The position numbers and the translations under genes were made by a program. This document shows positions 1 through 32,000 of a stretch of DNA of 32,000 nucleotides, piece after piece; within the stretch, counting starts at the first letter, position 1; the number at the start of each line of letters is the position of its first letter. This stretch comes from Candidatus Jordarchaeales archaeon (GTDB lineage Archaea; Asgardarchaeota; Jordiarchaeia; Jordiarchaeales; Freyrarchaeaceae): positions 16,279-48,278 of the forward strand of contig JAWCFL010000014.1 of the NCBI GenBank assembly GCA_038858525.1. Reading direction: 5' to 3'. The notes under the pieces were generated by a model. That model worked only from the letters and a program-made list of their open reading frames with translations. It did not search any database and was not told where the DNA came from.

Positions 1-2
1 TC

Positions 3-443
3 CTAACTAAGGAAAGGATCGATGACCTGATTGAAGCCGGCGTAACAGACATAGGGCCCGACCTTAAGTCTCTCCGCTTGGAGACCTTTCAGCTGATCAC
101 CGGAGTCAAGGAGAGGGAGCTGGCGAGGCTATACCTTGACACGTCGTGGAACGCAGTAAAGTACATTGCAGACGAGTACTACCCTGAAAAGGTGTTCATG
201 GGAATAGGGATCCCATACAACAAGTTCTTTCACCCAAACTTGGATGAGCTGTTGAAAATGGGTGAAAAGATCGCTCGCATCGACCCCGATATACAGGTTT
301 GTGTTCTTGACTATCGACCGGAGTTCAGGTCAAACATAACACAACCCACTCTTGAAGAAATGAAGGCTGTGAGGGAAGCCCTCATAGGGGTGGGATTAAG
401 GAAAGTTATCGCTCAAACCTCCCTAGGACATATCGGCCCATAA
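3..443 (+). CDS. Radical SAM protein (PflA/activating-enzyme-like, archaeal), C-terminal part only; 5' end lies outside the window
   Basis: Frame is open from position 3 (LTKERIDDLIEAGVTDIGPDLK...) to TAA at 443. The C-terminal pattern (DLK..., VCVLDYRPEFR, PTLEEM) is typical of archaeal PflA-like radical SAM proteins. The CxxxCxxC motif is not visible. Confidence 0.65.
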   Translation, partial: LTKERIDDLIEAGVTDIGPDLKSLRLETFQLITGVKERELARLYLDTSWNAVKYIADEYYPEKVFMGIGIPYNKFFHPNLDELLKMGEKIARIDPDIQVCVLDYRPEFRSNITQPTLEEMKAVREALIGVGLRKVIAQTSLGHIGP

Positions 444-633
444 ACTGGTGAGACTACTAATGTGAGGTTGCCTTTTATTTTTCCTTTCACCATGTCGCAG
501 CGTTTTTGCTTTCAATCATTTGTCGCATGGTTAGGAGGAAGGGAGAAAAGTTAAATTTTGTTGGTTTTTATTTAGATCGGTAATTGCAGTTGCTTCATCT
601 TTTTAAGTGTCCTTTAAAAAGGAGGTTTAGCCT

Positions 634-1605
634 TTGCCTGTTATTCTTTTCTGCGGTTCTGAAGTTAACCCGCTCGTTAGGAACCTAATTAAAGGCTATA
701 ATGCTGAAGAGTTAGTTATTGTTTCTGGGACTGTCCATGATTTTATGCTTTCTGGGCTAAGGGTTTTTTACGAGTCTGACAGTGTTATCCTTGCGGCGTC
801 AAACATCGGGGGGAGCCTTTCGAGCGATGCTAGGTACGCATGCTGGAGGCTTATGGGGCGGCTGGGCGTAAGCGCGTCGCCCCCTGTACCCGAAGAAATG
901 GTTGCTTTCAGCCTATTCAGGATGGGGGTGACGAGTAAAGGAGCAGATACGATTTCATCATTTATATCGCTGTGTGATGCGCTCAAATTAGATTTCACTG
1001 TTATTCCCTTGACAGATGATATACCGAGCATTCATGTGAAAAGTGACGGGCGGGAAATGAGGCTGCTAGAGTTTCTCATTTCTTCTAAGGAGGTGAAGAA
1101 GGTCGACGGGGTCAAGGTCGATGGGGATTTTAAACCGTTAAAGCAGTCTCTCAGTTACATTAAGAATAGTGAAAGCATTTTAATCGCTCCAAACGACCCT
1201 GTAAGCATATTGCCTATCGAAAGAAACGCCGAGGTATGCGGTGCATTAAAGGCATGTGAAGGCGAAGTAACGCTTGTGCTTCTTCCAGTCACGCCGAAGG
1301 TTGAGGCTGTTCTATCATGCTTGGGAATAGATTCGTCACCGCTAGGTTTGGCGAGGCTTTTTGAAGGGTTAACTGATAGAATTATTCTTGATCAGTCCTT
1401 ATCGAAGGCAAGAAAAGACATAGCGTCCTCGATAGGCGTGGAGGTGCTTCTCGCCGACCTATCTCCTTCGGCTTTGCAAAGTTGCGTTCCAAAAGTCATA
1501 TTAGAATCGTTCCCTCTCCGGAGGAAAAAATCTACTGCCGTAAAGGATGTTGTTAAAGGAATAACGAAAATGATGAAGCTAGAGAAAGGAGAGAAGGAGA
1601 ACTAA
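634..1605 (+). CDS. CofD (2-phospho-L-lactate transferase)/YvcK-fold protein with degenerate catalytic motifs
   Basis: SD GGAGGT at 621-626, TTG start. Colinear with CofD throughout (EELVIVSGTVHD~ELxVIVNTGED; VIPLTDD~VIPMTDD; ILIAPNDP~IIGPSNP; IILD~LVID), but the GGxG, SPDxD and GDxD motifs are lost. Confidence 0.7.
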   Translation: MPVILFCGSEVNPLVRNLIKGYNAEELVIVSGTVHDFMLSGLRVFYESDSVILAASNIGGSLSSDARYACWRLMGRLGVSASPPVPEEMVAFSLFRMGVTSKGADTISSFISLCDALKLDFTVIPLTDDIPSIHVKSDGREMRLLEFLISSKEVKKVDGVKVDGDFKPLKQSLSYIKNSESILIAPNDPVSILPIERNAEVCGALKACEGEVTLVLLPVTPKVEAVLSCLGIDSSPLGLARLFEGLTDRIILDQSLSKARKDIASSIGVEVLLADLSPSALQSCVPKVILESFPLRRKKSTAVKDVVKGITKMMKLEKGEKEN

Positions 1606-1631
1606 CTAAATAAATTTTGAGAGGTAGTATC

Positions 1632-2867
1632 ATGGTTTTGAGGGCTCTTCACGTAATAGTTCCTCGAGAGAGAGCTGATGAGATCTTGAACATGCTAGGG
1701 GAAGAAGGATGGGTGCACTCGTATGTTTCAGGCGTGGACAACACGTTCATCATAATTGAAGCAGGCGTTAGAGAAATAGAGGAAGTAATGGAGCATCTGA
1801 AAGCAATAGGGGTCGGAAGAGAATATGGTTCAATATATCTGATGTCACCCCTCACCTCCTTACCTCAGCCTCGGAAACGTAAAGAGCTCCTGCTGGAGAG
1901 AGCCTCTAAGGACGAAATACTTTCTGTAATTGAAAGATCTGGAAAGCTGAGCGGAAACTACCTTGTCCTCATACTTCTATCAGCGATCCTCGCCGCTCTC
2001 GGGCTTCTAGCAAATAACGTTATAGTAGTAATAGGGTCCACGTTAGTCTCCCCCCTCATGGGACCCATAACTACTACAGCGATAGGAACGGTAATGAGCG
2101 ATAGGCAATTATTCAAAGACGGGGTTAAAGCGGAGCTGGTAGGGATCGGACTTTCAGTACTTATAGGGTTTCTCCTGACAAAGATGTTTCCAGGCGCTTC
2201 CCCGACAACTGAAATCCTGTCTGTAGCTCAGCTAACGCTAGCTGAGTTCGTCCTAGCAATAATTTCTGGTCTTGCCGCTGCTGTTTGCCTAACTGGCGGA
2301 ATAGAAGCGGCCCTAGTCGGCGTCGCCATAGCAGCTTCCCTTCTGCCTCCAGCCGCAAACGTAGGAATAGGTTTAGGGCTTGGAAATCCAGCGATACTCT
2401 TCGGCTCAGTCTTCCTGCTTCTAATAAACATTTTTAGTATAAACTTGGCTTGCACCTTAATGTTTTGGGTTCAAGGGATAAGGCCGCTTGTGACGCGCAG
2501 ACGAATGGTTGCAGTTAGAGTTATAAGAAGACGAGCAATAGCGGTCTTTTTAGCTCTCCTCGCGCTCTCCATACCCGTCATAATCACGACGCAAGGAATA
2601 TATGCCCAAACACAAGTCACCCCCGCAGCGACTCTGGCAACATACTCGCAAGCATGGTCTGCTAAAGCAGTCGTTTCATCTCTCAACGTAATCTATGAGA
2701 GAAACAGCAACATCGCTATAGTGCAGGCAACTATTTATTCTGATGAACCAATAAGCTCCGACATCGCTTTGAAGATTAGTGCCATAACAACCTTTGCCTC
2801 CAGAATACCAACGATAACGATAATACACGTGATTCAAGTAAACTCGATTATTTTGCTCTTAGGATAA
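1632..2867 (+). CDS. TIGR00341/DUF389 family multi-pass membrane protein
   Basis: Motifs VVIGSTLVSPLMGPI, LAIISGLAAA, GVAIAASLLPPAANVGIGL and LLLINIFSINLA. Start placed at ATG 1632 (SD GAGGT at 1621-1625); the ORF track starts at 1617. Confidence 0.88.
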   Translation: MVLRALHVIVPRERADEILNMLGEEGWVHSYVSGVDNTFIIIEAGVREIEEVMEHLKAIGVGREYGSIYLMSPLTSLPQPRKRKELLLERASKDEILSVIERSGKLSGNYLVLILLSAILAALGLLANNVIVVIGSTLVSPLMGPITTTAIGTVMSDRQLFKDGVKAELVGIGLSVLIGFLLTKMFPGASPTTEILSVAQLTLAEFVLAIISGLAAAVCLTGGIEAALVGVAIAASLLPPAANVGIGLGLGNPAILFGSVFLLLINIFSINLACTLMFWVQGIRPLVTRRRMVAVRVIRRRAIAVFLALLALSIPVIITTQGIYAQTQVTPAATLATYSQAWSAKAVVSSLNVIYERNSNIAIVQATIYSDEPISSDIALKISAITTFASRIPTITIIHVIQVNSIILLLG

Positions 2868-2875
2868 CTGTGAAA

Positions 2876-4693
2876 TTAAGGGCTTTCTTCACCTTCATCA
2901 TGCCTTTCCTCAATGTAGTAGTACATCGATTTCGCTTTTTGCATCTTGTCTAAGCGTGACCCCTCCTTATTCACGCGTGGCCGTCCTGTTCTATAATCTC
3001 TTCTGAAGGTAATGTTCATCCGTTCAAGGAACCTATTCATTCCTGTTTTCAAATCGACGGGCCTGTGAGCTATCCCTTGCACTCCCGGCTTCCCTGTGAA
3101 CACCATCAGCGAGTCTGATATGACGTCGACGAGTACTATGTCGTGTTCGACTACGAAGGCGGCTGCCTCAGACTTCTCAATGACCCGCCTAACTACGCGT
3201 GCCATGTTAAGCCTTTGCTCTGACGACAGGAATGCGCTTGGCTCATCGATGAGGTAAACATCTGCTTCCCTTGCTAGGCATGCTGCTATCGCTACACGCT
3301 GAAGTTCACCGCCACTGAGATTTTTGATCTCCCTGTCTAAGAGAGGCGTTACTTCTAATGGCTCTAAAACTGCTGTTTTGAAGTCGCTTGAGAAAACCTT
3401 CTTTCCTTCAGTCTCCTGTAAGAAAGCTTGAACCGTTCCGTCATAAGTTGCCTTCAAGTACTGAGGTTTATAGCTAACTTTAAGTGTCTGTGGAGGCATG
3501 CTTCCAGCGTCCGGCTTTAGTATTCCCGCGATAAGCTTGACAAACGTGGTCTTTCCAATGCCGTTTGGCCCTATTATGCCAATAACCTCCCCCTTGTGTG
3601 CAGCTCCTCCTTCCACTCTGAGAGTGAACCCGTCGAGCCGCTTCTCCATCTCACCAAAGGAAACTATTACTTTTTCGCTAACCCACTTCTCGGCGGGAAC
3701 GGGATTTACGTGGAACCTTATAGCTTCGCTCCTAAACCTTAAGTTCTCGTCGGGCAAATACCCGTCTAAGTAAATGTTTATTCCCTCCCTGACACTATGA
3801 GGATGAGTAACTACGCCGTAGACTCCGGGCTCACCGTAAAACATGCATACGACGTCACTCAAGTAGTCAGCTAGGGCTAAGTCATGCTCGACGCATATGA
3901 CTGTTTTGCCATGATCGAGAAGCCGCCTTATGACGCGGGCTGCATTAAGCCGCTGGTAAATGTCAAGATAGCTCGACGGCTCATCAAACAGATAAACGTC
4001 AGCTTCACGGGAAACTGCAGCCGCTATAGCGACCCGTTGGAGCTCGCCCCCACTGAGGACTTCAAGTTCTCGTTCAAGAACAGCTTCGAGCTCAAGCTCC
4101 TTCACCAGTTCGCGCATAGTCCCTCTCTCATCGGCTCTCTCGAGAAGGTCTGCCACCACTCCCTTAACAACCTTTGGCAGTAGCGTAATGTTCTGAGGTT
4201 TATGGACGACTTTTAAGTCGCCGTTAGCCATCTTCTCAAAATAACCCTGAAGCTCGCTCCCCCTATAATACCTTATAATTTCATCCCAGTCTGGCGGGTT
4301 ATCAAAGCGGCCGAAGTTCGGCTTGATCTCTCCGCTAAGAATCCGCATAGCTGTTGTTTTTCCCACGCCATTTGGACCAATGAGTCCGGTAACCCTGCCA
4401 CTTTTAGGGATCGGTAAGCGGTAAAGCTTGAAGGAGTTGGGACCATACCTAAACGTCAGGTCCTCCTCGAGCTCCTCTGGAAGGTTAACTATGCGTATCG
4501 CTTTGAAGGGGCACTTCTTAACGCAGATGCCCTCTCCTTCACATAGAGACTCAGCTATCCTCGCTTTCCCCGTCTCCTCATCAAAGGTCACCGTCTCCTG
4601 TCTCATCCTCACTCCAGGACAAAACCTGTAGCATTCCTTTGAGCAATCGTTAGGCTTACATCTGCTCTTATCGATAACCGCCACTCTTACCAT
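2876..4693 (-). CDS. rli1: Ribosome recycling ATPase ABCE1/Rli1
   Basis: N-terminal Fe-S domain CX4CX3CX3CP...CX2(E)X2CX3CP. Two NBDs with Walker A GPNGVGKT and GPNGIGKT, signature LSGGELQR twice, Walker B DEPS twice, and the RRDYRTGRPRVNK hinge. Confidence 0.98.
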   Translation of the reverse strand: MVRVAVIDKSRCKPNDCSKECYRFCPGVRMRQETVTFDEETGKARIAESLCEGEGICVKKCPFKAIRIVNLPEELEEDLTFRYGPNSFKLYRLPIPKSGRVTGLIGPNGVGKTTAMRILSGEIKPNFGRFDNPPDWDEIIRYYRGSELQGYFEKMANGDLKVVHKPQNITLLPKVVKGVVADLLERADERGTMRELVKELELEAVLERELEVLSGGELQRVAIAAAVSREADVYLFDEPSSYLDIYQRLNAARVIRRLLDHGKTVICVEHDLALADYLSDVVCMFYGEPGVYGVVTHPHSVREGINIYLDGYLPDENLRFRSEAIRFHVNPVPAEKWVSEKVIVSFGEMEKRLDGFTLRVEGGAAHKGEVIGIIGPNGIGKTTFVKLIAGILKPDAGSMPPQTLKVSYKPQYLKATYDGTVQAFLQETEGKKVFSSDFKTAVLEPLEVTPLLDREIKNLSGGELQRVAIAACLAREADVYLIDEPSAFLSSEQRLNMARVVRRVIEKSEAAAFVVEHDIVLVDVISDSLMVFTGKPGVQGIAHRPVDLKTGMNRFLERMNITFRRDYRTGRPRVNKEGSRLDKMQKAKSMYYYIEERHDEGEESP

Positions 4694-4765
4694 GAGTACC
4701 CCTCAAGAGGCCTTCTCGAAAAGAGAGAAGTGAATACAGCTTAAAAGTTATTTTGATGGCTCACG

Positions 4766-5773
4766 TTACTGTGTCGCTTTGAACGAGAACCAGACTGGAT
4801 CGAATTCAAGCTTCATTTTGTTCTCGTCAAACCATCTTTTAAGTTCGCTAAAGGTCGGGAAACCCTTCGCCCCATGTATCCTTATAAAGAGGTCTACGGG
4901 GTATATTCTCTTCGAAATAGTACTTTCAACACCGAATATGAATCCGTCCGGCTTAAGGTAACTTTTAAGCTCGCCGACCGCTCTAACAGGGTCGTCAGTC
5001 CAGTGGAGGACGTGAGACACGAACACAGCGTCGTACTGTCCTTCTAATGGTTTTTCCTTTTTCAAGCTGAAGAAGTGTATGGGAAGCCCGACAGCCACGT
5101 CCTCTTTCGCCACCTCGAGCAATCCCTCTGAGACGTCGCATCCGTCAACTTCAAAATCATCAACTACCCCAGAAAGACTGTTATAAAGCTGAACCGTACC
5201 TGCTCCGCCACCGCATCCATAATCTAAAATCCTGAAAGTACCTCGACGTTTTCTAGCTTCATCCACGAGCTTCGCGAACCTTATCGCCTTCTCCCTCTGA
5301 ACCCTGTAAAATTCTCCCTCAAGAGCTATGCTCCAATGCGCCCTTAAATCGCCTGTGTCGAATTCTCCAGCCGACTTGCCTGAAAGCCTTTCCCTAATAA
5401 CTCTTATGGTCGGCTCTATGAATGTCCCAAAGGCCTCCCTAAGAACAGGATGCATTTCACTTATAGCGTCCGGGAAAGGGCTTTTTGGAGGTTGCTTTAA
5501 AAGTGTGAGTTTTCCCTCCTCAAGCTTAACAACGCCTTCTTCATCCATGATGTTTAATAACTCCACGAGAAGCTGGTGGTCAACGTATCCCTCCGCCTTC
5601 ATAAAAGCGCCGAGATCTACGTTTTCTCCAATCTGAAGCTTGCTTAAGGCGGGAGCCAGAGAATCCACCACTATGAACCTCATATACTTGTTTACCTCAT
5701 TAAGAATCTTCAATTGTCTGAGAAAGAGGTGAGGAGACTTCAACACCTCATAGAGGAAAGCAACCTTACTCAT
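4766..5773 (-). CDS. Class I SAM-dependent methyltransferase with N-terminal helical/wHTH domain
   Basis: Motif I ILDYGCGGG, acidic GCDVSEGLL, YDAVFVSHVLHW, LKPDG. Confidence 0.88.
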   Translation of the reverse strand: MSKVAFLYEVLKSPHLFLRQLKILNEVNKYMRFIVVDSLAPALSKLQIGENVDLGAFMKAEGYVDHQLLVELLNIMDEEGVVKLEEGKLTLLKQPPKSPFPDAISEMHPVLREAFGTFIEPTIRVIRERLSGKSAGEFDTGDLRAHWSIALEGEFYRVQREKAIRFAKLVDEARKRRGTFRILDYGCGGGAGTVQLYNSLSGVVDDFEVDGCDVSEGLLEVAKEDVAVGLPIHFFSLKKEKPLEGQYDAVFVSHVLHWTDDPVRAVGELKSYLKPDGFIFGVESTISKRIYPVDLFIRIHGAKGFPTFSELKRWFDENKMKLEFDPVWFSFKATQ

Positions 5774-5788
5774 TTTCTTCCATCCCGA

Positions 5789-6676
5789 TTACTTTATTGA
5801 GGCTACGCCTCGGATACTCATCCTCCGGACGAGGTCTAGAAAAGCAAGTGGGTCCTCGTGGAAACTTAGAACTTCCAGTAGCATTCTCTCCTCATATTTT
5901 TTCACTTCCTCTACTGCTTCCCTGCCGAAGAGTGACTCCGCCGCCCTCAGTGTCTCTTTCATTAAGGAGAACGTCTTATCGGCGTTTTCAGTTATAAATA
6001 CGAACAGCTTCTTGTAGCGCTCAACGTCTCTCTCTGGAAGGGACTTATAAAGGATGCCTATGACGCCAAAGGGAGTATGCTTCGACTTAGTGGAAATATA
6101 GATCAGTATTTCGTCGCTTGCCTCAACTACCTCTCCCAATGTTGTCTCCCACGAGTTAATGAGCCCAATAACGTTCACGTTTATGTTCACGTTTGACCAG
6201 AAGCGGCGGTTAACCCTATCGTACACTATGTAGCCCGCGACCCCCTCCGGTAGCTTCCTGGCTTCTCCGGGCATCTCTTTCCAAGTCATTTTTTCTAGAA
6301 TCGAGATAACCTGCTCCCTGAACTTTGAGAAACGCTCCACACTACCATCCCATTCTTCTAGATGATAGGCCGTCTCGAAAGCCCACGCTATTTCAACTGC
6401 AAAGCGCTTGTAATAGTCAACATCGTCCCCATGATCTAACAGCAAAACAACGAGAACATGTCTAAGTGAGGCGACAAGAAAAATAGCATCTGTCGTCTTA
6501 AATGAGCTGAATTCTCCTATTTTTAGCTCCTCAGCAAGTCCTTCTAACGCCCTCAACATACCGCTAAGAAGAACGTCGTCAGAGATTACCTTTGAACGTT
6601 CAAGATCAACAACCAAGAGGGGAACACCAGAAATCCTATGAATCACCAAGACCTTTCTTATCATACCGAGGACCAA
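5789..6676 (-). CDS. Longin-domain protein with a second alpha/beta domain (possibly a second longin/roadblock)
   Basis: N-terminus VLVIHRISGVPLL...DDVLLSGMLRALEGLAEEL...EFSSFKT...VLVVLL...IAWAFETAY...WDGSVERFSKFREQVISIL matches the pattern of Asgard longin domains. The start may be ATG 6664. Confidence 0.72.
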   Translation of the reverse strand: MVLGMIRKVLVIHRISGVPLLVVDLERSKVISDDVLLSGMLRALEGLAEELKIGEFSSFKTTDAIFLVASLRHVLVVLLLDHGDDVDYYKRFAVEIAWAFETAYHLEEWDGSVERFSKFREQVISILEKMTWKEMPGEARKLPEGVAGYIVYDRVNRRFWSNVNINVNVIGLINSWETTLGEVVEASDEILIYISTKSKHTPFGVIGILYKSLPERDVERYKKLFVFITENADKTFSLMKETLRAAESLFGREAVEEVKKYEERMLLEVLSFHEDPLAFLDLVRRMSIRGVASIK

Positions 6677-6780
6677 CCAACGACGTTAGATACTTAATAA
6701 AAATAGTTAAAATAGTTAAAGGATATATTTTTTGTCATTAATCTATTACGTGTAGCCTTTCAAGTTGTTTCGAATCTTAG

Positions 6781-7398
6781 CTAGAAAAATATGAATGGCT
6801 CTAATTTTCCTTTAAAATAACGTTTCATAACCTTCTTTATCCTTTTCTCGTCGATCATCTTTCTGTATCCTAGCTTTCTTAACTTTTCCTCCCATTTCAC
6901 TTGTTCCGGTGGCACCTCGCTTGGCGCCACTTTTTTAGGGTAAGCGAAAAAGTAATGTCGCTTTCTGGGGTCATAGTTAAAGTAAAAGAACCCTCCATCT
7001 TTGAAGAACACCGCTACAGAAGTGACAAGGTATTTTCCATGATAACCTGGATTGTTCACCAGCTTAAGTTCTTCCGCCATCTTCTTAAGGCGTTTATTCT
7101 CCTCCCATATTGTCTTCATCAGATCTGCTGTTTCATAAAGATCTTTAAGATAGAAGCGTAAAGTCTCTCCTTTATATTCTGTCACAGTGAATTTGGGAAC
7201 CCATCTATCCGTGACCGCCCCCTTGAAGTGAGGCTGCATAGGGGACTTAACAACGATCTCTATATGGTCTATATCTATCGCCTTGCGCCCTATATCTTCG
7301 TCTACGGGAATCCTGAACAAGTATTCCAGAATCTGAGCGAGTGACTGAGCCTCTTCCTCCTTAACTTCTCTTTCTGCCTCAATAGACAATTCATTCAC
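6781..7398 (-). CDS. Hypothetical protein (205 aa)
   Basis: Long ORF with ATG start and protein-like composition; no family recognised. Confidence 0.65.
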   Translation of the reverse strand: MNELSIEAEREVKEEEAQSLAQILEYLFRIPVDEDIGRKAIDIDHIEIVVKSPMQPHFKGAVTDRWVPKFTVTEYKGETLRFYLKDLYETADLMKTIWEENKRLKKMAEELKLVNNPGYHGKYLVTSVAVFFKDGGFFYFNYDPRKRHYFFAYPKKVAPSEVPPEQVKWEEKLRKLGYRKMIDEKRIKKVMKRYFKGKLEPFIFF

Positions 7399-7574
7399 CT
7401 CAAAAAGTAAAACTTAATAGACTCTATAGTTCACCGAGAAACTGTTCTAGGGAAATGATTGAAAGTTGGAATACATAAATTTAACCATAAGGTGTCTCTC
7501 AGCTTGGCAAAGTGGCAGACGATGTTTTCAAATATTTGCGTAGCTTTTGTTAAAGAAGCTTTAGAAACGATGCT

Positions 7575-7916
7575 TCAGTCTTTCTTTTTTGCCTGCTTAT
7601 AGTATATTCTCATTTGACGTTTGCAGTTGAGGCATGTGATCGTGAGGTGTGCTTCCCTATTTACTCTTAGTCGCACTCTGCAATTGACTCCGGGCCAAAG
7701 ATAGGTTCCACAGTGGCGGCATATCCTGCGCCGGAGAGCCCTTGGCAATCTAACTTTTGCCCTAGCACTTATTGCCCTAGCAAGGTTAACGTATCTCTGG
7801 GCAAGGCCTTGATCTTCCGGGAAGACTTCTTCTGCAAGCTTCATTAGTATTCTTATTCTGCTGATGGCGATTCCTTTAACTTCCTCTATGCTAGGTCTCC
7901 GTTTAAGCCGAACCAT
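7575..7916 (-). CDS. rnp4: RNase P protein component 4 (Rpp21)
   Basis: IAISRIRILMKLA, LAQRYVNLARAIS, ICRHCGTYLWPG, RVRLR, ITCLNC (Zn ribbon). Start moved to ATG 7916 (G-rich SD upstream); the ORF track starts at 7964. Confidence 0.96.
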   Translation of the reverse strand: MVRLKRRPSIEEVKGIAISRIRILMKLAEEVFPEDQGLAQRYVNLARAISARAKVRLPRALRRRICRHCGTYLWPGVNCRVRLRVNREAHLTITCLNCKRQMRIYYKQAKKKD

Positions 7917-8019
7917 CGCTACGCCCCCGAATGACGAAAGTTTTTTCGCCAGTTTTTCACTCACTCTTCCTGTTGCAATCAGATTTCTCCTTCATACAAA
8001 AGGAACAGGAGGATTGAAA

Positions 8020-8703
8020 TTGCTTTTTCTAATTCTCGCTGAGTCGGCTCTGGAGACTATGCCTGCTAGCCTTCAGAACGAGCCCGCTGTTCGTAGCTTG
8101 GCGAAAAGGAGAAAGAAAGCTCCTTCAAGACTCATTCTTGATTCCTCACTTTTCCCCAGTTTAGTGAGGAAACTCCCGATGGGGGAGAAAAGAGGGCGCC
8201 CTGACATAATTCACATCTCTCTTCTCTGCGCTTTGAGGACCCCCCTCAGCATGGAAGGGCACTTAAAAGTTTATGTTCACACTCTGGATGATAAAATTAT
8301 TGATATTGACCCCACAGTGAGGTTACCGAGGAACTATAACCGCTTCATAGGACTAATAGAGCAACTTTACGAACACAGTCAGGTTCCTCCGAACTCAAAA
8401 CCCCTCTTAGCGCTCAAAAACATGTCGCTCCCCGCTCTTCTGAGGGAAATAAACCCTGAAAAAACAATCCTTTTCTGCGAGGAAGGTGTGAGAGTGGATC
8501 TTAACGATTACATGAGAAACTTGTCATCACTAAGCAGAGTAGTAGCTATGGTTGGCGGCTTTCCTCACGGCTCGTTCTCGAGTCAGACCGAATCCCTGGC
8601 GGACGATAAAATATCCATCTACGATAGGCCTCTCGAAGCCTGGACGGTCGTTTCAAGGGTAATATACTCTTATGAGCTGGCAATATTCAGGAAAACCGAG
8701 TGA
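8020..8703 (+). CDS. nep1: 16S rRNA pseudouridine N1-methyltransferase Nep1/Emg1 (SPOUT)
   Basis: LILAESALE, RGRPDIIHISLL, RLPRNYNRFIGLIEQL, VGGFPHG. Start at TTG 8020 (or 8014) behind GGAGG at 8008-8012; the ORF track extension back to 7864 overlaps rnp4 and is unlikely. Confidence 0.96.
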   Translation: MLFLILAESALETMPASLQNEPAVRSLAKRRKKAPSRLILDSSLFPSLVRKLPMGEKRGRPDIIHISLLCALRTPLSMEGHLKVYVHTLDDKIIDIDPTVRLPRNYNRFIGLIEQLYEHSQVPPNSKPLLALKNMSLPALLREINPEKTILFCEEGVRVDLNDYMRNLSSLSRVVAMVGGFPHGSFSSQTESLADDKISIYDRPLEAWTVVSRVIYSYELAIFRKTE

Positions 8704-8772
8704 AAAATAAACATAGAACAGCTGGTACGATACGAAGAAGTCATGTTCATTGGGAGCCGCATCACTCCCCCC

Positions 8773-9516
8773 TTATCGTGAGAGGGCTGCGATAGCTGCT
8801 GAGAAAGTTTCCTTTGCTTCTTCGATCGATGCGATGCCAACAGCTACTGAAGAAATGTTTCTAAGAGAAAATAAATATTCCATTGCTTCTCTCGGATTTA
8901 TACTTCCTGCGGCAAGGGGCTTCATCGCTATTATTTTAACACCGCTTTCTTTCACCATCTCCATGAACTCCTCACCCCTCACACCCCCCATCATGTAGCC
9001 AGCTTTGTTCAGCGGCATCATTAACACGTCTACTTCGAGCTCCTCGATAATGAGCGGAATCGTTCTAGCTGGGTTATGCGTGACGACCCCCGCAAGGTAC
9101 CCCTCATTCTCTATTCGCTTAATCCAAGCTCTATTCTCCTCCATGTTCAGTTTGTCTGTTTGCTCCCCGTGCAAAAGCACAGCAACCGTGTCGAACTCTG
9201 AAAGGTGTTTCAGGGCTTGGCTCGGCATGTCGAAGGGCAAACTACCGACGACTTTGAGGCGGACCCCCGTCATCTCTTCAGCTTCCCTCACCGCTCTCCC
9301 TATTTGAGGGTAAGCAACGAGCTGGACTCCATTAACACCAATTTCTATGCAACCTGCCACCAGCTCGGTTATCTTTGAAGGATTCCTAAAAAAGCGCTCG
9401 TAGTACTTGTATGCCCTTACGCCGAACTGTCCCGCTCCCAAGAAAGGCGACGTGCCGAGCAGCACTCGTGGCAGCTCTCTTCCCTTAACATTTATTGATG
9501 GTATCCTCATTTTCAA
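8773..9516 (-). CDS. Aldo/keto reductase-like TIM-barrel oxidoreductase (short archaeal type)
   Basis: LPRVLLGTSPF, AGVVTH, VDVLMMPLNKAG, IIAMKPLAAG, SVAVGIASIEE. ATGA overlap with the upstream gene. Confidence 0.72.
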   Translation of the reverse strand: MKMRIPSINVKGRELPRVLLGTSPFLGAGQFGVRAYKYYERFFRNPSKITELVAGCIEIGVNGVQLVAYPQIGRAVREAEEMTGVRLKVVGSLPFDMPSQALKHLSEFDTVAVLLHGEQTDKLNMEENRAWIKRIENEGYLAGVVTHNPARTIPLIIEELEVDVLMMPLNKAGYMMGGVRGEEFMEMVKESGVKIIAMKPLAAGSINPREAMEYLFSLRNISSVAVGIASIEEAKETFSAAIAALSR

Positions 9517-10124
9517 TACTCTTTCTTCCCTGCCCTTTTGAGTTCTTCCCTCATCAGGTTCCTAATAATCCTGTACATCTCCCCTTTGAAAACCGGAGGA
9601 ACTATTTTTAGCCTGTCAACTAGCCTCTCGACCAGCTCTTCAACTATGTTTTCCTCACTCATAACTTCTATGCCAAGGACTACGCGGACGCCCACCTCTT
9701 CCACAGTAGACTTAACAACAGACCTTATCACTGCGCCTATCACGCTTTCAGGGTCTATGTAATAGGGGAAGCGGTTGTAATCGTATATCTTTATGATACT
9801 TAAGGTCTCAGATATACTCTCGCTGTACCATTCAAGGCTACTTGCCTTAAGCCCGAACTTCTCGGCGAACTCCTCCTTCGAGACAGGGTTAGGGAACGAG
9901 AAAGGATGTCTACTCGCTAGGTATATAGCTGCAACGTACGCCGCCTCTCTCTCCTTCGGAAGACCGGCCGCCTCGACATACCTTTTAAGGAGCGCTGAAG
10001 CATAAACGGAGAGCGCCTCCTCGACGTTGTTTTTGATGAAAAACTTGTATGCTTCCTTGACGAGCTTCGCCTCCTCCTCACCTAAAAGAAAAATGTTCTT
10101 TTCCGGAAATGAGTTGTAAAACAT
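9513..10124 (-). CDS. Cyclin-fold protein resembling a single C-terminal TFB/TFIIB repeat with HTH
   Basis: AYVAAIYLASR...PVSKEEFAEKFGLKASSLEWYSESISETL parallels the TFB repeat AAAALYIAS...[24 protein letters not shown] (recalled consensus). No Zn ribbon. Confidence 0.55.
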   Translation of the reverse strand: MFYNSFPEKNIFLLGEEEAKLVKEAYKFFIKNNVEEALSVYASALLKRYVEAAGLPKEREAAYVAAIYLASRHPFSFPNPVSKEEFAEKFGLKASSLEWYSESISETLSIIKIYDYNRFPYYIDPESVIGAVIRSVVKSTVEEVGVRVVLGIEVMSEENIVEELVERLVDRLKIVPPVFKGEMYRIIRNLMREELKRAGKKEY

Positions 10125-10139
10125 TTTCCTTCCTCCCGG

Positions 10140-10679
10140 CTACTTTTGAGTTGCTTGTTCGTATGCTTTCTGGAAGGACCATCTTGCCGCCTCCCTTACC
10201 CTGTTTAACCTGTGTTGGTCCCTGTAATTCAAAATGACAATCTCTCTTATCACGTCACCTGAAACATTGACCTCGTATTTCATCCGTTCATCCTCAGATA
10301 TTTTTCCTTCATCAACAAGTCGATTGTCCTCCTCCACCATGCTAGCTAAAACCTTCCCGATAAGAAACGAAGCTATTGGAGGAGAACCGTGATAAACCTT
10401 CAAATCAGCTGAGGGCACTATTCTGATCCTGTCCTTTTCAACATGTAACTCGGCGAGCGTCGTTTTCCCGTCCTTAGACAGTAAAGGTATGACTCTCCTC
10501 TCCTCCGCTTTTTTCTCCATGACTTCAGCTGCTGATTTGAAGCTTGCCTCCTTCAACTCTCTCTCGACAAGCTCTCTGATCTTCTTCAAAACTTCAAGCT
10601 CGTAGCTTCTTCTATCTATCTCCTCATCAAGGTATGCCTTAAGCTCGGCGAGAACCTCTGCATCCACTACTAACACCAC
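10140..10679 (-). CDS. Conserved archaeal hypothetical protein with N-terminal coiled coil
   Basis: GTG start with SD. Coiled coil (LKAYLDEEIDRRSYELEVLKKIRELVERELKEASF) followed by SPPIASFLIGKVL...IVILNY...RLNRVREAARW, a pattern I recall from TACK/Asgard hypotheticals. Confidence 0.75.
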   Translation of the reverse strand: MVLVVDAEVLAELKAYLDEEIDRRSYELEVLKKIRELVERELKEASFKSAAEVMEKKAEERRVIPLLSKDGKTTLAELHVEKDRIRIVPSADLKVYHGSPPIASFLIGKVLASMVEEDNRLVDEGKISEDERMKYEVNVSGDVIREIVILNYRDQHRLNRVREAARWSFQKAYEQATQK

Positions 10680-10768
10680 CTTCCTAAAGGCATCAAAAGC
10701 ACAGACCTCCTACTTTAATAAGAGGTCTTCCCCTAAAAATAAATCGGTTGAAAAGGAGGGAAGACTGC

Positions 10769-11449
10769 TTGAAGGAAGGCGAATACGCAGTCTTCAAGTG
10801 TCCTAACTGTGGCTGTTACACGTTTGCTCCAACATCTCAGAAAAGCAGGTTCTGCTCCATGTGCGGAAAAATAGTTAAAGTAGACTTGCTTCATGCCGAA
10901 ATAACAAATGATGCCAGAAGGGCGAGTGAGCTGGTTAGATCCCGCAACGCTAAAAAAGCCCCTCCAGAACTGAAAAAAGCTCTCAGAGAGAGTTTCACCG
11001 AAGCTGAGAAGAAAACACCGAAAAAAGGAGCTAGAACCTCATCCCTACTTATGAAAATCCTTATGGAACACTGTTCCGAGGAGGTAACTCTAGATGAGCT
11101 GGAAAAACTGTGCACAGACTACGGATTAGACTGTGAATGGGTTAAGGAGAAACTGCCACAACTGGCACTAAAAGGTGTAGTGTTCTTCCCTTCACCTTGG
11201 ACCGTTAAATGCACAGCTCCCTCGCTCCACAGGCCAGAGAACCAATCCGAAGAAGTGTCAAGTCAAACCACTAACTTAAACAAGTTAGTGATAGACGCTT
11301 TCTCGGTGCCGACTTCCAGAGTGAAAGTTGTTGAGTGGTTCGCCGAGAAAGGATACTCTCCAGAGAAAGTGGATGAAATCATCGACAAACTGCACAGAAG
11401 CGGTCTCATAATAGAAGAGAAGCCCGGGATATTTAAAAAAGTCGAATAG
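10769..11449 (+). CDS. DUF1922-like Zn-ribbon protein with two C-terminal winged-helix domains
   Basis: YAVFKCPNCG...RFCSMCGK...ARRASELVRSRN (DUF1922-like). Two wH-like repeats: LDCEWVKEKLPQLALKGVVFFPSP and YSPEKVDEIIDKLHRSGLIIEEKPG. Start at TTG 10769 after GGAGG; the ORF track starts at 10748. Confidence 0.65.
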   Translation: MKEGEYAVFKCPNCGCYTFAPTSQKSRFCSMCGKIVKVDLLHAEITNDARRASELVRSRNAKKAPPELKKALRESFTEAEKKTPKKGARTSSLLMKILMEHCSEEVTLDELEKLCTDYGLDCEWVKEKLPQLALKGVVFFPSPWTVKCTAPSLHRPENQSEEVSSQTTNLNKLVIDAFSVPTSRVKVVEWFAEKGYSPEKVDEIIDKLHRSGLIIEEKPGIFKKVE

Positions 11450-11455
11450 CCCTTT

Positions 11456-12130
11456 TTACTCCCTAAGGAACCTAGGCTTCGGCTTAACGGGCTTAAAGTG
11501 TTCCCCAAACTTCTCAGCTAGCCTTAAAGCGGCGACAAGCTTATTCTCAGTTGGTGTAAAGGAGTAAATAAGATGCGGCTTTTCACCCCTCAGCGAAACC
11601 CTAATTATCACATCGTTTAATCTCTCAACCTCATCTTGAATATCACCCTCAAGAAGTGATGATGCCGCCTCACTGTCTGACGCCCACACTTCTAGTCTGC
11701 CGATTACTGCAACTTTCTTCATCTTCTCATTTAAGCCATCTTTCTCTGGTCTGATTATCTCCATCGAGAAACGCGGTCTCGCTTTGAAGTTCGCTTCGCA
11801 AAGGAAAACATCATCGTGAGGCTTGAACTTAGATACTATGTGGTGTAACAAGTTCTCTCTGTTCACAAGGTAGAGAGTGATATCCAAGCTCTCCAGAGGA
11901 GCATCATTAGACTTGCACCTTACTTTAAACCCGCTGAGCCTATACCTCCTCTTCTCAATCACCCTGAACCTCTCTCTAACCCACTCATTAACCAGAGTAT
12001 AGTATTTTTCCAGAAGAACCTTATTCTTCCTCAATCCTAACGAGTAAGACACGATAAATGCTAACATAAAGGCGAAAAGCAAAATCGCCCCCAAAGTTCC
12101 TATGAAATCGATAGTCCCCGACGTGGACAA
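11456..12130 (-). CDS. Single-pass membrane protein, CCDC47/DUF1682 (PAT complex subunit)-like
   Basis: N-terminal TM helix followed by G-x2-KN, then F...SGFKVRC...LDITLYLVNRENLL...KPHDDVF, colinear with the recalled CCDC47 core. TTG start with GGGGTG SD. Confidence 0.55.
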   Translation of the reverse strand: MSTSGTIDFIGTLGAILLFAFMLAFIVSYSLGLRKNKVLLEKYYTLVNEWVRERFRVIEKRRYRLSGFKVRCKSNDAPLESLDITLYLVNRENLLHHIVSKFKPHDDVFLCEANFKARPRFSMEIIRPEKDGLNEKMKKVAVIGRLEVWASDSEAASSLLEGDIQDEVERLNDVIIRVSLRGEKPHLIYSFTPTENKLVAALRLAEKFGEHFKPVKPKPRFLRE

Positions 12131-12145
12131 CGCGACACCCCAAAT

Positions 12146-12892
12146 TTAATCTATAACCTTCCCAGTAAATGGATTCATTTTTTTCTTACAGACAGGGCAA
12201 GCAAGCATTCCCGGCTTCCACTTTATCCACTCACCGCAGGCAGGACACATTAATTCGAGTTCCCCCTCCACATCTAATTCTGGCGGAATTTTCAGAAGCT
12301 CTTCTTCCTCTTTTTTTATCTTTTCCTCCTTTTTCTTCCTAACGGATTCAGACACACCGAAGCTTACCTGCCTAGCACCCCGCTTGCCCCCCGTCTTCCC
12401 CCTTCCCTCATCTGGATTTATCACTTCAAGTATCCTACCGAACACCCCCTGATGCCTTCTCTCCTCTCTTTTTTCCTGTGGGATTTCGGGGGACTGAGCA
12501 CTCCTCTTAAATTCCTCCACTAGAAGGATTATACGACCAATCTGTGACTCTGCAAGTCCCTTAATGATCACCTTGTTGCAACTCAGGCTCGAGAAGCGGC
12601 TGTCTACGTGATACTCCAACTCAAGCTCCTTAGAGTCCCTCTGAGCCCTAACATCACCCACATTCTCCAAGAAGAAACTCAGAGCGGCGACCTCTCTTCC
12701 GCCCCTTTTAAGGTTCTTCGCGAAGGATGCAGGCTTACCGTGGAATATCAAGCGAATGTTAGTCACGTAAAGACTACCCTCCTCCGTTTCCCGTCCTTCT
12801 CCATCCCCAATTTTAACTCCCTCGGAACTCAACAAAACTTTTTCCCCACGCATGAGGTGAGGAAACTCGCTTCCCTCTATCAACAAAGCCAC
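12146..12892 (-). CDS. GLUE/GRAM-type PH-domain protein with C-terminal CxxC-x12-CxxC Zn ribbon
   Basis: LMRGEKVLLSSEGVKIGDGE...GSLYVTNIRLIF matches the GLUE/GRAM beta-strand signature. A charged linker follows, then CPACG...CPVCK. Confidence 0.6.
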   Translation of the reverse strand: MALLIEGSEFPHLMRGEKVLLSSEGVKIGDGEGRETEEGSLYVTNIRLIFHGKPASFAKNLKRGGREVAALSFFLENVGDVRAQRDSKELELEYHVDSRFSSLSCNKVIIKGLAESQIGRIILLVEEFKRSAQSPEIPQEKREERRHQGVFGRILEVINPDEGRGKTGGKRGARQVSFGVSESVRKKKEEKIKKEEEELLKIPPELDVEGELELMCPACGEWIKWKPGMLACPVCKKKMNPFTGKVID

Positions 12893-13072
12893 CCGTTCAT
12901 GTTCTCAAGTCTAAATGCCAAGAAACAAAATATAAAGTTAGAGTTTCAAACATTAAATTCTGCTAGCCTTTACACGCAAAATCTAATCTAACGCAACAGT
13001 AAACTACAGTTAACAAAGCAATTAAAGTCGCTCTTCCCCTTACTAGAATGGGCTTCCCTCTGAAACTTTCCC

Positions 13073-13852
13073 CTATTGTGTAACGCTTAACATTTTGCCT
13101 GGCCACTTTGTCTTTAGAATCTTAATTTTTAACGGCTCTTCCACGTACAAGGTTACGCTGTGGTTTTCCATTATAAATCGCCTGTTTATCTCGTTGATCG
13201 TGCTTCCGTTATACATGCAGACACAAACCGTCTTCTTAAGCTTAGTTTTATCAATTTGCTCCTCGAAAAAGAATGGTTTTGTTGCGCGTCTTCGTGACCT
13301 CAAATACGAAGCATTGTCAAAGGTAATCAGTAACCCTTGAAATCCTCGTTCAAGCGAGTTCCTTTCAAGCCTCGCAACCTCTTCCACCTGATAGTGAACG
13401 CTTGGATGAGCGTCATAAAAGGAGCCTAGGTCTCCAAGCAGAACCCCTTGGCCTTCAACGTTAACTCTAGGCTCCCCAAGAACCATCTGAACACACATAT
13501 ACCCTTTCTCAAGAGCATCAATGATAAGGTGCCTAAGAAGCAACTCCACTCCCCTAGACTCCCCTAGAAGAGCCACGTGACTGGGAGGAATCAAACCCCC
13601 CTTCAACATTAAGTCAACATCATCTAGCCTTGTCTGAACCGTATATGGGAGACTTCTCGCGATCTCCTTCAACTTCTCACATATAACCACATAAAGGCCT
13701 GAACCAAGTTCATCACACCAGTAACCACAACATATAGGGACAGAGCCATCAAGCATGCATCTTGACGCTTTCCCCTCAGCCTGAACCCAGAACCTACAAG
13801 GCTTATTAGGCGAAAACCTGAGATACCTCACTAGGAAATCCCAGTTACTCAA
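13073..13852 (-). CDS. Inactive KaiC/RecA-fold (MEDS-like) domain with N-terminal Cys-rich module
   Basis: QTRLDDVDLMLKGGLIPPSHVALLGESRG resembles the KaiC N-terminus but has no GKT. The C-terminus RGFQGLLITFD...FEEQID...VCVCMYN...NH resembles MEDS. There are six Cys in residues 19-58. TTG start with GGAGG. Confidence 0.55.
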   Translation of the reverse strand: MSNWDFLVRYLRFSPNKPCRFWVQAEGKASRCMLDGSVPICCGYWCDELGSGLYVVICEKLKEIARSLPYTVQTRLDDVDLMLKGGLIPPSHVALLGESRGVELLLRHLIIDALEKGYMCVQMVLGEPRVNVEGQGVLLGDLGSFYDAHPSVHYQVEEVARLERNSLERGFQGLLITFDNASYLRSRRRATKPFFFEEQIDKTKLKKTVCVCMYNGSTINEINRRFIMENHSVTLYVEEPLKIKILKTKWPGKMLSVTQ

Positions 13853-14139
13853 AGTCCTCCCCTGCCTTACCCCATCAGAAAAAACACAATAATCATTTTT
13901 AAATTTTTTTTAGTAAAAATATCTCACGTTCTTCCATTATTTAACTTCTTTTTTTTATAAAAAGAATCTCATTTGCATATTTTTTTAAAATATCATTCAA
14001 TACAACGGTTAAGCCATTTTAAAGCATGCTCAGTTTAACATACTGCCACCACTTTAATCTTTAAAAGTCTTTAATAACTTTATTTTTTCTCCATGACTTG
14101 AAACATTTAGAGTAGGTCTGCTGTTGAGAGGAGGATATT

Positions 14140-14544
14140 TTGGGCTTCCTGTCCAGAGAGAAAAAGCGGCTTTCTACAGTTAAAATTAGGAGGGCGCTTG
14201 TTGATGGTTTACTTGAAGTTTCAAGGGAAGTCCATCCTAGAGAATTTATCGGTTTACTGAGAGCAGAGAGGGGAGTTATATCCGAGGTAATTATACCCCC
14301 ATTCAGCATTTATGGTCTGGGTGAATCGTCGTTTTCGCCATATGATCTCCCGATAGACCCCTCATTGGTTGGCAGCGTCCACAGCCATCCATCAGGAGAC
14401 CCGCGCCCATCAAAACAAGACGTGAACGTAGCATTCAGTTTTGGATTCGTACACCTTATAATCACATATCCCTACTCCTGCCATGAGAACATATACGCCT
14501 ATGACAAAGAGGGAAAACCACTAAAACTCATAATAATCGAATAA
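14140..14544 (+). CDS. JAMM/MPN+ (Mov34/PAD-1) metalloprotease
   Basis: Catalytic Glu in HPREFIGLL and an intact HSHPSGDPRPSKQD (HxH-x7-S-x2-D) motif. Confidence 0.93.
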   Translation: MGFLSREKKRLSTVKIRRALVDGLLEVSREVHPREFIGLLRAERGVISEVIIPPFSIYGLGESSFSPYDLPIDPSLVGSVHSHPSGDPRPSKQDVNVAFSFGFVHLIITYPYSCHENIYAYDKEGKPLKLIIIE

Positions 14545-15145
14545 GTCACCAAAGCCTAAAAATCGGATCCAACCAGTTTTGTATGCTGCTTTATGGATGT
14601 TCATGGAACTTTGTTCCTACGAGAAATTAAAAGCATCATTTAGGTAGCCTATATGCGGAGGACTTAACAGGCCAACAGCACATGTTTAAAGAAAAAACTT
14701 TTTCTAAATAGAAGCCGTCTGGTGGCTACTTTTAGCACTGATGGGGCATCGATGCGCTGCCTTTAACTATCGGCGGCAAAAGCCTCAAAAACAAAATGGA
14801 AGGGAATGGATGAACTATGAATTCACAGCTAAAAGTCGTTAAGTGATTAAAAAAGCATGTGGGCAAATCAAAGGAGAAGAGAAAATAAAATAAAAATAAA
14901 ATGTAGCTGTTCGTTTCTTGAATTTCATTAGCGCTTTAATGATTTTCGCCGTTCGCTTTAACTAATTTTAAATTCCAAGTTTTTCGTTGTTAGTCTTCGG
15001 AAAGGAATAATTTTTAGTCTAAATTGTGTCGCGTTTTTGGGTGTGCTTCATTTTTTGAAACTGTTTCTGTTTTTAATAGTGGAAAAAATTAAAATTGACT
15101 AGGTGAATTGTAGGTAACGATGTTCGTTGCTGAAAGGCGGTAAGC

Positions 15146-15152
15146 TTTATAT
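15146..15152 (+). promoter_or_regulatory. Putative TATA box of the rps19e superoperon
   Basis: TTTATAT preceded by a purine-rich BRE-like tract, about 50 nt upstream of the start codon. Confidence 0.55.
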
Positions 15153-15204
15153 TTGTCTTAGGTTTGTCTCTTAGCAAAGGGCTAAAGGAGGACGAAGCCG
15201 TTTG

Positions 15205-15660
15205 GTGACGGTTTACGATGTTCCAGCATGGGACTTGATAAAGGAGACCGCAAGCATTCTCAAGGAGGAGTACCCCTCCATCTCGCCTCCTCCGGGGTCT
15301 CGCTTCTGGAAAACGGGTGTGCACAAGGAACACCAGCCGACGCAGGAAGACTGGTGGTACATAAGATGCGCTGCTATTCTCAGGAAGCTTTACATTTATG
15401 GCCCCGTAGGCGTCTCTCGTCTCAGAAGTGCCTACGGCGGAAGGAAGAGGAGAGGCGTTAAGCCAGAGCACTTTACTAAGGGAAGCGGCGCCATTATCCG
15501 CAGGGCTCTTCAGCAGTTAGAGGCTGCGGGACTAGTGGAGAAGACTGAGAATAGGGGCAGACGTATAACTAGTGAAGGCCGCTCTCTGCTCGACAGGATC
15601 GCTTACAAGGTGAGTTTAAGGTTAAAGAAGGAAATGCCCGAAATCAAAAGTTACCTTTAA
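15205..15660 (+). CDS. rps19e: 30S ribosomal protein S19e
   Basis: TVYDVP, KTGVHKE, DWWYIRCAAILRK, LRSAYGGRKRRG, GSGAIIRRALQQLE. Start is GTG 15205 or TTG 15202. Confidence 0.99.
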   Translation: MTVYDVPAWDLIKETASILKEEYPSISPPPGSRFWKTGVHKEHQPTQEDWWYIRCAAILRKLYIYGPVGVSRLRSAYGGRKRRGVKPEHFTKGSGAIIRRALQQLEAAGLVEKTENRGRRITSEGRSLLDRIAYKVSLRLKKEMPEIKSYL

Positions 15661-15719
15661 TATAATCTCTTTCATCTAATTTCATTAGCTGTCTCCTTGT
15701 AAAGCCGGGGTGGTTAAGG

Positions 15720-16049
15720 ATGTCCGAGGACGAGCTTGAAGAAATAAGGCGGAGGAGGATGCTTGAAATCCAGAGACAAATCGCTGAGGCACAGAGACAA
15801 GAAGAAATAAGAAAGGAGATAGAAGCTCAAAAGCAGGCCGCCCTTAGACAAATACTAACTCCGGAGGCTAGAGAGAGGCTCGCAAACCTCAAGATGGTTA
15901 AGCCCAATTTTGCAGAGCAACTTGAAGTTCAACTTATACAGCTCGCTCAGGGCGGGAGGGTTAAGCTGCCGATAACTGACGAGATGCTTAAAAAAATCCT
16001 CCTGCAACTTCAAGGAGCAAAACGGGAGACTAAAGTTAAGTTTAGGTGA
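15720..16049 (+). CDS. PDCD5-family DNA-binding protein
   Basis: [38 protein letters not shown]; canonical position after rps19e. Confidence 0.97.
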
Positions 16050-16054
16050 TCCAA

Positions 16055-16210
16055 ATGGCTAAAGTTAAACCCTTACCTAAGAAGTTGAGGCTGGCTAAGG
16101 CCGGCAAGCAAAATTCGAGCGTTCCAGCTTGGGTTATCGTTAAGACTGCTGGCCGCGTCAGAACTAATCCCAAGAGGAGGCATTGGAGAAGAAGTAAGTT
16201 AAAGCCATGA
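16055..16210 (+). CDS. rpl39e: 50S ribosomal protein L39e (51 aa; absent from the ORF track)
   Basis: Manual translation: [59 protein letters not shown] upstream. Confidence 0.98.
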
Positions 16211-16222
16211 CGGTGAAGAGAT

Positions 16223-16588
16223 ATGAGTGAAGATGAAGTTAAAAGTATTGTTAAGCCCGAAGAGACAGAAGTGGAAGAGGAGGCCTCTTTAGAGGAAGAG
16301 GAAGCTCCATTAGAGGAAGCCCCATTAGAGGAAGAAGGGGAAACTAGGATATACACGATACCCTTGAAAAAAGCGTATTACGTTCCCCGCTACAAGAGAA
16401 CCGAGAAGGCTATTAGAATTATAAGAGAATTTATTTTGAGACATATGAAGGCTGAAAGGGTTGTCATATTGCAGCGCTTGAACGAGAAAGTCTGGAGTAG
16501 AGGAGATCAGAAGCCGCCGAGAAGGATCAAGGTGAAAGCCGTCAAGGACAAGGAAGGCGTGGTAAAGGTGGACATAGCTTCCGACTAG
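16223..16588 (+). CDS. rpl31e: 50S ribosomal protein L31e with acidic N-terminal extension
   Basis: RIYTIPL, RTEKAIRIIREF, LNEKVWSRG, PPRRIKVK. Confidence 0.97.
   Translation: MSEDEVKSIVKPEETEVEEEASLEEEEAPLEEAPLEEEGETRIYTIPLKKAYYVPRYKRTEKAIRIIREFILRHMKAERVVILQRLNEKVWSRGDQKPPRRIKVKAVKDKEGVVKVDIASD
16301..16330 (+). repeat. In-frame 15-bp tandem repeat (EAPLE x2) inside the rpl31e extension
   Basis: gaagctccattagag / gaagccccattagag, 14/15 identical. Confidence 0.8.
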
Positions 16589-16605
16589 AAAAAGGGGCGC
16601 TGAGC

Positions 16606-17274
16606 TTGGCTGTTACACGCATAAAGTTTAAGGGTACCTCTAGCATAGGCGTGTTTATAATGGCGACCGACAGCTACGCCATAGTTCCACCCGACACTCC
16701 AGGTAAAATTATCCGTGCAATAAGGGAGAACTTGGAGGTTGATGTCGTTAAGAGCTTGATAGGGGAAAGTAGACTAGTGGGAGTATTATCCGCCGGAAAT
16801 CCGAAGGGCTTACTTGTCCCATACTACACGCTGGACGAGGAACTAGATGCTCTCAAGAAGTACCTAGGAGTGAAGGTCTCCAGAGTCCCAGGAAAAATGA
16901 CTGCCATAGGTAACTTGGTTTTAGCTAACGAGAAAGCTTGCCTTATAAGTCCCGAGCTGGGAGACGACGCCGCTACAGTTATAGAAGAAACACTGGACGT
17001 CACAGTTCAGAGAGGTACAATAGCTGGTTTGCCGATAGTTGGCTCATCGGGCGTAGCCACGAGCAAGGGCGTTGTAGTCCACCCTCAATCAACCTCCAAT
17101 GAATTAAAAACTCTCGAAAAGCTTTTTGGCATTTCTGTCGATGTAGGAACTGTTAATGGCGGCATGCCATACGTCAGAATTGGTTTGGTTGCTAACACTG
17201 TTGGAGCGTTAGTCGGTGAGGATACTACCGGGCCCGAAATTCAAAATCTAATAAATATTTTGGACATAGGTTAG
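16606..17274 (+). CDS. eif6: Translation initiation factor 6 (aIF6)
   Basis: SSIGVF, SRLVGVL, AIGNLVLANE, GTIAG..IVGS, VGTVNGG, GLVAN, GEDTTGPE. Confidence 0.98.
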   Translation: MAVTRIKFKGTSSIGVFIMATDSYAIVPPDTPGKIIRAIRENLEVDVVKSLIGESRLVGVLSAGNPKGLLVPYYTLDEELDALKKYLGVKVSRVPGKMTAIGNLVLANEKACLISPELGDDAATVIEETLDVTVQRGTIAGLPIVGSSGVATSKGVVVHPQSTSNELKTLEKLFGISVDVGTVNGGMPYVRIGLVANTVGALVGEDTTGPEIQNLINILDIG

Positions 17275-17286
17275 GGGGTATCCGGC

Positions 17287-17535
17287 TTGGGTCGAGGTGA
17301 CGATGTTAAAGTTTTCAGGATTGAGGGCTACTACGCCAAGAAAAGAAAGAAGATTTTTTTCAGTGAGGAGGTGCGTTCTTTAAGTAAAGAGCACGCTTTA
17401 GAACTTGTTTACTCGAATATAGGTAGCAGGCATAGAGTTAAGAGGCGTGACGTGATAATTAAGCAGATAAACGTTATTAGTCCAGAGGAAGCTAAAAGCG
17501 TGATAGTAAGAACGCTTTCCGGATTGGAGATGTGA
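17287..17535 (+). CDS. rpl18a: 50S ribosomal protein L18Ae/LX
   Basis: KVFRIEG, ALELVYSNIGSRHRVKR; canonical position. Confidence 0.95.
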   Translation: MGRGDDVKVFRIEGYYAKKRKKIFFSEEVRSLSKEHALELVYSNIGSRHRVKRRDVIIKQINVISPEEAKSVIVRTLSGLEM

Positions 17536-17978
17536 AAGAAATGTCAGAAAACGAGCAGAGATTTAGAGCGACTTTAAGTCAGCTTAATGTTTACGAGCAA
17601 CAAGCCCAGATACTTGAGGAACGACTGGCGCTTTTAAACCAGATGATTGAGGAGACGAGGAGAGCAACTATTGCGCTGGACGAGATCAAAAGCATGGACT
17701 TGGAACATGAAGTTCTGGTTTCGCTGGGAGCGGGCGCCTTCCTGAAGGTCAAGGTGGCAGAGAAGGAGAAAGTCATATTTCAGATTGGAGCCGGAGTCGT
17801 TGTGGAGAAAAGCATAGATGACGTTAGAGCTAAGCTTAGCGAGAGACAGGGAGAACTACAAAAGGAGTTGCAGGCCACAGCTCAGCAGCTCGACGCTGTT
17901 GTCAGGCGGGCTAGGGAGCTGAACAGGCAATTGCAAGAGCTAGCGGTGAAGGTAAGCGAGGAAAGAGGATTAAAGTAG
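17532..17978 (+). CDS. pfdA: Prefoldin subunit alpha
   Basis: Coiled coils flanking EVLVSLGAGAF...VIFQIGAGVVVEKSIDD. An alternative start is ATG 17541. Confidence 0.95.
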   Translation: MKEMSENEQRFRATLSQLNVYEQQAQILEERLALLNQMIEETRRATIALDEIKSMDLEHEVLVSLGAGAFLKVKVAEKEKVIFQIGAGVVVEKSIDDVRAKLSERQGELQKELQATAQQLDAVVRRARELNRQLQELAVKVSEERGLK

Positions 17979-18013
17979 CTGGGGCTTCATAGTAAATAAA
18001 AAAGGGGTCCTTT

Positions 18014-18916
18014 TTGTTCGAGAAGGTCAGGGAAGGAGTCGGGAAGGTAATAGAAAAGGTCACGTTTAAAGAGCTTAGCGAAAAAGAGCTTAATGAACTA
18101 GTTTGGGAGCTCCAGCTTGTGCTTATTCAGAACGACGTTTCACTCAAGGTTGCAGAGAAAATCACGCAAAGCTTAAAGGAAAAGCTGGTAGGTGGTAAGG
18201 TCAAGAGGTTCAGCGATGTGAAGAGCACGGTTAGGGCTTCTCTCAGGGAGGCGGTGCTTGACGTTCTGAAGAGCGGGGGAAAAATAGACCTTGTCAGGCT
18301 CGTGGAGGAAAAGAAGAAAACCGGCGAGCCACTCACAATTGTTTTTTTGGGTGTTAATGGAACCGGGAAAACGATGACCGTAGCCAAAGTAACCCGCTTT
18401 CTTCAGAGAAAAGGCTTTTCATGCGTTCTCGCTGCTGCAGACACCTTCAGAGCAGGAAGCATAGAACAACTCGAGAAGCACGCGAACGCGTTAGGTGTTA
18501 AATGTATAAAGCAGTCTTACCGTTCCGATGCTGCCGCTGTCGCGTGGGATGCCGTTGAGCATGCTAAGGCAAAACACATAAACGTTGTCCTAGTGGACAC
18601 CGCTGGCAGAATGCAGACGGACAAAAACTTGTTGGACGAAATGAAAAAGATAGTGAGAGTTGTAAATCCAGACCTTAAAGTGTTTGTTGGTGACGCGTTA
18701 ACGGGGAACGACGCCGTCGAACAAGCTGAGAAGTTCAACGAAGAAGTGGGCATAGACGCCATAATCCTAACAAAGGTCGACGCAGACGTCAAGGGGGGCG
18801 CAGCCCTGTCAGTGACATACGCCACAGGAAAACCTATAATGTTTATAGGCGTAGGGCAGGGATATGACGACCTAAAGGAATTCGACCCAGAATGGTTCGC
18901 AGAAAGGATAGTTTAA
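18014..18916 (+). CDS. ftsY: Signal recognition particle receptor FtsY
   Basis: GVNGTGKT, AADTFRAG, DTAGR, LTKVD, GGAALS, GVGQGYDDL. Confidence 0.98.
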   Translation: MFEKVREGVGKVIEKVTFKELSEKELNELVWELQLVLIQNDVSLKVAEKITQSLKEKLVGGKVKRFSDVKSTVRASLREAVLDVLKSGGKIDLVRLVEEKKKTGEPLTIVFLGVNGTGKTMTVAKVTRFLQRKGFSCVLAAADTFRAGSIEQLEKHANALGVKCIKQSYRSDAAAVAWDAVEHAKAKHINVVLVDTAGRMQTDKNLLDEMKKIVRVVNPDLKVFVGDALTGNDAVEQAEKFNEEVGIDAIILTKVDADVKGGAALSVTYATGKPIMFIGVGQGYDDLKEFDPEWFAERIV

Positions 18917-18934
18917 AAGAAAAAGAGGGAAACA

Positions 18935-19846
18935 ATGGCTAGAAGCTTCCTTTCAATAATGGACGTCTCACACGAGGAACTGGAATACTTGCTACGTGAA
19001 GCGGAGAGGATCAAAAATAACAATGCTCCATCTAAGGTTCTCAAGGGAAAAGTACTCGCGGCTCTTTTTCTTAAACCATCAACAAGGACTAGGGTTTCAT
19101 TCGAAGTGGCTGTAAGACGTCTCGGAGGAGACCTAATTTTCCTCCGTGGAGACGAGCTGCAACTGGCCAGAGGAGAGCCACTAAAGGACACGGCGAGAGT
19201 ACTTGGAAGATACGTGGATGGGATCATAGCGAGGGTCTATCGTCATGAAGACCTAAAAATATTAGCGGAGTATTCTGAAGTGCCCGTCATAAACGCTCTA
19301 AGTGACAGAGAGCATCCATGCCAGGCACTCGCCGACATGCTCACAATAAAAGAAAAACTTGGAAGGTTGAAAGGCGTCACACTGGCATTCGTAGGAGATG
19401 GAAACAATGTTTGCCACTCCCTTCTGTTAGCGTGTAGCATGCTCGGAGTAAATATCAGAGTGGCAACCCCTGAAGGTTACGAGCCAGCTAAAGAAATAGT
19501 TGAGACAGCATTAGCTGTAGCGCCACCGAAGACAGAAATTCAGGTTCTAAACTCTCCCGAAGAAGCAGTTAAAGGCGCAGATGTGGTTTACACTGATGTC
19601 TTCGTTAGCATGGGAGACGAAGCTGAAGCCGATGAAAGGCTTTCCGTTTTTCTACCGAGGTTCCAAGTGAACAAGAAACTGCTAAGCCTAGCTAAACCAG
19701 GCGCCATAGTAATGCACTGCCTGCCAGCGCATAGGGGTGAAGAGATAACTGAAGATGTTTTAGAAGGGAAGTGTTCCGTCGTGTGGGATCAGGCAGAAAA
19801 CAGGTTACCAGTCCAGAAGGCACTGCTCAGCTTTCTCTATGGCTAG
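18935..19846 (+). CDS. argF: Ornithine carbamoyltransferase
   Basis: STRT, HPCQ, GDGNNV, YTDVFVSMG, HCLP, QAENR. Confidence 0.98.
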   Translation: MARSFLSIMDVSHEELEYLLREAERIKNNNAPSKVLKGKVLAALFLKPSTRTRVSFEVAVRRLGGDLIFLRGDELQLARGEPLKDTARVLGRYVDGIIARVYRHEDLKILAEYSEVPVINALSDREHPCQALADMLTIKEKLGRLKGVTLAFVGDGNNVCHSLLLACSMLGVNIRVATPEGYEPAKEIVETALAVAPPKTEIQVLNSPEEAVKGADVVYTDVFVSMGDEAEADERLSVFLPRFQVNKKLLSLAKPGAIVMHCLPAHRGEEITEDVLEGKCSVVWDQAENRLPVQKALLSFLYG

Positions 19847-20008
19847 AAAATATAGCGATTTTCATATTTCAGTAAACTAGACGATGTGCGCCTCTACACA
19901 ACTGGGTTGGCGTATTGAAGAGTATAATGTTCGTCATTGCGGGATGATGTACTACGAGAATGCAGCTTTACCTCCTAAAAATTTCTTTTTCCGAGTTTAA
20001 AGACTATT

Positions 20009-20034
20009 TTTAGCAAAAAAATTGCTTTGCTAAA
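20009..20034. promoter_or_regulatory. Perfect 9-bp inverted repeat with 8-nt spacer (TTTAGCAAA-N8-TTTGCTAAA)
   Basis: Read directly. Intergenic, about 70 bp upstream of a TTTTATAT TATA-like box (about 20105-20112) of the 20147 gene. Confidence 0.35.
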
Positions 20035-20146
20035 TAAAAATCATAACATATTCGCTATTTGTAGTGCGGTTTTTTCAATTATCTCCGTTTTTGTTTGGAA
20101 ATCTTTTTATATTATCAGTCAGACATAATTATTTTTAGGAAGAACT

Positions 20147-20863
20147 TTGGTGGTTGCTTTGAGCTCTGATGTTGTTATGGAGAAATTCTTCAAGTGTGAA
20201 TTGAACCCTGCATTCATGCTTTTCTCCGTTAAATTCACCGCTGACAAAATAGTGGAAATCTTCGGCCCTGTCTATAAGCGTTTCATAGTGAAGTACGCTT
20301 TAAACTTTGAGTCAGAGATGCTTGACGAAGAGCCTCCCGATGGAATAGAAGACCTAGAGCAGCTAAACAACTATTTGCTTAGCAAACTTGAAAAGTACCC
20401 TAAAAGCTACTGTGCCATTGTGTACGGAATGAGTAAAGCTGATCAGTTGCTTCAGGGAGGGTCGGGAACCGCGAGAACCGCTTCCTTTGTAATTCTAAGG
20501 CGTATACTTGAAGATTCCGGAGTCCTAAACCAGTTCATTGGCTCAACAGATGACCTATACGAAGCACTTGTAAAAACTGAGGAACTGTTCGTTTCCATGA
20601 ACGCTGGGCTGCCGGGAGGCGTAAAATTCCAAAAGATGATAGACGGCAAAGTCCGCTTAACAATACGTGATTGCCCGTTTGTCGATGCATGCGAAAAAAT
20701 GCGTTTCGAGGGGCTCTGGAGACCCGATGGGACACCTGAATGCTATGCTCTAACTCGATCAGTGGTGATCGCTGAAATAGTGACAGGTAAGAAGTTCGAC
20801 TACCGAGTCGAAGACATTAATCCGCCAGAAAACTGTAGCGGCTACGTGAACCCCATAATTTGA
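20147..20863 (+). CDS. V4R/MetOD1-like (Cys-coordinated small-ligand-binding) domain protein
   Basis: C-terminal LTIRDCPFVDAC...EC...VTGKKFDYRVE...NCSG pattern. The start may be GTG 20150 or ATG 20177. Confidence 0.55.
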   Translation: MVVALSSDVVMEKFFKCELNPAFMLFSVKFTADKIVEIFGPVYKRFIVKYALNFESEMLDEEPPDGIEDLEQLNNYLLSKLEKYPKSYCAIVYGMSKADQLLQGGSGTARTASFVILRRILEDSGVLNQFIGSTDDLYEALVKTEELFVSMNAGLPGGVKFQKMIDGKVRLTIRDCPFVDACEKMRFEGLWRPDGTPECYALTRSVVIAEIVTGKKFDYRVEDINPPENCSGYVNPII

Positions 20864-20922
20864 AAAAGGGATTCCTTTTTCCATAGACTCTTTTCTTTTT
20901 CGTGGCGTTAACTTGTCGATTG

Positions 20923-21843
20923 TCAGCTTCTTGCTAGAAACTCAAGTAGGTGTTTGTTTACCGTCTCAGGCATTTCGTTTTGGACCCAGTGGCCGCAAGG
21001 AAGGTACCTTATGGTGTAAGGCGCATCGATATACTCCTCTATTCCTTCACTCACTTCTCTCGTCAATGCGAAATCCTCCTCCCCCCAGATAACTAGCGTT
21101 GGGGCCTTCACCTTAGGCAAGCTAAGCTTCGCATCCCCCATGAAAACCTCCGGCTTTATGTTAGCTCTATAATAGTTTATCATAGCGGTTAGAGCCCCGG
21201 GTTGCGACCACGCCCTAACATACTCTTCCAAGTCCTCATCGGTAAAAGCATTCATGCTTACTGTGGTCTTGCGTAGGGTTTCTTTCAAAAACAGGTAGTT
21301 GTTTCTACTCAAGAATTTCTCGGGGACGTCTGCTATTTGGAAGAAAAAGATGTACCAGCTTCTCTGCAGTTGCTTAACGCTAAATTTAGCTTTCTCCTGC
21401 CATACTGTAGGGTGCGGCGCATTCATCACGACGAGGCGTTCCACAACCTCCGGCCGAGTAATAGCCAGCGCCCAAGCCACGATTCCCCCCCAATCGTGCC
21501 CAACTATAACCGCTTTTTTCTCGCCGAAGCTTTTTATGATTCCTACCACGTCGTCTACGAGTAAGTTTATTCTGTAATTCTCAACGCCGTTTGGCTTGTC
21601 GCTCAGGTTGTATCCTCTCATGTCCGGTGCTACAACCTTGAAGTATTTAGCGAGGACAGGTATCTGCCGCCTCCAAGAATACCAGAACTCGGGAAACCCA
21701 TGAAGAAGTACAACGAGCTCTCCTTCTCCCTGAACCACACAGTGAAGCCTCACATTGTTAACATTAACGAAAACATCCTCCCACACTTCAACCACCCATC
21801 TCTCGTATTTTATTATTCGTATTTTTCCGCTATATTTATCCAA
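20923..21843 (-). CDS. Epoxide hydrolase-like alpha/beta hydrolase
   Basis: HGFPEFWYSW, APDMRGYNLSDKP, nucleophile GHDWGG, PTLVIWGEED, CGHWVQ. The true start is probably a GTG near 21795/21786. Confidence 0.93.
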   Translation of the reverse strand: MDKYSGKIRIIKYERWVVEVWEDVFVNVNNVRLHCVVQGEGELVVLLHGFPEFWYSWRRQIPVLAKYFKVVAPDMRGYNLSDKPNGVENYRINLLVDDVVGIIKSFGEKKAVIVGHDWGGIVAWALAITRPEVVERLVVMNAPHPTVWQEKAKFSVKQLQRSWYIFFFQIADVPEKFLSRNNYLFLKETLRKTTVSMNAFTDEDLEEYVRAWSQPGALTAMINYYRANIKPEVFMGDAKLSLPKVKAPTLVIWGEEDFALTREVSEGIEEYIDAPYTIRYLPCGHWVQNEMPETVNKHLLEFLARS

Positions 21844-21943
21844 AAAATACTTTCACGCTTCTCATTTTACTTAACCTGTATTAAAGTGTTTAGCCTTTCT
21901 TTTCCTTTAACTTCTGTTATTTGTTTTCATATCCTCTAATAGT

Positions 21944-21987
21944 GGAAAACCTTATATTCCGCAGCCAGTATTTAACAATTGTAAATA
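21944..21987 (+). promoter_or_regulatory. copA promoter (BRE GGAAAA + CCTTATAT) with a downstream palindrome TATTT-A-ACAATTGT-AAATA
   Basis: TATA-like box at 21951-21958. The palindrome at 21969-21987 spans the expected start site, and its core AACAATTGTA resembles the TACAnnTGTA cop box. Confidence 0.45.
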
Positions 21988-22020
21988 AGTTTTTGGTTTT
22001 TAATTTTGAAAGTGGTTTAT

Positions 22021-24393
22021 ATGAAAAGCGAGAAAATCCCTATTGAGGGCATGCATTGCAGCGCTTGTGCCATATCAATAGAAAATGCTTTGCGAAGTAT
22101 GAATGGTGTTTTTAATGCTGAGGTTAATTTTGCATCCGAAAGCGCCATCATCACTTATGACGAGTCAAAGGTTAAACTAAGAGACATAATAACTCAGATT
22201 AGGAAGGCGGGTTACGACGTTAAAAAGGAGAGAGTTCGTCTCAAGATTAAAGGTATGCATTGTGCAGCCTGTGTTCAAGCTATCGAGAAGGCGTTGCTGA
22301 GCGTTGAGGGCGTTCTCTCAGCTGAAGCAAATTTAGGGACGGAAAGCGCAGTCGTCACATACACTCACCCGGCGGATCTGTCAGGCCTGAAGCGTGCAGT
22401 TAAGGAGGCAGGTTATAGTGTGGTCAGCGAGTTCTCTGAAGAGGAAGCCGCTAAAGTACTCAAAAAGCAGAAGCTCCTTTTCATGTTTATTCTTGCACTC
22501 GCAGTCCCCCTCGTCATCGGGAGCATGGATTTTCTTCCCATATCAACCCCCGAAGTTCTGAGCAACCCGTTCATCCTTTTCACCCTTGCAACCCCAATAC
22601 AGTTCCTCGGAGGATACCGCTACTATAAGGGATCCTACTACTCACTCAAGAGCAAGGTTGCAAACATGGACGTCCTAATAGCAATGGGCACCTCTGCCGC
22701 ATACTTTTACAGTGTGCTAGCCACCTTTATAACGCACGGCCCCCTCTACTATGACACAGCAGCCTTGATAATAGTCTTCGTTTCACTAGGGAAACTATTG
22801 GAGGACGTAGCAAAGAAGAGGACAGGGGAATCTGTGAAGCGACTGATGCAACTGCAGGCGAAAACCGCTACAGTGCTTCGTAATGGTACTGAAGTAGAAG
22901 TTCCAGTAGAAGAAGTCGCCGTCGGAGACCTACTTGTCGTTAGGCCGGGTGAAAAGATCCCTGTGGACGGCGTCATCAAAGAAGGGCACTCAACGGTTGA
23001 CGAGTCCATGATAACTGGAGAGTCAATGCCTGTCGAAAAGAAGCCCGGTGACCCAGTCATAGGTTCAACGATAAACTTAGATGGCTTTCTTGTAGTTGAG
23101 GCCCAGAAAGTCGGTAAGGACACGGTGCTCTCGCACATCATAAGCCTAGTGGAGGAGGCTCAGGGCTCGAAGGCACCCATGCAGCGATTGGCAGACAAAG
23201 TAGCATCCATCTTTGTTCCAACAGTGCTGGTCATAGCTTTCTCATCCTTCCTTTACTGGGTGTCTGTAGGACAGAAGTCCCTCTCGTTCGCCCTCCTAGT
23301 TATGGTGGCGGTTCTAGTTATCTCCTGTCCTTGCGCCCTTGGCCTCGCTACTCCGACAGCTATAGTAGTGGGAATGGGGAAGGGGGCTGAAAATGGGATC
23401 CTGATAAAGAATGGTGAAGCTCTAGAAAAAGCCTGCAGAGTAAACGTTGTTGTGCTAGACAAGACTGGAACAATAACTAAGGGGAAGCCGGAGGTAACTG
23501 ACGTCGTGGGTGACGTGCTTGAATTAGCCGCGGCTGTTGAGAAGGGATCCGAGCATCCGCTTGCAGAGGCAATACTTAAAAAGGCCATGGAATTAGGCGT
23601 CAATATTCCGAAGGTCGAAGACTTTAGAGCTTATCCTGGTAAGGGCGTAGTGGCGAGACTTAACGGGAAAATAGTGGCTGTGGGAAACCGAAAAATAATG
23701 GAAGGCGCAGAGCTGGATGAGTGGGTTGAGAGGGAAGCTAAAAGGCTTGAAGAGGAGGGAAAAACGGTTCTTTTTGTCTCGGAAAACGATCAGGTTAAGG
23801 GTCTAATAGCTTTAGCTGACACTCTGCGAGAACACTCAGCTGATGCTGTTCAAGAGCTTAAGAGTATGGGGTTAGAGGTAGTTATGCTAACGGGCGACAA
23901 CCAGAGGACGGCCTGGGCTGTAGCTAAACAGGTGGGAATCGAGCGTGTGCTTAGCGATGTTCTACCCGATGATAAATCGCGCGAAGTAAAACGCCTCCAA
24001 GGCGAGGGCTTTATAGTTGCCATGGTTGGCGACGGGGTGAACGATGCCCCAGCTCTTGCTCAGGCAGACTTGGGAATAGCTATGGGTTCAGGCACAGACG
24101 TAGCGATCGAAACGGGCGACATAGTACTCGTGAAACGCGACCTAAGAGATGTGGTTTCAGCCATTAAGTTGAGCAGAAAAACGGTGAGCAAAATTAAGCA
24201 GAATCTTTTCTGGGCCTTCATCTATAACCTGGCGGCAATACCCATAGCGGCCGGCATCCTCTACCCCTTACTGCTACCTCCAGCCGTAGCAGCCGCCATA
24301 ATGTCCATAAGCTCTGTCACCGTCGTATCTAATTCGCTCCTTCTCAAAAGAACTAACTTGAAAAAGGAGGAATTGAAGGAAAAAAGGAGGTGA
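22021..24393 (+). CDS. copA: Cu(I)-exporting P1B-type ATPase with two HMA domains
   Basis: GMHCSAC and [33 protein letters not shown] and MxxSS Cu(I) signatures. Start at ATG 22021; the ORF track starts at 22006. Confidence 0.97.
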
Positions 24394-24398
24394 AGGAT

Positions 24399-24548
24399 TT
24401 GGGGAAAGCTCTAGACCCTGTCTGCAAAATGGAAGTAGATGTCGATAAGGCTAAGTGGAAAAGCACGTATAAGGGGAAAACGTACTATTTTTGCGCGCCG
24501 GGATGCAAAAAGGCGTTTGACGAGAATCCTGAAAAATATGTGAAGTAA
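24399..24548 (+). CDS. YHS/TRASH-domain copper chaperone-like protein (49 aa; absent from the ORF track)
   Basis: SD GGAGGTGA at 24386-24393, TTG start. Translation: MGKALDPVCKMEVDVDKAKWKSTYKGKTYYFCAPGCKKAFDENPEKYVK* (DPVCxM...YYFCxxxC...F...P). Confidence 0.93.
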   Translation: MGKALDPVCKMEVDVDKAKWKSTYKGKTYYFCAPGCKKAFDENPEKYVK

Positions 24549-24684
24549 ATGGACTTTTGATTGGAAAGCGTTTATCTTTAATGAAATGAATTTTTTTATT
24601 AGAAATTTTTTATTTTCATATGGGAACTTTAGTTTTGGTCTTCAAATTTATTGATAAGTTAGGTCTAAATAAGTTTGGATTAAG

Positions 24685-25098
24685 ATGAAGGGTGATTTAC
24701 CCTTGAATAAGATTGACGTGAACGAGCTCCTTAGGCTTGTTGAGTTAAACGTTGGAAGCATTCCTCTCTCGGCTGTAGCGATAATAGATATGAACTTCAG
24801 GATTTGGGCTGTGAAAGGAAAACTAGAAGATATCCTTGAAGTCCTTAAGAAATACGAAAACGTCCTCTTATCGAAAATGAAAACAGGAGAAGAAATACAC
24901 AATGATGGAAGTTTCCTCATGAAAGTAACTGACAAGTCATACGTTCTTGCCGCAGTGAAAAACCCGCTCCTCATCAAAATCGCGATAGCAAACCTCCGAG
25001 GACGAATAAATGCATTGTCAAGCTTCTACGTTCTTGATAAACTTATCGATGAAAGTGACTTAAGTAACAAAAATAGTTCCCCCTCGAGAACCCTTTAG
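24685..25098 (+). CDS. Hypothetical protein, possible profilin/roadblock-like fold
   Basis: Helix followed by SAVAIIDMNFRIWAVKG, then beta-strands (FLMKVTDKSYVLAAV) and a terminal helix. Confidence 0.5.
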   Translation: MKGDLPLNKIDVNELLRLVELNVGSIPLSAVAIIDMNFRIWAVKGKLEDILEVLKKYENVLLSKMKTGEEIHNDGSFLMKVTDKSYVLAAVKNPLLIKIAIANLRGRINALSSFYVLDKLIDESDLSNKNSSPSRTL

Positions 25099-25385
25099 TA
25101 GTTTAGAAAGCAAGTTATGCCTTTGCGCATCTCAATGATTTTTGGAAGCTTTACGAATAAAATTTAAAATGAGCTTTTCTCTTTTTGAAATCTGACGCCC
25201 ATACAATGAAGCGATCCGGCAATAACGACTCTAATTTTTTGGAGGATGAGTGATCAAAGTTACGCTGAGGGGCAAATCCTTTCTTTCTTTCCCATTTTTG
25301 AGGGAGCTTTATCGTGGATCTAAACCAAAAAAGTTTTTGGTATGAAAAAACTATTTTTTTCGGAAGTTTTATCGGGGTGAGAGTC

Positions 25386-26942
25386 TTGGCGAAAGTGGAA
25401 GCAAAGGGCCGTAGGACCACGCTTTTATCTCTTGGACTGGCTAACTTCATTCATCGAGCGGACATAGAAGCCCTACCAGTATACATCACCTCGATAGCGA
25501 GAGAACTTGCGCAACCGAGAACAATGATGGGTCTCGCTGTGTTCTCCAGAACAGTGTTCTACACCGTTATGGCCCCTGTTTGGGGCTACTTAGCAGATAA
25601 ATATTCAAGGAAGAAGGTTTTGCTGGTAGGATGTGTTCTGTGGGGCATCCTGACAATACTAACAGCACTCGTCCGAGACTACAACCAGCTTTTGATTGTA
25701 AGAACATTGACAGGAATAGGGCTAGCTTCGATAATCGCTCCGTCCTTCGGAATAATAAGTGACTACTATGCTAGAGAGGAGAGAGGGAAAGCTCTCGGAA
25801 TCTTCGCGCTCATAGGAGTCATGGGAATTGCTACTGTAGTTCCAATACTTGGAATGCTAGATGCACCCAGCTTGACAGGTGGAATAGAATCAGACATCGT
25901 TTCGCTTGCACTTATCGCCTCTACGCCAGGTGGAGTCCAGTTATTAACAAACCTCCTAATCTTAGACGCGAACGCCAAGTTCACGGTATTCTTGGGTTAC
26001 TGGAGAAATGGCTTCATCCTCGTAGGAGTAATAAGCTTGGTTGTGTCGGTGATACTCTTCCTCTTTGTGAAGGAGCCACCCAAAGGAGCAGCGGAAGCCG
26101 AGCTTGAAGGGCTACCAGTAAAAGAGATTAGTGAAGTATACAAGATATCCAAAAAAGACGTGGTTGAAATAATTAAAATTCCAACAATGATAGTGCTCTT
26201 CGCTCAAGGCATTGCAGGCGTGATCCCGTGGACCGTGTTGGCCGCTTGGCTCATCCACTGGCTTGAAACAGCGAGATACCAGCCTCCAGGAACCGCAACA
26301 ATGATATTCGGACTAGTGGTCGTGGGTGTAGCTATAGGAAACGCGCTTGGAGGATATATAGGCGATAGATTACACAAGTGGAACCCAGACAAAGGACGCA
26401 TACTCACAGCTCAAATATCGATATTCCTGGGAATTCCCCTCACATTCGTAATACTAACATTTCCATTAAACGCTTTAGAGTACACGCTTATGGGCTTCAT
26501 TACTGGCGCTGCTCTAAGCTGGTCTGGAACAGGCGCTGTTCAGCCGATGGTGGCTGACGTAAACAAGCCTGAAGTCAGAGGTACAGCGTATGCCATAGAG
26601 CAGTTCTTCGAGGTAGGCTTCTCAGCTTTCGGAGCCTTGCTTGCAGGATGGATGGCGGATGTTCTCGGCGGCGGTTTCTTCATGCAGTGGATGTCACCCT
26701 ACGCTTACATCTGGCTGCCAATTCTTGGAAACTACGGCTTTGCCGGCGTCATGACCTGGATATCGGCAGCTTACATGTCCGGTCAGGCTTTAACCTCGGC
26801 AATGCTCCTTACTACCGTTATACCATGGACAGTCTGTCTTCTCCTCTTCACACTAGCATACAGGTACTACCCAGCGGATAGAGAGAAAATTCACAAAATC
26901 CTCGAGGAAAGAAGAAAACTAATGCTTGAGAAGAAAGCCTAA
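25386..26942 (+). CDS. MFS transporter (Spinster-like)
   Basis: Motif A GYLADKYSRKK, RTLTGIG, DYY..EERGKA, GGYIGDRL, DVNKPEVRGTA. Start at TTG 25386 after GGGGTGA; the ORF track starts at 25314. Confidence 0.9.
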   Translation: MAKVEAKGRRTTLLSLGLANFIHRADIEALPVYITSIARELAQPRTMMGLAVFSRTVFYTVMAPVWGYLADKYSRKKVLLVGCVLWGILTILTALVRDYNQLLIVRTLTGIGLASIIAPSFGIISDYYAREERGKALGIFALIGVMGIATVVPILGMLDAPSLTGGIESDIVSLALIASTPGGVQLLTNLLILDANAKFTVFLGYWRNGFILVGVISLVVSVILFLFVKEPPKGAAEAELEGLPVKEISEVYKISKKDVVEIIKIPTMIVLFAQGIAGVIPWTVLAAWLIHWLETARYQPPGTATMIFGLVVVGVAIGNALGGYIGDRLHKWNPDKGRILTAQISIFLGIPLTFVILTFPLNALEYTLMGFITGAALSWSGTGAVQPMVADVNKPEVRGTAYAIEQFFEVGFSAFGALLAGWMADVLGGGFFMQWMSPYAYIWLPILGNYGFAGVMTWISAAYMSGQALTSAMLLTTVIPWTVCLLLFTLAYRYYPADREKIHKILEERRKLMLEKKA

Positions 26943-27035
26943 ACACCCCTTTTTTATATTTACGGGCTCCTTCCACTTAATATATTAGAAAGCTTTTCTT
27001 ATTTTGTAGTTAAATGTTTTGATGGTGAAGTATAA

Positions 27036-27512
27036 ATGTCAGGTGATAATTCACTGGGAAAATTAAAGGGAGTATACGTGCTGGTTCTTCGCTTCCTAAA
27101 AGACGTCGTCGTGAAGGTTGGCAGTTTGGGGGAAGTTCTCTTCCGCTTCGGTTACTATGGATATGTGGGTTCAGGTATGGGGCGTGGTGCAAGTAGTCTT
27201 TTTGGAAGGATTAGGAGGCATCTTTCACGCTCAAAACTCCTCTTCTGGCACATAGACTACGTAACTTCTCTTAACGAGGTTAAAGTTACCGCCGTTTTTT
27301 TCACCGAAAGCAGCACAAGACTGGAGCACGAGGTCTCAAAGGCCCTTAAAGCCGCTGGCGCCGTGGAAGTCAAAGGCTTTGGTTCAAGCGACTGCGACGA
27401 GAAATGCGGTAGCCACATGTTTTTCATAGGAAATAGCCAAGAAGAAGCTTTTTCAACTGTTTTTAAAGCATTCAAAAAACTAGGGGTAGAGCCTAAGGTA
27501 TTAAACTTCTAA
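27036..27512 (+). CDS. GIY-YIG (DUF123/Uri superfamily) endonuclease
   Basis: GVYVL...YVGSG...RIRRH...WHIDY...E...FGSSDC..C.SH. Confidence 0.9.
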   Translation: MSGDNSLGKLKGVYVLVLRFLKDVVVKVGSLGEVLFRFGYYGYVGSGMGRGASSLFGRIRRHLSRSKLLFWHIDYVTSLNEVKVTAVFFTESSTRLEHEVSKALKAAGAVEVKGFGSSDCDEKCGSHMFFIGNSQEEAFSTVFKAFKKLGVEPKVLNF

Positions 27513-27520
27513 AAATCAAT

Positions 27521-27554
27521 TTGCCTAAGAAATTTAATTGCCTAAGAAATTTAA
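27521..27554. repeat. Exact 17-bp tandem duplication TTGCCTAAGAAATTTAA x2
   Basis: Copies at 27521-27537 and 27538-27554, read directly. Confidence 0.9.
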
Positions 27555-27716
27555 CAACTCATCCGTATTTAGTAACGGCGGCGCTAAATTGAGCCCTATT
27601 AAACTAAATTTTTAAATAATCTAAGAGGTGCAGAGGCCTTCATCACTTTCATCTTTCTTTATGCTCCTTCTTGAAGAAAGAATATGACTCGCAGGTCATG
27701 TGGCGTCTCTGTTTCT

Positions 27717-28769
27717 TTACTTCTCAATAATGGTTTCTTCCACGCTTTTGCCAAAATGCCTCCCTTTATGACTTAAATGTAGTAGCACCTTGTCGCCTTT
27801 CTTGATCTTTGAAACCGAGAGCGCCTTCCCGTCCTCACCTACTAAAGCCACAGTTTCAGCATTTTGAAGTATGACCTTGAAGACTTCACCGTCCTTCTCC
27901 GCCTCCACTAGAATGAGTGGCCTTCTCTCTATCTTTACTCTCCCGACAACGGCTTCCCTCATTACTCCCCTATAGTTGACGGTGAGTACGGTGTCCCCTG
28001 CCTTTAGCTCTGAAAGATACTTTGTCTTCCCGTCCGGTGATAGAGTGTATGAGTGAACAGGGCCAGCGTTGACTCTGAATGGCCTAGGGGACGTGAACTC
28101 AGTTTCTAGGGTTTCGCTGTGAACAAGGAAGAGTCCCTTAGCTTGGGATCCGACAAGCATTCCCTCCCCTACTTCGAGTAGGGAGCACGTGTCAACGCAC
28201 ACTCTGTCGCCCATTCCGACCTCCTTCACGTTAATCACTTCGGCCGCTGTGAGCGGCATCAGGTCCTTTTCCTGTACAAGCTTTGCTAGCTCCGCCACTT
28301 CGTTAATGCTCTTCGGCTCATAAATTACTGCGTCCACTCCTAGCTCGAGCGTCTGAAGAAGTGTTCGTGCCTCCTCAACACTTTCCGCTTCGGCGTAGAG
28401 TTCCGTGTCCATCTTGTGGAGGTCGGCTATTATGTTCTCCAGCGGAATTATCTTCCAGTCTTCTGCCTCAACCATCACAGCTGAAGCTCCGGATTTCGCC
28501 AAGCTGTAAACTTTCTCCTCATCCTCCTTTCTCGCCACCTTAACTCTATAAATGACTCCCTCCTCGGGCTGGGCGCCCTCATCGAACTTTTTTACCGTAA
28601 CGTCTCCCCCGCTCCCATCAGAAAGCACCTTGACAGAACCGAGAGACTTAACTTTCTCAGCTATTTCGGGTGGCGCATAGAAAGTATTGATGCCACGAGT
28701 TAACGCTTCAGTAGCATACTCCTTCGCCGAGCTCCAGGGTGGGCTCAGCTTAAGAATGACTTTCTTCAA
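27717..28769 (-). CDS. aroB': 3-dehydroquinate synthase II (archaeal type)
   Basis: [73 protein letters not shown] overlap with aroA'. Confidence 0.96.
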
Positions 28770-29554
28770 ATTTTCAACCCCGCTCTTTCAGCAGCTTCCT
28801 CAATGTCAGCGTCATTCAGAACTATTTCTACGACAGCCCTAACTATCGCCACAGGATTCTCATGCTGGAAGGCGTTCCTCCCCATTGCTACACCAGCAGC
28901 ACCCGCATCCATAGCGCCTCTCACCATTCTGAGCACGTCTGCGTCCGTTTCAGCCTTCGGTCCTCCCGCTATCACCACGGGAACCGGGCACCCCTCGACG
29001 ACCCTTCTGAACGTTTCCGGGTCCCCCGTGTACGGCGTCTTGACTATGTCAGCGCCGAGCTCGGCTCCCAGCCTAGAAGCGTGAGCAATCGTGTCAGGGT
29101 TGGCTTTAATGTTCTTGCCTCTAGGATACATCATCGCCACCAGTGGAACCTGCCACTCGTCGCACGTGTCAGCCACATAGCCGAGCTTTTCAAGCATGTG
29201 TGGCTCCATGTCGCTTCCAACGTTCACGTGGACGGATACAGCGTCCGCTCCCAGCCTTATAGCTTCCTCCACAGACCCAACTCTCACCTTCCAGTTTGGG
29301 TCTGGGCCAAGCGAGGTGCTTCCCGAAAGATGCATTATGACTCCGCATCCAGGAGGAGAACTCAGGCTCTTTATGATCCCCTTGTGAAGTAGCACCGCCG
29401 TTGCTCCGCCTTCCACAACTTTTCTAACAGTTTCGTCCATCTTTACTAGTCCCTTCATCGGCCCATCAGTCACTCCGTGATCCATAGGTATGACAACAGC
29501 CTTCCCCTTTCTCATTATCCTAGAAATTCTAACCTGTTTCCCATTCATGATCAA
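28766..29554 (-). CDS. aroA': 2-amino-3,7-dideoxy-D-threo-hept-6-ulosonate synthase (DhnA-type class I aldolase)
   Basis: [22 protein letters not shown], Schiff-base [19 protein letters not shown]. Adjacency to DHQ synthase II fixes the function. ATG 29548 is an alternative start. Confidence 0.92.
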
Positions 29555-30642
29555 CCACCTCTCACCATGTTGTACGCCATCATCAACTCGGCGTTAAGTA
29601 TTGCGGCTCCCGCAGCACCCCTAATGGTGTTGTGACTTAAGACGGTGAAAGCCAACGAGTTAGGCTCACTCCCCCTCCTAATCCTGCCGACGTTCACACT
29701 CATTCCCGGAACACTTCCAGCCATCCTGTCAAGCCTAGGTTGAGGCCTATCGATCTCATCCCTTACTATTATGGGTTGCTCAGGTGCTGAGGGAAGCTTA
29801 AGTTTCTGAGGCTCGCCCCTAAACTTTCTAAATACCTCCTTAACCTCCTCAACATCAACCTCACTCTCGGTAACAAGAAAAACCGACTCGGTGTGTCCAT
29901 CTAGGACTGGAACCCTATTACATGAAGCCTCCACCTTGAAGTCTGCTGGAACCACTCTCCCGCCATCCAGCTTGCCAAGTATCTTCCTGCTTTCCCTAAT
30001 AACTTTCTCTTCCTCACCTGAAATATAGGGTATAATGTTATCAATGATCATCAGTGACGGAACACCGGGGAGCCCGGCTCCAGATACCGCCTGCATTGTG
30101 GCGACGTAAACTCTCTCCAAGCCGTAATGGTCGTATATCGGCTTCAACGCTATAACCAGCCCTATCGTGGTGCAATTCGGGTCCGTCACTATGCACCCCT
30201 GCCACCCTCTTCTCTCTCTTTGCACATCCACAAGCTTAAGGTGGTCGGGGTTCACTTCAGGTATAATCAGCGGCACGTCTTCCTCCATTCTAAAAGCGCT
30301 AGCATTACTCGAAACGACGCATCCGGCCTCAGCGAACTCGGGCTCAACTTTCCTAGCGACATCTGCAGGTAGTGCTGAAAAGACCAGAGTAGCCTCAGCA
30401 TCACGCACCGTGACGTCAACGACCTCCATAGACGCCACCTCCTCGGGTATTTCAGTCGGCAAATGCCACTTTTCACCAGCAACTTCCCCGTACTTCTTCC
30501 CAGCACTTCTCTCGGATGCTGCCAGCACCGCTATGTCAAACCAAGGGTGATTGTAGAGCATCGACACAAGCCTTTGTCCAACAGTCCCCGTACACCCTAA
30601 TATTGCGACATCCACCTTTTTCAATACAACCACCCCACTCAA
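29551..30642 (-). CDS. asd: Aspartate-semialdehyde dehydrogenase (archaeal type)
   Basis: [27 protein letters not shown], catalytic [25 protein letters not shown]. The start is probably slightly downstream ([10 protein letters not shown]). Confidence 0.97.
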
Positions 30643-31243
30643 ACCCTAAAACTCTCTTTTTTTATTCTTTCGCCTCTCATCGCTCCCATAAACCCCCTAA
30701 CTTACCTTTAAAAATACATTCGCTTCTTCAAAGATAATAGCGGATGCAGCGCCTCTCAGTGGACGCCTTTCGTCGTCAGACATCACAGAACCATTTATAG
30801 TAGCCTCTTCGTACTTTCCGCCAACAATTAAGTAACATAACCGCCTCAAAATAGCAGCAGTTACCATTTCCTCTACGTTTACTAAGTTAGTGCGTAAGTC
30901 ACCGAAAATCCCCGCCGCATCACCATTAGGCATCACTAGTCCCGCTCTCTGACTGGTAATAAGCTGCTTCCAAAACCTGAGGCGAAAAATACTCTTGGAA
31001 CTTAAAGGTGTAAAAGTCGCTTTCAACAACTCAGCTGGAATTAAAATCGATATAGTGTTCATGCTCGGTCTGCATTTGCCGGAGAAACAAAGCCATATTG
31101 GAGCTGCATCCCAATCCCATCCAGCGACAACCTTTAATTCCTTCAACCTTGCTAATATTTAAGGTTTTCTACCTTCGTTTTCCCTTTAGGAGGTTCCTCT
31201 GCTCCCGGAAAAGAATGTTTTGCCCCCTTCAAAATTCAAATTC

Positions 31244-31569
31244 TCAATTAAACGTCCTCGGCTTCTTGACACTATTTTTAGGATCCGCATTGAACTCTCC
31301 CACGTCAACTTCGCTTAAGAAATCCATTACCACTCTATCAAGGAGGGGCGCTTCCCCTATTAAGATAAAGTGTGGGCAGCCCCTCAAAGATTACCAGCCT
31401 TGAGTTGGTTATAATCTCCGCCAGTAATACTGGAATTCCCGCAGGGAACTACCTTGTCATTGGTTCCTGTAATGGTCAGAGTTGGAGCTTTTATGCGGGA
31501 AACTTCCTCCTAAGTTAAACTTACGTATGACGTCAAGCTGCCTACGTTAGCAGTTTCGGGGTAGATAGG
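31244..31569 (-). pseudogene. C-terminal remnant of an alpha/beta hydrolase (enol-lactonase-like), frameshifted and 5'-truncated
   Basis: Joining frames on the minus strand gives RRQLDVIRKFNL/EEVSRIKAPTLTITGTNDKVVPCGNS/VLLAEIITNSRLVIFEG/CPHFILIGEAPLLDRVVMDFLSEVD...*. The joins need single extra bases near 31510, 31431 and 31379. Confidence 0.8.
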
Positions 31570-31599
31570 TTTAAATAGAGGTTGATTACTTTAATCTTA

Positions 31600-31797
31600 A
31601 TGATGTCTGGAGATTACGAAGAACTGCTTAGGCCAAAGGATGTGGCAAAGATATTTAACATCTCGGTTAAGACTCTCTGGGAGTGGCAGAAGAGGGGTAT
31701 TATTAGGGCTGTTAGGCTCCCAACTGGTAAGCTCCGCTATCCCAAAAGTGAGGTTGAAAGACTATGGAGGCAGTTAGGAGCTACAGGATCCCAGTAG
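31600..31797 (+). CDS. Stand-alone MerR/Xis-like HTH matching the IS607 TnpA DNA-binding domain, without a serine-recombinase domain
   Basis: LLRPKDVAKIFNISVKTLWEWQKRGIIRAVRLPTGKLRYPKSEVERL; stop at 31797 with no YARVS catalytic motif. Confidence 0.85.
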   Translation: MMSGDYEELLRPKDVAKIFNISVKTLWEWQKRGIIRAVRLPTGKLRYPKSEVERLWRQLGATGSQ

Positions 31798-32000
31798 AAG
31801 CTCCAAGGGATTTAATCGAAGAATACTTCAAGGTTAAGCAGAGAGCCTTGGAGCATGTTTTCGCCCATGTAAGGTTTTCAAGTAAAGCCCATCTAAGCCT
31901 CAGCAGAGAGGATAGGAGGAAGCTTAGAGATGAGTTGCTGAAAGACTGGAGGTTTTCAAAGCACTACGTTGATTCAGCAATAAACTCCATCATAGGGCTT
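31764..32000 (+). CDS. tnpB: TnpB (RNA-guided endonuclease family), N-terminal 79 aa, 3'-truncated by the window edge (absent from the ORF track)
   Basis: Manual translation from ATG 31764: MEAVRSYRIPVEAPRDLIEEYFKVKQRALEHVFAHV...RRKLRDELLKDWRFSKHYVDSAINSIIGL. This matches archaeal TnpB N-termini as I recall them. SD-like GAGGT upstream. Confidence 0.8.
   Translation, partial: MEAVRSYRIPVEAPRDLIEEYFKVKQRALEHVFAHVRFSSKAHLSLSREDRRKLRDELLKDWRFSKHYVDSAINSIIGL

Follow-up and report, generated by a model that had tools for sequence, protein, structure and literature searches.

The window, by which we mean the whole 32,000-nucleotide stretch of DNA analysed, carries archaeal housekeeping genes (ABCE1, Rpr2, Nep1, S19e, L31e, eIF6, prefoldin and FtsY). 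On its minus strand lies a gene, single-copy in this Candidatus Jordarchaeales genome, whose product we term PH-Znr, together with a promoter-like element and a close downstream neighbour:

12146..12892, minus strand: open reading frame of PH-Znr, 248 aa when read from the GTG at 12892 (open-reading-frame list and translation)
12927..12936, minus strand: TATA-box-like element TTTATATTTT, about 40 nt 5' of the PH-Znr start (sequence pattern alone)
11456..12130, minus strand: gene for a predicted single-pass membrane protein of CCDC47/TtfA fold, 224 aa (gene junction, AlphaFold2 (AF2), Foldseek, VIA-align and Pfam)

The reading frame is present as the initial annotation had described it, and the peptide quoted there corresponds to residues 12-50 of the 248-aa translation. 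The true start is probably the TTG at 12883, which would give a protein of 245 aa, since close relatives likewise begin with M-I-E-G-S-E-F, three codons inward, a 245-aa form is on record as a cluster member, and a GGGTG element can be read ahead of this TTG. The PH-Znr stop and the CCDC47-like gene are separated by a gap of 15 nt, with GGGGTG at 12136-12141, and judging from their sequence the two genes are probably co-transcribed. In one sediment metatranscriptome library, three short contigs cover parts of both genes at a depth of 4-6, possibly including DNA carry-over; three raw-read hot-spring metatranscriptomes gave no reads on them, which weighs neither way.

Architecture of PH-Znr

The protein is composed of a PH domain, a long linker and a predicted zinc ribbon, which map to the window as follows:

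12497..12868, minus strand: predicted PH domain of the GLUE/GRAM class, residues ~9-132 (AF2, Foldseek, VIA-align, Pfam PF11605)
12743..12778, minus strand: GRAM-type core motif G-x-L-Y-V-T-N-x-R-L-I-F, residues 39-50 (14-sequence alignment, HMMER)
12257..12496, minus strand: disordered, charged linker, residues 133-212 (pLDDT, composition and length statistics)
12404..12448, minus strand: linker motif ...R-I-L-E-V-I-N-P-D-E-G, residues 149-163 (family alignments)
12149..12256, minus strand: predicted C4 zinc ribbon C-P-x-C-G-x6-P-G-M-x2-C-P-x-C, residues 213-248 (alignment, model, Pfam)

We are highly confident that the N-terminus of PH-Znr is a PH domain of the GLUE/GRAM class, as the initial annotation had proposed. 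In the AF2 model, built on the family alignment, residues about 18-132 fold into seven strands followed by a C-terminal helix, with a pLDDT of 80-88. Invariant in the PH part of the 14-sequence alignment are G39, Y42, T44, R47 and F50, together with P11 and E17, and HMMER aligns the GRAM-type motif with the corresponding strand in yeast Vps36 and in BBS5. The best Pfam match of the window protein is Vps36_ESCRT-II (PF11605; E 3.9e-4, 21.0 bits), below the 24.1 cut-off and covering the N-terminal half of the model alone. All 14 family members match PF11605 at E <= 1, two of them above the cut-off (P0013 with 29.9 and P0011 with 24.9 bits). GRAM (PF02893) is matched by 13 of the 14, at best with 6e-4 (20.1 bits) and with E 0.23 for the window protein, in every case under the 23.6-bit cut-off, and BBS5 (Pfam BBL5) is weakly matched by six.

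Structural comparison gives the same order. Foldseek against the PDB places the human EAP45 GLUE domain (2hth_B, 2.4e-5) and the yeast Vps36 GLUE domain (2cay_A, 3.1e-5) on top, followed by the Lam6 PH domain, BBS5 and MTMR2 mixed with other PH-fold entries. VIA-align, an independent search of 48,161 chains plus a second look, ranks GLUE entries first to third (2cay_B, Z 12.2, rmsd 3.2, 111 aligned; 2dx5_A, 11.7; 2hth_B, 11.6); GRAM and BBS5 domains fill the eight places after them (including Lam6 at 11.6, myotubularins with five entries at 11.4-10.9 and BBS5 at 10.8), while generic PH domains score 10.8 or less and the Ran-binding domain (RanBD) and the Exo84 PH domain about 10. Because rows within 1 Z count as tied and the lead of GLUE over GRAM and BBS5 is smaller than that, we describe the domain as GLUE/GRAM-class PH with GLUE nominally first. 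At the sequence level, a single-sequence search of the PDB gave no match, and profile searches of PDB sequences gave borderline matches to BBS5 (0.007-0.018) and yeast Vps36 (0.024). The GLUE domain of Vps36 binds PI3P and ubiquitin and links ESCRT-I to ESCRT-II.

The initial annotation had named a best match to bPH families, or the lack of a predicted PH fold, as evidence against its proposal. The fold is predicted at the pLDDT given above, and at E <= 1 no bPH family appears for the window protein, for six individually shown relatives or among the 25 most widely matched families. The eukaryote-like flavour of the domain is nonetheless not exclusive, since Atlas fold and feature searches and language-model searches return bacterial and archaeal hypothetical proteins, GRAM/bPH_3-like clusters and one bacterial PH+Zn-ribbon cluster; bPH also surfaces among weak Atlas feature leads at 0.88. 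Across the family, the net charge of the PH domain ranges from -6 to +9, and the basic loop that follows the GRAM strand shows no conservation. A basic lipid-binding loop as a family trait was dropped because one subgroup carries an acidic loop.

The linker measures about 80 residues in the window protein, of which about 40-45 % are charged, and 44-93 residues across the family, with about 40-57 % charged, and pLDDT falls below 50 at residues 134-186. Its R-I-L-E-V-I-N-P-D-E-G motif is full in the closest Jord/Frey relatives, partial in more distant Frey-type ones and missing in Hel-type proteins, a distribution that runs parallel to that of the CCDC47-like neighbour.

Following a helix at residues 182-199, the model forms two beta-hairpins (strands 212-215, 222-225, 238-240 and 245-247) that bear four cysteines in the pattern C216-x2-C219-x12-C232-x2-C235. 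Residues C216, P217, C219, G220, P227, G228, C232, P233 and C235 are invariant in 14 sequences, and all 14 members have sub-threshold matches to Zn_ribbon_3/DZR. With two conserved C-x2-C knuckles on beta-hairpins, the modelled C-terminus is a C4 zinc ribbon. NZF or RanBP2-type fingers follow the pattern W-x-C-x2-C-x3-N-x6-C-x2-C, with a T-F/hydrophobic ubiquitin-binding dipeptide. In PH-Znr there is no match to PF00641, and C-P-A-C-x12-C-P-V-C lacks the preceding Trp and the conserved Asn and has x12 rather than x10 spacing, which bears out the earlier description of a CxxC-x12-CxxC finger distinct from NZF. Zn-ribbon profile matches in ORFs of 512-517 aa and 229 aa from another family were rejected: they belong to an actin-like protein with inserted ribbons and to a TM protein, and as generic ribbon similarity they allow no inference about ESCRT.

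Distribution and gene neighbourhoods

PH-Znr is rare. A word-indexed search of 5.8 billion proteins returned just 8 relatives, whose source names put the organism of the window among Jord/Freyarchaeial Asgard archaea, and an exhaustive HMMER profile search of 1.8 billion representatives returned 11 proteins at E <= 0.001, where every source-named entry is Asgard (Jord/Frey/Hel) and long multi-stretch matches make up the two weakest. When 400 Asgard genomes were surveyed in six frames, all 17 sampled genomes of five families of Jord/Frey-type and Hel-type (f1, 4/4; f2, 6/6; f15, 3/3; f16, 2/2; f17, 2/2) proved to carry full-length PH-Znr, and none was found outside these families. The three-part plan of PH domain, linker and ribbon is kept in all full-length homologues, at 23-90 % identity. 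This shared architecture, and the presence in every sampled genome of the five families, indicate that PH-Znr is a real conserved gene and not a chance ORF; by the same searches it is a small Asgard-only family.

What is the downstream neighbour? The AF2 model of the CCDC47-like protein (pLDDT 75.6) has chain 7tm3_4 as a Foldseek match at E 9.8e-8; chains of three ribosome-translocon structures and mycobacterial TtfA span 9.8e-8 to 5e-4, and the next match is at 0.06. VIA-align likewise separates 7tut_4 (Z 14.8), TtfA (14.0) and 9i78_4 (13.0) from the next entry (8.3), and Pfam gives a weak match to CCDC47 (E 0.0047). We take chains 7tm3_4, 7tut_4, 6w6l_7 and 9i78_4 to be CCDC47, based on the chain residue ranges, the independent Pfam match and the published account of CCDC47 (PMC7505659). 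That account describes a globular cytosolic domain of CCDC47 on the ribosome, in agreement with the fold matches. A search of PDB sequences with the profile of the CCDC47-like protein gave no match.

In both genera of f1, PH-Znr and the CCDC47-like gene are direct neighbours, including at loci with a rearranged upstream flank; in f2, where flanks are rearranged too, 1-5 kb separates the two genes. The argument from adjacency is weakened, however, because conserved housekeeping synteny within a single order makes up much of the surroundings of PH-Znr in Jord/Frey. The CCDC47-like family is present as well in about ten further Asgard families that have no PH-Znr, where it adjoins a CstA transporter, and it was not detected in seven Hel-type genomes sampled. 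Neighbours of about 600 aa next to CCDC47-like genes in other lineages were considered as ABCE1 and rejected, as BLAST found no match and Pfam assigned them to CstA transporters. Co-folding PH-Znr with the cytosolic domain of the CCDC47-like protein (50-224) gave a score of 0.00 in a run without controls, and this weighs neither way.

In Hel-type lineages, an MglA/Arf-like small GTPase with degenerate motifs, matching Ras, Arf and Gtr1 in Pfam, is the immediate neighbour of PH-Znr in four of six loci, representing three families. The pairs are mostly convergent, and thus mostly not operons, with one co-directional case. In the window genome, the nearest homologues of this GTPase sit on other contigs, unlinked to PH-Znr. 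Since the neighbours differ between Jord/Frey and Hel-type loci, and the CCDC47-like family is widespread without PH-Znr, no single obligate partner explains the PH-Znr family. Within the window, a conserved neighbour of 295 aa has a weak roadblock/longin lead. A quality-control ("QC") locus of KaiC-like, JAMM and PH-Znr genes was not upheld: the first two, which lie upstream in the window, remain a pair in Frey-type loci but are 5 kb from PH-Znr there.

Relation to ESCRT and proposed function

Does the GLUE-like PH domain make PH-Znr part of the ESCRT machinery? The genome encodes a UEV-Vps23/Vps28/Vps22 operon (contig C3), a Snf7 + Znr_PH_CC_SB pair (contig C54) and ubiquitin (contig C53). 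PH-Znr lies apart from these, on contig C14, and in the Jord, Frey and Hel-type loci examined it has no ESCRT gene beside it. The EAP30 domain is absent from PH-Znr according to Pfam, and neither the 400 Asgard genomes nor a search for longer forms, the latter being weak evidence, yielded a PH+EAP30 fusion. That the module exists as a separate archaeal protein, as first suggested, thus agrees with the survey of the 400 genomes. Vps22 of this genome (249 aa) consists of EAP30/wH only, so that the question raised earlier of whether it is free of GLUE has a positive answer. The broader premise that Asgard Vps22/36 proteins are mainly wH-only holds for this GLUE-less Vps22, but it leaves out a PH-bearing ESCRT component, Znr_PH_CC_SB (PMC10936438), which is present here. 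The idea of PH-Znr as an ESCRT-II GLUE module acting in trans is not supported, given its separate contig and its lack of ESCRT neighbours across the lineages examined.

Makarova et al. (2024, PMC10936438) have suggested that Znr_PH_CC_SB is a component of Asgard ESCRT-I, and our profile leads to the same group of proteins. In the six-frame survey, the PH part of the PH-Znr profile also picked up longer ORFs, at E 1e-6 to 1e-8 per genome: some of 469-560 aa (one of 302 aa) from another large Asgard family, and one of 501 aa from a genome of the window's genus. Three such ORFs that were examined, and a 507-aa ORF in the window genome, have N-terminal Zn ribbons/B-box, a coiled coil, a PH domain and a C-terminal hairpin:

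Contig C54, L013:694-2214: Znr_PH_CC_SB copy of the window genome, with a Zn-ribbon/coiled-coil/PH/SB-like plan and a Snf7 neighbour

The C-terminal hairpin gives weak Vps23_core/CdvA matches in two copies of the window's genus, and a Snf7 gene adjoins three of the four ORFs examined, including that of the window genome. The PH domains of this group match bPH_3, GRAM or GLUE about equally weakly. Aligned with hhalign, the PH-Znr and Znr_PH_CC_SB profiles reach a probability of 95.7 % and an E of 8.8e-9 over 94 PH columns, a profile-profile score that marks the two PH domains as homologous. By this comparison, the PH domain of PH-Znr is a paralogue of that in the Asgard ESCRT-associated Znr_PH_CC_SB. 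Since PH-Znr is not encoded with ESCRT genes, its tie to the ESCRT pathway is one of ancestry and is not supported by gene context.

What, then, might PH-Znr do? We consider it about an even chance that PH-Znr is a soluble two-headed adaptor restricted to few Asgard lineages, with putative partners. The PH head would dock on a membrane-proximal ligand, more likely a protein surface, ubiquitin-like or GTPase-like, than an anionic lipid held in a conserved pocket, because the basic loop is unconserved and the PH net charge varies so widely. The tethered ribbon would hold a second partner, so that PH-Znr could bridge two components at the cytoplasmic membrane face. In the order of the window genome, PH-Znr is most likely made together with the downstream CCDC47/TtfA-fold protein; that it also acts beside this protein there is a tentative suggestion, and we regard it as rather doubtful. 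In Hel-type lineages, the MglA/Arf-like GTPase would be the equivalent neighbour. PH-Znr would accordingly belong to an Asgard toolkit for membrane trafficking or biogenesis, as distinct from a demonstrated ESCRT-II subunit.

Closest to the initial annotation is the alternative that PH-Znr is the free-standing GLUE of Asgard ESCRT-II, working in trans with GLUE-less Vps22/Vps25, or an ESCRT/ubiquitin accessory. The PH domain would then bind membrane and/or ubiquitin, the ribbon might bind the C-terminal domain of Vps28, by analogy with the NZF of yeast Vps36, and the protein would resemble an unfused precursor of the Vps36 N-terminus. Earlier work found no Vps36 and no GLUE on Asgard Vps22, leaving open how ESCRT-I and -II contact the membrane and each other, and Hatano et al. 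allowed for undetermined factors that may bridge the two complexes in some Asgards (PMC9192718). GLUE ranks first by Pfam, Foldseek and VIA-align, the PH domain has a homologue in an Asgard protein encoded beside ESCRT-III, the genome supplies ubiquitin, UEV-Vps23, Vps28 and a GLUE-less Vps22, and PH and Zn fingers are also joined in fungal Vps36 (PMC10936438). We nevertheless consider this reading unlikely: PH-Znr never adjoins ESCRT genes in the Jord, Frey and Hel-type loci and is confined to five families, whereas published work describes ESCRT-I/II as widespread among Asgards (PMC9192718, PMC10936438); the genome already encodes a putative ESCRT-I component with a PH domain; the ribbon lacks the Trp/Asn and the spacing of an NZF; and the lead of GLUE over GRAM is below 1 Z unit.

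The Hel-type loci suggest a small-GTPase effector or regulator, whose PH domain might read the state of an MglA/Arf-like GTPase by analogy with Ran-binding domains or the Exo84 PH domain. The recurrent GTPase neighbour in three families with its Ras/Arf/Gtr1 matches and its one co-directional pair, the presence of RanBD and Exo84 in the fold-match lists and the roadblock/longin lead of the 295-aa window neighbour all argue for it. We judge it improbable all the same, as RanBD and Exo84 score below the GLUE/GRAM group, the Hel-type pairs are mostly convergent and the nearest GTPase homologues of the window genome lie on other contigs. Just as improbable is the reading of PH-Znr as a small GRAM/bPH-like prokaryotic protein of generic kind that carries a ribbon, for example a stress or regulatory protein unrelated to eukaryote-like trafficking, whose GLUE likeness would reflect a shared ancient GRAM-like PH scaffold only, for although the Atlas and language-model searches and the undecided PH domains of the Znr_PH_CC_SB-type proteins would fit it, the source-named HMMER matches are all Asgard, no bPH family is matched by the seven members shown individually or among the 25 most-matched families, and both conserved neighbours, CCDC47-like and MglA/Arf-like, are of eukaryote-signature type.

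Beyond the two-headed adaptor that we prefer, a bolder scenario can be formulated, which we hold to be distinctly improbable. PH-Znr could be the surviving free-standing module that was later fused to a Vps22 paralogue to yield eukaryotic Vps36, still serving in trans as the membrane-, ubiquitin- and ESCRT-I-binding arm of Asgard ESCRT-II; or, with its CCDC47-fold partner, it could form a module near the archaeal ribosome that serves the biogenesis or quality control of membrane proteins.

Comparison with known systems

The component domains and a PH-bearing Asgard ESCRT protein were already known; new are the stand-alone PH+ribbon family and its neighbourhoods. No description of this PH + Zn-ribbon architecture was found in the searched literature or in the supplements of the ESCRT survey, and no paper in the searched literature links CCDC47 with Asgard archaea. 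The PH lineage of Znr_PH_CC_SB is thus met again in a small PH+Zn-ribbon protein of its own; this easily expressed protein is a second candidate for binding to lipid, ubiquitin and ESCRT, and the conserved pairing with a CCDC47/TtfA fold points to another eukaryote-like component. Should neither the ESCRT nor the CCDC47 link prove true, PH-Znr would be a lineage-specific adaptor of ordinary interest.

The eukaryotic CCDC47 fold is that of a ribosome-bound chaperone of multipass-membrane-protein insertion. In CCDC47 of the PAT complex and multipass translocon and in mycobacterial TtfA, as in the archaeal protein, one TM helix precedes a globular cytosolic domain of this fold. At 224 aa, the archaeal protein lacks the acidic luminal domain of CCDC47 and its long coiled coil at the C-terminus. 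Among the PAT, GEL and BOS components, no eukaryotic CCDC47 partner is known to be a PH protein.

The GRAM-type PH domains of Lam6/Ltc1, MTMR2/6 and WBP2, together with BBS5, represent the same PH subclass as PH-Znr (Z 11.6-10.8). They sit in large eukaryotic lipid-transfer, phosphatase and coat proteins, and none of them is a stand-alone PH domain with a zinc ribbon. The GLUE domain of Vps36/EAP45 (PF11605; 2cay, 2hth and 2dx5) is the best HMM and structural match, with a GRAM-like PH fold as in PH-Znr, and Vps36 and PH-Znr both have the N-terminal P-x-L-x-x-G-E and G-x-L/F-x-V/L-T-x-x-R-L/I-I motifs. In Vps36, however, GLUE is fused to a helical domain and a tandem winged-helix EAP30 core, whereas PH-Znr is unfused; fungal Vps36 has its NZF inserted in the PH domain, whereas PH-Znr has a C-terminal C4 ribbon on a long tether; and Vps36 is an ESCRT-II subunit, while PH-Znr is without ESCRT gene context.

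Finally, Znr_PH_CC_SB resembles PH-Znr in its homologous PH domain, in being Asgard-specific and in combining PH with Zn ribbons. At about 500-530 aa, it has three N-terminal Zn ribbons, coiled coils and a C-terminal steadiness-box-like (SB) hairpin and is encoded beside Snf7. PH-Znr, in contrast, has a single C-terminal ribbon and none of the N-terminal ribbons, coiled coil, SB or Snf7 neighbour, so that the PH domain alone is what the two proteins have in common.

Genes near PH-Znr in the window

The pair formed by PH-Znr, the gene for a GLUE/GRAM-class PH domain with a C4 zinc ribbon, and the CCDC47-like gene downstream of it shares the window with the following genes:

10748-11449, plus strand: fusion of a DUF1922 zinc ribbon with a winged-helix region at the C-terminus (matches to DUF5817_CT and MCM_WH)
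13073-13852, minus strand: KaiC/MEDS-like protein, 259 aa (weak MEDS match, E 0.021)
14140-14544, plus strand: Prok-JAB/JAMM gene, divergent from the KaiC/MEDS-like gene
5789-6676, minus strand: conserved 295-aa protein of no assigned family

The DUF1922/winged-helix gene is kept beside the pair, on the opposite strand, in both the Jord and Frey lineages, and in Asgard family f2 it sits between PH-Znr and the CCDC47-like gene. The KaiC/MEDS-like and JAMM genes are still paired in Frey-type loci, but apart from PH-Znr. Atlas features link the 295-aa protein with clusters confined to Asgard archaea and give a weak lead (0.85) to roadblock/LAMTOR2/longin; the adjoining 205-aa ORF (6781-7398) yielded none.

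ESCRT, GTPase and actin genes at other loci

ESCRT genes lie on two other contigs of the source genome, and GTPase and actin genes were found in other Asgard genomes:

C54, L013:694-2214, plus strand: 507-aa protein of the type of Znr_PH_CC_SB, a described ESCRT-linked Asgard protein with a PH domain (weak C-terminal Vps23_core/CdvA matches)
C54, L013:2320-2952, minus strand: Snf7/ESCRT-III gene, convergent with the preceding one
C3, L007:10281-12481, minus strand: operon of UEV-Vps23 (253 aa), Vps28 (228 aa) and Vps22/EAP30 (249 aa)
L002:10692-11258 (minus strand), L039:7979-8542, L043:5615-6193, L044:1986-2468: MglA/Arf-like small GTPase
L040:4555-6093, minus strand: actin-like protein, 512 aa

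The Znr_PH_CC_SB-type and Snf7 pairing recurs in two further Asgard genomes (L028, L029). Next to the C3 operon are a divergently oriented gene whose 189-aa product has a zinc ribbon at its end (L007:12696-13262) and a 336-aa protein of no assigned family. The GTPase, a conserved neighbour of Hel-type PH-Znr, has degenerate motifs (GKNT, ASFFD, SVVGK); a second GTPase paralogue is found close by, as is an actin homologue of 568 aa. The 512-aa actin-like protein carries tandem zinc ribbons inserted near its C-terminal third.

The CCDC47-like protein and its multipass neighbour

11456-12130, minus strand, in the window: CCDC47-like single-pass membrane protein with a cytosolic domain of CCDC47/TtfA fold
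L047:5840-7744, L052:6102-7916, L051:5297-7054, L048:1731-3641, other Asgard genomes: CstA-type multipass transporter adjoining the CCDC47-like gene

In the predicted structure, the cytosolic domain matches the CCDC47/TtfA fold with Z scores of 14.8, 14.0 and 13.0, the next match scoring 8.3. Members of the family are scattered over about ten Asgard families, and the searchable literature holds no paper joining CCDC47 and Asgard archaea. The CstA-type transporter is the neighbour of the CCDC47-like gene in lineages that lack PH-Znr, and a protein of about 200 aa is also present at three of these loci. This adjacency is suggestive in view of the parts that CCDC47 plays with multipass proteins and TtfA with MmpL3.
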